IMG/VR virus record: IMGVR_UViG_3300017791_000021
Location: 32,001 to 96,000 of that record
Direction: 5' to 3' (one strand)
Source of the DNA: a virus
Taxonomy: Duplodnaviria; Caudoviricetes
Length of the DNA stretch: 64,000 nucleotides
Part shown: positions 1-64,000 of the stretch, piece after piece
Position numbering within the stretch: position 1 is the first letter of the stretch
Layout of the letters: each line of letters begins with the position of its first letter
The notes under the pieces: model-generated
Told to the model about the DNA's origin: nothing
Seen by the model: only the letters and a program-made list of their open reading frames with translations
Databases searched by the model: none
Made by a program: the position numbers and the translations under genes

Positions 1-213
1 AAAGCCAAGAGACATCCACTCAAGAATGTTGCGGTCTTCAAATGATGGGTGACGACGGAGGTGAATTTCTATGATATGACCAATACGCGGATCATTGTCT
101 GCGTTATCCGGGTCATAATCCGGAATTTCTTCGATCTTCTTACATGGCCAACAAATAAGCAAACCAGTCTTGTGTACTGACTTGTCCTTATATGGGTCAA
201 ACGTGTCTGTCAT
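1..213 (-). CDS. hypothetical protein, runs off the left edge (MTDTFDPYKDKSVHKTGLLICWPCKKIEE...)
   Basis: ATG at 213 with upstream AAGGA; frame open to position 1; CxxC motif. Confidence 0.65.
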   Translation of the reverse strand, partial: MTDTFDPYKDKSVHKTGLLICWPCKKIEEIPDYDPDNADNDPRIGHIIEIHLRRHPSFEDRNILEWMSLGF

Positions 214-262
214 CTAGTAGTCCTTTTGTATTTCGTCTGGTTCAACCATCTCATCTTAACAG

Positions 263-294
263 AAAAAGGCTCCCCAGTCTATCCTAGGGAGCCT
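263..294 (-). terminator. rho-independent terminator after rpf
   Basis: GGCTCCC/GGGAGCC stem followed by TTTTT on the minus strand. Confidence 0.8.
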
Positions 295-299
295 CCTTC

Positions 300-902
300 T
301 TAGTAGTTCACAGTGATAGTAAGAACTTCACCAGGAAAGATCAAGTTGGGATTATTCCCAATGACCTTCTTGTTTGTCTTGTATATCTTGTGCCAGTCTA
401 CATTGAAGTACCAACCAATGAAGGACAGTGTGTCGCCTTCCTTTATGCGGTAGGTGAACGTGGTGTGCACGTTATTCTTCGGGGCGCTCTGAGTGGTCTC
501 AGGAGCCTTGTAAGTCTTCTCAGGTGCCTTATGTACGGAGGAGCGACGTTCGGCGCTTCTAGACCCCGTAGAGTCGCTTGGTGAGCTATTCCCACTGCGG
601 AAGCAGTTAGGCCAAGCTCCAGGGCCTTGCGAATTCAGGACTTTCTCAGCAATTGCAACCTGCTGAGAGGGTGTAGCGTTGTAAGCGTGCTGAGCATACT
701 TACCTCCGCCATAGGATAGCCATGTGGAATTGAGGAACTGTAGTCCCCCTTCAAACATTCCGGCCGTATCATGCCAATTACCACTGGATTCACACTGAGC
801 TATAGCGTTCCAGTCAGCAGAGCTTGCGTTAGCTGTAGTAGCAATACTCGCCAGACCAGCCGCGATTGCGGTAGTGGCAACAATCTTTTGTGTCTTGTTC
901 AT
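300..902 (-). CDS. rpf: resuscitation-promoting factor (Rpf transglycosylase) with C-terminal LysM and Sec signal peptide
   Basis: WNAIAQCESSGNW...GGLQF...TW...GG...A..ATPSQQVAIAEKVL..QGPGAWPNC is the Rpf core with catalytic Glu; YRIKEGDTLSFIG...NPNLIFPGEVL is LysM; signal peptide ends ANA. Confidence 0.93.
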   Translation of the reverse strand: MNKTQKIVATTAIAAGLASIATTANASSADWNAIAQCESSGNWHDTAGMFEGGLQFLNSTWLSYGGGKYAQHAYNATPSQQVAIAEKVLNSQGPGAWPNCFRSGNSSPSDSTGSRSAERRSSVHKAPEKTYKAPETTQSAPKNNVHTTFTYRIKEGDTLSFIGWYFNVDWHKIYKTNKKVIGNNPNLIFPGEVLTITVNY

Positions 903-1391
903 TTACTTAACCCTTCCAAAGGAGATGCTTGCGTGAGATTCCCAGTACTTCGAGTAAATAACTTCCTTGCGGACCTTAGCACCGGAATAGGGGGCAGCTA
1001 TCATTGTGGAATGGTGATTGATAACGCCGATGTAGATACCAACATGGTAAACATGATGAGTACCCTTATAGGAGAAAAATACTAGATCTCCAGGCTTACG
1101 ATTCTTCCAAGCGATATGCGTTGTAGTGTTGTACTGCTGTTGAGCGGTGCGGGAGATCTTCTTTCCCGCTTTCTTGTAGGAATACTGCGTAAGACCAGAA
1201 CAATCGAAACTGTTCGGTCCTGTAGCACCAGAATGGTAAGGATCACCAATCTTGGACTTAGCCACCTTAACAGCGGCTGGTGCGTAGTTTACTGCTGCGG
1301 AAGCATCAGGTGCAAGTGCTAGACCTGAGCCAACCAGCGAAGCAATCATGGTGCTGGTAACAACTGCACGCTTTCCTATACTACTGGACAT
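903..1391 (-). CDS. secreted NlpC/P60 peptidoglycan endopeptidase (RipA-like catalytic domain)
   Basis: GDPY..GATGPNSFDCSGLTQY, PGDLVFF, HVGIY motifs; start moved to ATG 1391, giving a signal peptide ending ASA. Confidence 0.9.
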   Translation of the reverse strand: MSSSIGKRAVVTSTMIASLVGSGLALAPDASAAVNYAPAAVKVAKSKIGDPYHSGATGPNSFDCSGLTQYSYKKAGKKISRTAQQQYNTTTHIAWKNRKPGDLVFFSYKGTHHVYHVGIYIGVINHHSTMIAAPYSGAKVRKEVIYSKYWESHASISFGRVK

Positions 1392-1464
1392 GGATAGTCC
1401 AATCTCTAGACAATAAGGACGGTTCTTACAAATCAAATGTCTTTGTTCTGTAACAACTGACCTA

Positions 1465-1494
1465 AGACTACAGCCCCTGACCGACATCTGTCAA
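1465..1494 (-). promoter_or_regulatory. sigma70/HrdB-type promoter for the nlpC-rpf operon, inside an 11-bp inverted repeat (1470-1480/1496-1506)
   Basis: TTGACA-18-TAGTCT on the minus strand. Confidence 0.75.
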
Positions 1495-1526
1495 CTCAGG
1501 GGCTGTGGTGCAATGTTAGGAAAGTA

Positions 1527-1811
1527 CTACCAAGTCTGTCCTAGAACGCCATCATCTTCAAGTCTTTCCAGCTTGTTCTTGTAGAAATCAGGGGTTGTGA
1601 CAGTCTGTAGACGCGCTGGTACACGCATTTCACGCGCCATACCAACACCGTAGTACGGAAGACTCAGTTGCTCACGTGCATCATAGGTCAAGTTCTGAAT
1701 CTTGTCATCTGTGTCTGCGCACTCTACATTGGGGCGGATCTTCTTGTAAAGTCCGTCAGTTGCTCCCTCATTAAGGGATGCATTCATTGATCTTAGTCGT
1801 GGATAAGCCAT
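1527..1811 (-). CDS. hypothetical protein
   Basis: 94 aa, start directly abuts the upstream stop. Confidence 0.75.
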   Translation of the reverse strand: MAYPRLRSMNASLNEGATDGLYKKIRPNVECADTDDKIQNLTYDAREQLSLPYYGVGMAREMRVPARLQTVTTPDFYKNKLERLEDDGVLGQTW

Positions 1812-2000
1812 TTACTGAGCCTTTCTAGGTCTGCCTGCCTTGCCCTTGGCTACCTTTACAGGCTTTACAGCCTTATAGGTTGCAGCAGACGCGGCTGTAA
1901 CTTTCTTCGGATTCTTCGCTGAGCCAACAGTTCTCTTGTCTGTGGCACGTCTCGGAGCAGCTACTTTCTTTGCTGCTGCCTTCTTGATTGGTTCTGCCAT
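1812..2000 (-). CDS. small Lys/Ala-rich histone-H1-like protein with C-terminal AT-hook
   Basis: KKAAAKKVAA repeats and terminal GRPRK; AGGAG SD. Confidence 0.7.
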   Translation of the reverse strand: MAEPIKKAAAKKVAAPRRATDKRTVGSAKNPKKVTAASAATYKAVKPVKVAKGKAGRPRKAQ

Positions 2001-2011
2001 TTGTACTCCTA

Positions 2012-2341
2012 TTAAGGAAGAGAAGGATTCTGGGGATAACTTGTACCACCATAGCCAGACTCTGTTCCAGAGAAGTCACCAAAGTTGGAAGAGAAGGAGT
2101 CATCTACAACAAGAATATCGGCAATTCCTGGTGGATAGCTTCTATAACCAAATCGATTGGGAATCTTTCCGATATTAGGAATTGGCGGTCTTCTATTTGC
2201 AGCCTCAGCGGTAGCATTATCTAATAACTGTTGCTGGACAAGTTGTTCCTGCATGGACTGGAAAGGGCGAGTCCAGTTATATATTGAGTTATTGCCCTGT
2301 TCGCGCTTATCAGGATTGTAATTGGTATTCTGCTTTTCCAT
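2012..2341 (-). CDS. hypothetical protein
   Basis: likely start MEKQ at 2341, TAATG overlap with upstream stop. Confidence 0.7.
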   Translation of the reverse strand: MEKQNTNYNPDKREQGNNSIYNWTRPFQSMQEQLVQQQLLDNATAEAANRRPPIPNIGKIPNRFGYRSYPPGIADILVVDDSFSSNFGDFSGTESGYGGTSYPQNPSLP

Positions 2342-2904
2342 TAGAGACTCATCCCACTTCCTGTTTGACTCCAACCAGGTAGATTGTACTTTGAGTGGAA
2401 GGCTCTTACGTTAGGGGACACTACCTTCATTTGTGGATCGAAAGCAATATTCAGTTCCTGTGCGAATTGCTTTGCTTCCTCATTAGTAATGTACTTACCA
2501 CCATGAGCTAGTCTTTCCGCTGGATTACCTTGAGCAGCATATCTATGCTTATCTCCTGCCATGCGTCTCTCCAGAGAAGAGTAAGGAGTCAAATCATCCG
2601 GCCAGAAGTAATCTGTTGGTGAGATTCGTGATCCTTTGTGCACCCCTCTGGTATAGCTACGGGCATTATTTCGTACGGTTTGTAGAAGCTTATCCTGACG
2701 TCTATCAACGACAGAGCCTAGATAACCATCAGGATATTGTGCCTCTGGAGTCTTGCCTGTAGCTGCGGCTAGTCTAGCATCAAGGATAGAGCGGAAGCCA
2801 GAGATAGGCATTCCTCCGCCACCACCATACTGTGTGACAGAGCCTTGCTGTCCTACAGGTGGATTGTAACTGACGTTATTCATACCTGCAACTGAACTAG
2901 GCAT
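2341..2904 (-). CDS. hypothetical protein (YPDGYLG...RSYTRGVHKG)
   Basis: 187-aa ORF with GAGGA SD. Confidence 0.75.
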   Translation of the reverse strand: MPSSVAGMNNVSYNPPVGQQGSVTQYGGGGGMPISGFRSILDARLAAATGKTPEAQYPDGYLGSVVDRRQDKLLQTVRNNARSYTRGVHKGSRISPTDYFWPDDLTPYSSLERRMAGDKHRYAAQGNPAERLAHGGKYITNEEAKQFAQELNIAFDPQMKVVSPNVRAFHSKYNLPGWSQTGSGMSL

Positions 2905-2911
2905 AATTCCT

Positions 2912-3292
2912 CTATTCTATATCGGCTGTATTTACAGCCAAGTGTTCCGCGATTCGTTCTTGAATGGCCAACGTGCGCTTATCGGTCTTCAAGTCCTCCT
3001 CTGCTCTTGCGCGGTCGTGCTCGCTCTGTCTATTTTGACTCATTAGAATCAATGGCGCACTATAAAATGCGAACGCACTGAACGCTAGGTTCAAGAATAC
3101 AAATGGAAATGGATCATAACGCATTCCATGTGGAGCCAGTGTATTCCACAATATCCAACCTAGGACTACGATAGTAGCCCACGCAATGAAAGATAACTTG
3201 CCAATGGCATCAGTCATAGCATCAGGTAATTTATCTACCCAGGATTCTTTCTCGAATCTAGCAATATTCGCGGGGTGCTGATTTAGTGTCAT
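2912..3292 (-). CDS. DUF1003-type membrane protein
   Basis: WILWN...YDPFPFVFLNL...APLILMSQNRQ..DR signature, two TM helices. Confidence 0.8.
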   Translation of the reverse strand: MTLNQHPANIARFEKESWVDKLPDAMTDAIGKLSFIAWATIVVLGWILWNTLAPHGMRYDPFPFVFLNLAFSAFAFYSAPLILMSQNRQSEHDRARAEEDLKTDKRTLAIQERIAEHLAVNTADIE

Positions 3293-3307
3293 TGGCTATT
3301 GCCTTTC

Positions 3308-3628
3308 TTACATAGCGCGACCGTACTTAGCCTTTGCGCGGAATGAATCTGTCCAGGAACTACGAGAAGGCATCATCAGAACTCTCTTGCACATCTCTCC
3401 AGCCTCAGCGGCGTTCTGAGCGTACAGAGTTGCTGTCGGATGCAGGGAGGCACCCATCTTCTCAAAAGAGGCTCTACGGTGTCCTGTAGGCCCTTGTAGG
3501 GCGTTCCCGCCCTTGCCTGCTCCACCCTTAGGGCGTAGTCTTCCACGCTCTGGTCTTCCGGTGCGGGCAAGCATAGCTGCTTCAGTCCCCATTGTTGGGC
3601 GACTTCCTGTGCCAATTTCTTCGGCCAT
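3308..3628 (-). CDS. basic hypothetical protein
   Basis: 106 aa, AGGAG SD. Confidence 0.7.
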   Translation of the reverse strand: MAEEIGTGSRPTMGTEAAMLARTGRPERGRLRPKGGAGKGGNALQGPTGHRRASFEKMGASLHPTATLYAQNAAEAGEMCKRVLMMPSRSSWTDSFRAKAKYGRAM

Positions 3629-3640
3629 TGTTTCTCCTAA

Positions 3641-3865
3641 TTAAGAACGGTAATAACTCAGGGCGCGGTTTTGCTGATAAGTGGTGGAACTCATTCCATT
3701 AGTTGTAGAACCTAATGGTGATAGTACCGAAGAAGGTGAATAACTCTGGGGTGCCATTTGCTGGACTGTATGAGTAGTGCCCTGTCCTACAAGCCCAGTG
3801 GCTCCAGAGGAGAATTCAGCGGTACGTGATTGTGGAAAACTGTTATCCACTGGCTGTGCTGGCAT
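3641..3865 (-). CDS. hypothetical Ser/Thr/Gln-rich protein
   Basis: 74 aa, GGGAG SD. Confidence 0.65.
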   Translation of the reverse strand: MPAQPVDNSFPQSRTAEFSSGATGLVGQGTTHTVQQMAPQSYSPSSVLSPLGSTTNGMSSTTYQQNRALSYYRS

Positions 3866-3882
3866 TCGGGACTCTCCCCTGT

Positions 3883-4164
3883 TTAAGAAATGATTAGCTT
3901 AAAGATGAGAGCGCTTATCTCTCCGTCGTCCATAACCACAGTTGCAAAACCGGGACGGCAGGACAACACATACCCTCTAGGACCAACATAGGATTGAGCA
4001 ATAGCGACAGCCTTCATCGACTGGTTAACTGCTGCTGCTCCGATAGCACGAAGAGTAATATCCTTATTGGCATAGACATTGTTAGCAATCGCTGCTGCGA
4101 GGGATGATGCGGAAGAGGCGGACTTCACTTTCAGAAGAACCTCATTGGGGTTCAGGTTATCTAC
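3883..4164 (-). CDS. spoVS: SpoVS-family protein (Alba-like fold)
   Basis: LKVKSASS...LAAAIA...LRAIGAAAVNQSMKAVAIA...LSCRPGF matches SpoVS; probable start ATG about 4167 after GGAGAA (start approximate). Confidence 0.85.
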   Translation of the reverse strand, partial: VDNLNPNEVLLKVKSASSASSLAAAIANNVYANKDITLRAIGAAAVNQSMKAVAIAQSYVGPRGYVLSCRPGFATVVMDDGEISALIFKLIIS

Positions 4165-4214
4165 CATATTTTTCTCCAAGTTTATAGTACATGTCTCCTA
4201 CTGATTATACAGAT

Positions 4215-4255
4215 AAAAAAGAGACCTATACCCGATATACAGGTATAGGTCTCTT
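4215..4255 (-). terminator. rho-independent terminator after ruvC
   Basis: 14-bp perfect inverted repeat AAGAGACCTATACC plus T-tract. Confidence 0.85.
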
Positions 4256-4282
4256 AGAAGGGAGATAGCAAAGGAGGAGTTG

Positions 4283-4777
4283 CTAACTAGATTGTATCAT
4301 GAGTGCGATGCCATAGGCATCTGCTAGGTTGTCGTTGGTTATTTCGGGATCGAATTGCTGGATTGCGGCAACCATATCTTCCTTAGAAGCCTTGCCAGAG
4401 CCTCCGATGAACTGCTTGAGAGCTGTTGGCTGGACTGTCTGAGGATTCTGGTCAAAGACAAGCTTTGAGACAAGCTTGACAATTCCTCCGAGTTCTCCAA
4501 GCTTTTCCCGATTGAGCTTGGCTCCATATGCATATCCCTCCATTCCTATATGGATTGTAGCTCCCGATCCTTGATGAATAGCGAAGTACATCAGTAAATC
4601 ATCGTAGATATTAACTAATCGGTCTGCTTCGTCCTTGAATTTATTCAAAGGGTATTTCAATAAGCTTTTCTGGTGGCAATGGCCACTCTCGTCTAACACA
4701 ACAAGCCCGAACCCTGTATAGGACTGATCGATTCCTATAAACAGGGATTCGGGCTTGCGTGGTTCTAAATCACTCAC
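4283..4777 (-). CDS. ruvC: RuvC-like Holliday junction resolvase
   Basis: IGIDQSYTGFG, MEGYAYG, LKQFIGGSGKASK, DNLADAYGIA. Confidence 0.88.
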   Translation of the reverse strand: MSDLEPRKPESLFIGIDQSYTGFGLVVLDESGHCHQKSLLKYPLNKFKDEADRLVNIYDDLLMYFAIHQGSGATIHIGMEGYAYGAKLNREKLGELGGIVKLVSKLVFDQNPQTVQPTALKQFIGGSGKASKEDMVAAIQQFDPEITNDNLADAYGIALMIQSS

Positions 4778-5039
4778 CTATTACTGTCCTGTCGTATGTT
4801 CTGTAGCCATTCTTTGTCTTATGGACTTCATCCGCTATCTCAGCCCAGATGTGCATCACGCGAGGCTCACCGAGTGGACGAGAGTACACAGAGGGAGCGG
4901 GACCATCAGGCATCGAATCCCAATATTCCTTAATGTACTCGTCTCTGTCAGCAGAAGTCTCATGAATGGAATATCCGTCAAAGCTGGTTCCCCAGCCTGC
5001 CTCAGATTCTACCCATTCCTGTACCACCATTGTTGGCAT
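4770..5039 (-). CDS. hypothetical protein
   Basis: likely start MPTMVVQEW at 5039 after GAAGG. Confidence 0.65.
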   Translation of the reverse strand: MPTMVVQEWVESEAGWGTSFDGYSIHETSADRDEYIKEYWDSMPDGPAPSVYSRPLGEPRVMHIWAEIADEVHKTKNGYRTYDRTVIGE

Positions 5040-5137
5040 TACTTGCCTTCCTTCCAACATGTGGTGTAGTCCCAGCAATGGGGACAGTATTTCAGTCCCC
5101 GTCGCTTCCGAATCCACCATCGTAGTTTATTGATCAC
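5039..5137 (-). CDS. 32-aa Cys/Trp-rich micro-protein (MINKLRWWIRKRRGLKYCPHCWDYTTCWKEGK)
   Basis: GTGA and TAATG overlaps with both neighbours; below ORF-track cutoff. Confidence 0.5.
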   Translation of the reverse strand: MINKLRWWIRKRRGLKYCPHCWDYTTCWKEGK

Positions 5138-5226
5138 TTGGTCTTGTTCCAGAAATCCCAGCATATCTTAGAGCAATACGGAAACCACTTAGGAGTAGCT
5201 TCAGCAGCTCCACACTTACACAGCAT
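5134..5226 (-). CDS. 30-aa Cys-rich micro-protein (MLCKCGAAEATPKWFPYCSKICWDFWNKTK)
   Basis: GGAG SD, CxC...CxxxC, fills gap between genes. Confidence 0.5.
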   Translation of the reverse strand: MLCKCGAAEATPKWFPYCSKICWDFWNKTK

Positions 5227-5473
5227 CGTACTCCAGTAGAGTCGGAAGGAATCCCAGGGGATCACCTTCAATGTAAAGGCCCTGATAGTTCTTCTCACCC
5301 TCAAGAACGTAGCGAATCTCAAAGGTCATTCCAGTACCACCATAACCGCAAGTATCACAGCCATCGTTGTACGGACCCTCTGTGTCACCAAAGTGAGCCT
5401 TAGTAGCTATGATGTTCCTCTCATCAGCCAGATAGGCGATAAGCATCTTCTCAATACGGTCAAAAACGTCCAT
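5216..5473 (-). CDS. hypothetical protein with CxxC
   Basis: 85 aa, TAATG coupling. Confidence 0.7.
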   Translation of the reverse strand: MDVFDRIEKMLIAYLADERNIIATKAHFGDTEGPYNDGCDTCGYGGTGMTFEIRYVLEGEKNYQGLYIEGDPLGFLPTLLEYDAV

Positions 5474-5862
5474 TAGCCCCTCACTTCTATGATTCGGTCC
5501 TTGAGTCCGGCACGAACAGCCATATCATATGTCATCTGAGTTCCACGGTTTCCCGCGCCCTCTAGGAAACACGCTACCACGTAATCAGGGTTTAGGTCAA
5601 TCATCTCCTGATTCCTCTTGGCATATGCCCAACCCTGCTGCTTCAATGGCGGATGCGGAATAACCTCCCAATCGGCTCCAGTAGCCCAGGAAGCCCCTAT
5701 AAGGTCCGCTCCGCCGTACGGACACTCTCCATGGTGCAATTCCATCGGAGACCAGTGCCAGTCGTTCTCATGGGCCTTCTCTAGCTTCCTGAGGGCATCC
5801 CAGATGAGATGAGCCTTAGCCATCGGCCAATCTCGGGAACCAGTGATCACTACAACGGTCAA
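5473..5862 (-). CDS. SLOG-superfamily (DUF2493/YspA-like) protein
   Basis: VVITGSRDW, LHHGECPYGGAD, KRNQEM, GNRGTQMT..MA. Confidence 0.8.
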   Translation of the reverse strand: MTVVVITGSRDWPMAKAHLIWDALRKLEKAHENDWHWSPMELHHGECPYGGADLIGASWATGADWEVIPHPPLKQQGWAYAKRNQEMIDLNPDYVVACFLEGAGNRGTQMTYDMAVRAGLKDRIIEVRG

Positions 5863-5996
5863 AGTCTCATCTTTCTAATAGGCATATCACAACGAAGACA
5901 GCGCCAAAATCTTGGCTTAGTTACTTTCTTTTTATCGTCCTCAAATACCTGATCGTTCTTTTTACACTTAGGACATTCAGGTCTCGGATCGCTCAT
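5859..5996 (-). CDS. 45-aa zinc-ribbon micro-protein (MSDPRPECPKCKKND...RFWRCLRCDMPIRKMRL)
   Basis: two CxxC motifs; overlaps both neighbours. Confidence 0.6.
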   Translation of the reverse strand: MSDPRPECPKCKKNDQVFEDDKKKVTKPRFWRCLRCDMPIRKMRL

Positions 5997-6162
5997 TCTC
6001 TTCCATCTCCTTAACAGCGAGCTTACGAAGCCTTGCCATTTCTCCGATTTCGCCGATCATAATGGCTTCCTCCGGAGTCATCTTCATTGTAGTTCCAGAC
6101 TTGCTGTCAAGCCAGAATACGAATACATCATTATCGTGGTCCACATTTACAGAATGAAGCAT
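5977..6162 (-). CDS. hypothetical protein
   Basis: 61 aa, TAATG coupling. Confidence 0.65.
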   Translation of the reverse strand: MLHSVNVDHDNDVFVFWLDSKSGTTMKMTPEEAIMIGEIGEMARLRKLAVKEMEENERSET

Positions 6163-6263
6163 TACTTCATCTCCTTACAGTTATCGCAGTACCATCGACC
6201 TTCACGATTAACTGTTACTCGCTTAAGTCGCTTTCCACACTTTCCACAATTAGGTGCTGTCAT
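6162..6263 (-). CDS. 33-aa zinc-finger micro-protein (MTAPNCGKCGKRLKRVTVNREGRWYCDNCKEMK)
   Basis: AAGGAG SD, two CxxC motifs. Confidence 0.65.
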   Translation of the reverse strand: MTAPNCGKCGKRLKRVTVNREGRWYCDNCKEMK

Positions 6264-6276
6264 ACTAAACTCCTTA

Positions 6277-6318
6277 AACTAAGAAGGGCTCCCATTGCTG
6301 AGAGCCCTTCAATCAGTT
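6277..6318 (-). promoter_or_regulatory. intergenic RNA hairpin (processing site or weak terminator)
   Basis: GAAGGGCTC/GAGCCCTTC stem plus outer AACTGA/TTAGTT pairing, ending at an SD. Confidence 0.6.
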
Positions 6319-6319
6319 A

Positions 6320-6526
6320 CTACCTAGCGTGCTTACCCGAACGAGATGCACCGTTGGTGGCGATGTCCGCCTTACCCTCTTCGGTGTTATTCCAACCGTT
6401 GTCGATGATCTCAACATCCTTAGCTATTCGCTCAGGACTAGGACCAGTCCCTGCGTTGTTCAGTGCTCGGATGACCGGATTTCCCTGAGTGGCAGTCACG
6501 TCACTCTTCTTGCCGTGCTTTGCCAT
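6320..6526 (-). CDS. hypothetical protein
   Basis: 68 aa, GAGGAG SD. Confidence 0.7.
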   Translation of the reverse strand: MAKHGKKSDVTATQGNPVIRALNNAGTGPSPERIAKDVEIIDNGWNNTEEGKADIATNGASRSGKHAR

Positions 6527-6567
6527 TTCAACGTTCTCCTCGTTGTCGGTGTTTGGTAGGTACTACC

Positions 6568-6774
6568 TTACACTGCCTGCCAGTCCCACGCAACCCTGCC
6601 GTTGGCCTGGATAATCTTCACGCGGCGCTGAGTGGGCTTGATCTTGCTACCAGTCTTCTTACGCTTCTTCGGAGGACCATTGTGGGTACCACCCGAATAG
6701 CGACCACGCTGCTTGGGGCAAGAGTACTTGTTCTTGATCCAGGTAACCGGACCAGCCTCAGTCTGAGTCTCCAT
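6568..6774 (-). CDS. basic hypothetical protein
   Basis: probable start METQ after GGGAG. Confidence 0.55.
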   Translation of the reverse strand: METQTEAGPVTWIKNKYSCPKQRGRYSGGTHNGPPKKRKKTGSKIKPTQRRVKIIQANGRVAWDWQAV

Positions 6775-7003
6775 TGTCGATCTCCCATTCTCCTTGGATG
6801 AATTCCCACATACCAACCACGAAATAGTCTCCGCTATTGTCGTCATTGGAATAGATGACCCAACTTTCAGTCATTGGGTCCTTAACAATTACCTCTTCAA
6901 TTCTGAATGATGGACCCTTCCGGCCAGAGAACCAATACATGGCTCTGAATCCCAGATGGGTCCACCACTCACCTACTTGTGGAAGCCTATCGGAGATTGC
7001 CAT
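6758..7003 (-). CDS. hypothetical protein
   Basis: 81 aa in a tightly packed run. Confidence 0.6.
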   Translation of the reverse strand: MAISDRLPQVGEWWTHLGFRAMYWFSGRKGPSFRIEEVIVKDPMTESWVIYSNDDNSGDYFVVGMWEFIQGEWEIDNGDSD

Positions 7004-7130
7004 CTTCGTCCAGCAAACGGTTCAACTTCAGCTTGTCATTCAGTGCTTGCTGTCCGCGCTTCTGTTCAGGAGTAAAGCCTGTAGGCTTCGGCTCCTCTAC
7101 CTTAGCGGGCTTGTCACGGCGTAGCTTCAT
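6987..7130 (-). CDS. 47-aa hypothetical protein (MKLRRDKPAKVEEPKP...)
   Basis: GGAGG SD, TAATG coupling. Confidence 0.6.
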   Translation of the reverse strand: MKLRRDKPAKVEEPKPTGFTPEQKRGQQALNDKLKLNRLLDEDGNLR

Positions 7131-7345
7131 TACCAAACCTCCGTTGTGAGTACCCAATGATCGTACTCGTCAATCTCGTCTTCGTCAATAGCTTCCATGA
7201 AGCGGTGTTGCAGCTCCTCAACATAGCGAGCGCCTACACCGTTTACCATGCGAAGCTCATTTCCCTCTTCGTCAGTAGAGAGAATAAGAGGAGTATCAGG
7301 TGGAAACTCCTTGAGCATTTCGATAAAGTCTCGTACAGTTACCAC
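7130..7345 (-). CDS. hypothetical protein
   Basis: 71 aa, TVRDFIEMLKEFP..DEEGN. Confidence 0.7.
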   Translation of the reverse strand: MVTVRDFIEMLKEFPPDTPLILSTDEEGNELRMVNGVGARYVEELQHRFMEAIDEDEIDEYDHWVLTTEVW

Positions 7346-7692
7346 CAGAGTTCCACCACGTAATTTCCCTCAGGAATGACTGCCATGTTACACAGCCATT
7401 GAAGAATGTGCTGGATTCCAGGGGAATCATACGAGTACGTACCATCTGGATCAAGATAGAAGGGACCTTCACCCATAATCCAACGGTTGAAGTCTTGATC
7501 GAGATCATCCTCAATCTCCTGTCCGACCCTAACCTCTGCACTCATGTAGCTGCCATTATGGTAGCCATCGTAACCAGTGTCAAGGGAACGCCAAGAGGCA
7601 CCGTAACCCTCAAGATGCATGTTCACGAACTTATCGAGATCGTGACAGTCAACTGCATAAGAAACCTTGTAGCGCAACTTCGGTTCAGACAT
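7339..7692 (-). CDS. acidic hypothetical protein
   Basis: 117 aa, GGAG SD. Confidence 0.7.
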   Translation of the reverse strand: MSEPKLRYKVSYAVDCHDLDKFVNMHLEGYGASWRSLDTGYDGYHNGSYMSAEVRVGQEIEDDLDQDFNRWIMGEGPFYLDPDGTYSYDSPGIQHILQWLCNMAVIPEGNYVVELWW

Positions 7693-7873
7693 TCAGTTTC
7701 TCCATTCTCGGCCAATAATAACCACAGGCACAAGTCTTACCAGAGTGACAGTTGCAGGAACAGTGTCCGTATTCTACACAGAACTCATTACCACAGTCCT
7801 CATAATCGCAGAATCCGAACACTACTCCATCTGTACATCTATCGCAGTTCTCGTGATTATGCGAACGGCTCAT
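7685..7873 (-). CDS. 62-aa Cys/His-rich protein (10 Cys)
   Basis: start MSRSHNHENC overlapping the thyX end. Confidence 0.55.
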   Translation of the reverse strand: MSRSHNHENCDRCTDGVVFGFCDYEDCGNEFCVEYGHCSCNCHSGKTCACGYYWPRMEKLNV

Positions 7874-8564
7874 CAGGGAAGTCCTGATATGTAGCAGGGG
7901 CAATCTTGCGTAGCTCCTCAAGAACCAGCGTAGCGAATGCCCGTATTTCTGCGTCAGCGTGCATAGAATAGCGCTTGAACAACATGTCACGCCATGCTCT
8001 GTGGTTTCCAGTGACGACTATCTTAGTCTCTGTACCGCCAGGAAGCAAGGCTCTTGCTGCCTCACGTGCCTTCTTACCCTTAACACCTTCAGACTCCAGG
8101 ATCTCTACGATATCGCCATAGCGGCTGATAGCGTCAGACATCGTGCGGCCTAGCTTACCAACAGGCTCCATCCAATTGTCAAGAGCGTCGATAGCGGGTG
8201 GAACGGTAATTACAGCATCTTCCATGTTGATGTAACGCTGTGAAAGCTCACTGTAGCTCAGGTGTCTATGTCTAATCAACTCGTGAGTCATATTGCGGCT
8301 GACACCCTCAACATAGAAAGTAACGCTAGCGTGCTCTAGAACTGAAAAATGTCCCTGCTTGATGATATTGGCCAAATAGCCATTATCGGTAGCAGTATCG
8401 GGATTAGGCATTTGCCAGGATTGGTAACAGGAACGTCCAGCAAAATGGGCTAGACGATCAGCAGACTGATGAGGCTTGCCACCATGAAAACTGCCGAACT
8501 CTGTATTTCTAACAGAGTCCGGCAGTTCCTCAAAATAGGTGGAAGCTAACACTGTTAACTTCAC
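7857..8564 (-). CDS. thyX: flavin-dependent thymidylate synthase
   Basis: GHFSVLEH, RHRHLSYSELSQRY, AREAARALLP, HADAEIR. Confidence 0.95.
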   Translation of the reverse strand: MKLTVLASTYFEELPDSVRNTEFGSFHGGKPHQSADRLAHFAGRSCYQSWQMPNPDTATDNGYLANIIKQGHFSVLEHASVTFYVEGVSRNMTHELIRHRHLSYSELSQRYINMEDAVITVPPAIDALDNWMEPVGKLGRTMSDAISRYGDIVEILESEGVKGKKAREAARALLPGGTETKIVVTGNHRAWRDMLFKRYSMHADAEIRAFATLVLEELRKIAPATYQDFPDEPFA

Positions 8565-8572
8565 GTATTTCC

Positions 8573-8743
8573 TTAATTCTTCTCGTAGCTACTTGCGAGC
8601 TGATCAAAGGTCACCCGAATAGGTGCCTCTCGGTTGTTGGTGTTCTTAAGGTAGACCACATTGGCACCATTGTCAACGGCATCAATTTTATAGGTCTCAC
8701 CCTTGATCTGCTTGTGCTTGTACGACTCTCCCTTGCGCGGCAA
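8573..8743 (-). CDS. 56-aa hypothetical protein (MPRKGESYKHKQIKGETYKI...)
   Basis: GGAGGG SD, TTG start; missing from ORF track. Confidence 0.65.
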   Translation of the reverse strand: MPRKGESYKHKQIKGETYKIDAVDNGANVVYLKNTNNREAPIRVTFDQLASSYEKN

Positions 8744-9134
8744 GGTTCCCTCCTAGTACTAGCGGATTAATGAGTCCAGCACTGATCACTAATTCTTGGC
8801 TTATCAGTCGCCCTCTAAGATATGTTGGCGCGAAAGCCTTAGCTTTCAGTGTCTGGTGCTGTGCTCCTACCCTAGCGGACAGGAAATCTCCTGTCAAGCA
8901 GTAAGCTAGGGAGACACCAGAACGGTCACCTGCTCCTGGACCCCACAGCCTATTTTCAGGTAGGAAGTCCAGGAGGGTGTAATTCGCTTCAATTTGAGCA
9001 GTTGTCTGATAAACCTGAAAACCATCAGGAAGTTCAAACAAGAGAATTTTAGTAGGTGAGAAGATTCTACTTACAAAGTAGAACTGGTTTGGCAGTATCT
9101 TCCATTGATAATACTGCCCTCTTAGTACTGTCAT
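8697..9134 (-). CDS. hypothetical protein; C-terminal half overlaps promoter and structured leader
   Basis: N-terminal half looks protein-like; 3' half doubtful. Confidence 0.5.
   Translation of the reverse strand: MTVLRGQYYQWKILPNQFYFVSRIFSPTKILLFELPDGFQVYQTTAQIEANYTLLDFLPENRLWGPGAGDRSGVSLAYCLTGDFLSARVGAQHQTLKAKAFAPTYLRGRLISQELVISAGLINPLVLGGNLAAQGRVVQAQADQG
8776..8856 (-). ncRNA. putative structured leader RNA (four-way junction)
   Basis: closing stem CCAGACACTGA/TCAGTGCTGG enclosing three hairpins, starting just after a strong promoter. Confidence 0.4.
8869..8897 (-). promoter_or_regulatory. sigma70/HrdB-type promoter with overlapping 7-bp inverted repeat
   Basis: TTGACA-17-TAGGGT; GACAGGA/TCCTGTC at 8878-8895. 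Confidence 0.7.
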
Positions 9135-9141
9135 GGCTCAC

Positions 9142-9609
9142 CTACGTTGAATACTTATCAGCACGGTTCTCCAGATCACGTCTGGAGATTCTTCTAGACA
9201 ACTCTCTGGATACTACCTTGGATGCGGCCTCTAGGTGGGTATATTCCGATTTTGAGAGTTTCGTTATGGCATATGCTAGCTCAACGGCATCTTCAGCGTC
9301 CAGATATTCTTCCTCTTGCTGAACCATTGCCTTTGTTGCTGCAACAGTCTTTTCCTTCTTATGCACAATGCTATAACGGTCGAACACACGCTGAAGATTT
9401 CTCTCAGCCTTACGTTCTGCAATTTCATTCAGGGCTACTTGATAGCCAGCGTAGCCAGTCCAGTTGGTAAAGTCAACCAGCAGATCCATCAACAAATCAT
9501 CGGGAAGGTCTGACAATCCGGGTGGAAGTATTGGCTGGTCTTCTGACGGCTTTTCTCTCAGAGTTGTGCTCTCTAACCATCCGCTCTGAATCGGGTTTCT
9601 GCGCGCCAT
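9142..9609 (-). CDS. helical protein, possibly UvsY-like recombination mediator
   Basis: start MARRNP at 9609; coiled-coil character, C-terminal SRELSRR; recombination-cluster context (function inferred). Confidence 0.55.
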   Translation of the reverse strand: MARRNPIQSGWLESTTLREKPSEDQPILPPGLSDLPDDLLMDLLVDFTNWTGYAGYQVALNEIAERKAERNLQRVFDRYSIVHKKEKTVAATKAMVQQEEEYLDAEDAVELAYAITKLSKSEYTHLEAASKVVSRELSRRISRRDLENRADKYST

Positions 9610-10501
9610 ATTTCTCACAATCTTTACACGTACCAGTAGGACACTCTGGAAGAGGACCATCAAGATCCAGAGCAGCGACAATATCAGAGCAGTTCTTAAG
9701 AACTCTCTTGGAGACCTCAGGATCGTGCTTTACAACGAATTCTTTCACGCCCTGATTGAATTTGGCTTCATAAATAAAGATAATTTGGTCAAAAGGGAGA
9801 CCAATTCGCGCACAAAGAGCAAGATAAAGCTGTCCCTGCTTAATGTGAGACGGAAATGGTGCCTTGATGTCCTTCCAAAGGCCCTGAAAATCTATAGAAC
9901 TGCCATTGGAGTTCTGAGCATAGACGTCAGGTGCTTCTATTCTAACGGTTCCGGCACCAACGGACTTAATCTCTATCAACGCATTCAACCGTGGAATAGC
10001 TCCGTCAGCATGACCAGAGATCATTAGAGGGTCATAGCGTAGCGGTACCTCAAGATACTGCATGATTTCGATACCCGCACCGCATATATGGCACTTATCA
10101 GGAAGTACGTCTGAGCGCACAAAGGTACCACAGCGCAGACACTTCCAGTTACCCCACAAATCCCCCATCTGCCACAAACGACGTTGCCACTTGTCATGGA
10201 TGTAGTGACCTTCGTCAAAGATGTTGAGGAGCTGCGGAGCGATGGTCTCAGCAGGCTTGAGATAGGGGTTGTCTGCCTCTCTACAGGCCAAAATCCGGTA
10301 GTAGGTAGCTAGAGGGCACCAGCTCTCTTTCGCTGTCTCAGAAGGGTGTACGATGTCTTGCCTACGCTTGGAGGGTTTCGCATTCTCCTTAATCATATGG
10401 GCCTGAATATCACCAATAAGGAGTGTTCCCTTAGAAGCATTGGCATAGTTGGCTAGATTTCCGGAGAGCTTTGGTCCCCATCCTGAGCTGATTGTTGCCA
10501 A
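9497..10501 (-). CDS. Cas4-like PD-(D/E)xK exonuclease
   Basis: HPSE..WCP, GHYIH, GHADG, IEIKS, QGQLY, C-terminal C..C..C (1+3 Cys), inserted CxxC-CxxC. Confidence 0.85.
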   Translation of the reverse strand: MATISSGWGPKLSGNLANYANASKGTLLIGDIQAHMIKENAKPSKRRQDIVHPSETAKESWCPLATYYRILACREADNPYLKPAETIAPQLLNIFDEGHYIHDKWQRRLWQMGDLWGNWKCLRCGTFVRSDVLPDKCHICGAGIEIMQYLEVPLRYDPLMISGHADGAIPRLNALIEIKSVGAGTVRIEAPDVYAQNSNGSSIDFQGLWKDIKAPFPSHIKQGQLYLALCARIGLPFDQIIFIYEAKFNQGVKEFVVKHDPEVSKRVLKNCSDIVAALDLDGPLPECPTGTCKDCEKYGAQKPDSERMVREHNSERKAVRRPANTSTRIVRPSR

Positions 10502-10803
10502 GTTCTTCTTTCCTTTCGTAGTTTAGTACGCTCTTCTGGAGAATGTCCTCCCCAAACTCCCCACCGCTCGTTATTGACTAACGCGAATTCTAAACAGAGT
10601 TCTAATAGTGGGCACGGTCGTCCGTCATACGTACCTAAGCAGATATTCTTTGCATCTTCTGTCTCGTCAGTTGCCTCAGGATCATCCGACTCTCCATACC
10701 AGGGATCATAATCCGCTGTGGCGGGAAAGGACACACATTTGGCTGTCTTCCTTGGATCATCACTGAACCATTGAGGAGCAACACTACGTAACTTCATTAC
10801 CAA
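10453..10803 (-). CDS. whiB: WhiB-family transcription factor
   Basis: four Cys (AKC, AKNIC, CPLLELC) plus GVWGG motif. Confidence 0.9.
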   Translation of the reverse strand: MVMKLRSVAPQWFSDDPRKTAKCVSFPATADYDPWYGESDDPEATDETEDAKNICLGTYDGRPCPLLELCLEFALVNNERWGVWGGHSPEERTKLRKERRTWQQSAQDGDQSSPEI

Positions 10804-11113
10804 TACTAGCTTCTTCCCTTAAGGTGAGATAGTCATCCTTTGACATGATTACCCACTCATTACCAGTGGTCTTGAACTCTACCATAAAGATCGGTAAACG
10901 TCCATCCACCAGCGCTTGATTAGTCAATGTCTCAAGCTCTGCATCCTTGAGGGAATATGATTTGGCTGATGTAATCTTCAGCTCAAACAATTCATCTTCT
11001 GTACGCACATCACCCTTGCGTATCCATCCATTACCTGAGCCAGAATTGACAGAGCCCCCGACCAAACGGCCGAGGGCTTTTTCCTGTCTCTGGCTATCCT
11101 TTAAGGTAGCCAT
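10784..11113 (-). CDS. PD-(D/E)xK endonuclease, Holliday-junction-resolvase-like
   Basis: QEK..GG..SGSG..KGDV...FELK. Confidence 0.75.
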   Translation of the reverse strand: MATLKDSQRQEKALGRLVGGSVNSGSGNGWIRKGDVRTEDELFELKITSAKSYSLKDAELETLTNQALVDGRLPIFMVEFKTTGNEWVIMSKDDYLTLREEASIGNEVT

Positions 11114-11121
11114 TTGTAACC

Positions 11122-11394
11122 TTACTTCTCGTTGTCAATATTCTTCGGACGACCAGTGATCAGGCGAACGCTGTCACGGACCAGACCAACACCGAAACCA
11201 CCCAGACCCATGACAGGCCATGCAGCAACCATACCGCCTCGGTAAAGACAGCAGACCAGCATACCCAGATCATGACCGTACTTCTCACGGTACTGCTTAA
11301 GGCTCTTGCCGTTATCCAGCAGATCGCTGAGCGTAGTTCCCGACCCGATGAGCCAAATGAGTCCGCCAACAATCCAAGCGCCAATAACCAGCAT
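11122..11394 (-). CDS. membrane protein
   Basis: two hydrophobic segments, AAGGAGG SD. Confidence 0.7.
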   Translation of the reverse strand: MLVIGAWIVGGLIWLIGSGTTLSDLLDNGKSLKQYREKYGHDLGMLVCCLYRGGMVAAWPVMGLGGFGVGLVRDSVRLITGRPKNIDNEK

Positions 11395-11433
11395 GTGTTT
11401 GCCTCCTTGATAGGATTAATAGTCCTTCTACTG

Positions 11434-11471
11434 CCTCAAGCCAGTACCCATAATCAGGTACTGGCTCAAGG
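11434..11471 (-). promoter_or_regulatory. 15-bp RNA hairpin without U-tract
   Basis: CCTTGAGCCAGTACC/GGTACTGGCTTGAGG with G-U pairs on the minus strand. Confidence 0.6.
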
Positions 11472-11481
11472 TTACTTCATA

Positions 11482-11550
11482 TCAGCCTGCGGGGCAACCG
11501 CAGTGCGGAGGGAAGTGAGGCGGATTGGTGCAGTTGTGCTGACACTTCAT
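11482..11550 (-). CDS. 22-aa Cys/His peptide (MKCQHNCTNPPHFPPHCGCPAG)
   Basis: ATGA overlap with upstream stop, AAGGTGG SD-like sequence. Confidence 0.4.
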   Translation of the reverse strand: MKCQHNCTNPPHFPPHCGCPAG

Positions 11551-11813
11551 CGACTAGCCACCTTAACAATCGCATTTGTATACTTACGGTCCAGCTCTTG
11601 AACTTCCTCTGAGAGTTCAGAGAAAGGAATCAAGGACTTGTGATCAGGTCGAGTAAGGTTACGCCATACTGACCACGCATCATGTACGTCTTCCAGGGTA
11701 GTTTCCTTGCCCTTGACGAGTACAAGAAGACTGTACATGTCCAACAGATCTTCGTCAATACCGGGAAGTTCCTGACGGACAGCATCCCGAATCTCATTGA
11801 CGTAATTACGCAC
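11547..11813 (-). CDS. stand-alone RyR-domain-like protein
   Basis: VHDAW...PDHKSLIPFSELSEEVQELDR resembles the RyR repeat motif; GTG start at 11813. Confidence 0.65.
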   Translation of the reverse strand: MRNYVNEIRDAVRQELPGIDEDLLDMYSLLVLVKGKETTLEDVHDAWSVWRNLTRPDHKSLIPFSELSEEVQELDRKYTNAIVKVASR

Positions 11814-12432
11814 CCTGTGTCTCCCACTTGTGGATATCGTCGTTCTCAAGGAGAACCTTGTAACTTGCGTTGACCTCTCGAAGGTACACTACCATGCCCT
11901 CCGACTTAAAGCCAGGCATTGCCTTCGACCCGTTGTCCGCGAGATCCTTGCGAAGCTCACCAACATTCAGATCGTAGAACTGCCCTGCAAACAGTAGCGG
12001 AACGATATAGAGGTTGTCAACCTCAGATCGTGCCTCAGTCGGGTGCAGCGTCTCAAACCAGCGAGGCGCATTGAAGAGGCTGAAGCGCTTCTCAGAGAGT
12101 CCGTAGCCCCTCTGGATACCCCGACCCCACCACTCGCCATAGTGGTCCCCAGAGCCCAATGTACGGACAAGTGCAGACGCATTGTCGTGCACCCATCCTG
12201 CAAAACCGAAGTTGTCAGTACTCTTACCAGGCTGAAGCAGCCGCTTGCGAGACTGTGCCCACAGGGTGTACGCCTCATCGTCTACAGTGACGTGCAGAAC
12301 AGCCTGACTGTCATCCTCAGTACCATCGTACGGACGGATGCGTACTGCTGAGTTGGAACCGTCGATCTTCTCTGTAACTACCGCACGCTCCTTGCTCATG
12401 CGCGGGATAGAAGGCCACGGCTTGAACTCCAT
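11806..12432 (-). CDS. RNA ligase (Rnl2-like nucleotidyltransferase)
   Basis: motif I TEKIDGSN, AQSRKR, YGEWWG, FSLFN, SEGMVV, YKV. Confidence 0.85.
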   Translation of the reverse strand: MEFKPWPSIPRMSKERAVVTEKIDGSNSAVRIRPYDGTEDDSQAVLHVTVDDEAYTLWAQSRKRLLQPGKSTDNFGFAGWVHDNASALVRTLGSGDHYGEWWGRGIQRGYGLSEKRFSLFNAPRWFETLHPTEARSEVDNLYIVPLLFAGQFYDLNVGELRKDLADNGSKAMPGFKSEGMVVYLREVNASYKVLLENDDIHKWETQGA

Positions 12433-12446
12433 TGCTATCTCCTCTG

Positions 12447-12830
12447 TTAAATGTACGGCTGAAGTACTGTTGTCAGGTCTACCGTAGCACCTAGGGTAGA
12501 AGGAATCAACACGCCCTTTGTTGTGCGGTTGGCCATGTTGGTTACCTTCTCGATGATGGTATATGTAAACCCACCAGGGTGCAACTCGTCGTTGTCAGTA
12601 CACGGTAGTGTAATGCTGAAGGTACCCGGACCTGAACTGTTCGGCGTACCTCCGATCGTTCCTGGAAGGATAGCAACCAGGGGTGGTACTGTCAAGAACT
12701 GATCGTCTGTGGCATCGGAAAGAGACGGCACAGACGGAATGAACTGTACTGTGCCGTTCTCACCTGCACCACTGACGAAGTTAATGTACTTTCCAGTTAC
12801 GGTAATTAACTTAGCGCCTGTGATAGTCAT
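12447..12830 (-). CDS. beta-rich protein resembling N-terminal adaptor domains of actinophage minor tail proteins
   Basis: VTGKY...GTVQFIP...GTFSITLPCTD..P.GFTYTIIE pattern. Confidence 0.55.
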   Translation of the reverse strand: MTITGAKLITVTGKYINFVSGAGENGTVQFIPSVPSLSDATDDQFLTVPPLVAILPGTIGGTPNSSGPGTFSITLPCTDNDELHPGGFTYTIIEKVTNMANRTTKGVLIPSTLGATVDLTTVLQPYI

Positions 12831-12833
12831 GGA

Positions 12834-13880
12834 TTATTCCTTTGTTGTAGCTAGCTCTAGAGTTCTTGCGAAAATCTCTTCCTTAAGGTCTAGATTACTA
12901 CGAATATCCTCAACCATCGGATCTCTACCTTGCCACTTGAATTCTTCCCCATCCTTAGTGGTGTAATTGAACCAAGCACCACCACGACGAATGACCTTGA
13001 AGAGCACAGCCATGGTGATGATGTCCTTTACTAGATCGAACTCACCAGCATGGAATCCCTTTACAGAATCCAGGAAGTAGAAGTCTCCCATAGCAACAGA
13101 CTTAGGCGCTGCTGCCTTGTTCTTCTCCATCAGGTATTTGTTGGTCTGCCCAACCTTTACCTTTCCAGCAATACCATCGACCTTTTCTTCAATCCACTCA
13201 TCTCGGGATACAAGAACTCGCTGATAAAAGGCATAGTTCTTTGCCTTTCCTCCCGGAGTGGTAGTTGGGGTTCCATACGGAGAAAAAGAACCAACTGCAT
13301 CACGCAATTGATTAACGAAGAAACCAATGTAAGGACGCTCCTTGTTGAATGTTCCTCCTACCTTGCGGAAGAACTGTCCAGTACGTCTTGCACCAAGAGT
13401 CATGGAGTTCTGATCCATGGTCTTCTCTTCCTCTTCAGAGGCAGCAAGAGCAGGATAACTATCAAGCACGATGCAGTCAAACTCATGGGAGAACGCAGCA
13501 TCAAGTACCATCTGGTACGCCAACTCCATATTGCTGGTTGGCATAACGATTACACGAGAGTTGTCAACGCCATTCTTTTCTGCCCACTCCATGTCATAGT
13601 GCTCAGAAGCAACCCAGAATGTCATGAAGCTAGGATCTAATGCCTGATTAGCGGCAATAGTTCGCAGAATAATAGAAGTCTTTCCGTTACTCTCCTTACC
13701 ATAAACCTCTACCCATTGATTTCCTGGCCATCCTCCACCTAACGCCACATCTAACGCCAGTAGACCAGAGGTAAACTTCTTTGGAATTACCATGTCGGAT
13801 GCCATCGTAAGCAATGGCTTTCCGTCCTTCTCTAACTGCTTATTCATCTTTGCTAAGAAAGCAACAGCAGAATCACTCAA
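12834..13880 (-). CDS. recA: RecA/UvsX recombinase
   Basis: SGLLALDVALGGG, Walker A GKESNGKT, VLDS, NQLR, TPGGKAKNYA, GGAWF. Confidence 0.95.
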   Translation of the reverse strand: MSDSAVAFLAKMNKQLEKDGKPLLTMASDMVIPKKFTSGLLALDVALGGGWPGNQWVEVYGKESNGKTSIILRTIAANQALDPSFMTFWVASEHYDMEWAEKNGVDNSRVIVMPTSNMELAYQMVLDAAFSHEFDCIVLDSYPALAASEEEEKTMDQNSMTLGARRTGQFFRKVGGTFNKERPYIGFFVNQLRDAVGSFSPYGTPTTTPGGKAKNYAFYQRVLVSRDEWIEEKVDGIAGKVKVGQTNKYLMEKNKAAAPKSVAMGDFYFLDSVKGFHAGEFDLVKDIITMAVLFKVIRRGGAWFNYTTKDGEEFKWQGRDPMVEDIRSNLDLKEEIFARTLELATTKE

Positions 13881-13899
13881 AGTATCTCCCTTAAATAGC

Positions 13900-13948
13900 G
13901 TAGGGGCCGGTAGAAACCTACTCTACCAGCCCCTACTGACATTGTCTA
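13900..13948 (-). promoter_or_regulatory. recA promoter overlapping a 15-bp hairpin
   Basis: TAGACA-17-TAGAGT; stem 13900-13914/13922-13936. Confidence 0.6.
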
Positions 13949-13952
13949 GTGT

Positions 13953-14084
13953 CTAGAACCAGTCAAAATCTCCGTCACCGAAGTACCAAATACCTCCGAG
14001 TGCCAGCAAGATAATGCCCAGCCATACAGGTCCATGGGACAACAGAACGATGACTCCTGCAATTACGCATATAAGTTCAAACAT
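13953..14084 (-). CDS. 43-aa two-TM membrane micro-protein
   Basis: MFELICVIAGVIVLLSHGPVWLGIILLALGGIWYFGDGDFDWF. Confidence 0.55.
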   Translation of the reverse strand: MFELICVIAGVIVLLSHGPVWLGIILLALGGIWYFGDGDFDWF

Positions 14085-14235
14085 TCTTCGGCCAACCGTA
14101 CATATTCTTCCAGGTCTCCATGTCACCTGTTGCAGCCACGTACTGAATGGTCAGCAGGAAAAGCTTAATCCGCTGGACATTCTCATAGAAATTATCGCTG
14201 CGCTCTTCCCAAATGACCTTCAGTGCGTCAAGCAT
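14077..14235 (-). CDS. 52-aa hypothetical protein
   Basis: AGGAG SD; MLDALKVIWEERSDNFY... Confidence 0.6.
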   Translation of the reverse strand: MLDALKVIWEERSDNFYENVQRIKLFLLTIQYVAATGDMETWKNMYGWPKNV

Positions 14236-14243
14236 TTTATCTC

Positions 14244-16172
14244 CTAAGCGACTAGATCAACTGTTTCGCAGCCTCCATCAGCAGTACAAGCTAGAGACTG
14301 TGTTCCTACTGTCTGATCGTACAATTCATACCAGCTAAGGTCTTCCCACGGAAGCTCCTTCGGCATGGCTGCTACTAAATCATCGTACTGTTCTCTTGTC
14401 AAGTCCTCGTAAGGAGCCTGCTTGTAAACGTGATCAGAGTACGGAAGAAATGCCACTCCAGAGATCTCATCGAAGTGCTTCCATACCCAAGCGGCTGTAT
14501 CCAGCCACTCATCTTCCTTGATGGTGATCGTAACAGATGGCTTGTGCTCTGTAAAGTGTCGCTGATACGCAAGCCATAGATCCAGGTGAGGAATAGCACC
14601 AAGATCTGTACGAGTCAAAGCATTCTCTGGAGCTGCAACGGGGAATCCGAATACAACAGCAGAGGAATTCATTACATCATCTTCATAAGGAACTCCTGCG
14701 TCAATCATTAGACGAGTTAGAGGGTCCTTCTTATCGGCGCGTACATTTCTACGGTAATACTTTGCGTGCCAGGTGTGCATACCACTAGCAGCATTGGCTA
14801 GCTGAGAGGTAGTACCCTCTGGCTTCACACAAGTTACAGCAGCAGACGGAACGATGTCAAGCTTACGTGCCCACTGCTTATTGACAGCTACAGCTACCTT
14901 GCGCAGCTCATCAAGCCACGCATTCATGATGTCATGTCCTTCAGAACCATTCAAGACAGCGTGACCCATCTGTCCAGTCATGGACACACCTAGCAGACGC
15001 TCAGCCTCAGTATTCTCACGCCAAATAGGACGGAGATAGTTGAAATCAGTAAGCGTGGACTGAATAGTTCCGAAGATAGCAGCAGCCTTGATCTTATCCA
15101 TAAGATCTAATAGAGAATCCTCTGGATTAACTACCACGGTTGATAGATTACAGAACTGATATGGTCGCAGGATGATTTCGGAGCAGGGATTTGTGCCGTA
15201 ATCAATCGAATCGGATCTCTTTCCGTACTTTGCAGCCTGCTTTTGGGAGGCTTCTCTATTGAAAATACCTCTCTCGCCTGACTTGGAATCATAAATAGTC
15301 TTCCATTCCTGCATGAATACAGATTGTGTTGGACGCTTATCGTAAACCGCAGAGACGTTAGCCAGTCCACGGTACTGATGCTCAATGTACCACTCACCTG
15401 ACTTAGCTGTGGCTAGATCCTGGTCATCAAGATCAGTCAGAGCAATCAGAGCGGAACGACGCACGCCACCTACGACTACAACAGATGCAATCTTGCAGAC
15501 GATATCAAACACTTCAAGGGTGGTCAACTTACGACCGACAGCGTTGGTAAAGATCTTGGTGACGAACTCAAACAGTTCTACCAGCGGTTCAGGACCACTG
15601 GAACGGCCTCCAAACGTCTTCAGACGGCTGCCTGCGGGGCGAACACCACTGACATCCCATGTGGGTATGATCCCCACGTACAAGGCTGCCACAACGGCTC
15701 TCAGAGCCTTGGCCCAACCCTCTTTGGAGTCCTCTACAACGACGTGAAAATCAATAGTACGTAGATCACCACGACCAACGACAGGAAGTTTGTCAACGTA
15801 TCTCTTTTCTACTGAGAAACCTACACCAGTTCCATTCATGAGAATATACAGCAGCTCATCGAAAGCCACTACGTCATCAATGGGTAGATAGGAACAGTTG
15901 TATCCAGCAATATTGGAACGCTCCAGTGCTGGACCAGCAGTCATCAGGGCACGCATTGAGCCCAAAGCTTCCAGCCCTACAAACTTCTCCCTAAGGAATG
16001 GGAGATCGGCTGACAAATCATAAGAATAATTCTCTGCTAGATGCTCTGATAGAAAATTGAGATATCTATCAGAACTCTCCTCCCAAAATTCTCTTCGTTG
16101 ATTCTCCTCATCCCAGCGGGCGTATCGAGAAATGGCAATGAAAGACTGATATGGGCTCATATGTGTGGTCAC
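14244..16172 (-). CDS. nrdJ: class II (B12-dependent) ribonucleotide reductase, monomeric RTPR type
   Basis: SMRALM, NCSY, GTGVGFS, GGVRRSA, TNPCSEI, TCVKPEGT, C-terminal Cys pair; no small-subunit gene nearby. Confidence 0.92.
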   Translation of the reverse strand: MTTHMSPYQSFIAISRYARWDEENQRREFWEESSDRYLNFLSEHLAENYSYDLSADLPFLREKFVGLEALGSMRALMTAGPALERSNIAGYNCSYLPIDDVVAFDELLYILMNGTGVGFSVEKRYVDKLPVVGRGDLRTIDFHVVVEDSKEGWAKALRAVVAALYVGIIPTWDVSGVRPAGSRLKTFGGRSSGPEPLVELFEFVTKIFTNAVGRKLTTLEVFDIVCKIASVVVVGGVRRSALIALTDLDDQDLATAKSGEWYIEHQYRGLANVSAVYDKRPTQSVFMQEWKTIYDSKSGERGIFNREASQKQAAKYGKRSDSIDYGTNPCSEIILRPYQFCNLSTVVVNPEDSLLDLMDKIKAAAIFGTIQSTLTDFNYLRPIWRENTEAERLLGVSMTGQMGHAVLNGSEGHDIMNAWLDELRKVAVAVNKQWARKLDIVPSAAVTCVKPEGTTSQLANAASGMHTWHAKYYRRNVRADKKDPLTRLMIDAGVPYEDDVMNSSAVVFGFPVAAPENALTRTDLGAIPHLDLWLAYQRHFTEHKPSVTITIKEDEWLDTAAWVWKHFDEISGVAFLPYSDHVYKQAPYEDLTREQYDDLVAAMPKELPWEDLSWYELYDQTVGTQSLACTADGGCETVDLVA

Positions 16173-16206
16173 GTTATACTACTCCGCTGGGATGAGTGGT
16201 TTATAT

Positions 16207-16605
16207 TTACAGGTGTTCTCCGCCACCAGCATTCAGGGTGGCAATTGCGCCTTGCATTGTCTGATTATCTCCAGACTGGCGTGCTGGCTGTGCTTCTCCC
16301 GGCTTTGTCTGGAGACTTCTTTCTCCGTAGCCAGACTGCTCAAAGCGAGGGTGATATCCGCACTCTCCACAGGCGATAGCATATGACCCCATTGTCATGT
16401 ACTTGTCGCTCCCACAGCCAGGACAGCGCCCACCTTCCTTAAGGCGGACGCTGGGAGTGTATTCCTGTTCCTGGCTAGGGATACTCTGAGAAGGCGGAGT
16501 TGCTGGGGGTATATTCGGTGAATTGTAAACCGGGTAGAGATCCCTTGACGGGAGTACCGCTGGCTTTACTTGTTCACCATTAAGTTTGTTCGCCCAAAAA
16601 CTCAT
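16207..16605 (-). CDS. zinc-ribbon protein
   Basis: CPGCGS...CGECGY. Confidence 0.75.
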   Translation of the reverse strand: MSFWANKLNGEQVKPAVLPSRDLYPVYNSPNIPPATPPSQSIPSQEQEYTPSVRLKEGGRCPGCGSDKYMTMGSYAIACGECGYHPRFEQSGYGERSLQTKPGEAQPARQSGDNQTMQGAIATLNAGGGEHL

Positions 16606-17023
16606 CTGTTTCTCCGTATTGTATTAATCCTTTTTGAAGCATATGAGAGACAACTGTTTCTGCAATAGCTGTTCCCAATTTCACATTGTGAATCCTGAAT
16701 TTGAGTTTTTCTTCATCAGGCAACTCACTCATCATTTCGTCATTACGAATGAGTGCCAAAGAAGCGGACTCCGCTGCCATATAACACAGCAATGAGAAGT
16801 CCATACCAAAGGGAAGCATTGAATGCTTGCGAGTCCACATCTCTTTAGCTTCAGCTTCAAGGACATCAGGACTAGCAGGCTGTTGACCATACTTCCCTGG
16901 CTCATCACGCATTCGAGTGGGGCCAATCATGTCCCACATCATCGAACGGGAAAGTTCAGTGGTAAGCGCCTGCCACGGGTCAATGGGCGCGACAGGCGAT
17001 ACCTCTTCGAACGGATCTACCAT
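16580..17023 (-). CDS. hypothetical protein
   Basis: 147 aa, abuts polA stop. Confidence 0.75.
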   Translation of the reverse strand: MVDPFEEVSPVAPIDPWQALTTELSRSMMWDMIGPTRMRDEPGKYGQQPASPDVLEAEAKEMWTRKHSMLPFGMDFSLLCYMAAESASLALIRNDEMMSELPDEEKLKFRIHNVKLGTAIAETVVSHMLQKGLIQYGETDEFLGEQT

Positions 17024-19063
17024 TTATTCCTTCGCTTCCGACCATCTCTGGCACACTACGACATCACCAACATCCAATGGGACCTTGATGAGATCCTGAA
17101 TTTCGCTACCAAGCATAGCTTCTCTAAGCATTTCACTGCCTTCCTCTGCTCTATCTTCCGGACAAAGAATGACAAGCTCATCGTGCACTGAAAGAATCAT
17201 GTGGATCTCTCGACCTGGATTCTTCAGGGCATCTTCTGATAGTAGCTTATGCATCCGTACCATTGCAAGCTTGATGATGTCACCAAGCGAACCCTGAACC
17301 AGACTGTTGATGACCTGACGCTCACCTCTTGCGAGAATAGAACGCTCAGCTCTCCAAGGCTGGGAAGGATCATACCATTCCAGCTTCGGAGCCTCCCGAC
17401 GTGCTACCTCAGGAAGAACCTCCCATACCCTACGCTTGCGACCCATGAGGGTACGAATGTGCGGGTCAGTCTTACGGCTCTTGGCAAGCTTCAGGATGTA
17501 ATCCTTGAACTTGTAGATCTCAGGGAATGCCTTACGGTGATCCTCTAGAAGTTGTTCGGCTTCTTCCACCGTAATCTTCAGCGTCTTTGCAACCTTATCC
17601 TTTTGTGCTCCATAAACAATAGCGAAGTTCAGTGTCTTAGCTGCACTACGCATCCACTTCTCTACCTGATCAACTGGCACACCATAAACCAGCGCTGCTG
17701 TCTGAGTGTGCGCGTCAATCCCAGCATGGAAACCGTCGTACAGACCACCATATCCGATCATGGATGCCAGAATGCGCAGTTCCATCTGGCCATAGTCAGC
17801 CACAAGGAGCTTATATCCAGGCGGAGCCATGAACAGACCACGAATCTTCTTACCGAGATCGGTATCCGGTCGTGGGATGTTCTGTAGATTTGGTTCCCTA
17901 GAAGAGAATCGACCTGTAACAGTACCATACTGAACCAGGTCGGTGTGAATACGTCCATCAAAAATACGACACGGCTTATCACTCTCTTCGTCACCAATGT
18001 ATCCGATGACATACGTGTTGAGAATCTTAGCCATTTCCTGGTATTCCAGGAGTGCATCTACTACAGGATTCCCTGCGTACTTCTCCAGGGTTTCCGCGTC
18101 AGTAGATGGGAGACCTGTCTTCTTAGAGAACTTGAGAGGCTTTAGTGCTTGCCCTCCCTCTTTCTTTTTCCCGAATAGGATCTCCTGCTTTTGGGGAACT
18201 GAGTTAATGTTGAATACTTTACCAGCAGCACGATAGATTTTTGCTTCGATCAATTCGAGCTGATGAGTCAGGTCAACCTTCAGTTCCTCAATCGCCTGTA
18301 CGTCCACAGGAGCGCCGATCAGGCCCATTTGGCAGCAGACTTCCGTCACCTGGTTTTCAAGCCCGGAGATGTCCTGTAGAGCCTCTTCTAGCAGGCGTGG
18401 AGTGAACTTCCTCCACAGCAACCAGTCGTACCGAGCGTCAAGCAGGATGTACCGAGCAACAGAGGAGAACGGGTGAGCCTCAATGCACTTACCAACTTCC
18501 TCCTTGTCATAGTCTACGCTGTAGTACCACTTGATAAGCGTCTTGAGCTTCTTAGCAATGGGACGCTTAGGTCCCGCTGCCATCTGCCCAATGTTCTCAT
18601 CAATGAGCCACTGCTGAACAATGGTGTCCTCAAAAGGACCAGGGATAATCTCATCGTAGTACTTAGCGATAGAGATTACGTCGAACGTTTCGTTATGCGC
18701 AATCTTCTTGATCTTAGGATTGAAGAATAGCGGACGAAGAATTTCGAATACCACGCTGGGCTTTAGCTGTACAGGTGGAGCATCGTAGATCGGAGGATGG
18801 CTGACAAACTTCTTTGTCTCGGCATCCTTCTTTCGGTGTGCTCGCTGTAGCAGTACATCCCCGTTGGGATGACCCATAGGGATAGCAATGGTACGTCCGT
18901 GTGTAGCAAGAGCAATCCACACCACGCTGTTCTGTGTCGGCACGCCACGAGTATTCGGGAGCGCTCCATCCATAGACTCAACGTCGAATGCAAAAGCATC
19001 CTGCCTCATGAAGTAAGCAACTTCTCTGCGAAGCTCTTCTTCAGTGAAGATTACGCCTTCCAT
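17024..19063 (-). CDS. polA: family A DNA polymerase with 3'-5' exonuclease
   Basis: AFDVES, HNETFD, TGRFSSREPNLQNIP, ADYGQMELR, RSAAKTLNFAIVYG, VHDEL. Confidence 0.95.
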   Translation of the reverse strand: MEGVIFTEEELRREVAYFMRQDAFAFDVESMDGALPNTRGVPTQNSVVWIALATHGRTIAIPMGHPNGDVLLQRAHRKKDAETKKFVSHPPIYDAPPVQLKPSVVFEILRPLFFNPKIKKIAHNETFDVISIAKYYDEIIPGPFEDTIVQQWLIDENIGQMAAGPKRPIAKKLKTLIKWYYSVDYDKEEVGKCIEAHPFSSVARYILLDARYDWLLWRKFTPRLLEEALQDISGLENQVTEVCCQMGLIGAPVDVQAIEELKVDLTHQLELIEAKIYRAAGKVFNINSVPQKQEILFGKKKEGGQALKPLKFSKKTGLPSTDAETLEKYAGNPVVDALLEYQEMAKILNTYVIGYIGDEESDKPCRIFDGRIHTDLVQYGTVTGRFSSREPNLQNIPRPDTDLGKKIRGLFMAPPGYKLLVADYGQMELRILASMIGYGGLYDGFHAGIDAHTQTAALVYGVPVDQVEKWMRSAAKTLNFAIVYGAQKDKVAKTLKITVEEAEQLLEDHRKAFPEIYKFKDYILKLAKSRKTDPHIRTLMGRKRRVWEVLPEVARREAPKLEWYDPSQPWRAERSILARGERQVINSLVQGSLGDIIKLAMVRMHKLLSEDALKNPGREIHMILSVHDELVILCPEDRAEEGSEMLREAMLGSEIQDLIKVPLDVGDVVVCQRWSEAKE

Positions 19064-19327
19064 TTAATCGATATCCTCTCCGGGTGCCATGAACTGAATG
19101 AAGTAGTAGTCGTATCCGTATTGTCCCTCCCTCTTGATGAGAACCATATCGTCCAGAGAATCCCAGTGCTCCCAAGAGTAGTCATCAAAGTGACCCTTCT
19201 TTTCCCACTCCTTCAGCTTTCCAAATGCTGTCTCGTATTCCCATGCGAACTGTACATCATCCTGATCATGCCTGCCATAGCCATCATAGACGTAGTGGCG
19301 GATCATCCAGATACCATCAGGTTCCAT
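19064..19327 (-). CDS. acidic/aromatic hypothetical protein
   Basis: start MEPDG after AGGAGG. Confidence 0.7.
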   Translation of the reverse strand: MEPDGIWMIRHYVYDGYGRHDQDDVQFAWEYETAFGKLKEWEKKGHFDDYSWEHWDSLDDMVLIKREGQYGYDYYFIQFMAPGEDID

Positions 19328-19341
19328 CGTTCCTCCTAAGT

Positions 19342-19396
19342 AAAAGAGCCCCTTGACCAGTAGGTGTAATCTACCAGCCAAGGGGCTCTTCGTCAA
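19342..19396 (-). terminator. terminator after ssb with nested promoter for polA
   Basis: 20-bp stem (3 G-U) ending in TTTT; TTGACG-17-TAGATT at 19396-19368. Confidence 0.8.
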
Positions 19397-19399
19397 TCA

Positions 19400-20128
19400 C
19401 TAGCTGCGGTTACGCTTCTGGGGAAGATCAGAAGGCAGAACCTCAGCCGCTACGTCCTCAAGGTAGTCCAGAGTGTTGATGTAGACAACCTCAGCGCCGT
19501 AACGATCCTCATTCAGCTCTGCAATCTCTTCCTCGTTCAGAGGCTCAAGAGAGTGCTCCTCAATCAGGTAGCGAGAACGAAGGAAGCCAACGTTCGTACC
19601 TGGAGCGGAGCGACCAGCCACCTTGACGTGACGAACCTCAAAGTAGGAACCGATGTCGTCAAGCGCTGCCTTCTCCTCAGCGATAGTCTGAAGCTGAGAA
19701 GAAACCTCAGTGCCGAACGTCCAAGTCTTAACCTCAGTCGGATCGTCAACCAGGTCAACAACGTTCATGACGAAGGTCCAGGACGCACGAACACCAGCCG
19801 CACACAGCGGGCAACCGCTCTGAGTGCAAGTGTAGTAGCGGTTCTTGGAGTTGACGTAGTGTCGCTTGTACTTGACGGGCGGAGCGGCGTCAAGAATCTT
19901 GATAACGCGAGTACCAGCATCCTTCAGCTTGAGAACAGGTGCCTTAACAGTCTCGGCACGCTCCTCCTGCTTAGCACCCCAACCAGAGGAAACAGCAGAG
20001 CGAGTAACACGCGGAGCAGGGGTGTCAGCCTCATCAGAAGTGTAAACCTCGCGCTCAACGTCGTGCGGCATGTCCATGTTGGAAGTGTCAGCGTCAGAAG
20101 TGACACGGGTACGGGTGATCTTAGCCAT
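19400..20128 (-). CDS. single-stranded DNA-binding protein (gp32-like)
   Basis: KRHYV..YYTC..GCPLCAAG..WTFVMNV, acidic C-terminus, next to polA. Confidence 0.75.
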   Translation of the reverse strand: MAKITRTRVTSDADTSNMDMPHDVEREVYTSDEADTPAPRVTRSAVSSGWGAKQEERAETVKAPVLKLKDAGTRVIKILDAAPPVKYKRHYVNSKNRYYTCTQSGCPLCAAGVRASWTFVMNVVDLVDDPTEVKTWTFGTEVSSQLQTIAEEKAALDDIGSYFEVRHVKVAGRSAPGTNVGFLRSRYLIEEHSLEPLNEEEIAELNEDRYGAEVVYINTLDYLEDVAAEVLPSDLPQKRNRS

Positions 20129-20175
20129 TAATGTAGCTCCTTATTTGAATGCACTTGGGCATATAGGAAAGGTTA

Positions 20176-20442
20176 TTACGGAAGGACACGAGTAATCAAG
20201 GAACCCTTGTTACTCGTCATTGAGCGAGCCCATGTAAGGTCTGCGCCCTGAATCTCGTTCAGCATATCAGAGATTTCCTCTCCGACTGCACTGAGATCCG
20301 AATCAGCGGGAACGTTCTTCTTAATGCTAGTGAAGACTGACATCTTCTCATACTGGACGACAGCGAGTTCCCAGCTCCTTGAGTAGGTGATCTCTAGCGT
20401 ATCACCTTGCTCTGACACTGTCATCTTGTCGATCGGAATCAC
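20176..20442 (-). CDS. hypothetical protein
   Basis: likely GTG start overlapping upstream TGA. Confidence 0.65.
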   Translation of the reverse strand: MIPIDKMTVSEQGDTLEITYSRSWELAVVQYEKMSVFTSIKKNVPADSDLSAVGEEISDMLNEIQGADLTWARSMTSNKGSLITRVLP

Positions 20443-20870
20443 GTCTGCAACAGGCTCTGAAACAACTTCAGGGCTTTCTGTTGAAACAACGTCTCCGACA
20501 GCCTCTTTCCTTTGTCTGGCAGCCATACTCCCTCTTCCTTTGCGATCTTGACCAACCCCTCAACCATAGCACGGGTGTACATTCTGCGTCTACCCCGTGG
20601 GTCTGCGGAAGGCTTGGTGTATGGAGACTTGGGTAGGATACCGTCTTGCTCCCACTTGCGCAAGGTCACTGCTGACCTATTGCCTAGGGCCTTGCCCAAC
20701 TGGCCGATGGAAAAGAACTCTTGCTCTTTCCCACCGACCAGAAAGGTAAAGGGTTTGGCATCCCACTTCTCGGTTTCCTTCTCCTGTGCCTTGTTCATCT
20801 GCTCAAAGAGCAGTGGAACTTGAGAACCTGGGAAGGTCTTTAGAAATCTATCGATTTGGTCAGATGCCAA
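20439..20870 (-). CDS. MerR-type helix-turn-helix protein
   Basis: FSIGQLGKALG.RSAVTLRKWEQDGILP...RRMYT. Confidence 0.85.
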   Translation of the reverse strand: MASDQIDRFLKTFPGSQVPLLFEQMNKAQEKETEKWDAKPFTFLVGGKEQEFFSIGQLGKALGNRSAVTLRKWEQDGILPKSPYTKPSADPRGRRRMYTRAMVEGLVKIAKEEGVWLPDKGKRLSETLFQQKALKLFQSLLQT

Positions 20871-21344
20871 TTAGTACCCACAATCATAGTCAAACTGAAC
20901 GACAGACTCCGGAGTAACTACAATCTTGGTGTCATTACCGAATACAGAACGCAAGGCATCCTCAAATGCTCCATCATCAACAGGAACGTTGACCTTCAGT
21001 ATCCAGGCACCGTCAGGGTGTGAACTGTAGTGCTCATAGTCGTATTCGTCGTAATAGATATCCTCATCAGGATAGGCGATTTCCATATCCGGCTCAGACT
21101 CCTCTAGCCAGGCACGCGCAACTTCCGCGTTGGAAGTCAGCTTAGCCTCACGAACAGAGAACTCGCAAGGCTCTCCGTCGTTCCAACCAGGAGTGTACTG
21201 TTCCCACATGACTGCCTTGACACCCTGCTCAAAGGCTAGCTTAAAGTAGGGGTACAGCTCCTCAATGGGCTTCTGAATAGCACGAGACCAACCGCCGTAG
21301 CTTCCCTTTACTGCCATACCCATAAACACAGTACTGTTACCCAT
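20871..21344 (-). CDS. acidic hypothetical protein (WEQYTPGWNDGEPCEF)
   Basis: 157 aa, directly downstream of the DUF6915-like gene. Confidence 0.75.
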   Translation of the reverse strand: MGNSTVFMGMAVKGSYGGWSRAIQKPIEELYPYFKLAFEQGVKAVMWEQYTPGWNDGEPCEFSVREAKLTSNAEVARAWLEESEPDMEIAYPDEDIYYDEYDYEHYSSHPDGAWILKVNVPVDDGAFEDALRSVFGNDTKIVVTPESVVQFDYDCGY

Positions 21345-21731
21345 TTACTCTCCCTTATTGAATACGTCATTAAAGTTGCCAACTTCTTTGCGAATTGCCC
21401 CAGACATCCAACGAGTTTCATCAGAATTGTGTGGGATATTCTTCAGGTAATGCTCAGGACTTGGAAGGAATCCCAGATCCTCTACGATGTGCCGTTCTGC
21501 AATGAGACGAACAGGCACTTGAATTGTCTTAGTGTTCTTCTGAACAGCAATAGTCTTACCGAATAGATCCTCACACAGGTAAACACCTAGCGTGTGATGA
21601 TACATGGCGCGATGACGATAGTCACCGAATGTCTTCTTAGAGGAGTCAATGAATTCCTCAATAGGAAGATAGTCTTCTGGGGTACCGCCCCACTTGTGTG
21701 AGGCGGACACCGCATGATACCAGCTATTCAA
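21345..21731 (-). CDS. DUF6915-like His-rich protein
   Basis: HAVS...WGG.PEDYLPI..FIDSSK..RHRAMYHHTLG..AERHIVEDLG. Confidence 0.75.
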   Translation of the reverse strand: MNSWYHAVSASHKWGGTPEDYLPIEEFIDSSKKTFGDYRHRAMYHHTLGVYLCEDLFGKTIAVQKNTKTIQVPVRLIAERHIVEDLGFLPSPEHYLKNIPHNSDETRWMSGAIRKEVGNFNDVFNKGE

Positions 21732-21915
21732 TTACTCGTACCTCATCGATCTCAAAGTTCTCCATGAAATGGTTCTCCAGATCAAAGTAGAGCTGATCGA
21801 TAATGGGCTGCCAGTCTTCCAGCTCATCGGACTCAGCAATGGCGCGCTCAAGCTCAGGAGTGAGCGGAACGTACATGTTAGAGAAGCCCCAGAAGCTCAC
21901 TACAGCAGTTCTCAT
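21724..21915 (-). CDS. hypothetical protein
   Basis: 63 aa, coupled. Confidence 0.7.
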   Translation of the reverse strand: MRTAVVSFWGFSNMYVPLTPELERAIAESDELEDWQPIIDQLYFDLENHFMENFEIDEVRVIE

Positions 21916-22115
21916 CGGCCGTACTCCTTAACCTCAGCCTTGTAGGTCTTGTGCTCACCCTTGGCCCACTTGTACAGCTCCTCAGTGAATCCCCAGTCCG
22001 CGCGAAGCAGGTCAAGAGTCACGATGAAGTCAAGCAGCTCATCATTCGTAAGCTGATCAGACAACTCACGAGCAATGTACTCAGGGTCAAGAGGGATTAC
22101 TACACTGAATTCCAC
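21912..22115 (-). CDS. hypothetical protein
   Basis: 67 aa, GGAGG SD. Confidence 0.7.
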   Translation of the reverse strand: MEFSVVIPLDPEYIARELSDQLTNDELLDFIVTLDLLRADWGFTEELYKWAKGEHKTYKAEVKEYGR

Positions 22116-22387
22116 TATGCCTCCACGATTTCGAAATACTTATCAAGGTGAGCTTCGCACACGAGATCGACTTCATCCTCGTAATACCAAGCGTTGCGCA
22201 TCATGTGCCCGTGATCCTCTTCCACACTGCGACACTTGACGAGATAGTACACTTCCTGGTCATCCGGGTCAATCCAGATAGCCATGATCTCAATGGTTGC
22301 TGCGTTTCGGCCTACCTCAAACTCGTTATTGAGGAATTGCCCAACCTCATACACTAACAGCCTCCCAAGCAACGGTAGTGATCTCAA
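22115..22387 (-). CDS. hypothetical protein (true start probably downstream)
   Basis: fills gap between neighbours. Confidence 0.6.
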   Translation of the reverse strand: MRSLPLLGRLLVYEVGQFLNNEFEVGRNAATIEIMAIWIDPDDQEVYYLVKCRSVEEDHGHMMRNAWYYEDEVDLVCEAHLDKYFEIVEA

Positions 22388-22634
22388 CAGGATGAACCTG
22401 AGTGGCCTCTACGTATCCGCGAGAGTCTTCCCATCGATCCTGTCCGTCTTGCATCTCGGTAGCAGGGTCCATGTAGTCAACCATGTAATGGTTTCCATCA
22501 TCAGCCAGGAATACCAGCTCAAGAACGGAATACCAACGACGCTTGTCTACAGTTTCCTCATGGATAGCGCCCCATGGAAGGTCATACTGCTCTTCTAGTT
22601 CTTCTACAGTGAAGTTCCTGGTAATTGGTGCCAT
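22347..22634 (-). CDS. acidic hypothetical protein
   Basis: 95 aa, GAGG SD. Confidence 0.75.
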   Translation of the reverse strand: MAPITRNFTVEELEEQYDLPWGAIHEETVDKRRWYSVLELVFLADDGNHYMVDYMDPATEMQDGQDRWEDSRGYVEATQVHPVEITTVAWEAVSV

Positions 22635-22643
22635 GCTATTCCT

Positions 22644-22696
22644 CTCTAGTTATCCATAACCACTCCCACATAGTGGGAATGATTAAAGCTACTAGC
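22644..22696 (-). repeat. structured intergenic repeat B, copy 1
   Basis: GCTAGTAGCTTTA-hairpin-TATGGATAACTAGAG. Confidence 0.65.
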
Positions 22697-23330
22697 AGTG
22701 ATAGTCCACAACGGTGATAGCAAGGTTAGCTATCGGCTCTACGTCACGAAGGTAGTTCCAGTAATCATAGGCAGGATTCGGGGGGAATACAGAGTTGGGA
22801 TCGCCATCCTCATAACCCACACCATCCTTGTTGTACGTCTCTCGCTTGATGAACTCGCCATCAAGAGTCAGATAGGAATACGGACCGCTATCCATCCAAT
22901 CATACTTACCATGATTGCGCAAGGAAAGAGCATAGCCGATGGAAACAGTATTGACAGAACTTGTAGTAGAGACAACTCCTTCAAAGAACTTGCGCGCCTC
23001 ACTGGTCTCCCAGTAGTTATCCCAGCGTCCACCGATAACCCACCAATCCCAGTAACCCTGAGGATTCCAGGTGCTCAGCTTATAAGCGCCCTTCTCATCG
23101 GTGTAGGTGACAGAATTACTCCAGGAGAACGGGATCACATCGTTAGGGTCATCACCTTCGTGATAGCCCTTCTCGGCATACCATGCATTCGCGCTAGCAA
23201 TCTCCTTCTCGCTGTAGTAATCCTTATACTCAGGAACTTCCAGCTCCTCATAAAAAGGAGTCATCTTTTCCGTGATGTATTCCTCCACATCAACATCAGC
23301 AGGATGAATAACGTGCAGTACGTAGTGCAT
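22692..23330 (-). CDS. hypothetical protein (WNPQGYWDWWVIGGRW...VVDYHC)
   Basis: 212 aa, GAGGAG SD. Confidence 0.8.
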   Translation of the reverse strand: MHYVLHVIHPADVDVEEYITEKMTPFYEELEVPEYKDYYSEKEIASANAWYAEKGYHEGDDPNDVIPFSWSNSVTYTDEKGAYKLSTWNPQGYWDWWVIGGRWDNYWETSEARKFFEGVVSTTSSVNTVSIGYALSLRNHGKYDWMDSGPYSYLTLDGEFIKRETYNKDGVGYEDGDPNSVFPPNPAYDYWNYLRDVEPIANLAITVVDYHC

Positions 23331-23338
23331 ATTCTCTC

Positions 23339-23395
23339 CTCTAGTAGTCCATAGACAGAGCTAGGTTTCCCTAGCCCTGACTAAAGCATACTAGC
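23339..23395 (-). repeat. structured intergenic repeat B, copy 2
   Basis: GCTAGTATGCTTTA-hairpin-TATGGACTACTAGAG. Confidence 0.65.
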
Positions 23396-23738
23396 GGTGA
23401 CGACGAGTCGTAGTACGACGCTTGGTGGTCGTGTGCTTCGTAGTCGTAGTGTGCTTGGTGGTGGTACGAGAACCATTGCTGTGAACAGTGGTAGTCGTGT
23501 TGTGCTGAACAGTCACGTGGTGCGAGGTGACGTAGCTGCTGCTGACGTGGTGCACAGGGTGCAGGTGGTTATTGTACAGACTTGTGTGGCTGTGGTAGTA
23601 GCGGTAAGGAACGTAGACGTAGTGTCCGTGATCCCATACCTGCTCATACCCACCGTCGCTGTATCCGCCGTTACCACACGCAGTAGCACCGGTCAGGATG
23701 ACAGCAGCCGTACCGACAGCAGCAAGAAACTTCTTCAA
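23391..23738 (-). CDS. His/Tyr/Thr-rich lipoprotein
   Basis: MKK + hydrophobic core + ATAC lipobox; TTTKH repeats. Confidence 0.75.
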   Translation of the reverse strand: MKKFLAAVGTAAVILTGATACGNGGYSDGGYEQVWDHGHYVYVPYRYYHSHTSLYNNHLHPVHHVSSSYVTSHHVTVQHNTTTTVHSNGSRTTTKHTTTTKHTTTKRRTTTRRHR

Positions 23739-23756
23739 CGTTCTCTCCCTTGTGAG

Positions 23757-24224
23757 TTATACCTTTGTTGGATTGAAGCTCCACGATACAGTCACATCAA
23801 AGAAGCTGTCAAGCTCCTCTTGACTGATCATGTCTTGCACGAACAGGTCCCACAGTACATCCTGATCGACGTGTTGTACAGTCACGATCACACCGGAATT
23901 TGAGACAAGATCATCCCAACCCATCCAATGCTCATCCTCACTGTTCGCACGCTCCGTCAGGAAGTCGATGACGCGCTGTTCGTTGAGAACCTTACTCACC
24001 TTCTTGGTCTTTTGCAAGCTTGCGTACTCCTTGCCGTTGACCTTCAGGGGTTCTGCGAACGGTATCACATGAGAGCCGCGAGTGTTAGTGTCTGCATCCC
24101 GTAGGTACGGTTCCAACTCTCGCTTGATGCCCTCTTGCAGAGCCTTTCTATCAGCTATCTCCTGGTTGAGCAAGAGGTACGCTGCCACCTTGGCCTTGAT
24201 GGATGTATCAGATGTTAAGGCCAT
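23757..24224 (-). CDS. hypothetical protein
   Basis: 155 aa, AGGAG SD. Confidence 0.75.
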   Translation of the reverse strand: MALTSDTSIKAKVAAYLLLNQEIADRKALQEGIKRELEPYLRDADTNTRGSHVIPFAEPLKVNGKEYASLQKTKKVSKVLNEQRVIDFLTERANSEDEHWMGWDDLVSNSGVIVTVQHVDQDVLWDLFVQDMISQEELDSFFDVTVSWSFNPTKV

Positions 24225-24771
24225 ATGCTCTCCTAGTAATCACAATGTTGTTGTCGGAAGTGCGTAGCTGACGATCCAAATACTTGGACAGCTCATCAAC
24301 GTCATCAAAGGTGAGATTAGACTGAGCAATTCCAGACTTCATACTCACATCGAAATAGGTATCAGGACGCTTACGGAAGCGAATAGGAGAACCAACAGAG
24401 ATACCTCCGAAGTGCGGAGGATTCAACCATCTATCAGAGCCAGCCAACTTGAACTGCACATTCTGATCAGAAAGGTAAGGAGCAATTCCGGGAGAGGTAG
24501 GCTCTTCCTTACGAATGGCCGCGAACTGTCCCTCTGCCAGCATAGAAGAAACCTTCGCCATGGCCTCAGTCTTGTCTCCAGATGTCAGAACCTTCTTGTC
24601 AAAGGAATCAGTGACCACATACTTAATCACTGGAGCTACACGAAACTCAGTACCAGAAGGAAACTCTGTGAGAGTTCCACAGTCGGCCCACTCGTTGTAA
24701 TTCTCCTCAACCTTCCACGAAGGAAGCTGAGCCTTCAGCGTACGATACTGCACGCCATTAAGTACAGACAT
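24208..24771 (-). CDS. hypothetical protein
   Basis: 187 aa, GGAG SD. Confidence 0.75.
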   Translation of the reverse strand: MSVLNGVQYRTLKAQLPSWKVEENYNEWADCGTLTEFPSGTEFRVAPVIKYVVTDSFDKKVLTSGDKTEAMAKVSSMLAEGQFAAIRKEEPTSPGIAPYLSDQNVQFKLAGSDRWLNPPHFGGISVGSPIRFRKRPDTYFDVSMKSGIAQSNLTFDDVDELSKYLDRQLRTSDNNIVITRRAYGLNI

Positions 24772-24773
24772 GT

Positions 24774-26333
24774 TTATTCTCCAAAGTAGTCCTTCAAGAA
24801 CTGTGTTAGGTTTCTTGCTTCATTAGTTACTTTACCATCCGGGTCTGACATTCCAGTTAACACACCCCGGCTTACACGAGCCTTGTAATCTAGTCTCGAT
24901 TTCTGATACTCCTCAATGGAATCCCTGACAATAAGGTTGTCAATAAATACATTTCGGAATGTGGAAGAAGCTCTTACGTGTCTTCCATTTCTCTGCTTGA
25001 ATGTCCCCGAACTCATAGGCATATCGTAGTTAATCAAATGAGATGCCATGTACAAGTCCACACCATAGCCACCGGCATCAGAGGACAGGAAGACTCTAGC
25101 ATCCTCAGAGAACTTTCGGATGGCATCGGCTCTCTGAGTACCGTTCAAACCACCATGAAACAGCACAGGATTGTACTTGTCAAGCCCTTCTGCCAGGAGT
25201 GGGAGCACTCCACGGAACCTAGCGAAGACGATGATCTTGTGTTCCGGATTCTCTTCCAGATACTCCGTAGCCAGATCTAGGCACGCCTCTAGCTTAGCCC
25301 CATGAGAGCCCTCAGGTGGCAGTCTCCCAGCCTCTAAGAGCGTGTGTGCGTACTTGGACCCACTAGGGTCTGAGGGGTCCGCATACGCCCGTGCAGAGCC
25401 TTCTAATAGTGTCGGGTCATCCAAGAGGAGATGTAACGCGAGAAGCCTTCCGGTGATAGCTCCCATGCTGGAATTGTCCTCACTCTTTTCCCCTGCATAG
25501 TATCGCGCAAGGTCTTTACTGACTGAGGGACCAGCACCATAGAGTTCTCGTAGGAGTTCTCTGGCGATTTGGTTATAGAGTCTTCTGGTTTCATCGTCCA
25601 TTTCCACATAGGCGTTGTACTCTTCTACGGTTGGCATGAATGACGCTACGTCAGGATCGTCTCTCCTCTTTGAGATACAAGCTGTCATAAGTCGTGCATT
25701 TAGTTCAGGCATATTCTTATAGCCTGTGATGATATTGAATGAATTACGGATGATGTAATTCTCTTCAAAGAATTGCCAATTACCTAGAACGGAATCGTCA
25801 ATCCATTGCATGATAGAGAATAGTTCTTCTGCCTTTCCATTCTCTACAGGTTCAGCAGTTAATCCAATTCGGTACTTCGGCTTTAGCTTTTTAATTGCTT
25901 TTGTCTGCTGAGTTCCGAAGTTCTTTATCGACGTTACTTCGTCTACTAGCACCAGCTCTGGATTTAGTTGCTTTACGAACTCTAGGTCTTTCACTACTTG
26001 GCGGATTCCCATTATCAGATACGCCGGTCTCTGTTGGAGACATGCAGTGTAAACAGCCTTCCTCTTGGCAGGGGACAATGATCCATCCACCACTTGGATT
26101 GACTGTTCGTCTGTGAACTGCTCTATCCTCTCCTTCCATTGCACTGTCAAACTGCTGCTCATAATCAGAAGGGAACATTTAACATCACCTTTATCTCTTA
26201 GTTCTTCTATCGCGGCTATGGATACTACGGTCTTCCCTGTACCCAAATCCAACGCCAATAGGGCCTTACCCCTTTCTAGGATAAGGCCCTTGGCTTGTTC
26301 TTGGTACTCGCGTAATTCGCCCTTAAAAGTCAT
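24774..26333 (-). CDS. SNF2-family helicase
   Basis: LREYQ, DLGTGKT, VDEVTSIKN, LTAEPVEN, SDAGGYGVDL, QRNGRHVR. Confidence 0.9.
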   Translation of the reverse strand: MTFKGELREYQEQAKGLILERGKALLALDLGTGKTVVSIAAIEELRDKGDVKCSLLIMSSSLTVQWKERIEQFTDEQSIQVVDGSLSPAKRKAVYTACLQQRPAYLIMGIRQVVKDLEFVKQLNPELVLVDEVTSIKNFGTQQTKAIKKLKPKYRIGLTAEPVENGKAEELFSIMQWIDDSVLGNWQFFEENYIIRNSFNIITGYKNMPELNARLMTACISKRRDDPDVASFMPTVEEYNAYVEMDDETRRLYNQIARELLRELYGAGPSVSKDLARYYAGEKSEDNSSMGAITGRLLALHLLLDDPTLLEGSARAYADPSDPSGSKYAHTLLEAGRLPPEGSHGAKLEACLDLATEYLEENPEHKIIVFARFRGVLPLLAEGLDKYNPVLFHGGLNGTQRADAIRKFSEDARVFLSSDAGGYGVDLYMASHLINYDMPMSSGTFKQRNGRHVRASSTFRNVFIDNLIVRDSIEEYQKSRLDYKARVSRGVLTGMSDPDGKVTNEARNLTQFLKDYFGE

Positions 26334-27331
26334 GGGCGATAGTTTAGCAGGCTTTTCGCTCTGAGTATAGCCTTCTGGATATCCTTATCGGTTACTCCTT
26401 CAGTACCCAGATCCTTTGCCCACGGAATATGCGAGTAGTCTGCGAACTTGATTCGCTTTCCACTCTTGAGGTATCGCTGTCTCAGTTCCCACATCTTCGC
26501 TAGGCCAACTTCATCGTTGTCCAGTGCGAAGATTACAATCTCTGCTCTATCGAATAGGAGATCAAGCTGTCGCTCAGTTACTCCTACACCAAAAGAAGAG
26601 ACGCCACCACCAATACCAGCAGTGTGTAGACGGAGACAATCGAGAGGACTTTCCAGTAGTACTGCCGTTGAGCCATTTAGTGTCTCGATTCCGAATAGAG
26701 TGTCACCCTTGGGAACTCGCGCTGGCTTATTACAGAACCAGCCTGCACCCTTTTCCTGGTATCCCCATAGTGCCCCAGTATCAGGGTCACGTATGGGGAG
26801 AATCCAGTTGTCTCGTTCAGAGTCCCAGAGGACACCGTAGTGGGTTACCGCTCCCGAAGATACTCTTCGTCCGTCCAGTGCCGAGTGCGGTGGAGCATTG
26901 AAGAGCGCCAGTCGTGCTTCATTCCACGCTGGTACCCCCGCGTCTCGTTCGAGATCAGAAGTCCGCCCTTTGGAATCAGCCAGAATTCGTCGTAGTCGCT
27001 GGACTCCACCACGATTACGGACCCATTGTTCTGCATCAGATCGATCATATCCCTTAACCTCCTGGACTAGGTAAACGAATGAACCACTGAAACCACACGC
27101 GAAACAGGAATGCTGACCTGTCTCGATATTAACTGACCACTTGTTAGGGCGGGTGTTGTGCTTACCCACCCTTTCAAAGTGTCCTGGACAAATAGCCCAA
27201 GCTTCTTCATGGATGATTCTTACAACGTCAATTCCAAGCTCTTCCAGACAGGCTAGAACATCGCCTGGAGTAGGTGTTCCTCGGTTATTCCAACCGTTAG
27301 AAACCCCCTGAGAACGCTGAGGTGTCTTCAT
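26330..27331 (-). CDS. dnaG: DNA primase (Zn-binding + TOPRIM)
   Basis: CPGH...HSCFACG, LLESPLDC, ALDNDEVG. Confidence 0.88.
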   Translation of the reverse strand: MKTPQRSQGVSNGWNNRGTPTPGDVLACLEELGIDVVRIIHEEAWAICPGHFERVGKHNTRPNKWSVNIETGQHSCFACGFSGSFVYLVQEVKGYDRSDAEQWVRNRGGVQRLRRILADSKGRTSDLERDAGVPAWNEARLALFNAPPHSALDGRRVSSGAVTHYGVLWDSERDNWILPIRDPDTGALWGYQEKGAGWFCNKPARVPKGDTLFGIETLNGSTAVLLESPLDCLRLHTAGIGGGVSSFGVGVTERQLDLLFDRAEIVIFALDNDEVGLAKMWELRQRYLKSGKRIKFADYSHIPWAKDLGTEGVTDKDIQKAILRAKSLLNYRP

Positions 27332-28586
27332 CCATTAGCTCCCGATCAATGTCATCGTCCAGATCAAAGCCTTCCAGCTCTGTGAACTCTCCTGTGTCGT
27401 AGTCAAACAGTAGCACGATCTCACATGGTGCACAAGAACGGGAGAGAAGGATCTTCATCTTCCGCATCTTCGTGTCCTCTGTACGCTCAATACCAATAAC
27501 CGTGTTGCTGTACTGGACGAACGCACGAGAGCCCATGATGGAGTCGTTGTTCAGCGTCTCTCCCTTGGTACGAGCGGGAGTGGACTGCGTTACCGCGACA
27601 ATGCAGATACTACGTCGCATCGCCAGAAACTTCAAGCCCGAGACGATGTTGGCAAGCGCAAGAGGAGTTCCCTTGTTCTCGCCCCGCTCATCCTCCATCA
27701 TATATACACCATCTACGATCACGATGTCAGGCTTGAAGATGTCGATCTTCGCACCAATAGATGTAACGGTCATGCAATCTTCCGAGATCAGCATAGGCGG
27801 AAGCTCTTCGGTCTTTCGGATACCTTCCTGAAGAGCTGTCCACTGAGCGTGATCAATCTGACCACTGTTCAGAAGGTTGTCGTTGAAACCAGCACGATAA
27901 GCATCAAGCCTACGTGTCTGTTCGTCAACCGTCTGCTCGTACGTCAGATACATTACACGATATCCGTCTTCCTGAATATTCATGGCAATCTTCATCGCCA
28001 AGGAAGACTTGGACGCCTTAGCCAGACCTGTGATAGTCACAAGCTGACCAGGCTGAAGGCCCTGTGTGGCCTTGTCGATCGTTGGGAAGCCTGTGGCGGC
28101 ACCAACTAGCGTCCCAGGGTTGTTCTTGCGTTCTAGGTACCGCTCAAGCCTCTCAGTACCCGTTGTGGTGACATCCTCATCCCTAGGGTTGGGGATAGCA
28201 GTGTGCGCCTTGGAGACAGTAACACCCAGGATGTTGACAGCGGCGTCGATGTCTCCCGCGTCATAGGCATCGTTGAACATATCAAGGTTCTCAGCGAGAA
28301 CTCCGGAAATGTACTGACGCTCTACACGCTTCTTAATATCCTCCCACGGTTCAGCAACCTCAATGAGCTTGAGAGGCTTCTTTTCTGTGGGAGTTTTGAA
28401 GTCCATCATAAACACACGCTGAGTAGGTACGGAACCAATTTCAGCATAGTAATTCCTGATGAACTCAAACGCTGCTCTGTAATCAGGATCGTTCAAGAAA
28501 TACGGAGGAACATCAGCGACTTCCGTCATGTCCTGATCTTGAATGATCTTAGAAATGAACATCTTCTCGACATTGAATGTCGCCAA
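27297..28586 (-). CDS. dnaB: replicative helicase, DnaB family
   Basis: TGFPTIDKATQGLQPGQL, variant Walker A GLAKASKS, IVDGVYMM, VTQ. Confidence 0.88.
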   Translation of the reverse strand: MATFNVEKMFISKIIQDQDMTEVADVPPYFLNDPDYRAAFEFIRNYYAEIGSVPTQRVFMMDFKTPTEKKPLKLIEVAEPWEDIKKRVERQYISGVLAENLDMFNDAYDAGDIDAAVNILGVTVSKAHTAIPNPRDEDVTTTGTERLERYLERKNNPGTLVGAATGFPTIDKATQGLQPGQLVTITGLAKASKSSLAMKIAMNIQEDGYRVMYLTYEQTVDEQTRRLDAYRAGFNDNLLNSGQIDHAQWTALQEGIRKTEELPPMLISEDCMTVTSIGAKIDIFKPDIVIVDGVYMMEDERGENKGTPLALANIVSGLKFLAMRRSICIVAVTQSTPARTKGETLNNDSIMGSRAFVQYSNTVIGIERTEDTKMRKMKILLSRSCAPCEIVLLFDYDTGEFTELEGFDLDDDIDRELMDEDTSAFSGGF

Positions 28587-28597
28587 AATACATCCTC

Positions 28598-29053
28598 CTA
28601 AGCCAGAAGTTGAATCAAGTTGATCTGCTCAGGCGTACAGTAACGGCTCTTGCTTCCCCAAGTCAAGGTGCGCTTAGGGTCAGGGTCCAGTACGCCAATG
28701 ATGGCAGGATCGTATGTCAGATCAGCTAGTAGCGTCTCTGTATCGTAGTAGTGTACGTCACCGAACAATAGATTTCTACCGTCCAGTTTATCTCTGATTG
28801 CTGAAACAAAACCGGGATCTATAAAGGTGATCACGTCTACTCTGAAACGCTGTCGCCAATACAGATCCCGGATTCCTTGCGAAGTCTTGATATTCAATTG
28901 GTAATGGTCTGCAACCTGTTCCCACTTTTTCCTTTTCCGCGCCAACAGCTCTGCGGTTCGGTCCTTGGGTGATGTCGGTGGCAGACCAATTAATCCTTCG
29001 AATACGATATAGACTCTGGGGAGAGTTTCAGAACTTAACTCACCCTTCCTCAC
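28598..29053 (-). CDS. hypothetical protein
   Basis: 151 aa, tightly packed. Confidence 0.7.
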   Translation of the reverse strand: MRKGELSSETLPRVYIVFEGLIGLPPTSPKDRTAELLARKRKKWEQVADHYQLNIKTSQGIRDLYWRQRFRVDVITFIDPGFVSAIRDKLDGRNLLFGDVHYYDTETLLADLTYDPAIIGVLDPDPKRTLTWGSKSRYCTPEQINLIQLLA

Positions 29054-29208
29054 TCAACATCGCCTCAATCTGCGCATGAATACGATCCGAATAGAACTGA
29101 ATCCATCGGTCGTCCATCTCTTCCAGTGTCAGTGGGTCGGAAGCTACACTCTCATCCTCAGGTACCCAGTCGTCAGGGTCCTCTCCACCGTACAGCACGT
29201 TAGACATT
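29040..29208 (-). CDS. small acidic protein (likely start MSNVLYGG, coordinate approximate)
   Basis: GAGGAG SD ahead of an internal Met of the 81-aa ORF. Confidence 0.55.
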
Positions 29209-29538
29209 TTGTGTCTCCTCGTAAGTTCCATTGCAGCAACCATCACAGCCATGGACTCCCATGCCGTGACTACCTTGTCGTGCATAAAAGGCTACACTAT
29301 CCGGATCACTGTGTCCAATACCATGATCGCAAAAGCGCTCAGCGAACCCATGGGGTTTACCACTGAACGGACTTCCTACACGAAGTATCAGCTTAGCATC
29401 TTTCATCGGGTGATCAGAAGGGTTGTGGATGGTGCAATGCGTTCCCTCACAAAGAGAAGCCTTATGCACCTTCCACACCGTTCCGGAGTCATCTGTGAGA
29501 CGATCGTAGGACCAGCGCTTATTCTGTTGTAGCTTCAT
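29200..29538 (-). CDS. His/Cys-rich putative metal-binding protein
   Basis: CEGTHCTIHNPSDH...ERFCDHGIGHSDPD...HGCDGCC. Confidence 0.7.
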   Translation of the reverse strand: MKLQQNKRWSYDRLTDDSGTVWKVHKASLCEGTHCTIHNPSDHPMKDAKLILRVGSPFSGKPHGFAERFCDHGIGHSDPDSVAFYARQGSHGMGVHGCDGCCNGTYEETQNV

Positions 29539-29732
29539 CTAGGATCAATCTCACAATAGATGGCGTTCCCCTTACTCTGATTGATTACTCGGTGGGGATT
29601 CTTAGTGTGCTTTGCGGAAGTCCGGCAGATATTAGATCCACCGGACTTCCGTACCCGATGCACGTCATGCCAATTCCCATTCATCTTGACCTGGAGCATG
29701 TATGTGTCATCTCTGTCATGCGTTACAGCCAT
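29535..29732 (-). CDS. hypothetical protein
   Basis: 65 aa, coupled on both sides. Confidence 0.65.
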   Translation of the reverse strand: MAVTHDRDDTYMLQVKMNGNWHDVHRVRKSGGSNICRTSAKHTKNPHRVINQSKGNAIYCEIDPR

Positions 29733-30631
29733 TAGAAATCTCCGTCTGCCACCTGGAGAACCTTGATCCCCAGCTTACGAATACGTCGGACAACCCTGTT
29801 GCGGTCATCCAGCCACACGTGAACACGGTACTCGTCACGCACGTACTTGTCAAACAGGTGTTGCTTGACATCCGCATCGTTGATTCCCTGCATGTCAGCC
29901 GGACGCATGAACAGGTGATCAAACGTCACACCATGCCCATGCAGCCAATCCGCAGTGTCCTGACGGACGTTGTTGATATCCGGACGACCAGACATAATGA
30001 TGATCTCGTATCCATCATCAGCGTACAGGTTGACCAGATTGATAATCGACTGGAACGGACCATCAGTCAGCACGCGGCTGTAGTCGTACGGAGAGCGCGC
30101 AATGTGCTCAGCAAGGGTTCCGTCCACGTCCACCACGATAGCCGCAGAGGAGCCGTCCTGAGGCACGTACAGAGGCGACAGGACCACATCGTTCATGAAC
30201 TCAGGGGTCAGCCTCCAAGGCTTCTGGAGCTGTCGCGCCATATTCCGGATGACAGTCTCACCAACCGGCTCATCTCGCTGTGAATCGCGCTCAATGCAGG
30301 TCTCTACAGGAACATTGGTGAAGTCAGCAACAAGGAATTCCACATCCCCGTCAAAAAGCTTCTTGATTCGAGTAGGAGATTTCTTGTTCAGGTTGGTGTC
30401 GTGAACAATAACGTCCTTACCTTCCTTGATAGCACGAACGATAATGTCATCCTGAATCTTGGATACCAGATCCTCCTGACCCTTAGTGCCGACAGGAAAG
30501 CATCCAATCATTGCACGAATATCATCACGAGAAACCAGAACGATCTGCTCAGGGTCCTGCATCTGATGAGCAGTTGCCCACGTGCTCTTACCCGATCCCG
30601 GAAGACCAGTGGTCAGGATAATCTTGCGCAT
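29732..30631 (-). CDS. pseT: polynucleotide 5'-kinase / 3'-phosphatase (T4 PseT-like)
   Basis: GLPGSGKST, SRDDIR, DTNL; HAD domain DVDGT, SGR, DDR. Confidence 0.92.
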   Translation of the reverse strand: MRKIILTTGLPGSGKSTWATAHQMQDPEQIVLVSRDDIRAMIGCFPVGTKGQEDLVSKIQDDIIVRAIKEGKDVIVHDTNLNKKSPTRIKKLFDGDVEFLVADFTNVPVETCIERDSQRDEPVGETVIRNMARQLQKPWRLTPEFMNDVVLSPLYVPQDGSSAAIVVDVDGTLAEHIARSPYDYSRVLTDGPFQSIINLVNLYADDGYEIIIMSGRPDINNVRQDTADWLHGHGVTFDHLFMRPADMQGINDADVKQHLFDKYVRDEYRVHVWLDDRNRVVRRIRKLGIKVLQVADGDF

Positions 30632-30768
30632 TATTTCTCCTTAACTTGCTCTCTAGTGGCGTCTAATATTGCTTTGAAATCTTTTCGGTGCCAGACTAAT
30701 CGTTCTAGTATATTCATAGACATACCAGCAGCGATACCAGCTATTAATGCGATTAGAAATTCGTGCAC
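30631..30768 (-). CDS. 45-aa membrane-anchored micro-protein
   Basis: AAGGAG SD, GTG start, MHEFLIALIAGIAAG... Confidence 0.55.
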   Translation of the reverse strand: MHEFLIALIAGIAAGMSMNILERLVWHRKDFKAILDATREQVKEK

Positions 30769-30773
30769 AAGAT

Positions 30774-30834
30774 CTCCTTGTTAGATAAATCCAAAAGGAC
30801 TCTCAGCATACTGAGAATCCCTTTGAATTGACCT
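30774..30834 (-). repeat. structured intergenic repeat A, copy 1
   Basis: AGGTCaaTTCAAAGGG-hairpin-CCTTTTGGAtTTATCTAACAAGGAG. Confidence 0.75.
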
Positions 30835-31463
30835 TACTTAGCGTGCAGCTTCTTCAGAATTGCCGGGTCCATCGGCTGAGCGGGCATCTCAATAGCCTTG
30901 AGACTAAGCGGAGAAGACTCTATCATGACCGTTGCAGCCGTTACACAGGACTGGTGGTAACCACCCTGAGCATCGAACCAGAAGATACCATCACTGCCAC
31001 ATGCGCTACCACCATAGGATAGGTCATCCTGCGGCATCGGAACAGCCTGAGATCCATCATTGTACTGACCGATCTTGTAAATACCATCGGTAGCAGTCAT
31101 CTGCGAATCCATGGAACTGATCTTACCCTTAACCGTAGAGAAGAACACCTCACTGCGACCGCTCGGGAAGATGTAAATGTACTGAGTCTTGCTCTCGTCA
31201 TTCAGGAACAGATCCCGCTCACGCAGCATCTTCAGCTCCAGAGGATTGTGCATCTGAGAAGCAGGGTACTGATTCTCAACGTTCTTCAGCGCCTCGTTGT
31301 ACGCCTTGATCGTCTCCTGCTCATTCTGGTTCTGAATCTGATTGACGCTCTTTACATCCTGGCCAACCTTCGGAGAAGAACCACCATCACCCATACACGC
31401 GGTAGAAGTACCCGCGATGAGAGCGACAGCACCAGCAGCCAGAGCGATACGCTTGCCATTCAT
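30834..31463 (-). CDS. lipoprotein
   Basis: signal peptide ending STAC; GGAGG SD. Confidence 0.8.
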   Translation of the reverse strand: MNGKRIALAAGAVALIAGTSTACMGDGGSSPKVGQDVKSVNQIQNQNEQETIKAYNEALKNVENQYPASQMHNPLELKMLRERDLFLNDESKTQYIYIFPSGRSEVFFSTVKGKISSMDSQMTATDGIYKIGQYNDGSQAVPMPQDDLSYGGSACGSDGIFWFDAQGGYHQSCVTAATVMIESSPLSLKAIEMPAQPMDPAILKKLHAK

Positions 31464-31485
31464 TTATTTGCCTCCTGTTTGGAAT

Positions 31486-31887
31486 TTAGTTGCAGGTGTC
31501 GGTGTCGAACTGTGTAGGAAGCGTATCAGGCTTCCAGTCCTTCATCAAGGGCTGAGTCTGGAGACCGTTGTAGGTCTGGACATCCTCATTACAGGCAGTC
31601 TGAGCGGTCAGGATGAATCCCTGAGGGTCTGAATCCTTGTAGGTGCTCCGAACGGTGGCAAGGTTCGCCACGTCGCGCTGTACGTCCTTGTAGGCAGCCT
31701 GCCAAGTACCCGCAGCAGCCACACGGTTAGAGACTTCCTGGTTCTGCTTGTGCTCTTGACCGTTGTTGTAGGTACCGCTGAAGATCACACCACCAGCCCA
31801 AAGGCCAACAGGCAGACCCACAAGCAGCAGAGCCCCACCGGTAATAGCAGCAGCAACAGCGAGCTTGCTTGGATCATTCTTTGACAC
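31486..31887 (-). CDS. single-pass membrane protein
   Basis: N-terminal TM helix, AAGGAGG SD. Confidence 0.8.
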   Translation of the reverse strand: MSKNDPSKLAVAAAITGGALLLVGLPVGLWAGGVIFSGTYNNGQEHKQNQEVSNRVAAAGTWQAAYKDVQRDVANLATVRSTYKDSDPQGFILTAQTACNEDVQTYNGLQTQPLMKDWKPDTLPTQFDTDTCN

Positions 31888-31895
31888 TAGTTTTC

Positions 31896-31957
31896 CTCCT
31901 TGTTAGATAATTCCAAGGGGTGCCGCATACGAGATGCGGAACCCTTTGAAACGACCT
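31896..31957 (-). repeat. structured intergenic repeat A, copy 2
   Basis: AGGTCgtTTCAAAGGG-hairpin-CCCCTTGGAaTTATCTAACAAGGAG. Confidence 0.75.
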
Positions 31958-32234
31958 ACAGATCAAGAGCGGCACGAACAGAATTCACCGCATCATCATA
32001 GCCCTCTTCATAACCAGCCTCTCGGCCATTGTCATAACCAGAGTCATAGCCTCGGTCGTAGTGGACGTTCTCTTCGTCCTCCTGACCCTCAGCGTACGCC
32101 TCATTGAAGAAGCGGTCAAGGAAGTCACTCAGCGCCTCCTCAAGGTTACGAGCGTCATACGGATTATCAGGGATCGTAACCCCGTGATCCGTAAGCGCAC
32201 CGACAATCTCAACTACTCCCTTGTAAGCATCCAT
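31956..32234 (-). CDS. protein with GxxxG (GYDxG) repeats, FliH/Yae1-like
   Basis: YDRGYDSGYDNGREAGYEEGYDD. Confidence 0.7.
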   Translation of the reverse strand: MDAYKGVVEIVGALTDHGVTIPDNPYDARNLEEALSDFLDRFFNEAYAEGQEDEENVHYDRGYDSGYDNGREAGYEEGYDDAVNSVRAALDL

Positions 32235-32235
32235 C

Positions 32236-32472
32236 TTAGAACTCCTTCTCCTCGCTGTACTTGCTCTCGGCCTTGTTCAGCATATCCGCTACTGTCTCTT
32301 CAAGCAACTCGAACTCTGCGAAGCAGTCAACCATCTCGGCCCATGCTTCCTTCAGAGCCTCAGGCACATCGTAGTCCTCAATGTCTCGAAGACCGTACTC
32401 CAGTACCGAGACGATTCCACCCTCCCAATCGATCTTGGAGAGCAGGTCAAAGATGTTGTACGATTCCCTCAT
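32236..32472 (-). CDS. hypothetical protein
   Basis: 78 aa, GAGG SD. Confidence 0.7.
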   Translation of the reverse strand: MRESYNIFDLLSKIDWEGGIVSVLEYGLRDIEDYDVPEALKEAWAEMVDCFAEFELLEETVADMLNKAESKYSEEKEF

Positions 32473-33150
32473 TTAATCCTCAGTCTTTCGTGTGTCAGGA
32501 CCCACAATAACCAGTGGATCAAAAGCATCGTAACGGAAGCTGTCGAAAGACTCTCCATAGGTCTCTGAGATACGGGACAGACTTACGTTCGTAGTAACAA
32601 TGGTCGGTCGTGCTGCCTCATACCTTACACGAAGCAGCTCATGCAGGGAAGACTCAGTGAAGCCAGAGGATGTGCGGTGCTCCTGTCCAATATCGTCAAG
32701 GACAACAAGCGACGACAGCTCAACCAGCTTCAGAATCTTGCGAGCCTTCACCTTCTCTTCAGTATCTTCCTTGACGAAGGTGTCTGTCAATGCCTTCTTC
32801 CAATCGGAGAACCGAATGTAGAAGACACGGTATGACGGACTACGATACTGAATTTCGGTCAGAATAGCATTAGCCAGAGTAGACTTCCTAGTCCCATTAC
32901 GACCAGCCAGGAGAAGACCACGGCCAATATTAGAACGATCAGCCGGAAATATACCGGCAGCGGCTCGTTTGGAGGATACATACCTCTCCTCAAAATTGTC
33001 AACGAATTCGGCCGCCGCACGCTTGGCAACTACGCCAGACTGGTGCGGATGATTGTACTCTTCCAGGCGAGTGCCACGGAACTTGATGGGAATGTTAGCC
33101 TGCTCCCAACGCTGGGCATAAAACTCATCAGAGAGCTTAGGTGTCACCAT
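32473..33150 (-). CDS. dnaC: DnaC/IstB-like AAA+ helicase loader
   Basis: ANIP, LLLAGRNGTRKS (variant Walker A), VVLDDIGQE, R.R...PTIVTTN. Confidence 0.85.
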   Translation of the reverse strand: MVTPKLSDEFYAQRWEQANIPIKFRGTRLEEYNHPHQSGVVAKRAAAEFVDNFEERYVSSKRAAAGIFPADRSNIGRGLLLAGRNGTRKSTLANAILTEIQYRSPSYRVFYIRFSDWKKALTDTFVKEDTEEKVKARKILKLVELSSLVVLDDIGQEHRTSSGFTESSLHELLRVRYEAARPTIVTTNVSLSRISETYGESFDSFRYDAFDPLVIVGPDTRKTED

Positions 33151-33523
33151 GCTTCTGTTCCCACTCCTCTTCAATAAGGTCCCATTCGCTCTTAGCAGCG
33201 ACAGGATTGAGCCTAGCAGATATCTGCTCAGCCTGATTCAGGAAGTCTGTCCATCCAGGGTTCCTACCCCTCAAAGATGCGTCCTCCATGTACAGGTCGA
33301 TCATAGCCTTGACTGTATCAGAGTCCGTGCGAGACTTCCACTTGGCAAACTGACCAGCTAGGGCACGGACATTGACCATGCCAAATCCGGAATGCCATGT
33401 AGCTCCAATGAATTTATCCTGGAAATACTTGGCAAGTTCTACTGAATTAAAAGACGACTTAACGGGGATCTCCTCTTCCTTTGGAGATCCCCACAAGTCG
33501 TCCCAAAGATCTTGGGCTGTCAT
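33137..33523 (-). CDS. hypothetical protein upstream of loader (possible initiator-associated)
   Basis: 128 aa; function from position only. Confidence 0.65.
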   Translation of the reverse strand: MTAQDLWDDLWGSPKEEEIPVKSSFNSVELAKYFQDKFIGATWHSGFGMVNVRALAGQFAKWKSRTDSDTVKAMIDLYMEDASLRGRNPGWTDFLNQAEQISARLNPVAAKSEWDLIEEEWEQKHGDT

Positions 33524-33810
33524 TATTCTCCTGTAAGTGAATTCACATGTCGAACCCTGAGAGAGACATCAGTAGGAGAGTCATCCATGTACAGGTAATA
33601 AGTTCCCTTGCTAATGAATTCCCACTTAAAGGTGCCAGGCTCCTCAGCATCCTCATCACCAGATTGCCACTTGTCATAGAAGGCATCCTTGTAATCCTGA
33701 ATACCACAGAACTCAGCGTACGGCTGAGTGTCATACAACTGATTACCTGCCCATTCAGGCCAGGTCTCCATGATGATTTCAAAGACAAACTCAGACGTCT
33801 CGTTCTGCAT
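33523..33810 (-). CDS. acidic hypothetical protein
   Basis: start MQNETS. Confidence 0.65.
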   Translation of the reverse strand: MQNETSEFVFEIIMETWPEWAGNQLYDTQPYAEFCGIQDYKDAFYDKWQSGDEDAEEPGTFKWEFISKGTYYLYMDDSPTDVSLRVRHVNSLTGE

Positions 33811-34108
33811 TCTGCTTTTCCCTTTCAATCAAGTAGTCAAGATAGTGCCGAGCCTTCTCAAGATCCTCTAGACCATTCTTGGCTCGGTAGCGCATGACGT
33901 ACTTAATCACGTTACCTTCCCAGAAGTCAAGGGCTCCACGGGCAATCACTTCCCAGGGCTGAATACCTAGCGTCTCATAGTGATTGCCTCCCACCTGCTT
34001 AGCCGTAATCTCAGGAGTAAACTCATGGAATCCATGAGGATTACAGCCTGTAGGCTTTCCCATGTGGGCACCCTCAGGACACCCACAAGTACACTTCTTT
34101 TTCTCCAT
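33791..34108 (-). CDS. DUF3310-family protein
   Basis: QVGGNHY..IQPWEVI..FWEGNVIKYVMR..KNGLEDLEKARHYL. Confidence 0.85.
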   Translation of the reverse strand: MEKKKCTCGCPEGAHMGKPTGCNPHGFHEFTPEITAKQVGGNHYETLGIQPWEVIARGALDFWEGNVIKYVMRYRAKNGLEDLEKARHYLDYLIEREKQNAERDV

Positions 34109-35091
34109 TAACCGTCCTTAAGAATTCGAGTGAACGTGTCCATGATCTTACCGAACGAACCGGTAAGCTCCTTGATGTTCTGACTCAGCTCAGCAAGATC
34201 ATCACGAGAGACAGCAACCATGTTGCGCTTCTCCACCTTGGCGTGAGCCTCATTCACCTCAGACCATACGTCCTTCTCGGGAGTAACGTCAACGGTAGCA
34301 GACAGGATGTTGCCTGTAGGCAGCGGAGCACGGAAGGGATTGGGACCAACCTTGATGAACTCGGTACCCGCAACCTCTACGACAGTACCAGCAGGAGCGT
34401 CCTCAAGGGGCTTCTCATCCTCTACAACGAGAGGAGTGGCCTCTTCCTTCTCCACCTTCTTCTGAGTCCTCTTACGGGGCGCTGGAGCCTTCTTGGCAGG
34501 CTTGGGCTTAGCGGCTTCCTCAGCACGCCGCTTGTCCTCAAACTCCTGCTTAAGGCGCTCCTCCTTCAGAATCTCATCAGTAGATTTGTATCCCTCAAAG
34601 GAATCAATAAGTCCCTCACAGAGATTCAGCGTGGAAAGCCACTGGTAGTTCTTGGCATCCCCGATGATTTCGAAATCGGAAAGAGCATTGTTGCCCTGCT
34701 CATAAGTGTTCTCAGGATTATATGCGTGAATGAAGGCAGTATCATCCCCAGCCTTGTGCCGTTCGGTAAGCAGAGACAGACCAGTCTCAAGCGCCTCACG
34801 CTCATCCTCCACCTTGACGAACCAATCGCCTGGAAGAGCAGAGATCTCCTTAGACATCGGCATACCCTGAGGGTGCACGATCGTGAACTTGAACTCCCAC
34901 TCCATGCCCAGCTTGATAAGGTTGCGGATACCGCCACCCATCTGAGACAGAAGGGGAAGAATAACGTGAACCTCTCGCTCCTCAACGGGACCGAAGATCC
35001 ACTCAGCCATGGACTCTTCCAGGTGCTGCATAGTAACATTGCCGGAACCTGCAACCATGATGGTCAGGTCGGTAGAGAAGTCGCGGGTCAT
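34108..35091 (-). CDS. hypothetical protein (first gene behind a strong promoter)
   Basis: 327 aa, AAGGAGG SD. Confidence 0.8.
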   Translation of the reverse strand: MTRDFSTDLTIMVAGSGNVTMQHLEESMAEWIFGPVEEREVHVILPLLSQMGGGIRNLIKLGMEWEFKFTIVHPQGMPMSKEISALPGDWFVKVEDEREALETGLSLLTERHKAGDDTAFIHAYNPENTYEQGNNALSDFEIIGDAKNYQWLSTLNLCEGLIDSFEGYKSTDEILKEERLKQEFEDKRRAEEAAKPKPAKKAPAPRKRTQKKVEKEEATPLVVEDEKPLEDAPAGTVVEVAGTEFIKVGPNPFRAPLPTGNILSATVDVTPEKDVWSEVNEAHAKVEKRNMVAVSRDDLAELSQNIKELTGSFGKIMDTFTRILKDG

Positions 35092-35123
35092 TCGTGCCTC
35101 CTTGGCGATTAGTTTCGTTTACG

Positions 35124-35152
35124 ACTGTAAGGGTTGATCTTGGGTCTGTCAA
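35124..35152 (-). promoter_or_regulatory. sigma70/HrdB-type promoter
   Basis: TTGACA-17-TACAGT. Confidence 0.7.
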
Positions 35153-35424
35153 GGCGGCGGTGGAATATTCGATCTCCGACGCTTGACGGAACTATGTACA
35201 GACGGTACACCCTGTGTGACCAGTCCATGAAGTAGTAGAACCGTACCAGAGATCGCAGCAATCAGTATGTACTGGTGCGGTGCATGAAGAGCAAGGTAGG
35301 CCAGGAGAGGTATCACTGTCAAGTGCACCAGCCAATCGGGTACCCACGATACGCGCGGATAAATATAGACTTTGATGAAGACCCAAGCCCACAATACGGC
35401 TAGGGACGCTATGATAAGTTCCAT
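35149..35424 (-). CDS. three-TM membrane protein (holin-like candidate)
   Basis: three hydrophobic segments, basic C-tail; extended -10 TGCTATGCT at 35456-35448. Confidence 0.6.
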   Translation of the reverse strand: MELIIASLAVLWAWVFIKVYIYPRVSWVPDWLVHLTVIPLLAYLALHAPHQYILIAAISGTVLLLHGLVTQGVPSVHSSVKRRRSNIPPPP

Positions 35425-35511
35425 GTTTCTCCTTAGGTAGGTGACACAGCATAGCAGACTTGACGGATGCTCGGTACGGTTGTACCCTAACTAACATATA
35501 TGTATATAAAT

Positions 35512-35548
35512 AAAAAAGAGAGACATAGATAATCTATGTCTCTCTTTT
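35512..35548. terminator. bidirectional terminator at the end of the virion module
   Basis: perfect 17-bp inverted repeat including A/T tracts on both sides. Confidence 0.85.
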
Positions 35549-35558
35549 AGTTATGGAG

Positions 35559-37958
35559 CTATTTAATTGGTTGAGCAAACTGTAGTTGGTAATACTCCCC
35601 TACAGGTAATACTGAAGATAAAGCATTGTTTAGTCTAAGGAACTTGTTGTTGTAGTCCTTGTAATAGTAAGAGCGACTATTGTTAGCTGCTCCACCAGCT
35701 TCCCACTTGTAATCAGCAGAAGCAAAGCCACCATCGAAGTACCCCTGGTAATCCAGAGCCTCTTCAACCATGATTGAATCTACCCAGAAAGTGAATGGAG
35801 CCTGAGAAAGACTTGAGAATAGTACGTAGAAGTGCAAGTAGTATTCACTCAGTCCTGTTGGGGGAACTGTGTACTGAACCTGAATTCTAGTCCAATCCCC
35901 ATCAATATTCTCTGGACTAGTTATCTTCTGTGTATTAGTGCTTACACCTAGCAATCCCAAACCGTTGCTATCTCTGAAGTCCATCAAAACATCTGGGCAA
36001 TTAGGTCCCTGGTTAATCCAAGCTGTAATTGTGTAGGTATGTCCTACCTTCAACCCTTGGATAACAGGTTGTCTTGATCCACCATTGAAGTTAGCTTGTG
36101 TAGCTGCACCAATCTTGGAACCTGGACTTCCTGTGTACGTACCACTAGGAGGAACAAGACTTACTCTGATAGATCCGGCAGAGTGATATCCAACTGTGTT
36201 ATCCCATGCGAATGTCGCAGAGTTAGGGCTACCGGAGATTCCCACGTTACCCTGGAACCAGTTAGCAGTGCCTGTATTGAATCCTGAATTCAGAACGTAG
36301 TTAACACGATCAGCCTTCACATTGATCTTCGCAGTTCTCGGATGTTCGTAAGCAGACGGACGCTCAGTGAATCCGATAGAAGCTGTGGTGATTGAGTTAT
36401 TGCTGGTGTAAACGACTTCAGTAGGCGGGTTAATAGACGATGTCTGGATAACTGGAACAACTGCTACGAATGCAGCATTGGTTGGCGTAGTAGAGATGTC
36501 CGAATAGACAACTCCTTGACGCCATACATTTCCACCAGGATGGGTATTCTTGTTGGTGATTACTGGCTGTAGATATGTAGTAGCTGAAAGGATATTAAAG
36601 TTTGAGTCATAAAACACGAGCGCCGCGTACCAAATGGTATTAGCTCTCGTTGTAGCGATATATACAGAACCGAATAGGGCTTCAGGATCTCCGAAATCAT
36701 CGTATTTAACGGGAACCATTCCCTTTGCCTGCGGAATTACGTAGTAACCGAAGTTACCATCACCCAGGGTATTTACAGTAGATACGCTGGTCATCTTTCC
36801 GGAATATTGACCGTTCAATGCGTGATCAGTACTGCGTACAATGCTGCATCCTGAGCCTGAGTACGCACAGCCATCTGTGTACAACGAAGCTACAAGAGGT
36901 AGACGGTTGTCCAGTCCTGAGGTAGTCTCCATCTGTACATTGGTCATCAGGTCTGACACGGTGTCAGGAGTGAAGCCTACGTTGTATCGCACGTTTGCAT
37001 ATGCCGCTGGTGGGAAATAACTTCCATCACGGTAAGGCATAGGTGCAGCAACAGGGTTCACTACTGGTTGCCAGTTAGCCGACACGATAGGAGTTGATCC
37101 TACGATAGAAGTAATATTCGTTGGTGCCCACTGGTTAGTAATCAATGGGTCAACAGTTTGTGTGTTAAATGTATAAGCAAAATCTGTTAGTCCACCTTCA
37201 GGAATTCCTAAGGTGGCTGTGAATTGTGCCTTAAAGCCTGCTCTACCATTCACACGTCCAGAAAGTGCATTCGGATCTGTGATGATATATGCACCAGTAA
37301 TAGAAGAAACTCCATTGACAGAGCCCTTCAATTGCAGGTTAGTAGATGGAACATTTATGTTTGATACATAGGCTAGATTTCCCGGATTCTCAATCGCATT
37401 GAATCCTGCAAAAATCGTTACAGTTACCGCAGTGATATCCCAGTTGAATCCTACGAATCCTTGTTCAGTCCACGTACTTCCATCTGGAGATGTATCAAAG
37501 AAAATATTGACTGGATCTTCGTTGCGAATTCTCCAATAGGCGTGGGCCACGGGGTCATAAGCAGGCATGGGAGTGGTGGTGACATTATTATCGTTAGCAA
37601 CATAAGCATTGAACTGCCCATTAGGTCCGTAAGATATTTCAACATAGTTGTGTCTGTCGAATCTAATGAGCAGCCCAGTCTGTACGCTGCCATTTCCCGC
37701 AGGAGCAGGAGTGATCTTTGCAAAGAAGGTGCTCTGTGTCAGATCATAAAGAGAGGCACCAACGTAGCTAGGCGTGTCAGTAGCCTCCACATATGGAAGC
37801 AATTGAATAGGATCAAATCCAAAACTACCACTGTTGGTGTTCCATTGAGGATTAATTAGCTCATACGTTCCACCGAATCCACCATCTCCGAACCCGAAGA
37901 AACCAAACCCATCCGGCTGAAAGATATCGGTTAGGGTATTAATTTTTGGATTTGCCAT
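35559..37958 (-). CDS. minor tail / baseplate-associated protein with carbohydrate-binding-like beta-sandwich domains
   Basis: 799 aa; NYVLNSGF...WTRIQVQYT..FWVDSIMVEE..YFDG. Confidence 0.75.
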   Translation of the reverse strand: MANPKINTLTDIFQPDGFGFFGFGDGGFGGTYELINPQWNTNSGSFGFDPIQLLPYVEATDTPSYVGASLYDLTQSTFFAKITPAPAGNGSVQTGLLIRFDRHNYVEISYGPNGQFNAYVANDNNVTTTPMPAYDPVAHAYWRIRNEDPVNIFFDTSPDGSTWTEQGFVGFNWDITAVTVTIFAGFNAIENPGNLAYVSNINVPSTNLQLKGSVNGVSSITGAYIITDPNALSGRVNGRAGFKAQFTATLGIPEGGLTDFAYTFNTQTVDPLITNQWAPTNITSIVGSTPIVSANWQPVVNPVAAPMPYRDGSYFPPAAYANVRYNVGFTPDTVSDLMTNVQMETTSGLDNRLPLVASLYTDGCAYSGSGCSIVRSTDHALNGQYSGKMTSVSTVNTLGDGNFGYYVIPQAKGMVPVKYDDFGDPEALFGSVYIATTRANTIWYAALVFYDSNFNILSATTYLQPVITNKNTHPGGNVWRQGVVYSDISTTPTNAAFVAVVPVIQTSSINPPTEVVYTSNNSITTASIGFTERPSAYEHPRTAKINVKADRVNYVLNSGFNTGTANWFQGNVGISGSPNSATFAWDNTVGYHSAGSIRVSLVPPSGTYTGSPGSKIGAATQANFNGGSRQPVIQGLKVGHTYTITAWINQGPNCPDVLMDFRDSNGLGLLGVSTNTQKITSPENIDGDWTRIQVQYTVPPTGLSEYYLHFYVLFSSLSQAPFTFWVDSIMVEEALDYQGYFDGGFASADYKWEAGGAANNSRSYYYKDYNNKFLRLNNALSSVLPVGEYYQLQFAQPIK

Positions 37959-40346
37959 TTAGAGTGCTCCAGTTGCTGAGTACTTTTGAATAAAGCCAGT
38001 ACGTCCTACAGTTCCTGTAAACCCCGGACCTGTTCCTACAGAGTGTGCAATTCTAGTCAGAGCACCATCACCTGTACGAGCGTACTTATATACCGAGATA
38101 TCAGTATCGGCGTCAATGATTATTCTATCGCCATTCTGCAAACGAGTCCAGGAGGCAAGAACGGTATCGGATGCTCCAACAACTTGTCGCAAACTGGTTC
38201 TGGTTGCGTAGTAGAAGTGCGTTGAATCTGTCCAGGCAAAGATAAGACCATGAGTCTTGTGTGCTGTGTCAACGTAATCAGTAACAAAAGTCAGAGCAAA
38301 CCGACCTGGAGGAGCGCCTACGTCAATAGTTGAATAAACATACGTAGTAGTTCCTGCAATAGTCTGATCTACTGACGCCATTCCGTAACTAGTTCTCCAG
38401 ATGTTGGCAGTGTTAGGAACTGAATCCCAGGTACCGTCTACGACTGTTCCGTCTGTTGTAGCGTTAGCCAGTGATGTTTCAGTTGAACCACGCATGTCTG
38501 CATAGTCATCTACGAAACGTGCTAGGACACCTTCTGCTCCGATATTATATCCAGAATAGAAAGAGGATGTGTTGTTGATCAACTTACCCTTTTTGTCATA
38601 GAACCAGATCTCACTAGAGACATCTGTAGGGCCAACATCATTAGCGTTTCTTGTCCACTGACTAGAGATTACCACTGTCTTCTGACTAGGTGAAATGAAT
38701 ACCCATGAAGCATTGGAATAGTAGTAACCCGTTGGCTGACTATTAACGTTATCCAGACCAGCTAGGTAAACAATACCCTGATACTGCACATAGGTACCAG
38801 CCTTGTATGTTGTGGAAGAGTTCCATACTGGTAGTTGTGCAATAGGAATACCATCACGAACAATATTAGGAGTGTCAGATGTGGTGTAGTAAACAGGCTT
38901 CCAGAAATTCTGATCTGTGCCTGGTGTCTTTGCGCCATATGGTGTTGCAGGACCAGAAGGCTTAAGAGCCTGATAGTAGTATCCATCTGTGTACAGTACG
39001 TAGTTATTGATTACGTAATTTGTAGCTGCGGAGTAGTTAGGAGTATTTCTCTTGGCTGTTGAATCCAAGAAGAATGTTCCTGATCCCAGGTTGTTAGTCT
39101 GCTGAATAGACAGCGCATTGTAGTTATTGTTTGTGCTATCTGTAGGACTTGCCAATCCAGTACGAACGCCCTGAATGCTTCCCACTGTTGTACCACTGCC
39201 TGTAAATCCCCAAGTCGAATGCTGACCTGTCTGAGGATTCTTGTTGACTGTCGTATCCAGCACATATGTCTGGTGGACAGACCACCAGGTGTTAGCGGCT
39301 GCTGTACCTGTTGGAGCCTGTGCCTGACCCTTAGCCTGAACAAGGTTCTTGTATGTATAACCGTTGTAGCTGATGATCTGATTTACGAAGTATGTAGTAT
39401 TCGGACTCCACTGATCATAAACAGGATGAGGGAATGCAGTTTGATCAGCACTGTTGTACATATTCACACCATAGGTGATTTCAGAATCCCAGCCTGCTAG
39501 TTCAGCAATAAGGTTGTGAATACTCTGAGTCTGTCCCTTGATGCGATAGTTTACTGCGGCATTCTTAATACGCTGTCTTCTCTGCTGAGGAGTAGAAAGG
39601 TAATCAGTGTCAATACCAAGCTGCTGTCCTAGAATATCCAAATGAGCAGCAGAAACTGTATCAGCGTTACTTAGCTGTAGGTATGAATCATATTCAGCCT
39701 TTAGCATATCAAGACCGAATCCAAATAGAGACTCATAGTTATACAGAGATTGGTTATCAATTTCTACAGTAGAGAATGTATCTGATGTGTTGGTCTTGTA
39801 TGGCTGTGGAGTTCTGTTGTATAGAAGACTTGCGTAACCCTGATTTCCCAGAGCTAATGTAGCCGCAAAACCGGCTGGATACCATGTTGGAATATATTCC
39901 GAAGGAGACCAGAAAGCCGATCCGGCAGCAGGAGTGTGGTTTGTATTGCTGTTCTGTGTGCTAGTCCAGTACAACCCATTGAATAGAACTTGCTGGTTTA
40001 GAACATAAGTAGTTCCTGAACTCCATGCTGGAGCTTCAACGGTAATGAACATGGCGTAGTAATAGATCGTTCCAGCATCAAGCCCCGGATCATCATACGT
40101 TCTGATCATAGTTCCGGGCGTAATGGTGGTTAGGACTACCCCGTCTTCTGGACGGTTAGGGTATCCGTAGGTACTTCTAACCAGTTCCAGAAGCTTCCAT
40201 GAGGTTGTGTTAGGAGAAGCCCAGGAAAGTACGATGTCACCATAATCAGCCTGCTTGGCCACAAAAGGTGCAACGCTGTAGTCTGCTGGCTGTGAATATC
40301 CATAAGTCGCCAGACCATAGATATCAACACCATATCCTTGGCTCAT
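37959..40346 (-). CDS. baseplate wedge (P2 gpI-like) with four CBM5/12-like repeats
   Basis: LDILGQQLG..RQRIKNA..YRIKG; WxxxTTYxxNxxVxYNG repeats. Confidence 0.75.
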   Translation of the reverse strand: MSQGYGVDIYGLATYGYSQPADYSVAPFVAKQADYGDIVLSWASPNTTSWKLLELVRSTYGYPNRPEDGVVLTTITPGTMIRTYDDPGLDAGTIYYYAMFITVEAPAWSSGTTYVLNQQVLFNGLYWTSTQNSNTNHTPAAGSAFWSPSEYIPTWYPAGFAATLALGNQGYASLLYNRTPQPYKTNTSDTFSTVEIDNQSLYNYESLFGFGLDMLKAEYDSYLQLSNADTVSAAHLDILGQQLGIDTDYLSTPQQRRQRIKNAAVNYRIKGQTQSIHNLIAELAGWDSEITYGVNMYNSADQTAFPHPVYDQWSPNTTYFVNQIISYNGYTYKNLVQAKGQAQAPTGTAAANTWWSVHQTYVLDTTVNKNPQTGQHSTWGFTGSGTTVGSIQGVRTGLASPTDSTNNNYNALSIQQTNNLGSGTFFLDSTAKRNTPNYSAATNYVINNYVLYTDGYYYQALKPSGPATPYGAKTPGTDQNFWKPVYYTTSDTPNIVRDGIPIAQLPVWNSSTTYKAGTYVQYQGIVYLAGLDNVNSQPTGYYYSNASWVFISPSQKTVVISSQWTRNANDVGPTDVSSEIWFYDKKGKLINNTSSFYSGYNIGAEGVLARFVDDYADMRGSTETSLANATTDGTVVDGTWDSVPNTANIWRTSYGMASVDQTIAGTTTYVYSTIDVGAPPGRFALTFVTDYVDTAHKTHGLIFAWTDSTHFYYATRTSLRQVVGASDTVLASWTRLQNGDRIIIDADTDISVYKYARTGDGALTRIAHSVGTGPGFTGTVGRTGFIQKYSATGAL

Positions 40347-40355
40347 TTATTCTCC

Positions 40356-41021
40356 TTATGATGGGATGTCTCTGATGTACGCGATCTGCGCATAGATGGT
40401 AGCGATTAATGTTCCTGATGTATACACGCTCTGATATGCCTTAACCTTAACAGCATTCCCCTTATACCAGGGATAGATCATGGATGCTGACTGTCTGGCA
40501 AAGTCCTGGAATCCCTCAGGGAACCAGTCTGTCTGACATGTTAGGAACGCGGTGGAACCAGTCTGATAAGCCTCAATCTGAAGCTTACCATTTCTATTGA
40601 ACTTAGGTAGAAGGTTAGCGGTTACTACACTATCCTTGTGCCATCTGATATAGAAGTTAAAGTGATAGATTCCACTACGAGGGCAGATCAAACTTGAACC
40701 ACTAATCATGTGATGAGTATCAAACAGCTTTGAATTCCAGGAAGGAATGTAATCAGAATTGAATGGTACGTGTACATCGTGGGCAGAAGTTCCTACATAC
40801 GGAACTGTTAAACCTTTTCTCACTGATGCGATTCGAGTACTGACATCTGCATACTTGGTGAGGGTATTGTCAATTGTTTCTTGTTGTGGATTTACTCCCA
40901 GAGTTGTCTGAACTGCGCGGATCTCATCGTAAGAAACGTTGACATCAGCAGCTTCAACAAGCTCCGTATAGTCTTGTCTATATGCAAAGCTCTTAATAGC
41001 TGAAGGATAAACCGCTACCAT
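40356..41021 (-). CDS. minor tail protein
   Basis: 221 aa within baseplate cluster. Confidence 0.65.
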   Translation of the reverse strand: MVAVYPSAIKSFAYRQDYTELVEAADVNVSYDEIRAVQTTLGVNPQQETIDNTLTKYADVSTRIASVRKGLTVPYVGTSAHDVHVPFNSDYIPSWNSKLFDTHHMISGSSLICPRSGIYHFNFYIRWHKDSVVTANLLPKFNRNGKLQIEAYQTGSTAFLTCQTDWFPEGFQDFARQSASMIYPWYKGNAVKVKAYQSVYTSGTLIATIYAQIAYIRDIPS

Positions 41022-41031
41022 TTCACTCTCC

Positions 41032-42558
41032 TTATGTGGTGGCTGTTACAGTAACGATGATATTACCAGCAGTTGGTAGCTCAAAGCTTCGCATAAGAAT
41101 ATCTGCTGCACCGGATTGGGTTGCATCGCTTCTGACGAATAGAGGGATGTTGATGTACTGCACTCCCGGAATCTTATAGAGAGCGGAGTAAACAGAACTC
41201 AAGGTTACACGTCCGGCAAGCTGTGTGTTTGACGGAGCGAATAGATTCTGAATAGCCTGAACAGCTTGCACCTGAATTGAAGTGGGACTATATCGAGAGC
41301 TGCATCCAATAAGAACAGGGCTGCTCACAGAGCCTACGTTGATCGGTACTAGCGTTGCGGCTGTACAGGTCACCACTGTTCCGGCTAGCGATAGTGGTTG
41401 TAAGAAGGCTGTTACGGTATCCAGTGTTGCCTGTGTTGGAATAGTATTTCCTTGACCAGTAACGTACACGGTGACATTTGTGTAAGTATTAGCTACTGCA
41501 TTTGCTTGTGAAACTACTGGAAGTGACATAGCCAGATTACCATAATCAGCTAGGGTTACAGCTCTCTGCTGAGTAGTAAATGCACGAGGCGCGTTGGTTC
41601 TAATCTGATCAATTGTTTCTGCGGCAGTTCCACCAGTTGTTGCAGAAGAAGCCGAAATAGAAACACCGTTAATAGCTGAAGCGATATCAACAATAGAGTT
41701 AGCAGCAAGGTTACCAACAGTTCCACCACCTACACGATAGTTTGCATAGATGTTAAGTCCGGCAGTAGGAACAGATCCATTGATTCCATCACCAAAGTGA
41801 ATAGAGACAACGCCGTTGGCATCTACAGTCTGAGCCCAAGCAAGATCGGAAGAACCTGATTGCTGTAGGGACTGCACCTGATTCCATGGAAGGATTGGGT
41901 CCTGTCCACTTGTAGATCCGAATGCAGGATTCTGTACATATACCGTTATAGATCCACTGACTACCGGATTATTAGCCAGGGAGAATGTCTGAAGATCTGA
42001 TCCGTCAGAGGTACCAATCAGCTCAGTAGTAATTGAGAACGGAGATGCTGTTGAATTACCAATTGTAAATACAGCAGATCCCTGAGTGATTCCCTGAATC
42101 ACAGGTACAACTACAGTTCCACCATTAGCGGGAACGGTAGCAGCTTGAGTAGTTTCAAAGATTACTGGCCCGTTGATGCTAGAGAGATAGTTCGTAATGA
42201 CCTGTGTAGCGGCTGGCACGGGCACAGCAGCAGATCCAGTAGCAGACTGGAAGGTAACTGTTCCTGTGGCCGCTAGAGCCTGTCCAGGGGTGTATCCCAG
42301 TAGCTCAGCCAGTTGGATAACTGAGGATAGCTGAGTGGCTGTACCGATGTAAGCCTCAGCTACAATGCGGTCACCATAATACGAAAGAACATCTAGCTCA
42401 CGAGCTAGAGATTCTAGAAGCATTACTTCAAGGGAACCGGGATTCTGGTTAGTCCATTCTGGAAATGCTGTCTTAGCAAAGTCCAGCATGGAGTTAATGA
42501 ATCCGGTGTAGTCCTTGCTTGTGTAGTCGATAGCAGGCACACCGTTAACTGTTGCCAT
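41032..42558 (-). CDS. baseplate J-like wedge protein
   Basis: IDYTSKDY..PEWT, DVLSYYGDR, FGDG..G..P, YRVGGGTVGN, RAVTLADY. Confidence 0.9.
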   Translation of the reverse strand: MATVNGVPAIDYTSKDYTGFINSMLDFAKTAFPEWTNQNPGSLEVMLLESLARELDVLSYYGDRIVAEAYIGTATQLSSVIQLAELLGYTPGQALAATGTVTFQSATGSAAVPVPAATQVITNYLSSINGPVIFETTQAATVPANGGTVVVPVIQGITQGSAVFTIGNSTASPFSITTELIGTSDGSDLQTFSLANNPVVSGSITVYVQNPAFGSTSGQDPILPWNQVQSLQQSGSSDLAWAQTVDANGVVSIHFGDGINGSVPTAGLNIYANYRVGGGTVGNLAANSIVDIASAINGVSISASSATTGGTAAETIDQIRTNAPRAFTTQQRAVTLADYGNLAMSLPVVSQANAVANTYTNVTVYVTGQGNTIPTQATLDTVTAFLQPLSLAGTVVTCTAATLVPINVGSVSSPVLIGCSSRYSPTSIQVQAVQAIQNLFAPSNTQLAGRVTLSSVYSALYKIPGVQYINIPLFVRSDATQSGAADILMRSFELPTAGNIIVTVTATT

Positions 42559-42964
42559 TGACAACTCCTTCCTTGACTGTTCCACCAACAAGAACGGTAA
42601 CTGTATTCGCTACGCTACTTACGGTAGAAGCACTAATGATTGGTCGATAATTTACATTCACAGAAGCCACGCCATCATTAGCCTGAAGGACATTAGGCTC
42701 TACAGAAACTACCTCTACGTCAGGCTCATACGCATTGATCTGCTGAGTGACGAGATCACGCATCTCTGTAGCCACCAGAATGTTACTGGTATCGAATAGC
42801 AATCTAGATAAAGGCAGCCCCATCTTGGCTCTCATAGCACGCTGACCAATCTCTGTAGATACGATCGCGTCAATTCTCTGAGAGACCTGAATATCATTGT
42901 CTGTTTCTGTCGCCACTGAGCCATTCTCTAGAACAGCAAAGGGGATGCTTAGTTGTGTTCCCAT
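42545..42964 (-). CDS. gp25/GpW-like baseplate protein
   Basis: IPF..G.V, T..GQRAMR..G, YEP. Confidence 0.85.
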   Translation of the reverse strand: MGTQLSIPFAVLENGSVATETDNDIQVSQRIDAIVSTEIGQRAMRAKMGLPLSRLLFDTSNILVATEMRDLVTQQINAYEPDVEVVSVEPNVLQANDGVASVNVNYRPIISASTVSSVANTVTVLVGGTVKEGVVNGNS

Positions 42965-42981
42965 ATATTTATTATCCCAGA

Positions 42982-43596
42982 TTATATGTAGTAGCTTAGT
43001 CCATTGAGAGAAACCCAAGGTGGCTGAACGGTTGTTGTATTTGTTCCTACGATGGTGACAGCACCACCAGTAGTGAAGTCCATCTTCAGCGAGTCAAAAG
43101 TGCTGGATGATAAAGAACAGGCTGCTGTTAGTGAGCGAAGGTTACCAGGTCTAGCAACGGCTGGAGCAGTTGTCCAGGTACCACCATTAGCAATAGTTCC
43201 ACTGGGATAAGTAATGTTGATACCACCCTGAAGATTTACCTTAAGTGAACCGTATTCATTTACTACCTGGAATTGTGGCGTACCGTTGCTGTTTCCATTA
43301 CCGGTGAATCCTGAGACCAGTGAGAAGTTAGTCCAGTCCTGAACTAGCGTCAGTGGTGGAATGTATGGAATGCTGTTTGCGAAATAGGTAGGCTTGGTTA
43401 TATCTCCACCACTGAAACCAATCCATACGGTTGTTCCCACGGCTGGAACAGGCATACCCGGATTGGCAGGCTCAGCAGCTCTGATCTCTGCGAGCCCACC
43501 AATCTGAGGACATTGAACTCTAATCTTACCTGTTCCAGTAGCGTCAGTAGTTGATGTAACCAGCGCACGGTATAGCGCGTCATATTTAGGTTGCAT
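42982..43596 (-). CDS. baseplate spike (gpV/gp5 OB-fold)
   Basis: YRALV..D..GKIRVQCP, PAVG..VWIGF.GGD..P. Confidence 0.85.
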   Translation of the reverse strand: MQPKYDALYRALVTSTTDATGTGKIRVQCPQIGGLAEIRAAEPANPGMPVPAVGTTVWIGFSGGDITKPTYFANSIPYIPPLTLVQDWTNFSLVSGFTGNGNSNGTPQFQVVNEYGSLKVNLQGGINITYPSGTIANGGTWTTAPAVARPGNLRSLTAACSLSSSTFDSLKMDFTTGGAVTIVGTNTTTVQPPWVSLNGLSYYI

Positions 43597-44821
43597 AAAC
43601 TGTCGCTCCAATATTACTTGATATCCACTTTCCTCCTACTAGCTTAGCTGATACCTTCGCTGTAATGTTCTGTGTCTCGGAGATAGGATCTACCTTTGCT
43701 GTGTAGATATGGTCTCTCACCAGAACAGTTGTAGTCAGATATGTACCTGCATACTTATTTCCCGAAGGTGGTGGCTTAGTCAAGTAGTGCGTGGCTGATT
43801 CAACCAACCACAATCCAGCGTCATCGATAGGTAATGCCTGTCCTGTGAGATTCACTAGAGTATTCGGACGAATTCTAGCATCTCCACGAAGATCTGTATC
43901 AGCGGTATTCCAGTAGATATTTCTCAGAGAATCCGCAATTACCTTCTGTGAAGCCTCATAGTAGGACTCAGCAGGAGCAGCGTTGTAGTACTTAGTGATG
44001 TAGTCAGCAAGCGGAACACCTGCTACGTTCGTAGCGTCAGCCGTTACCGTTGCCTGTGTCAGCTTGGCGGTAATGGGATTCAGACCCACAACATTTCTGT
44101 TGGCTACAACTCCACCATCGGGTGTGATCGTACCTACGACAGGCTTGAAGGTTCTGATGGTGTCGTAGAAACCAGGCTGGTTATTAGACCAGAACTGCGG
44201 AATATTTCTTACGTTTCCTCTATCGAGAATTTGTTTAGGATTAATGAAATACAAATCGGTATTATCTACATAGAATCTATACCCAATTTCATCAGCTAGC
44301 TGCGCCAGGAACTTGAAGTCACTGGTGTTCTGTAGACGGTAGTCAATGGCTGCTTGATATGTATGGATGATTCCTCTTAGCCCGTTCTGTGTCGCAATGG
44401 TTCCTGCGATAGTGGACGGACTTGTATGCTTCCAGGCTACGTTATTGGTGGACTGCATAACCTGTGAAACACCCGTGATGGTGTATTGCACGGTGGAGGA
44501 TGTAAGTCCGCCATAACCAGGATCGGAGCCTGTGCGGATCAACTTGTATGAAGACACATAACCTAAGAATGATCCAACATAGTTAGGGCGCTGTCCGTAG
44601 TTAATCTGAATAGGAGTCTGTTCCTTTAAGTAGCTCCATTTTCTAGTTGAAGATGAAGAGGTGGAACTTAGATTAGATCCTACGTAGACGACATCAAGCA
44701 AAGCAATTGCATGTGTATTTGTCTTTTCAATAATCTTTACGCAAGGAGTGTAGTACGTGAGCGGAGTAGTTCCACTCACATATACATCGAAATACGGATA
44801 CGAAGGTGATGGATTAAGCAC
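43586..44821 (-). CDS. baseplate hub (gpD/gp27/VgrG-like)
   Basis: QNTSDFKFLAQLADEIGYRFYV, GDARIRP, GLWLVESATH. Confidence 0.85.
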   Translation of the reverse strand: MLNPSPSYPYFDVYVSGTTPLTYYTPCVKIIEKTNTHAIALLDVVYVGSNLSSTSSSSTRKWSYLKEQTPIQINYGQRPNYVGSFLGYVSSYKLIRTGSDPGYGGLTSSTVQYTITGVSQVMQSTNNVAWKHTSPSTIAGTIATQNGLRGIIHTYQAAIDYRLQNTSDFKFLAQLADEIGYRFYVDNTDLYFINPKQILDRGNVRNIPQFWSNNQPGFYDTIRTFKPVVGTITPDGGVVANRNVVGLNPITAKLTQATVTADATNVAGVPLADYITKYYNAAPAESYYEASQKVIADSLRNIYWNTADTDLRGDARIRPNTLVNLTGQALPIDDAGLWLVESATHYLTKPPPSGNKYAGTYLTTTVLVRDHIYTAKVDPISETQNITAKVSAKLVGGKWISSNIGATVYAT

Positions 44822-45095
44822 TAGGCACTCTCACTTCTGTACCAGCCGCTATGTTATTCCAGTACATAATCTCTGGATTAGCATTAGCGATGCGCCACCA
44901 CTGAGTCTCATCACCGTAGGCAGAGTATGCCAGATAGTCTATCTGGTCTCCTAGCTGCCATGTGTAGGTACTAATACTATATGTGGTGGCGATGCTTGGA
45001 GGACTGATGACAATAGTAGAGCGAGTAATACCATTCGAATCTGTCAGCGGAATAACTGTGTTATCCGCATATCTGCTGTAAATACTAATTGACAT
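44814..45095 (-). CDS. LysM-like baseplate protein (gpX/gp53-like)
   Basis: GDQIDYLAY..YGDETQWWRIANANP. Confidence 0.85.
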   Translation of the reverse strand: MSISIYSRYADNTVIPLTDSNGITRSTIVISPPSIATTYSISTYTWQLGDQIDYLAYSAYGDETQWWRIANANPEIMYWNNIAAGTEVRVPSA

Positions 45096-45104
45096 GGTCT
45101 CTCC

Positions 45105-45905
45105 TTATCCGTTGTTCTTCTTCTTGGCAGTGTCAGATCTCTGGAATGGAAGAACAGTAAAGCTGACATTGATCGCACAGCGAGAGGGAACCATCTGCTG
45201 ATTGAAGTGAGTGTACGTAACATCGAATGTAGATACGTATCCTAAGTAGCTAAGCGCACCCAAAGAGTTATTACCAAAGATGAGCTTAGCTGGGATGAAC
45301 TGCATTGGTCCCTGTACGACTGTGTTGGCTACACCATCAATAGCAAATGGTGGGGCAACCTGTCCTGCCTGCTGTGACTGAGGAACCTGATAGTTGATTC
45401 CCATGAGGTTATAAAACGCTTCTACATCTGCGCGTACTCCGAATACACCAGCAATAGAGTCTTGATATTTGCTGTCCCACAACTCATATGTTCTATCGAA
45501 TAGCAATGAGAAGTTAATGGTTGTATTAAGAGATGTCGCGTAGGTACCAGGGTCGTCAGTACTTCTGGCATATGCGGGTAGCTGTCCGTTGTTAACGTCT
45601 AGAGAGCGTGTCTCTTGAATGGTGGAAGGGTTATACAGAAAGTTGACCTTGTACTGATAATGATCCTTCCACCCATCAATGATGTCAGCTCCAGCTAGGA
45701 GAACTCCACGGTGGAAGTTCTTTGTTCCAGCCCCAGGGTTGTAGTCGTCTTTTCTACCTGGTGGGTTGATTGTCTTATTCGCTCCACCAACAGCCAGGAT
45801 GTTGGGGTGGAACGGTGGATTCTGGAATACTATTGTTCCTGGCTTCCCCTTGATTACTGGGAATACATTTCCAGAGATTGGCTCTGTCGGTAACTTAGTA
45901 GCCAT
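45105..45905 (-). CDS. tube-initiator (CIS tube-like) protein
   Basis: FLYNPSTI, FSLLFDRT, V.YTHFNQQMVPSRC.INVSF. Confidence 0.75.
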   Translation of the reverse strand: MATKLPTEPISGNVFPVIKGKPGTIVFQNPPFHPNILAVGGANKTINPPGRKDDYNPGAGTKNFHRGVLLAGADIIDGWKDHYQYKVNFLYNPSTIQETRSLDVNNGQLPAYARSTDDPGTYATSLNTTINFSLLFDRTYELWDSKYQDSIAGVFGVRADVEAFYNLMGINYQVPQSQQAGQVAPPFAIDGVANTVVQGPMQFIPAKLIFGNNSLGALSYLGYVSTFDVTYTHFNQQMVPSRCAINVSFTVLPFQRSDTAKKKNNG

Positions 45906-48900
45906 TACTGTCCAATCTGTAGGTTCTTGATACGAAGCTGCTCATCAATTGCACTAACGATAGTCTTTCCAAGATCTTGAGCATCCTGAGCAGAACCAGT
46001 ATATGTGCTTGGCAGTGTGATATTGATATCACCAAATGAAATACTTCTACCGCCGCCAGTTCCCGCAGCCTTTTGTAGGTTAGGGTTAAATGTATTGTTC
46101 AAAAGTGTCTGACGAATTGTCTCAGCCTGTTGTGCAGGAATAATCATTTCGCCCTTGTGAACTGTAGCAGGCTGGTCCTTGTCAATATTCCAGGCACCTG
46201 CGGCATACCAGTTGTTCTTCTGGTGGAATGACCATGCAGCATCAGGACTCTTGTAGCGACCCTTGATGTAATCCATCATCCAACGTAGCTGAGTCTCACC
46301 TGAAGTCTTCCAGTCCTTACCAGCACTGTTGTACTTGCTAGCAGGAAGAGCCTGAGCTAGACCATAAGCACCTGAGCTTGGGTTAGTAGCGTGAACATCC
46401 CAACCAGCCTCAGACATCTCAAGAGCATTGAATGAATTCCATTGATCAGCCCAGCCGTACTTTCCTAGGAGAGCCTTGGCATACGCCTGTAGGTGTCCCT
46501 TAGCATTGCTTCCAGTAGCCTTAGGATTACTTCCTGTTCCTGCGCTTGTCACACTGCTTGAGGAGCTAGCCTGAGAAACCATAGGAATTCCTGCGGCTGA
46601 ACCAGCAAGAGCAGATGCGATAGCGGCTGCCTCACTTGTTCCAGACAGATTACCGATGTCTCCACCAGAAGTATTCTGTTGATTGTTCAGGTTACCACCA
46701 GAATTATCGGTGTTCTCATTCAGAAGAGAATTCATATTACCGATAGATCCAACAATACGCTTAGCGTTTGTGTACTCACTTGGATTAAGTGCACGGATCT
46801 TTACGTTCTCTCCAGGGTGCGGGGCCTCAATGATCTTTCCGCCACCGATAGACATAACAACGTGGTGAGCAGGGTCACCTACGAATAGAAGGTCACCAGG
46901 CTGTGTCTTGTTCGTAGGTACTGATGTACCAATCTTCTGCTGGTCAGCAGCAACACGCGGAATCTTTACTCCAGCCTTTCCAAATGCCCATTGAGTAAGA
47001 CCAGAACAGTCCATAGCCTTACCCGCAGTTTCGCCACCCCATACATAAGGAACGCCTAGCTGAGTCTCGGCATACTTGATGATCTGTGCCGCTGAGGCTG
47101 TAGTAGCTCCGGGAGTAGAAGAGTTTCTAGCAGAGTTACCACTAGTTCCGGTTACACCACCAGCGCCGGTAGCTCCACCGAAGATACCTGTAAGAGCACC
47201 TACACCAGCACCAACCGCAGCACCTACACCAGTTCCAATAACAGGAACTACGGAACCAATAGCTGCACCAGTAAGAGCACCTGTCGCTGTATCAACACCT
47301 ACGTGACTCCACTTGTTAGCCTTGCTTCCCTTCTTTGTGTATTTGTCTACCAACTTGGAACCAACGTAATGAGTTGCCAACGCGCCTACACCAAATGCAC
47401 CAGCAGCTCCTAGGGCACCAGCAGACAAGTCAAGTGCTCCCGCACCACCTGTACCAGCTACGCTCCATACTCCGTCAGCTCCCTGTGTCGCTCTCAGAGC
47501 GCCATTAGCTGTAGTAGCTGGACCGCCTCTTCCAAAGAGTCCACCCAAACGTCCCATGATGCCGCCTCCGCCCCCGAAAAGACGTGAGGCACCTAGGAGT
47601 CCAGCTCCCGCGCCAAAGGCGCTCCCAAAGCCACCCAGGGCGTTTGAGAAGGGTGCTAGGACACCCGACGCTCCACCGATTAGCTTATCCAATCCGGTGG
47701 ACTGTAGAAGGCTTGTAAGAGCCTGACTGAACTTGTTTACTGCTGAAGTAGCAGCATCGAATGCGGGAGCCAGAGAATTCAGAATGTCATTCTGTCGGGT
47801 AAGTCTTGTGGCATTCAAGTCCCTCTGATTCTCGAACATAGAAGAACCCATACCAGTTGTCTTGGCTAGCTGATTAACAGCAGATCTATTTCCGCCCGCA
47901 GCTTGTCCAAGTAGCTGGTAATACTTTGTCTCGGACATTCCCTTGTTCTGCGCAGTTACCTGTCCTTGCAGAACGTTACGGTATTCCTGAATGGTTCCCT
48001 GACTCCAGCCCAATTGTTGACCGAAGTACTGAAGGTTAACGTCAAGAGATCCACCCTGAGAAAGAGCGGCACTCAACTGCTTGTTAGTAATGTTCTGACT
48101 ACCGAATGTACGAGAGTAAATAGACTGAGCAATGTTGCCCATACTGTTCTTTACTCCGCCACCTAGATAAGGATTAGCCAATCCTAGAGCAGGAGCTACA
48201 TAGGCTGCACGAGCTGAATAAGTCTGCTGTGCTGCTAGCGCTCCACCTGCGGCACCCTGAGTTGGGTTAGCGTATGCGAAGCCACCTGCTTGTCGCATTC
48301 CAGACGTGAAAGCAGGATTAGCTTGTCCATTAAATTGTGGAGCACCGAATGTGTACTGATTGATATAACCAGCCTTAGCAGCGTCAGTAGCATTCAGCGC
48401 AGCATAGTTGTTATTGAAAGCTTGTGCTCTTGCCACACGGTTAGCAGCCTGGAAATTACTTCCCTGGAATCCACCAGCAGTAGCGGCTTGGGTTCCAAAA
48501 TAATCCAACTGGAAATTGGAAGCCATGTTCTTGTTTGCGTAGTTAACCAGAGCGGAAGCAGTTCCCGCTACAGCAGCTACACCAGCAGACAGTCTGGACA
48601 TACCTGCGAGACTTCCGAAGCTTCCGCCTCCTCCGTTAGAGGAACCTCCACCTAGAGAGCCGACTGTAAATCTACCGCCACCACCATTAGATCCATAGTT
48701 ATTGCGGTTGGAATTCATATTCCAGATGCCACCGTTACCACCTGAGTTATTTCCCCCGGCAGCACGAGTAGCGCCGTTAACCCCTGTTGAAAGGTTCCCG
48801 ACGCTCTGTGTAAGCTTGTTAACTTGTGTCGATAAAGAATCAACCGCCTGCTGTAGACCGTTGGTCCCCAACAAGCGGCTGGCTCCGATGTTATTTTCCT

Positions 48901-48907
48901 CAGCCAC
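45905..48907 (-). CDS. tape measure protein with NlpC/P60 and lytic transglycosylase domains
   Basis: Gly/Ala-rich body; GVPYVWGG..DCSGL..PGDL..HHV; SEAGW..ATNPSSGAYGLAQALP; VHKGEMIIPA. Confidence 0.9.
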   Translation of the reverse strand: MAEENNIGASRLLGTNGLQQAVDSLSTQVNKLTQSVGNLSTGVNGATRAAGGNNSGGNGGIWNMNSNRNNYGSNGGGGRFTVGSLGGGSSNGGGGSFGSLAGMSRLSAGVAAVAGTASALVNYANKNMASNFQLDYFGTQAATAGGFQGSNFQAANRVARAQAFNNNYAALNATDAAKAGYINQYTFGAPQFNGQANPAFTSGMRQAGGFAYANPTQGAAGGALAAQQTYSARAAYVAPALGLANPYLGGGVKNSMGNIAQSIYSRTFGSQNITNKQLSAALSQGGSLDVNLQYFGQQLGWSQGTIQEYRNVLQGQVTAQNKGMSETKYYQLLGQAAGGNRSAVNQLAKTTGMGSSMFENQRDLNATRLTRQNDILNSLAPAFDAATSAVNKFSQALTSLLQSTGLDKLIGGASGVLAPFSNALGGFGSAFGAGAGLLGASRLFGGGGGIMGRLGGLFGRGGPATTANGALRATQGADGVWSVAGTGGAGALDLSAGALGAAGAFGVGALATHYVGSKLVDKYTKKGSKANKWSHVGVDTATGALTGAAIGSVVPVIGTGVGAAVGAGVGALTGIFGGATGAGGVTGTSGNSARNSSTPGATTASAAQIIKYAETQLGVPYVWGGETAGKAMDCSGLTQWAFGKAGVKIPRVAADQQKIGTSVPTNKTQPGDLLFVGDPAHHVVMSIGGGKIIEAPHPGENVKIRALNPSEYTNAKRIVGSIGNMNSLLNENTDNSGGNLNNQQNTSGGDIGNLSGTSEAAAIASALAGSAAGIPMVSQASSSSSVTSAGTGSNPKATGSNAKGHLQAYAKALLGKYGWADQWNSFNALEMSEAGWDVHATNPSSGAYGLAQALPASKYNSAGKDWKTSGETQLRWMMDYIKGRYKSPDAAWSFHQKNNWYAAGAWNIDKDQPATVHKGEMIIPAQQAETIRQTLLNNTFNPNLQKAAGTGGGRSISFGDINITLPSTYTGSAQDAQDLGKTIVSAIDEQLRIKNLQIGQ

Positions 48908-48946
48908 TTGAACTCTCCTTGAGTGAAGTTGTTACTTTCAATTATA

Positions 48947-49183
48947 TTACCTGTATGGCATTCCACCGAAAGTAACGCCTTCTCCCACGGAGCGCGTAAT
49001 GACTTGAGTTGAGTTATTAGCTTGGTGCATTCTTTCGTACTCTTGCTCCAGCTTATAGACGTATCTCTTTATCCAATGCTTACGTTCTCTATAAGTGAGC
49101 TTTCTAGATTCAGAAAGAGGCCAATGGAATGCATCAACTAATTGTTCGTACTCTTTATATAGGTTCTGATAATCAGAGTTCAC
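48947..49183 (-). CDS. tail chaperone second ORF (DUF6760-like)
   Basis: LYKEYEQLVDAFHWPLSE..L..RERKHW; +1 frame overlap with upstream gene. Confidence 0.7.
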   Translation of the reverse strand: MNSDYQNLYKEYEQLVDAFHWPLSESRKLTYRERKHWIKRYVYKLEQEYERMHQANNSTQVITRSVGEGVTFGGMPYR

Positions 49184-50036
49184 GAAACAGGATACCCACA
49201 TTTAGTGGGACAGGGACCTCTCCTTCACAAGATGAGCAAAGGGCAGAGACCTTGTCATATCGTGGACCTGGTTGATTGTCATAAATATATTCCTGAAGAG
49301 TCTTTCTGTCTGCAAGTCCTAGCTTCTTCACATCAGCTAGACCGTTGGACTGTCGCTCTGTGCCGTCTGCCTCAATGAATGAGATAACACACTCGGCAAG
49401 AGTAAGAGAATTCATCTCAGGAATCGTTAGGTTATTCTTGAAGATTTCGTTCTGGACAGCTCCAGTTGGAAATTGAATCTTAGCCTTACGTCCCTTACGA
49501 AGGTCTATAAGGAACTCCCTAGTTTCAGGGTCCTCTAACTCCTTAGTAGGAATGTCCTTCAGGTTCAGCTCAAGGTCATTCAGTTCATTGCAGTGCGGAC
49601 ACTCAATCTCATAAACCTCAAACTCATCACCGAAAGTAGCTCTACGAATACCTAGCATAAGCATGTCTAGGTCACCCTGTAGCAGAGTGTCTAGCAGAGC
49701 GGGGGTGGCTTCTTTACCACCAACTGAAACTGTTCCACATAGGAGAAGTGTGTTTACGTACTTGGCAGCGTTGTTAGACAAACGAGCCTTAGCCAACTTC
49801 TCCTCGTGCTCACCAGTCAGTTCACGAACTTCAGCTTCCTGATGAACTTTGCCGTCAATAACAATACCCGCAGGCAGCTTGATAACTGTGTCGGGGATAT
49901 CGTCAATGACAGGGGCAGGATTCATTGACTGCAAAACCTTCTTCGTAAGTGAATTAAGGTCTGCTGTCTCTGTGGTTAGTACCTGCCCCTGATCATCGTC
50001 AAAGGTCATAGAATACTGAGGCATCTGGTGTTCCAT
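49173..50036 (-). CDS. tail/baseplate assembly chaperone with two CxxC motifs
   Basis: VRELTGEHEE, GDLDMLMLGIRRATFG, CPHC, CSSC; between tube and TMP. Confidence 0.8.
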   Translation of the reverse strand: MEHQMPQYSMTFDDDQGQVLTTETADLNSLTKKVLQSMNPAPVIDDIPDTVIKLPAGIVIDGKVHQEAEVRELTGEHEEKLAKARLSNNAAKYVNTLLLCGTVSVGGKEATPALLDTLLQGDLDMLMLGIRRATFGDEFEVYEIECPHCNELNDLELNLKDIPTKELEDPETREFLIDLRKGRKAKIQFPTGAVQNEIFKNNLTIPEMNSLTLAECVISFIEADGTERQSNGLADVKKLGLADRKTLQEYIYDNQPGPRYDKVSALCSSCEGEVPVPLNVGILFREL

Positions 50037-50083
50037 ACGTTCTCCAAATATTGTCACGAAAGATTAGTACTCATTCTAGCCTA

Positions 50084-50659
50084 TTAGAAGCTAACGCCTG
50101 AAAGACCAATCTTAGAGGCTAGCTTGAAGTCAAAGCCCTCGTGAGCTAGAGAAAGCTGCTGCATAAGAACTGCGTTAGCTCCTGCGTCTAGGTCAGAGAA
50201 TGCGATGCTTGTTGGCCATGCATTGTAGATGCGATAGATAGCCTTTACCGGAACGGTAGAGGTTGTAACCGGGTGATCAAGCACCATAACATCTACAGTG
50301 GCGCGGAAGTCCTTACCGGGAGAACCTGTACCAGTTCCCTGCATAACTGTAAAGAGTTCCTTCATCCACTGCCACATAGGACCTGAACCTACAGCAACCC
50401 CCTGAGATAGGGTGATAGGTGCGAAATCGGACTGTCCGGGCATTTTCTGCGTAGTGGTATTCATTCCACCCTCACGGTACGGAATTACCTCAGTGGTAAT
50501 ATTCAGACCGGAAACGGTCATGAATCCCATTGTGGCAAAGCCCTTAATGTTCGGGTGCATAATATTTACATTGAACTTGAAATTACGAAGTGGGTCCGTA
50601 GCCAAGTGGGCAATAGATGGAGTTGCCTTAGCTAGGGGCGCGGCGTTAGACGTAGCCAT
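50084..50659 (-). CDS. tail tube protein (T4 gp19-like)
   Basis: DPLRNFKF, VSGL..TEVIPYREGG, ITLSQG, YNAWP, LAHEG. Confidence 0.92.
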   Translation of the reverse strand: MATSNAAPLAKATPSIAHLATDPLRNFKFNVNIMHPNIKGFATMGFMTVSGLNITTEVIPYREGGMNTTTQKMPGQSDFAPITLSQGVAVGSGPMWQWMKELFTVMQGTGTGSPGKDFRATVDVMVLDHPVTTSTVPVKAIYRIYNAWPTSIAFSDLDAGANAVLMQQLSLAHEGFDFKLASKIGLSGVSF

Positions 50660-50670
50660 TTAGTTACTCC

Positions 50671-52572
50671 TTAGGATGAAGTGGTTGAAGAAGAGGCCAT
50701 CTGGTTAATATCGATAACGATGAACTCAGCAGGACTATTCAGAGCCAATCCAACCTGAATGTGAACTTCTCCAGCAGCGATAGATGTTGGAGTGTTGTTA
50801 CTTGCGTCGCACTGTACAAAGTAAGCAGCGTCTGCTGTGTCTCCTTGAAGAACACCAGTCTGCCAAATTCCCTGCAAGTACTGAGTAACAATTGCGCTCA
50901 AGGTTGCCCACAGAGTGGAGTTGTTGTTTTCGAAGATAGCTACCTGAGTGATCTGCTGTAGCGTCTCTGTGATATTCATCAAGGTACGCTGAATAGATAC
51001 GTAGCGGTTTGGCTGATTAGGAAGAAGTGTTCTTGCTCCCATTACACAGAACCCATAGCTGGAAACGTTACGAATAATGTTTACTCCGTTAGCGTTTAGC
51101 GTATCCAGGTTGCTGTTCTGGAAGGCTAGCTCTACTCCAGCACATCTCTGGACTGGAATGGTTACACCAGCAGGAGACTTCTGTACGCCATACTGCGCGT
51201 CTGTCTGAGAGTAAAGACCTAGAACAGCTCCACCAGGTGGAAGCTTTCTAGTAGCGCCTGGTGTAGTAGAAATAGGATCTGGGATTTCTACCCAAGGTGC
51301 GTAAACCGCAACAGTTGGGGAAGGAACAATCTCAGCATTTCCTACTACCATTGCCAGGTAGTTATTCACAGTGGCAGACTCAGAAGGAGTTACACCGTCA
51401 GAACCAATGATAGCCTGCGGAGCGTCTACAACCACAAAGATGTTTGGCTGTGTATTTGTCCAGGCCAGAATTGGATTCAGGGTTAGTGTGTCGGTAACAC
51501 CTGGAAGGTTAAGGTCCAAGTTTGTCTCAATGGTTGACAGTCTTTGTGTGGCTGTCAGAAGACTTGGAGTTCCTACACCATCAGATCCACTGGCAAGAGC
51601 AGTAGCGCTCTGTAGACGTGGTGTGATGTCTGTTGTCCAAGTTGTGTAAGTACCTAGGTCTGCTGCCTGAACGTACTTTGATCCTAGCAATGTGGAGTTA
51701 AGCATAGCCACTGCGTAACGCTGGTCAGTACGATTCATAGTTACGTCAAGGAATCTCTCAACGATATTTGAATCAGCGGTTCCACCGTAGCGAATGATTA
51801 CGTTAAAGCGACCTGCACCAGTTGTGCTATCAGTAATATCTACGTAAACGCTGTTACCCCATGCACCTACAGATACACAGGAAAGCTTAAGGATAGGAAC
51901 TGGGGTACCAGTATCGTTGAACGTAGGAATTGGTCCGGCTGGTGTGTAAGAACCGTCGTCAGTAAAGGTAACGGTTGGTGCTGTTACAGAGCTTAGAAGA
52001 AGCGGTGTAGAAGTAGGACCATCAAGAGTCAGGTTTCTACGATAAACCTTGTAACCAGTAATTGTTCCTGTGGCAGCAGTCCAGTTAAGAACTACCTTGT
52101 TTGTAGCAGTTAGTACTTGGTTAGCTACAGCAGTAACCGGAGTTCCACCATCTGTTTCCCCACCAGCAGTTGTGGTAGTAACGGTGTACTCGTAAGTGTA
52201 GGAAGGAGTTACAGTACCGCCAGGAGTGGCTGTAACGCCCGCAGGAGGCTGTACAGCGCCTACACCATCTTCACGGTCATCTAGTGTCTGAGTGGCTGTT
52301 ACAGCGTCAGAGGCAGCCGCGCGTACGATGTACGCCTGGTTACCATTGTTAGCGAAGTACTGCCATACAGCGAATGGTAGGAAATTGGTTGCATTACCAA
52401 ATCCACCATAAATGTTTAGGAAGTCATTCCAACTTGTAATAAGGGTTGGGGCTGTAGGTCCCTGAGAGTGAACACCCACGAAGGCAGCCGTAGATTGCCC
52501 GGGGGAAGTTGTTCCCGTAGACAACGGAGTTAGTGAGGTATTTACGTATACCCCTGGACGCTGATAAGTCAT
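50671..52572 (-). CDS. tail sheath protein
   Basis: YQRPGVYV, YFANNG, YAPW, PPGGAVLG, KSPAG, GARTL, FENN, PAEFIVI. Confidence 0.95.
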   Translation of the reverse strand: MTYQRPGVYVNTSLTPLSTGTTSPGQSTAAFVGVHSQGPTAPTLITSWNDFLNIYGGFGNATNFLPFAVWQYFANNGNQAYIVRAAASDAVTATQTLDDREDGVGAVQPPAGVTATPGGTVTPSYTYEYTVTTTTAGGETDGGTPVTAVANQVLTATNKVVLNWTAATGTITGYKVYRRNLTLDGPTSTPLLLSSVTAPTVTFTDDGSYTPAGPIPTFNDTGTPVPILKLSCVSVGAWGNSVYVDITDSTTGAGRFNVIIRYGGTADSNIVERFLDVTMNRTDQRYAVAMLNSTLLGSKYVQAADLGTYTTWTTDITPRLQSATALASGSDGVGTPSLLTATQRLSTIETNLDLNLPGVTDTLTLNPILAWTNTQPNIFVVVDAPQAIIGSDGVTPSESATVNNYLAMVVGNAEIVPSPTVAVYAPWVEIPDPISTTPGATRKLPPGGAVLGLYSQTDAQYGVQKSPAGVTIPVQRCAGVELAFQNSNLDTLNANGVNIIRNVSSYGFCVMGARTLLPNQPNRYVSIQRTLMNITETLQQITQVAIFENNNSTLWATLSAIVTQYLQGIWQTGVLQGDTADAAYFVQCDASNNTPTSIAAGEVHIQVGLALNSPAEFIVIDINQMASSSTTSS

Positions 52573-52620
52573 TAATATCTCCTAGCTAATTGAAAGTAGT
52601 GGCTACTATCAGTATATAGA

Positions 52621-53241
52621 TTAGACTTGTGGCGGTAAGATCTCGATAGTGTCCACAACTGTCGTAACCTTAGAGTAGGTGCTGATTTCAACAGGAAGCA
52701 ATTCTGTTGAAACTCTTACAGTGTAAATCGTATGGAAGATTCTCTTTCCATCCGTGTCATGCGTATTCTGTCTTTCAGGCCCTGACATAAGATCTAGTCT
52801 TCGCACAGTGCCATCTTCCTCAATAGCCAGATATCCGTGACGAGTGCTCAAGTAGTCTGGACCCATCAATACAGCGGAGAGGAAAGTAGAGTGTTGATTA
52901 TTTCTTGAAAGCACTTCTATTTGATAATCAATATTATACGGGATAGGAGTGAAAGCCCAGTATGGCGATTCGGTAACGTCATTATTGTCATCCGTAATCC
53001 AGTCTGGGAAATTCTCGGGTGTATACGGGAGCTGTGCCCAACCTGCATGAGCACGCTCCGCGTCAAATGAAATTCCTGTGTTCGCAATAACGATAGACGG
53101 GTAAGTCAGGTTGGTTAGCTCTACATCAGAGTCTAGCCAGATAACCTGAACAGGTCTTCCCGTATCTGGTGCGTTCACATCAGTTACTACTAGGTTGGAG
53201 AACTTCTGCTTCATAGCTTTGTCCTCATTGAACAGAATCAT
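52621..53241 (-). CDS. tail terminator / sheath-capping protein
   Basis: YPSI...P.NIDYQI; immediately upstream of sheath. Confidence 0.65.
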   Translation of the reverse strand: MILFNEDKAMKQKFSNLVVTDVNAPDTGRPVQVIWLDSDVELTNLTYPSIVIANTGISFDAERAHAGWAQLPYTPENFPDWITDDNNDVTESPYWAFTPIPYNIDYQIEVLSRNNQHSTFLSAVLMGPDYLSTRHGYLAIEEDGTVRRLDLMSGPERQNTHDTDGKRIFHTIYTVRVSTELLPVEISTYSKVTTVVDTIEILPPQV

Positions 53242-53256
53242 AAGTTCTCCAATAGA

Positions 53257-55458
53257 TTATGCAATGCGTTCCAAAGTCAAAGTTGACTGAGGCTGAATAG
53301 TTACAGAAGCAGATAGCGAAGACGCGAATGTAAAAGTAAGAGTTCCCGCAGTACCTGTTGTAGTTAGGGTACCAAACAAGTTGACCATCTTGTTACCAGT
53401 AGGCCATACGGGAGAAACACCAGTAAGGGTAGTAACCACGTCTCCGCCTGTTGTGGTGTCATTCCATACGAATGTCGTACCGGCCGGGCCTGTCCAAGAT
53501 GTGGTAACGGTAGATGTGCTGGCAGTAGTCCAGTAAACCCATGCCTGTACGAGATAAGTGGCATTAGCCTCTACAGCTAGAGTCAGAGAAGTTGAGGCTG
53601 TCTGAGCAGTACCTACAGATGTCTGTGTACCAGTCTGTACGGCTGTCGTCTTTACGAGGCCACGAACCTTGCCCGCAGTATCACGAAGCTTTACAGGAGC
53701 GCCTGTAGCTGACGCATAGATAACTGCACCACCTGTTGGATTGGTTGTAGGAACAGTTGTAGCATTTGCAAGCTGGATTTCTCCTACACCGTTATCACCC
53801 AAAGCTGTGGCAGAACCAATCAGCATATTCTTATCTGTATAAAGAATACCTGAAGCAGCTCTACCCATTGTGGTATCTCTTGCCGCAGTTCCCGGACCGA
53901 TGTTATAGGTACCGTTACCTAGAATTCTCAGACGGTCATTGGCATCATTACCGCTGACATTTACAGCAAGAGCGGTATTGCCCGATGCGGATGGCTGAGA
54001 TTCAATTGGACGAGTTCCATTGTTCGCTGTGATGGTAGTGAGGAAGTCATACTTACCACTGGAACTTTCAATGGCTACAGATGGTATAGCAGTAAACCAG
54101 TTGGCAGATGTAGATCCAGTTCCTTGGAAGTCCGCATCAATTACTCGTACGTTCTGGTTAAGCGTTACGTTAATCGTATTCTGTACACCAGCCACACCGA
54201 TAGATGTAATTGCTGTACCAAATCGGCAATAGGTGATATACCCTGTAGCTGTACCAGACCAGTTGATATCGTAGTTAGTTCCTGTGGCTCCTGCACCATT
54301 AAGTGAGAAGAGACACTGGTTCAGATGAATACCAAATCCTGTACTGGTTACGGAAACACCATGAGTGTTGTTATTCAGAATGCGCATGTTGTTAACGCGA
54401 ATCTGATTAGCGCCCCCAGAGATCAGAAGACCGATGTTTCCTTGCTGGATAACCCCACCAGCAATTTGAGTGTTCTGAGGAGAACCATTAGGTCCATCCT
54501 CAATAACTACGTTGGTGCCTGTCTGAGGACCTAGCGCGTCAAGGTTCTGTACGAAGGTAGCGGCACAGTTTCCCTTCACTCTGAAGGCTGCTCCTGTACC
54601 TCCTAGAGTTGCTTGCATCCAAGCGATACAGTTCTGAACCAAAACATCCCAAGAGTCTTCGATGTGGATACAGTCAAGATTGGCACTTCCGCCAGAGGCT
54701 ACACCCATGAATCGAGTAAACACATTAGAGAGCATGAAGTTAGCAGCAGTGTTAGTACTATCAGAGATAATATAAATACCACCAGCAGAACTTTGCATCT
54801 TCACGTTATGAACCATTCCACCATGAAGTGTCTGGCTCGCTGTACCAATAGCACGTACACAGTAACCATTAATTCGTGTAAAGGTAGTATTTGATATGCG
54901 GAAGTTCTGAGCACCTGTAACAGTTACTGCGTGAGCAACGGGGTTACTTGTTGTAGAAGACTGGTTAGCTCCGTCAATACTGATATCGCGCACAGCACAG
55001 TCATTGGCTGTGAAGCTGAGCAAACTTGTACCTGTAAAGCTTCCACCGATTACAAGTGAACTAGCCTCAGCACCAGCACCCATGATCATTACAGCAGCAG
55101 TACTAATCGTAAAACCAGTACCGCTATTAATCAAGTAATCACCAGGTGGGAAGAATACAATTCCACCTGTAGGAGTAGCGGCACTAATAGCATTCTGAAC
55201 GGCAGTAGCATCATTGGCTACTCCGTTACCTACAGCGCCATAGTCCTTTACATTGAACTGGTTAACGCCTTGAGCAGCACCCGCAGTTATACCTAGATTA
55301 CTTCTGGCCTGTACTACACTCGTAAGATCAGAAAGGTTGCTAGCACGTTGTAGAGCGTTGCCGTTATTTGAAGTGATTGCGTTGTCCAACTGAGACAAGG
55401 CAGAGTTAAGCGGCACGTCCCAGTTAGGGGTGCCCTTAGGAATTGGTGTGTATGTCAT
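53257..55458 (-). CDS. fibre/tailspike with pectate-lyase-like beta-helix
   Basis: FNVKDYGAVGNGVANDATAVQNAI..VFFPPGDY; shared N-terminal anchor. Confidence 0.85.
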   Translation of the reverse strand: MTYTPIPKGTPNWDVPLNSALSQLDNAITSNNGNALQRASNLSDLTSVVQARSNLGITAGAAQGVNQFNVKDYGAVGNGVANDATAVQNAISAATPTGGIVFFPPGDYLINSGTGFTISTAAVMIMGAGAEASSLVIGGSFTGTSLLSFTANDCAVRDISIDGANQSSTTSNPVAHAVTVTGAQNFRISNTTFTRINGYCVRAIGTASQTLHGGMVHNVKMQSSAGGIYIISDSTNTAANFMLSNVFTRFMGVASGGSANLDCIHIEDSWDVLVQNCIAWMQATLGGTGAAFRVKGNCAATFVQNLDALGPQTGTNVVIEDGPNGSPQNTQIAGGVIQQGNIGLLISGGANQIRVNNMRILNNNTHGVSVTSTGFGIHLNQCLFSLNGAGATGTNYDINWSGTATGYITYCRFGTAITSIGVAGVQNTINVTLNQNVRVIDADFQGTGSTSANWFTAIPSVAIESSSGKYDFLTTITANNGTRPIESQPSASGNTALAVNVSGNDANDRLRILGNGTYNIGPGTAARDTTMGRAASGILYTDKNMLIGSATALGDNGVGEIQLANATTVPTTNPTGGAVIYASATGAPVKLRDTAGKVRGLVKTTAVQTGTQTSVGTAQTASTSLTLAVEANATYLVQAWVYWTTASTSTVTTSWTGPAGTTFVWNDTTTGGDVVTTLTGVSPVWPTGNKMVNLFGTLTTTGTAGTLTFTFASSLSASVTIQPQSTLTLERIA

Positions 55459-55473
55459 TTAGTGTTCCTAATC

Positions 55474-56472
55474 CTATATCCACATTGCGCTGAAGTTAAT
55501 GGACGAACCGCTTGCAATCGTAGCGGTAGGTGCCAATGTCTTAAGAGTAACCTGTCCGTTAGTAGCAATAGTGGCAGTACCTCCCGCAACACCTGACTTA
55601 TCGAACGCCACTGTGATAGTGACTGGGGGAGCAGGAGATAAAGTAGCGCATAGAGTGTCACCAATATTACCTGCGGAATCCGCAGTAATGGTAGTTCCCG
55701 TGTAGTTGAGGACGATCGAATACAGAACACTTCCGCAGGTCTGGCGTACTGATGACGTGTTCAAAGTAAAGTTGGTGGCAGGCGTAACCGTTCCAGTAGT
55801 TGTTACGCCCGCTGAGAAACTATTGTCTGTTCTTAAAACACCGACACCATTACGATATAGAGTTGTGTCTACAGTATTAGTTCCGTCACCCCAGGATACA
55901 TTTCCTGTTCCTGCGATTAGTAGTCGAGAGTTTGCATCACCGGTTGTACGAACACTGAGTGCATTATCAGTAGTTTGGTTAACAAATAGTCTAGCGGCAA
56001 CACCACCATTCGTAGTAGCAAATGATACGACTGTTGGTGAAGGTGTGCCCGCATTAGAAAAGATTGTGGCACCTGTGAAAGTCTTATTACCCGCAACGCT
56101 TTGTGTGGTTGTACGATCCACGAAAGAAGGCGGAATCTGGAGCCACACGGCTGCACCAGTTGCCACGCTGGTAGCCACAAACATGGAATTAGTGGTTGTG
56201 TTGAACCAAGTGGAACCAATTGAATAGCCCTGAGTATTATCACTAGTTACTGCGGGATCTGATGTAGCTGTCATATTAGAAAATGCATTAGCCAAACCAG
56301 TCAGACCTAGATTACTTCTGGCCTGTGCAGTATTTGTAAGGTCAGACAGATTGTTTGCAGCCTGAAGTGCTGCACCGGCAGAAGATGTGATGTTTGAATC
56401 TAATTGGGCTAGTGCCGCATTAAGCGGAACGTCCCAATTCTGTGTCCCCCTTGGAATGGGATTGTAAGTCAT
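55474..56472 (-). CDS. fibre protein, N-terminally paralogous to 53257-55458
   Basis: MTYNPIPRGTQNWDVPLNAAL..NNLSDL..QARSNLG. Confidence 0.8.
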   Translation of the reverse strand: MTYNPIPRGTQNWDVPLNAALAQLDSNITSSAGAALQAANNLSDLTNTAQARSNLGLTGLANAFSNMTATSDPAVTSDNTQGYSIGSTWFNTTTNSMFVATSVATGAAVWLQIPPSFVDRTTTQSVAGNKTFTGATIFSNAGTPSPTVVSFATTNGGVAARLFVNQTTDNALSVRTTGDANSRLLIAGTGNVSWGDGTNTVDTTLYRNGVGVLRTDNSFSAGVTTTGTVTPATNFTLNTSSVRQTCGSVLYSIVLNYTGTTITADSAGNIGDTLCATLSPAPPVTITVAFDKSGVAGGTATIATNGQVTLKTLAPTATIASGSSINFSAMWI

Positions 56473-56486
56473 ATGAGTTCTCCGTA

Positions 56487-56699
56487 TTAAGCCGTAGTGT
56501 TATTGGTGATCATACCAAGAGATGCCAGCGCGGTAAGCAGACTAGCTAACGCTGCATTCCCTCCGCGAGATCCCGTTACACTTGGTGGGCTTACTGGCGT
56601 TGTAAACTTCAAAGCAATTTCGCTGTCTAAGTCTATTAGCGCCTGATTAAGAGTTACATCCCAATCGGGCTGTCCCTTAACTGGAATAGTAAGAGCCAT
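56487..56699 (-). CDS. mini-fibre (anchor + short C-terminal helix)
   Basis: IPVKGQPDWDVTLNQAL; VTGSRGGNAALASLLTALASLGMI. Confidence 0.75.
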   Translation of the reverse strand: MALTIPVKGQPDWDVTLNQALIDLDSEIALKFTTPVSPPSVTGSRGGNAALASLLTALASLGMITNNTTA

Positions 56700-56702
56700 G
56701 AT

Positions 56703-57446
56703 TTATCCTCCGTAAGGTCCTTCTCCGTATAGTCCGTCCCCGTATCCACCTGGTGATGCAGGAATTATGTAAGCTGGTGAGCGCAATGTTGGTGTTACCT
56801 GGTTAACCATCTTAGTAAGATTGCTGGTTCCAGTATCAACCTTGTAGTCCAGAGGAAATACGCTGTGACCATTGTTGTATGGATCGTACGCAGCGTCATT
56901 CAGGCTCAATCTCTGGGAGAACTGAAGATCATTCGGTGTGGCGTACTGCGCAAACTGTACGTCATTTACCATCTCGTCAGGCTTTACTTGAGTAGCATCA
57001 ATGGCAACGATAATGTCTCGTTGCTGAATCTGTCCAAGAATCTGCACGCTAGTTACGCGGAATACCTTAGTGTCATAGACGAATCTATCCTTCAGGTAGT
57101 TCTGCGTATTCAAATCCATTTTGTCCAGCCCAGTTCTCTTTAGCTGGTCGAATGAAAGTGTGATGTGTGCTCTGTCATTGTAGTAGAACCCATCCTCAGT
57201 ATTGTCGTTCTCTCCCTCAATATGGATCACGTGCAATGCTGGAATTAGATTGGGACCGAAGTACACGCGACCCAACGGGCCTGTGGCTTCTCCGTATACG
57301 GGATCAACACTTGACTGGTCATAGGCAAAGCGATAGTAGTAAACCTCATCGCCTGTCCATCTCTGCCAATCACGAAGACCCCTATAGATTTCGGATGTCT
57401 CGAAATCAACGGAGAATCGGCCGCCTTTCCACCCTATTCTTCCCAT
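56703..57446 (-). CDS. head closure / neck protein
   Basis: VDPVYGE, YLKDRFVY..VFRV; position after adaptor. Confidence 0.65.
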   Translation of the reverse strand: MGRIGWKGGRFSVDFETSEIYRGLRDWQRWTGDEVYYYRFAYDQSSVDPVYGEATGPLGRVYFGPNLIPALHVIHIEGENDNTEDGFYYNDRAHITLSFDQLKRTGLDKMDLNTQNYLKDRFVYDTKVFRVTSVQILGQIQQRDIIVAIDATQVKPDEMVNDVQFAQYATPNDLQFSQRLSLNDAAYDPYNNGHSVFPLDYKVDTGTSNLTKMVNQVTPTLRSPAYIIPASPGGYGDGLYGEGPYGG

Positions 57447-57477
57447 TCGAATACATCCTTGTCTATAAGGGTCTTCA

Positions 57478-57975
57478 TTAGTTTATAGTCCCCACATACC
57501 ACTCATCCATATCTTCACCGCGTTGTATCGCTGAGTGAATTCTGTGGCAGTTGGCGCAAATGATTCGACACTTAGCTACTTCAGCTAGTATCTTTTCCTC
57601 AGAGTATAACTCTCTAGTTGCGTCACCACAGATATTGAAATCCTTTTCTGTGGGGTCAAGGTGATCAAAGTCCATACAGGTTGGTGGGAAGATTCCACCA
57701 CACATCTCGCAGGGGTGATTCACCTTTAACGAACGAATAAAATCGCGTATCTCTCTGCGTCTATTATTCCGTATCTCGTTTAGTTTGTCTTTGTTGTCAC
57801 GTTGCCACTTAGCTGTAACAGGTTCCAACCCCTGTGCCTTGCGTTCATCGTACTTCTCTTTGCGAGAACTCTTAATGCATTCACGGCACTGGGGGTTGTA
57901 ACCATTTGGGCTTCGTGACTTCTTATTGAATTCGGATAGGGCCTTGTGCTCTTTGCACTTAGTACATGTTTTCAT
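57478..57975 (-). CDS. HNH endonuclease with N-terminal zinc finger
   Basis: CTKC..CREC; CEMC..DFDH..CANCHRIH. Confidence 0.88.
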   Translation of the reverse strand: MKTCTKCKEHKALSEFNKKSRSPNGYNPQCRECIKSSRKEKYDERKAQGLEPVTAKWQRDNKDKLNEIRNNRRREIRDFIRSLKVNHPCEMCGGIFPPTCMDFDHLDPTEKDFNICGDATRELYSEEKILAEVAKCRIICANCHRIHSAIQRGEDMDEWYVGTIN

Positions 57976-58013
57976 ATACTAAGTATAGCACCCACATTCC
58001 ATAGGGTGTGGAA

Positions 58014-58838
58014 TTAGAGACCCCACATCCCTCCAAAAATCGGACTCTGTAGATTGCTCTCGTCCTCATCTCTGTGATCAATAGGTGGCAACTGACGACG
58101 TGGTAGATCGTAATCGTCGTACTCTCTGTCTTCAAAGATCGGTACCAGACGTTGTGTAGTCTTGGATACTCTTCTGATCTTAGACATTTCAATGGCATTA
58201 AGACCGACGTTAAGCATCGCACATAGCTGCTGATACCTTGCGGTCATTCCATCGATCTGTTCGCGTAGCTGTTGGTATCGCTGGCTACGAGGGACTGTAG
58301 TCCCGTCAGCGCTCGAAATATCGATGTCGGTACTTGCATCAGTAGCAAGCGCCCAAAGGGCGTCTATGGTGGCTCTGAGGGCCACTAAGGTACCTTCTAT
58401 GTCTGGGAGGTTAGACAGATCCATCGGCACAGTTACATACTTGATGAAACCGTTGGAGTCTTTGAATCTAGTCTTCACTGTTCTGCCATTGACGTGCTGA
58501 AGAACCGCATCGTTAATGAAGTCAGTTAGCTCATCATCCGAGAACATTCCACCAGCATAACCAGATACTACTAGAGTATCACCTTGCGGCAATGGTGCTG
58601 GTGCTCCAGTCAGAAAGATTCTACCTTCCTGATAGTTCATTGCGTAGTCTGTTCCCTTTACCAATACAACTGGGGACTGGTTTCTAATCCAGGTCACGGT
58701 CTCATTCCAGATGTTGAAGTCTGTGAGATCGTACGTAGAGACCATTCCAGTCCCCAGAAACGTATCAGAAAAAGGTGCTCCTGTATCTCCCAACTCTATA
58801 CGGACTCTGTTAATGATGTCCTGAGTAGTAAATGGCAT
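58014..58838 (-). CDS. head-tail adaptor-like protein
   Basis: RVRIELGD, FSDDEL..F; downstream of capsid. Confidence 0.65.
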   Translation of the reverse strand: MPFTTQDIINRVRIELGDTGAPFSDTFLGTGMVSTYDLTDFNIWNETVTWIRNQSPVVLVKGTDYAMNYQEGRIFLTGAPAPLPQGDTLVVSGYAGGMFSDDELTDFINDAVLQHVNGRTVKTRFKDSNGFIKYVTVPMDLSNLPDIEGTLVALRATIDALWALATDASTDIDISSADGTTVPRSQRYQQLREQIDGMTARYQQLCAMLNVGLNAIEMSKIRRVSKTTQRLVPIFEDREYDDYDLPRRQLPPIDHRDEDESNLQSPIFGGMWGL

Positions 58839-58844
58839 GGAGAC

Positions 58845-59297
58845 CTACTGTTGTGTGAAGGTTAGATTTGCAATCGGGATAGTGATGGATTGGTTTTGTG
58901 GAGCTGTAATTGGAGTATCCCACTCCCATACACAGATTACTTCTCCGGAAGTACCGGATGCCACGTTAACAAGTGCGCCAAAGGTTGTAGGTGTTCCTGA
59001 ACCTGAGGCAGAAGTGAACGGACCGAAGGTAATCAGGTTGCTGTTCTGAATCTGACTTGTTCCCTGAGTAGGAGAAGTAGCGGCTGTGAAAGTGGCAATC
59101 TGTCGAGTGTAACCTGTTGCTGCCAATTCAGTCAGCTCTGATAGCTGCGGATCTGTTGGAATAGCAGATGTTGTGCTTGGGTCAACCGTAAGCAATGCAA
59201 CATAAGCTGTTGATGGTGGAGCCCATCCACCTAGAGACGTGCCAGTTATCCAGTTTAGAATCGCACGGTCTGTTGTATCAGTTAGATTACCTGACAT
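58845..59297 (-). CDS. virion structural protein (decoration/fibre-like)
   Basis: YVALLTVDP..GYTRQ..F..N..ITF. Confidence 0.65.
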   Translation of the reverse strand: MSGNLTDTTDRAILNWITGTSLGGWAPPSTAYVALLTVDPSTTSAIPTDPQLSELTELAATGYTRQIATFTAATSPTQGTSQIQNSNLITFGPFTSASGSGTPTTFGALVNVASGTSGEVICVWEWDTPITAPQNQSITIPIANLTFTQQ

Positions 59298-59311
59298 AGT
59301 TTATTTCTCCC

Positions 59312-59686
59312 TTAACGGTATCCGCCCTCCCAAAGGAGGCCCTTGCTTGATAGGTGTCGCGCCAATTCTACAGGAACAACATACTTACGTCCCTCTTCAA
59401 AGTTGTAGTGCTTTCCGGCACCAAAGGTAACCTGCTCAAGAGTAGTGATAGGGATGATGGTCTTTGTTGGTTCCTCTAGTGCGATCTCGTCACTTACATC
59501 TAGGGCATCAACAACAGAAGTAATCGGACCGTTGGAATAGTCAACAGGAATATCGTTGATCTCATTCTCAACTTCCGCCATCATAGAAATCTCTTGAGCG
59601 CGTCTCTTTAGCTCAGCCTGGTTTTCCTTTTGAAGACGCTCAGTTTCAATACCGGTAAGATCTCCGGCACGCTTACGTGGTGGCAT
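59312..59686 (-). CDS. conserved hypothetical protein after capsid
   Basis: YNFEEGRKYVVP.ELARHL..KG. Confidence 0.7.
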   Translation of the reverse strand: MPPRKRAGDLTGIETERLQKENQAELKRRAQEISMMAEVENEINDIPVDYSNGPITSVVDALDVSDEIALEEPTKTIIPITTLEQVTFGAGKHYNFEEGRKYVVPVELARHLSSKGLLWEGGYR

Positions 59687-59733
59687 TCTATTCTCCAGAT
59701 TTAGTGTCTCGTGTGTTAGTTAGATTATATAAG

Positions 59734-59768
59734 AAAACCCCTCCCCAGCTTGGGGACTGAGGAGGGGT
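59734..59768 (-). terminator. terminator after major capsid gene
   Basis: ACCCCTCCTCAG/CTGGGGAGGGGT stem plus TTT. Confidence 0.8.
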
Positions 59769-59796
59769 CCTGTCCTAAACGGACATACAGAGCATA

Positions 59797-60834
59797 TTAG
59801 TTGGTAGAGGCGATAACTACTGAAATGTCAGTAATTAGGCCAAGTCCCCAAATAGCGTACCACGCTAGGGCGTGCTCTCTACCGAAGTCAAGAATACCGC
59901 CGTCGCGCAATTCAACAGGAAGTGAAATAGCGTGACCGAATGCGTTGTCTCCAATGAAGATGGAGTCATAACGGTTAGCTGCACCATTACCAGTTGTTAC
60001 ACCGTTTGTGGTTGTGTCAGTAGTCCAACCAGTTCCAGCTCCACCTACAACGTTACGAACCTGAGTTGTCTCGATAAATACGACATCGTTCAAACGTCCG
60101 ATTTCTCCTAGCATAAAGTTACCAGGAGCTGCATACTTAGTCATCTCGATGAACTGAGGATCGTTACGTAGCCAACGGCTCTGGTGAGGGTGGACAAAAC
60201 AGACATATGTCTCACCTAGACGGGGTACGTTCTTTGTTGCTAGAGTCTCTACCGCGTCGTAAACAACCTGTGAGGTTAGGTTGAAGTCACCAGTCATGGA
60301 AGCATTGCTGGTTCCAGGAGTACCGATGTTGTAGAAGACCTGGTTGTTGAGTGCGCCAGTGTCCTTCTGGTATCCGAAGATCTGTGAAGAAGCCTGTAGC
60401 AGGGTGTTACGGGCACTTACGTCAAGGTAAGTAGCCATGTTACGGCCTAGAAGACGTGAGGCAGATGCCATTACGTCATCGAAGGATGCGTTAAGTAGCA
60501 GCTCAGAAACAGCTACAGCGAATCCCTGCTCAGCAACTGTGATGCTGAACTGAGAAGCTGTAAGTGGAGCAGTCTGCATACGGATACCTTCAACAAGCTG
60601 AGAAGCATTGCCTAGGTTGTTGTAACGCATAAAGTTAATGGTAAGACCTGGAGTAACGCCAAGCTCTGTCTTCTTTACGGCAAATTGCTCGAATCTCAAA
60701 ATCGGCATTGCCTGGAATAGAATTTCCTTGCTCCAAATAGTTTGGATAGCAGGAGATAGAGCAGAGCTACCACCAGGGTAAGCTGTTGGAGCACCGGAGA
60801 TATTCGGTGTGCCCGTAATTGCTGAACCAGCCAT
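59797..60834 (-). CDS. major capsid protein (N4-gp56 family)
   Basis: FEQFA..G.TINFMRY..L.EG; VCFVHP; GEIGRL..V.FIET; DFGR..AWY. Confidence 0.9.
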   Translation of the reverse strand: MAGSAITGTPNISGAPTAYPGGSSALSPAIQTIWSKEILFQAMPILRFEQFAVKKTELGVTPGLTINFMRYNNLGNASQLVEGIRMQTAPLTASQFSITVAEQGFAVAVSELLLNASFDDVMASASRLLGRNMATYLDVSARNTLLQASSQIFGYQKDTGALNNQVFYNIGTPGTSNASMTGDFNLTSQVVYDAVETLATKNVPRLGETYVCFVHPHQSRWLRNDPQFIEMTKYAAPGNFMLGEIGRLNDVVFIETTQVRNVVGGAGTGWTTDTTTNGVTTGNGAANRYDSIFIGDNAFGHAISLPVELRDGGILDFGREHALAWYAIWGLGLITDISVVIASTN

Positions 60835-60891
60835 ATTTAGTCCTTATCGCTTATATGGGTTCGGGCACTAGCCGTACCCAGGGTGTTTTAA

Positions 60892-61707
60892 TTATCCGAA
60901 GAGTCCGCGAGATCTTGCCGCGTCATTTCCGGCTAGTCCCGATTCTTGACGGAACTTAGCGTACTCAGCCATAGACATGTTATTGATGTCCGCTGGTGTG
61001 TATGTCTTCTGGCTCATAGAACCCTCAAGAGGACCCAGAGCCGTATAACCTGTAGGTGCAACCCCGCGCATCTGTGCAGTCTGCTGCTGACGTGCAGCCG
61101 CTACCTCATCGAAAATTGACTGAGTAGCTGCCTTTGCCTGTGCTATAGCGTTATCGATCTGCTCACGAGATTCACCAACAATAAAGTTGTGGAACTGTGG
61201 AGCGATGTCATCAGCATTCGCGTTTAGCTGAGAGTTTCTGTACTCTACAAGTTCATTATATTCTCTTTCCTTGGCAAGTAGTGCGCGCTCCTGCTCTCGC
61301 TCCTGCTGGAGCTGTGTGAAGCGGGACTCCCAAGTATCGTTAGTCTCCTGCAACTTCTTCTCAAGAAGAGCCTTTGCAGACATCTCCTCTTCCTTCTTGG
61401 CGTTAGCCGCAGCATCCTTTTCACGCTTTGCCTGCTCTACGGCAGCAAGCTCCTGTGCCTTCTGCTCCTCAATCTCCTTAAGAGTCTTTTGGGCCTGCGC
61501 CCACTGAGTCTTTAGGCTATCGATTTCAGAGTACAACTTGTCCTTCTCTTCCTTGCGAGCCTTCGCAATGTCCTCTGCTGAGAATGTTCTCTCACCGGAG
61601 GCACCATGTGCAAAAGCGGCTGGGGAAGGTGCAGGACTCTGAGCACCATTGTCTGGATTTGGAGACTCAATTGTTGTCGCCAAACCTGGTTGTACTGGAG
61701 TTGCCAT
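60892..61707 (-). CDS. scaffolding protein
   Basis: coiled-coil, MSMAEYAKFR terminus; between portal and capsid. Confidence 0.85.
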   Translation of the reverse strand: MATPVQPGLATTIESPNPDNGAQSPAPSPAAFAHGASGERTFSAEDIAKARKEEKDKLYSEIDSLKTQWAQAQKTLKEIEEQKAQELAAVEQAKREKDAAANAKKEEEMSAKALLEKKLQETNDTWESRFTQLQQEREQERALLAKEREYNELVEYRNSQLNANADDIAPQFHNFIVGESREQIDNAIAQAKAATQSIFDEVAAARQQQTAQMRGVAPTGYTALGPLEGSMSQKTYTPADINNMSMAEYAKFRQESGLAGNDAARSRGLFG

Positions 61708-61781
61708 ATCTATTATCTCCTAGAATTTAACTGGATGTTTTCCGAATATGTCCCGAATGAATTTACTTACGTGTATACGAA

Positions 61782-63494
61782 TTAATTGTTGTCGTCGGTA
61801 GGTAGTTGACGTGAACCCAACTTAGTACCGTATGCGTTGACAACAGTCTCGCGTAGAGCGTTCATAGAGCCTGCTCCATCAAGCTCCTGTAGATCTATCT
61901 TGTTGATAGTTCCGGGGCCGCCAGAAGGCGGTACAGAGTTTCCTAGAGCGTCTTCACCTGGTGGTACTGGCTCTGATGTACCGTCAGGCTGTGGAACCAT
62001 CCCAGTCAATTCTTGGATTACAGAATCAATCTGAGTTCTCAACATACGTAGAGCACCATCACGGATGGCATCCTCGTGAAGCTCATCAAAAATTTCTTGT
62101 AGCTTCTCATCTGGGAACTGTTCACCCAGATCCTTAAGGGCACCTCTACGAGATTCGAGATCCATATTCATCATTGCGCCGATTTCATTCAACTTAACCA
62201 GGCGATCAACCGGAAGTGGTGATGGCCAGTCTATATCACTAAAGTAAACCAATGGATCTCTTGGGTCAATCGCAAAAGGCTGACCCTCTTGAATAATTCC
62301 CTCTGTCTCAGGATTGTACAGAGTGGCTTCTGGTTCAAAGATAAATAGAGTCTTTAGTGCAAGCTCATTAATCTTTTGTAGTCCCTTACCATATTGTATC
62401 TTCTTTAGTTCGAACTTTTGCATTAGTGGTAGGAATTGCATAGCTAGCGCTACACCAGAAGTATTTGAAATAGCCTGGCTCTGACCTAGGGCAGTCTCAG
62501 GCACACCTGTCATCTCGTGCATGGCAACCTTGAGCATGTTCAGTGCATCAAGTGGACCCTCTAGTTCCACACCGTTTTCCAGATTGTGGATATCTACGTC
62601 CTTGTTTCCAATAGACCATACACGGTTAGTTCCCTTCTCAAGCTGAGAGGGCTTCGCACCAATTACTACAGTAATAGGAGCGGCATGATAATTCACAATG
62701 TCAGCAATATCTGTCGCTGTTTCATTGTACTGACGGTTAAGACTGATCAAGTCCTGTACATCGGACATTCCCCATGGAGATCCGGAAGCAGGGTGGTTAG
62801 CAATATGAACGATGGGGATAACACCTAGAGCATTAGGACGCTCATCAATCAGCTCGTCATTTACGTACTCACGAATAACGTCAGCGCGAATTAACTCAGT
62901 GTAAGTATATACGCTTCTTGTACCTTCTGTGTTTGTTCCCCAGAAACGATACTTAAGCTTGAACTCTAGCAATCTGTCACGGTCGTGTGGATGCCAAGTA
63001 GGGAAGCAGTAAGCAGAGTTCAGTGGAAGGATACGTACTCGTCCTGCATGGTTGTTTCCTGCGTCATCAACCCATGGAGATTCGTAAGCCACCTTAACGA
63101 AAGCATCTCCAGAGACACCGCCTTGCTGACCCATTTCCCAAGTAACGGCCTTCATGTTGTTGTCCTGCTGCCAAATACGCTTCAGCAATGCAGGAACAAT
63201 GTGGTCGTATTCCTTGATGGTGTCAAAGGAGATGCCTCTGGAGAAGCAGAAGCTATTGATATAGTCGGCAAATGCCTTCACATAATTAAAGGTCAACTGG
63301 GGATCACCGAATTCACGACGAGTTCCCCAGTGGTGACCTAGGTACCATGCCCAATATTCCGCATAGCGGTTGAGACGTGGGCCATGCATTTCAAACTCTT
63401 CATCGGAAAGCTCAACTAGACCTAGTGGCGAAATAGCAATCGCTAGGTCTGAGGCTGCTGCTCTCATTGATGGAGAGTAAAACGTCATTGACAT
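61782..63494 (-). CDS. portal protein (SPP1 gp6-like)
   Basis: NYVKAFAD, GDAFVKV, NALGVIPIVHIAN, GMSD, TSGVAL. Confidence 0.9.
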   Translation of the reverse strand: MSMTFYSPSMRAAASDLAIAISPLGLVELSDEEFEMHGPRLNRYAEYWAWYLGHHWGTRREFGDPQLTFNYVKAFADYINSFCFSRGISFDTIKEYDHIVPALLKRIWQQDNNMKAVTWEMGQQGGVSGDAFVKVAYESPWVDDAGNNHAGRVRILPLNSAYCFPTWHPHDRDRLLEFKLKYRFWGTNTEGTRSVYTYTELIRADVIREYVNDELIDERPNALGVIPIVHIANHPASGSPWGMSDVQDLISLNRQYNETATDIADIVNYHAAPITVVIGAKPSQLEKGTNRVWSIGNKDVDIHNLENGVELEGPLDALNMLKVAMHEMTGVPETALGQSQAISNTSGVALAMQFLPLMQKFELKKIQYGKGLQKINELALKTLFIFEPEATLYNPETEGIIQEGQPFAIDPRDPLVYFSDIDWPSPLPVDRLVKLNEIGAMMNMDLESRRGALKDLGEQFPDEKLQEIFDELHEDAIRDGALRMLRTQIDSVIQELTGMVPQPDGTSEPVPPGEDALGNSVPPSGGPGTINKIDLQELDGAGSMNALRETVVNAYGTKLGSRQLPTDDNN

Positions 63495-63553
63495 TTAGGT
63501 ACCTTATTCTTCGAATTAGTGTCTCTTGGGGTATAGCTTACCACAATTTTTAA

Positions 63554-64000
63554 TTATGGACGGTCAAACTTGTTAGCCAAAAGTATTGTAGCTGTTGCTG
63601 TATCCTGCAAACTTGCGGAAGACTTGGACACGATAACCCAGCCAACTAGCGCACCGCTGGATAATGCTGGATTAATGGTGAATGGTGTATTTCCAATTGA
63701 GCTTGCCGCTGCTGCGAGAGTAGGAAATACTTGGTCACCATATTGAATCAAGACCTGATTTCCAGCAGTACCCGTTCCAAAGAGGTATACGCGCATAACA
63801 GTGGAAGTATTAACTCCTCCGGGAATAACTGTTAGTACTCCAGCATTATCGTAGTGAGTAACATCTAGAGTAGTTGTATTAGGCAGACCACCACCAGTTC
63901 TAAGAATGTGTCTAAAACTTAGCGGAGTTTCAGCAGGAACTGTAATGTTGTGCGGATTCGCTGTGTCATTCTTGTAGTTTCTACCACCTACGAAAATTGA
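63554..64000 (-). CDS. partial beta-rich, probably structural protein (5' end outside window)
   Basis: frame open from 64000 to the stop at 63554. Confidence 0.65.
   Translation of the reverse strand, partial: SIFVGGRNYKNDTANPHNITVPAETPLSFRHILRTGGGLPNTTTLDVTHYDNAGVLTVIPGGVNTSTVMRVYLFGTGTAGNQVLIQYGDQVFPTLAAAASSIGNTPFTINPALSSGALVGWVIVSKSSASLQDTATATILLANKFDRP

Follow-up and report, generated by a model that had tools for sequence, protein, structure and literature searches.

A conserved operon for two predicted exported peptidoglycan hydrolases in a BRock-like Streptomyces myophage

The locus described here raises the question of what a phage that has separate lysins for entry and exit may gain from encoding two further, small and predicted exported wall hydrolases. 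It lies at the beginning of a 64,000-nt stretch of viral DNA (the window; positions 32,001 to 96,000 of IMG/VR record IMGVR_UViG_3300017791_000021), which belongs to the 111-kb genome of a BRock-like Streptomyces myophage; classification of the phage as a virulent member of this group is well supported. A preceding sequence-only reading had interpreted the locus as a stand-alone operon for a secreted NlpC/P60 endopeptidase and a secreted Rpf, with which infected cells would wake up nearby dormant hosts, and had named a holin-independent lysis pair as the alternative. After our analysis, the latter appears no less likely than a wake-up system. That the operon consists of two genes for Sec-exported peptidoglycan hydrolases conserved across relatives is well supported. 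Our literature search revealed no paper on a stand-alone secreted Rpf or P60 of a phage.

Sequence words of the phage were detected in 12 sequencing runs, nearly all of which are metagenomes of soil or rhizosphere; a single run contained half or more of the words sampled. No RNA run was among these 12, which were all recorded as 'DNA?'.

Two genes for predicted exported wall hydrolases

Both genes are located on the minus strand and abut as claimed before, the TAA of the P60 gene occupying positions 903–905 and the ATG of the Rpf gene positions 900–902 (Table 1). Translational coupling of the two genes and their joint transcription from a host-type promoter are well supported. Megablast of positions 1–3000 of the window against phages resulted in zero matches, and related Rpf loci were retrieved with an alignment as query, a single Rpf protein query having given none. 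A survey of gene-pair conservation, as had been suggested, showed that the order P60-then-Rpf is kept in 7/7 relatives examined, namely BRock, pSt2308, GiJojo, Alone3, LuckySocke, L006, and L007.

Table 1. Features at the operon; positions refer to the window.
Feature	Position	Strand	Remarks
5' part of a Cys-rich gene (186 aa)	1..213	-	first gene of the block 186 aa, 118 aa, 310-aa amidase
Intrinsic terminator	261..300 (about)	-	17-bp stem takes in part of the U-run
Secreted RpfA-type protein	300..902	-	200 aa; predicted signal peptide, residues 1–26
Secreted NlpC/P60 (C40) endopeptidase	903..1391	-	162 aa; predicted signal peptide, residues 1–32; P60 domain
Conserved leader element	1397..1420	-	just 5' of the P60 start
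Predicted promoter, host sigma-70/HrdB type	1465..1494	-	-35 TTGACA (1489–1494), 18-nt spacer, -10 TAGTCT (1465–1470)
Hairpin closing the upstream gene	1471..1507	-	-35 in the loop/3' arm (terminator-promoter module)

The start of the P60 gene was set at 1391 because all homologues begin there and the start of the longer open reading frame (1487) lies upstream of the -10 element. Its domain covers residues 49–154 (nt 930–1247; NLPC_P60, 85.2 bits at a cut-off of 23) and matched 39 solved relatives. The second gene encodes an Rpf domain (residues 26–100, nt 603–827; Transglycosylas, PF06737, 91.4 bits at a cut-off of 27), which is the only PF06737 domain in the genome, followed by a Ser/Pro/Lys-rich linker and a LysM domain (residues 151–197, nt 312–452; 30.5 bits at a cut-off of 20.9). 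Thus, all three domains named by the earlier reading scored above their cut-offs. The predicted Sec signal peptides, both of them read from sequence only, also held up: a basic n-region, a hydrophobic h-region, and an A-x-A motif (..ASA followed by A in P60, ..ANA followed by S in Rpf) recur in every one of the 25 homologues aligned for each protein.

The claim of intact catalytic residues stood for Rpf and only in part for P60. In Rpf, C37 and E38 are invariant and C100 is nearly invariant in 25 sequences, and the Glu of the 'CES' motif, which we take to be the catalytic residue (E38), aligns together with the Cys pair (C37, C100) with the solved domains of RpfB, RpfE, and RpfC. In P60, Cys64 (D-C-S-G) and His116 (H-V-G) do not vary in either of two alignments, one of 25 and one of 11 sequences, and the third position of the triad is occupied not by a polar residue (His, Asn, Asp, or Glu) but by alanine (Ala132), both in the window phage and in L007. 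At this position, the aligned host homologues, L006, pSt2308, and phage Coruscant carry His, BRock and the fusion protein of L012 carry Asp, GiJojo and phage JustBecause carry Asn, and the tail P60 domain of the window phage carries Glu. Ala132 is stable across its clade, i.e., in 11/25 sequences of alignment A2 down to about 52% identity, with Cys64 and His116 invariant throughout, and a clade-specific insert carries a conserved His126. By family, the minimal P60 is well supported as a predicted stem-peptide endopeptidase, and the same holds for the prediction of Rpf as an enzyme of the RpfA type that cleaves glycan and is anchored to the wall by LysM.

Expression signals and neighbouring genes

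The operon has its own promoter (TTGACA-18-TAGTCT) and terminator, in agreement with the earlier reading. The -35 and a -10 of the form TA[GT]NNT are kept in four relatives (L006, L007, BRock, and pSt2308); a simple consensus scan overlooks this promoter, as its -10 matches TATAAT at 3/6 positions. The motif class was found 49 times on the coding strand and 12 times on the other strand (6.5 ± 2.6 in shuffles). Since 16/49 matches are intergenic and 17/49 lie at most 150 nt upstream of a called start, the idea that all 49 are promoters was rejected. Based on the 17/49 matches that are well placed, a placement resting on crude gene calls, the replication module contains promoters of this class and the virion module lacks them, a distribution which suggests that the operon is expressed before the late genes.

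The hairpin closing the upstream gene, which is kept along with the promoter in these four relatives, folds with -32.6 kcal/mol for a 72-nt stretch (z = -5.1), and its stem co-varies, being of other sequence and still complementary in BRock and pSt2308. The columns of the leader element are nearly invariant in six phages, including GiJojo with an HNH gene inserted upstream, and it matched no Rfam family. A role of this element as a genome-wide regulatory site was rejected, as it occurs in a single copy in the genome. The c-di-AMP riboswitch (RF00379) is absent from positions 1–3000 of the window at E ≤ 10, so that the lack of a ydaO-type riboswitch noted earlier was confirmed. At the other end, the terminator reached -30.6 kcal/mol (z = -6.24), with 0/200 shuffles folding equally well; it is overlooked by a simple terminator scan because its loop exceeds the length limit of the scan.

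As stated before, the operon is far from the virion genes, the virion module beginning about 34 kb away. The term stand-alone, however, had to be given up. An endolysin of 310 aa with Amidase_2 and PG_binding_1 domains (genome positions 30194–31126) is encoded two genes downstream, just past the edge of the window, and this synteny is conserved in BRock, pSt2308, GiJojo, L006, and L007. In L007, the endolysin slot is taken by a GH25 muramidase and Rpf is retained, which argues that Rpf is more than the supplier of a missing bond specificity. As the endolysin lacks a signal peptide, its way to the wall would differ from that of the pair. Around the pair, no holin was identified, and no membrane protein adjoins either the pair or the endolysin. 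In the intergenic regions, inspected by eye, no late-promoter motif common to the endolysin block and the virion operons was found. A SpoVS homologue is encoded 2.5 kb upstream of the operon, and the phage encodes several further small secreted, lipoprotein-like, or membrane proteins.

A tail protein of the phage (window positions 45905–48907) harbors a P60 domain together with a transglycosylase-like region. The members of the pair are small proteins of their own and do not form part of a large structural protein. With the P60 lysin of the tail serving entry and the cytoplasmic amidase serving exit, they would form a third muralytic system.

Host homologues, fused forms, and known systems

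The closest cellular homologues of the phage P60 are small secreted proteins, all of them from Streptomycetaceae. A c-di-AMP riboswitch (RF00379) directly precedes the host P60 gene in 17/25 loci at the gathering score and in 25/25 at E < 0.002, and host RpfA-type loci scored 56–80 bits with the same model; the phage copy is without a riboswitch. The best-scoring Rpf paralogue of the host is an Rpf-LysM-M23 protein that likewise has no riboswitch. According to two reviews, seven wall hydrolases of S. coelicolor and six of S. venezuelae are preceded by this riboswitch (PMC5693915, PMC10117811). The phage P60 is 49% identical to a riboswitch-preceded Streptomyces P60 from end to end, compared to 35% over 102 aa for the tail P60 domain of the same phage, and is therefore regarded as host-derived. 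The phage Rpf shows the architecture of Streptomyces RpfA (signal peptide, Rpf, linker, and LysM in about 200–250 aa) and shares 39% identity (218 aligned positions) with an RpfA-type protein of S. venezuelae (L175, 244 aa), which bears out the likeness to RpfA reported before. Resemblance of both proteins to host wall-remodelling enzymes over their full length, signal peptide included, is well supported, and the predicted link to host enzymes of germination and growth appears stronger than the sequence alone had shown. In contrast to the Streptomyces set, the phage pair is riboswitch-free, forms one coupled operon in a low-GC context, and carries Ala at the third catalytic position of P60.

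No Rpf gene was found within 4 kb of the host P60 gene (0/80 loci), and capture of the pair as a host operon was rejected on this basis. As the two genes are unlinked in the hosts, their pairing was assembled in phages.

Fused forms were found in other viral records. Signal peptide, Rpf, P60, and LysM are combined in a single protein in L010, L011, L012, and L014, L032 shows the order LysM-P60-Rpf, and among the matches listed all 120 relatives of the fused form possess both catalytic domains. A search for seven families in these five records, 1/5 of which is estimated complete, revealed a single P60 domain and no Amidase_2, GH25, PG_binding_1, M23, Amidase_3, or M15_4; in these five, the fused protein may thus be the lysin. 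As to binding between P60 and Rpf, such fusion indicates no more than a joint use of the two activities. In BK-cluster phage JustBecause, a small P60 gene lies 2.5 kb from the endolysin gene, and that of BE-cluster phage Coruscant lies among small genes and tRNAs. In L023, the gene for a secreted LysM-Rpf is next to the same conserved gene block, and no endolysin lies between them.

Mycobacterial RpfB and RpfE are reported to act synergistically with RipA on peptidoglycan (PMC4255298), and the phage pair unites the same two enzyme classes. The fused viral forms argue for a joint action of P60 and Rpf in the phage pair, too. Unlike RipA, the phage P60 is a bare catalytic domain of 130 aa that has no RipA N-terminal region and differs in the third catalytic residue; accordingly, RipA chains matched only its residues 54–142, the catalytic part (E of about 1e-8). 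Endolysins of Gram-positive phages may also be exported by Sec, e.g., Lys44 of Oenococcus phage fOg44, and reach the wall without a holin, as is proposed for the pair. Compared with these, our phage has an extra, conventional cytoplasmic amidase, and the pair is encoded in an operon of its own with a separate promoter and possesses domains of the growth and germination type. The same domains are known as Rpf and P60-like motifs from tape-measure and tail proteins of actinophages, whose hosts belong to the same phylum, and stationary-phase hosts have their walls degraded by one such tape-measure protein (Piuri & Hatfull 2006 via PMC4255298); the members of the pair differ in being small and in their predicted export from the infected cell, outside virions. 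Finally, Firmicutes phages with host dormancy genes have been described ('Phage-encoded sigma factors alter bacterial dormancy'; 'Human-gut phages harbor sporulation genes'). Those genes encode intracellular regulators in endospore formers, while the phage of an actinomycete studied here encodes predicted exported enzymes.

Possible roles of the exported pair

We tentatively favour, with rather less than even confidence, an exported, riboswitch-free wall-loosening pair that works before and beside the endolysin. In the course of infection, host RNA polymerase would transcribe the operon separately from the endolysin block. Sec would then carry both enzymes to the external surface of the infected hypha, where they would attack the same wall at its glycan strands and at its stem peptides and loosen it from outside as host wall synthesis fails. 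The likeliest pay-off would be that thick, non-growing hyphae lyse and release progeny faster or more completely, and enzyme freed at the burst would thin the walls of neighbours as well. The specificities of amidases, endopeptidases, and glycosidases are complementary, and the combination of amidase, P60, and Rpf is consistent with this reading, as are the endolysin two genes downstream with its synteny in five relatives, the small P60 gene near the endolysin gene of JustBecause, and the fused forms, which are perhaps the sole lysin in five records. However, the conserved promoter and strong terminator part the operon from the endolysin block, promoters of its class occur in the replication and not in the virion module, and the endolysin takes another route to the wall. 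Furthermore, L007 keeps Rpf despite its GH25 muramidase, no endolysin separates the LysM-Rpf of L023 from the conserved gene block, the small P60 gene of Coruscant is surrounded by small genes and tRNAs, Ala as the third triad residue makes a strongly lytic P60 less likely, a holin was not identified in the vicinity, and the fused-form argument draws on records of which 1/5 is estimated complete, searched for six other families.

It is also possible, if doubtful, that host-type hydrolases blind to c-di-AMP are exported to override a dormancy refuge, either by waking neighbours or by keeping the infected hypha growing; this would be an exported answer to the transient resistance that Streptomyces gains through development. 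Waking of neighbours, which we consider unlikely, would mean that enzymes exported or released at the burst germinate nearby spores or aged mycelium, putatively by thinning the spore wall or releasing signalling muropeptides, and make them infectable by progeny. The RpfA architecture, the riboswitch-gated nearest relatives of P60, and the presence of separate lysins for entry and exit fit this idea, as do the synergy of RpfB and RpfE with RipA (PMC4255298), the slower germination of rpfA and swlA mutants (PMC5693915, PMC10117811), and the reported use of exogenously added S. coelicolor RpfA as an aid in isolating hard-to-culture Streptomyces (PMC12011840). Since sporulation and mature mycelium lead to transient phage resistance in Streptomyces (PMC10117723), a selective pressure exists. 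Yet the LysM domain should keep Rpf on the wall of its producer, and deletion of rpfA delays germination as does its overexpression (PMC10117811). Phage lysins commonly descend from host hydrolases, and such ancestry does not determine what an enzyme is used for; the proximity of the endolysin, the lysin-like fused forms, and the incomplete P60 triad speak against waking as well. It likewise seems improbable to us that the riboswitch-free copies act on the producer itself, keeping the wall of the infected compartment growth-like and so sustaining phage production; this proposal presupposes that infection stress raises c-di-AMP or otherwise shuts the riboswitch-gated host hydrolases and drives the hypha into arrest or sporulation. 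Here, homologues of two riboswitch-gated hydrolases without riboswitch behind a host-type promoter, a pairing assembled in phages from unlinked host genes (0/80), and the SpoVS homologue would fit, together with the repression of Streptomyces development by early infection (PMC10117723) and the up-regulation of 4/6 host rpf genes and of ydaO riboswitch RNA in Rhodococcus infected by WC1, for which the authors suggested a phage-driven avoidance of dormancy (PMC10986025). The riboswitch-free Rpf-LysM-M23 protein as best-scoring host paralogue argues against it. Very unlikely, in our view, is some other or weaker role such as a superinfection block, a receptor change, an attack on competing actinomycetes, or an attenuated P60 serving as partner or activator of Rpf. 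The stable Ala132 (11/25) beside invariant Cys64 and His116 and the other small secreted, lipoprotein-like, and membrane proteins of the phage would be compatible with it, but the conserved catalytic dyad and both conserved signal peptides argue for an active exported enzyme, and the data point to no specific alternative target.

If the exported pair serves as a pre-positioned lysis aid, as we tentatively favour, phages of this kind would attack the wall by three separate systems, one for entry, one exported, and one for exit, and the widespread fused Rpf-P60-LysM proteins would be signal-peptide lysins. If it overrides a developmental refuge instead, the pair would represent the first case of a phage acting against dormancy outside the cell by means of enzymes and would tie the c-di-AMP wall-hydrolase regulon to phage–host conflict. 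The cultured relatives BRock, GiJojo, Alone3, and LuckySocke make either reading directly testable, and both proteins may be useful reagents for recovering hard-to-culture actinomycetes.

Genome organization and the P60-Rpf operon

The window covers bases 32001-96000 of its parent IMG/VR virus record, which revealed a size of 111,015 bp (48.7% G+C) with a 141-bp direct terminal repeat. A nucleotide search of the phage collection with window positions 1-3000 resulted in no match, while protein matches and synteny identified Streptomyces phages BRock, pSt2308, GiJojo, Alone3, and LuckySocke as relatives; BRock, whose genome has 112.5 kb and 52.3% G+C, is a virulent myovirus (PMC7453282). Nearly every gene of the window lies on the minus strand. 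The replication and nucleotide-metabolism module comprises genes for a RuvC-like resolvase, thymidylate synthase, exonuclease, RNA ligase, UvsX-like recombinase, ribonucleotide reductase, DNA polymerase, helicases, primase, DnaB, polynucleotide kinase, and a DnaC-like loader. A homolog of stage V sporulation protein S (SpoVS) is encoded just after the resolvase gene, about 2.5 kb upstream of the P60-Rpf pair, where BRock-like phages carry a similar-sized gene annotated as hypothetical.

Features of the phage and of related loci (window coordinates unless marked as genome or as a locus; L005, locus of this phage; L007 and L023, IMG/VR contigs)
Feature	Position	Strand	Evidence or remark
Rpf-LysM gene, 200 aa	300-902	-	Transglycosylas (Rpf domain) 91.4 bits; LysM 30.5 bits
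NlpC/P60 gene, 162 aa	903-1391	-	NLPC_P60 85.2 bits
Leader element	1397-1420	-	directly upstream of P60 start
Promoter TTGACA-18-TAGTCT	1465-1494		
DUF1003 protein, 126 aa	2912-3292	-	9.4e-29; two predicted membrane segments
SpoVS homolog, 98 aa	3883-4179	-	PF04232 1.6e-22; phrog_35646 'sporulation protein' 9.9e-35
Replication and nucleotide-metabolism module	about 4-35 kb		genes listed in the text
Further small membrane/lipoprotein-like ORFs	11122-11394, 13953-14126, 23391-23738, 30631-30768, 30834-31463, 31486-31887		
Virion module	about 35.5-64 kb		baseplate proteins, tail sheath, major head protein, portal
Minor tail protein, 1000 aa	45905-48907	-	P60 domain, residues 618-713; transglycosylase-like region, residues 776-901, phrog_12661
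Endolysin, 310 aa	L005 10194-11126		PHROG endolysin 2.8e-23; weak Amidase_2 and PG_binding_1 matches
DpdA-like/queuine tRNA-ribosyltransferase-like protein, 474 aa	L005 6267-7691 = genome 26267-27691 (outside window)		phrog_887, 1.6e-93
Second hairpin-promoter	genome 105934-106000 (outside window)		32 nt upstream of a 351-aa gene
GH25 muramidase	L007 6806-7669		in endolysin slot
Conserved block with Rpf	L023 2085-5486		48-kb contig

The sequence-only reading had described two abutting genes with signal peptides, a promoter, and a terminator of their own, and the analysis bore this out. The P60 stop codon TAA (903-905) is directly followed by the ATG of Rpf, whose Shine-Dalgarno-like run GGAAGGG sits within the 3' end of the P60 gene, and profile searches matched all three expected domains. 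Both predicted signal peptides (basic n-region, hydrophobic stretch, and A-x-A) were kept in 25 of 25 aligned homologs of each protein, from which we infer export of both. The promoter lies partly within and partly directly behind a strong hairpin that closes the upstream gene. Since the -35 and a TA[GT]NNT -10 were retained in L006 and L007 (IMG/VR relatives), BRock, and pSt2308, while the stem varied in sequence but stayed complementary, there is good evidence that this terminator-promoter module is real. The terminator of the pair begins at the Rpf stop codon and forms a 17-bp stem (-30.6 kcal/mol, z = -6.2). As also claimed earlier, no c-di-AMP riboswitch was detected in window 1-3000 (E <= 10), nor any other Rfam family of note.

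The same design recurs elsewhere in the genome, where one hairpin arm contains TTGACA and a T-run and a TAGGCT -10 come next, so that this phage may habitually overlap its terminators and promoters. The leader element upstream of P60 occurs once in this genome, is nearly invariant across six BRock-like phages, and is kept in GiJojo despite an HNH endonuclease gene inserted upstream; it had no Rfam match and might serve in translation or regulation.

Regarding the catalytic residues, which had been called intact, the Cys-Glu motif and second Cys of Rpf align with the solved RpfB, RpfE, and RpfC domains. In P60, Cys64 and His116 were invariant, but the third triad position, for which papain-type enzymes serve as comparison, is Ala132. 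Aligned host homologs have His here and other phage copies His, Asn, or Asp, while Ala occurs in the window protein and its clade (11 of the 25 aligned sequences). Since this clade keeps the dyad throughout, at identities down to about 52%, the secreted P60 is probably active, though perhaps attenuated. A second P60 domain, with Glu at the third position, belongs to a minor tail protein that also has a transglycosylase-like region, making it a virion-borne counterpart of the secreted duo.

Endolysin neighborhood and recurrence of the pairing

Contrary to the description of the operon as stand-alone, an endolysin block lies downstream, beyond the window edge: Rpf is followed by a 186-aa Cys-rich protein, a 118-aa protein, and the endolysin. 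With the tail P60 and this endolysin, entry and exit are each already served by a dedicated enzyme. The order from P60 to the endolysin slot is conserved in BRock, pSt2308, GiJojo, L006, and L007. The slot itself is mosaic, as this phage, BRock, pSt2308, and GiJojo carry Amidase_2 plus PG_binding_1 and L007 a muramidase with the flanking genes and the pair unchanged. On contig L023, which differs from this phage in G+C content, homologs of the 186-aa, 118-aa, and DpdA-like proteins are followed by a secreted LysM-Rpf without an endolysin between. In this phage, a few genes separate the endolysin from the DpdA-like gene downstream, which suggests that the phage DNA carries 7-deazaguanine modifications. 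The membrane protein nearest to the pair and the endolysin is the DUF1003 protein, at most a speculative holin-like candidate.

Of the 80 viral loci that our survey retained, three harbored the split pair (L006, L007, and L008, apparently BRock itself). Other viral contigs encoded single proteins: L010, L011, L012, and L014 combine signal peptide, Rpf, P60, and LysM in 345-363 aa, L032 is LysM-P60-Rpf, and L041 is LysM-P60-SLT. With the L012 protein as query, 120 of 120 relatives among the matches listed, mostly from metagenome contigs and a few Streptomyces genomes, possessed both catalytic domains, some with an extra M23 domain. As judged from domain content, this fusion pattern argues that both activities would be used together on one substrate. 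The L010 gene directly precedes that of the large terminase.

According to Chandra and Chater (PMC4255298), many actinophage tape-measure proteins carry Rpf and RipA-like domains; thus, the duo itself is not new in phages, and what is new here is its stand-alone, predicted exported form. Our search of the accessible literature revealed no published study of such stand-alone phage proteins.

Host origin and the c-di-AMP riboswitch

The best 80 cellular loci with P60 relatives all belonged to Streptomycetaceae or a related MAG (76 Streptomyces, two Streptacidiphilus, one Kitasatospora, and one uncultured actinomycete), and the window P60 was 49% identical, end to end, to one common Streptomyces protein. 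An RNA-family scan of 25 of these loci detected the riboswitch (RF00379) directly upstream of the P60 gene in 17 at gathering score (7/8 plus 10/17) and as a sub-threshold match in the same place in the remaining eight (31.5-37.4 bits, E 4e-5 to 2e-3). Since Rpf was found within 4 kb of the host P60 gene in none of the 80 loci, the pairing must have arisen in phages. RF02514 (5' ureB sRNA family) matched about 2-3.8 kb upstream of the gated P60 gene in eight of the 25 loci scanned (L091, L093, L096, L097, L102, L104, L105, and L111), so this gene apparently occupies a conserved chromosomal locus.

For Rpf, the top-scoring paralog in five Streptomyces genomes was a longer Rpf-LysM-M23 protein without riboswitch. 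The previously noted likeness to Streptomyces RpfA was upheld by the 244-aa host type, which shares the phage protein's architecture; its leader carries a strong riboswitch (56-80 bits), whereas the phage operon has none. According to PMC10117811 and PMC5693915, the riboswitch precedes seven wall hydrolases in S. coelicolor and six in S. venezuelae, and c-di-AMP causes rpfA transcripts to terminate. Germination is slower in rpfA and swlA mutants, and rpfA excess delays it as rpfA loss does.

Possible roles of the pair

We tentatively favor exported wall-loosening that aids lysis and release, and possibly also infection of thick-walled neighbors, a role we regard as possible rather than probable. 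It agrees with the conserved position beside the endolysin slot, a BK-cluster P60 2.5 kb from an endolysin, and the complementary bond specificities. Furthermore, in five fused-form records, one of them estimated complete, a scan for P60 and six other common families of lysins or wall-binding domains revealed only one P60 domain and no member of the other six. However, a conserved promoter of its own drives the pair, and a strong terminator separates it from the endolysin block. This class of promoter motif gave 49 matches on the coding strand versus 12 on the opposite one and 6.5 in shuffled sequence; 17 matches lay no more than 150 nt from a called start, several in the replication module and none in the virion module, which weakly suggests expression by unmodified host polymerase before the late genes. 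The endolysin also lacks a signal peptide, L007 retains Rpf though its own endolysin is a muramidase, the Rpf of L023 adjoins the conserved block with no endolysin, and a BE-cluster P60 has small genes and tRNAs as its neighbors.

A role in dormancy would fit the homology to hydrolases gated by a riboswitch that the phage operon lacks, but phage lysins commonly derive from host autolysins. Development protects Streptomyces from phage (PMC10117723), and host rpf genes are up-regulated in Rhodococcus phage infection, which the authors read as phage-driven dormancy avoidance (PMC10986025). Nevertheless, we consider the wake-up of nearby dormant hosts proposed by the sequence-only reading unlikely, autocrine action against dormancy equally so, and other roles more improbable still, which leaves a small share of the probability unassigned.

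Altogether, the identity of the pair seems secure: one conserved operon encodes two wall hydrolases that derive from the host, are exported, cooperate with each other, and have escaped c-di-AMP control. The pair joins known kinds, namely Rpf/P60 in phages, signal-peptide lysins, and phage copies of host dormancy-related genes.
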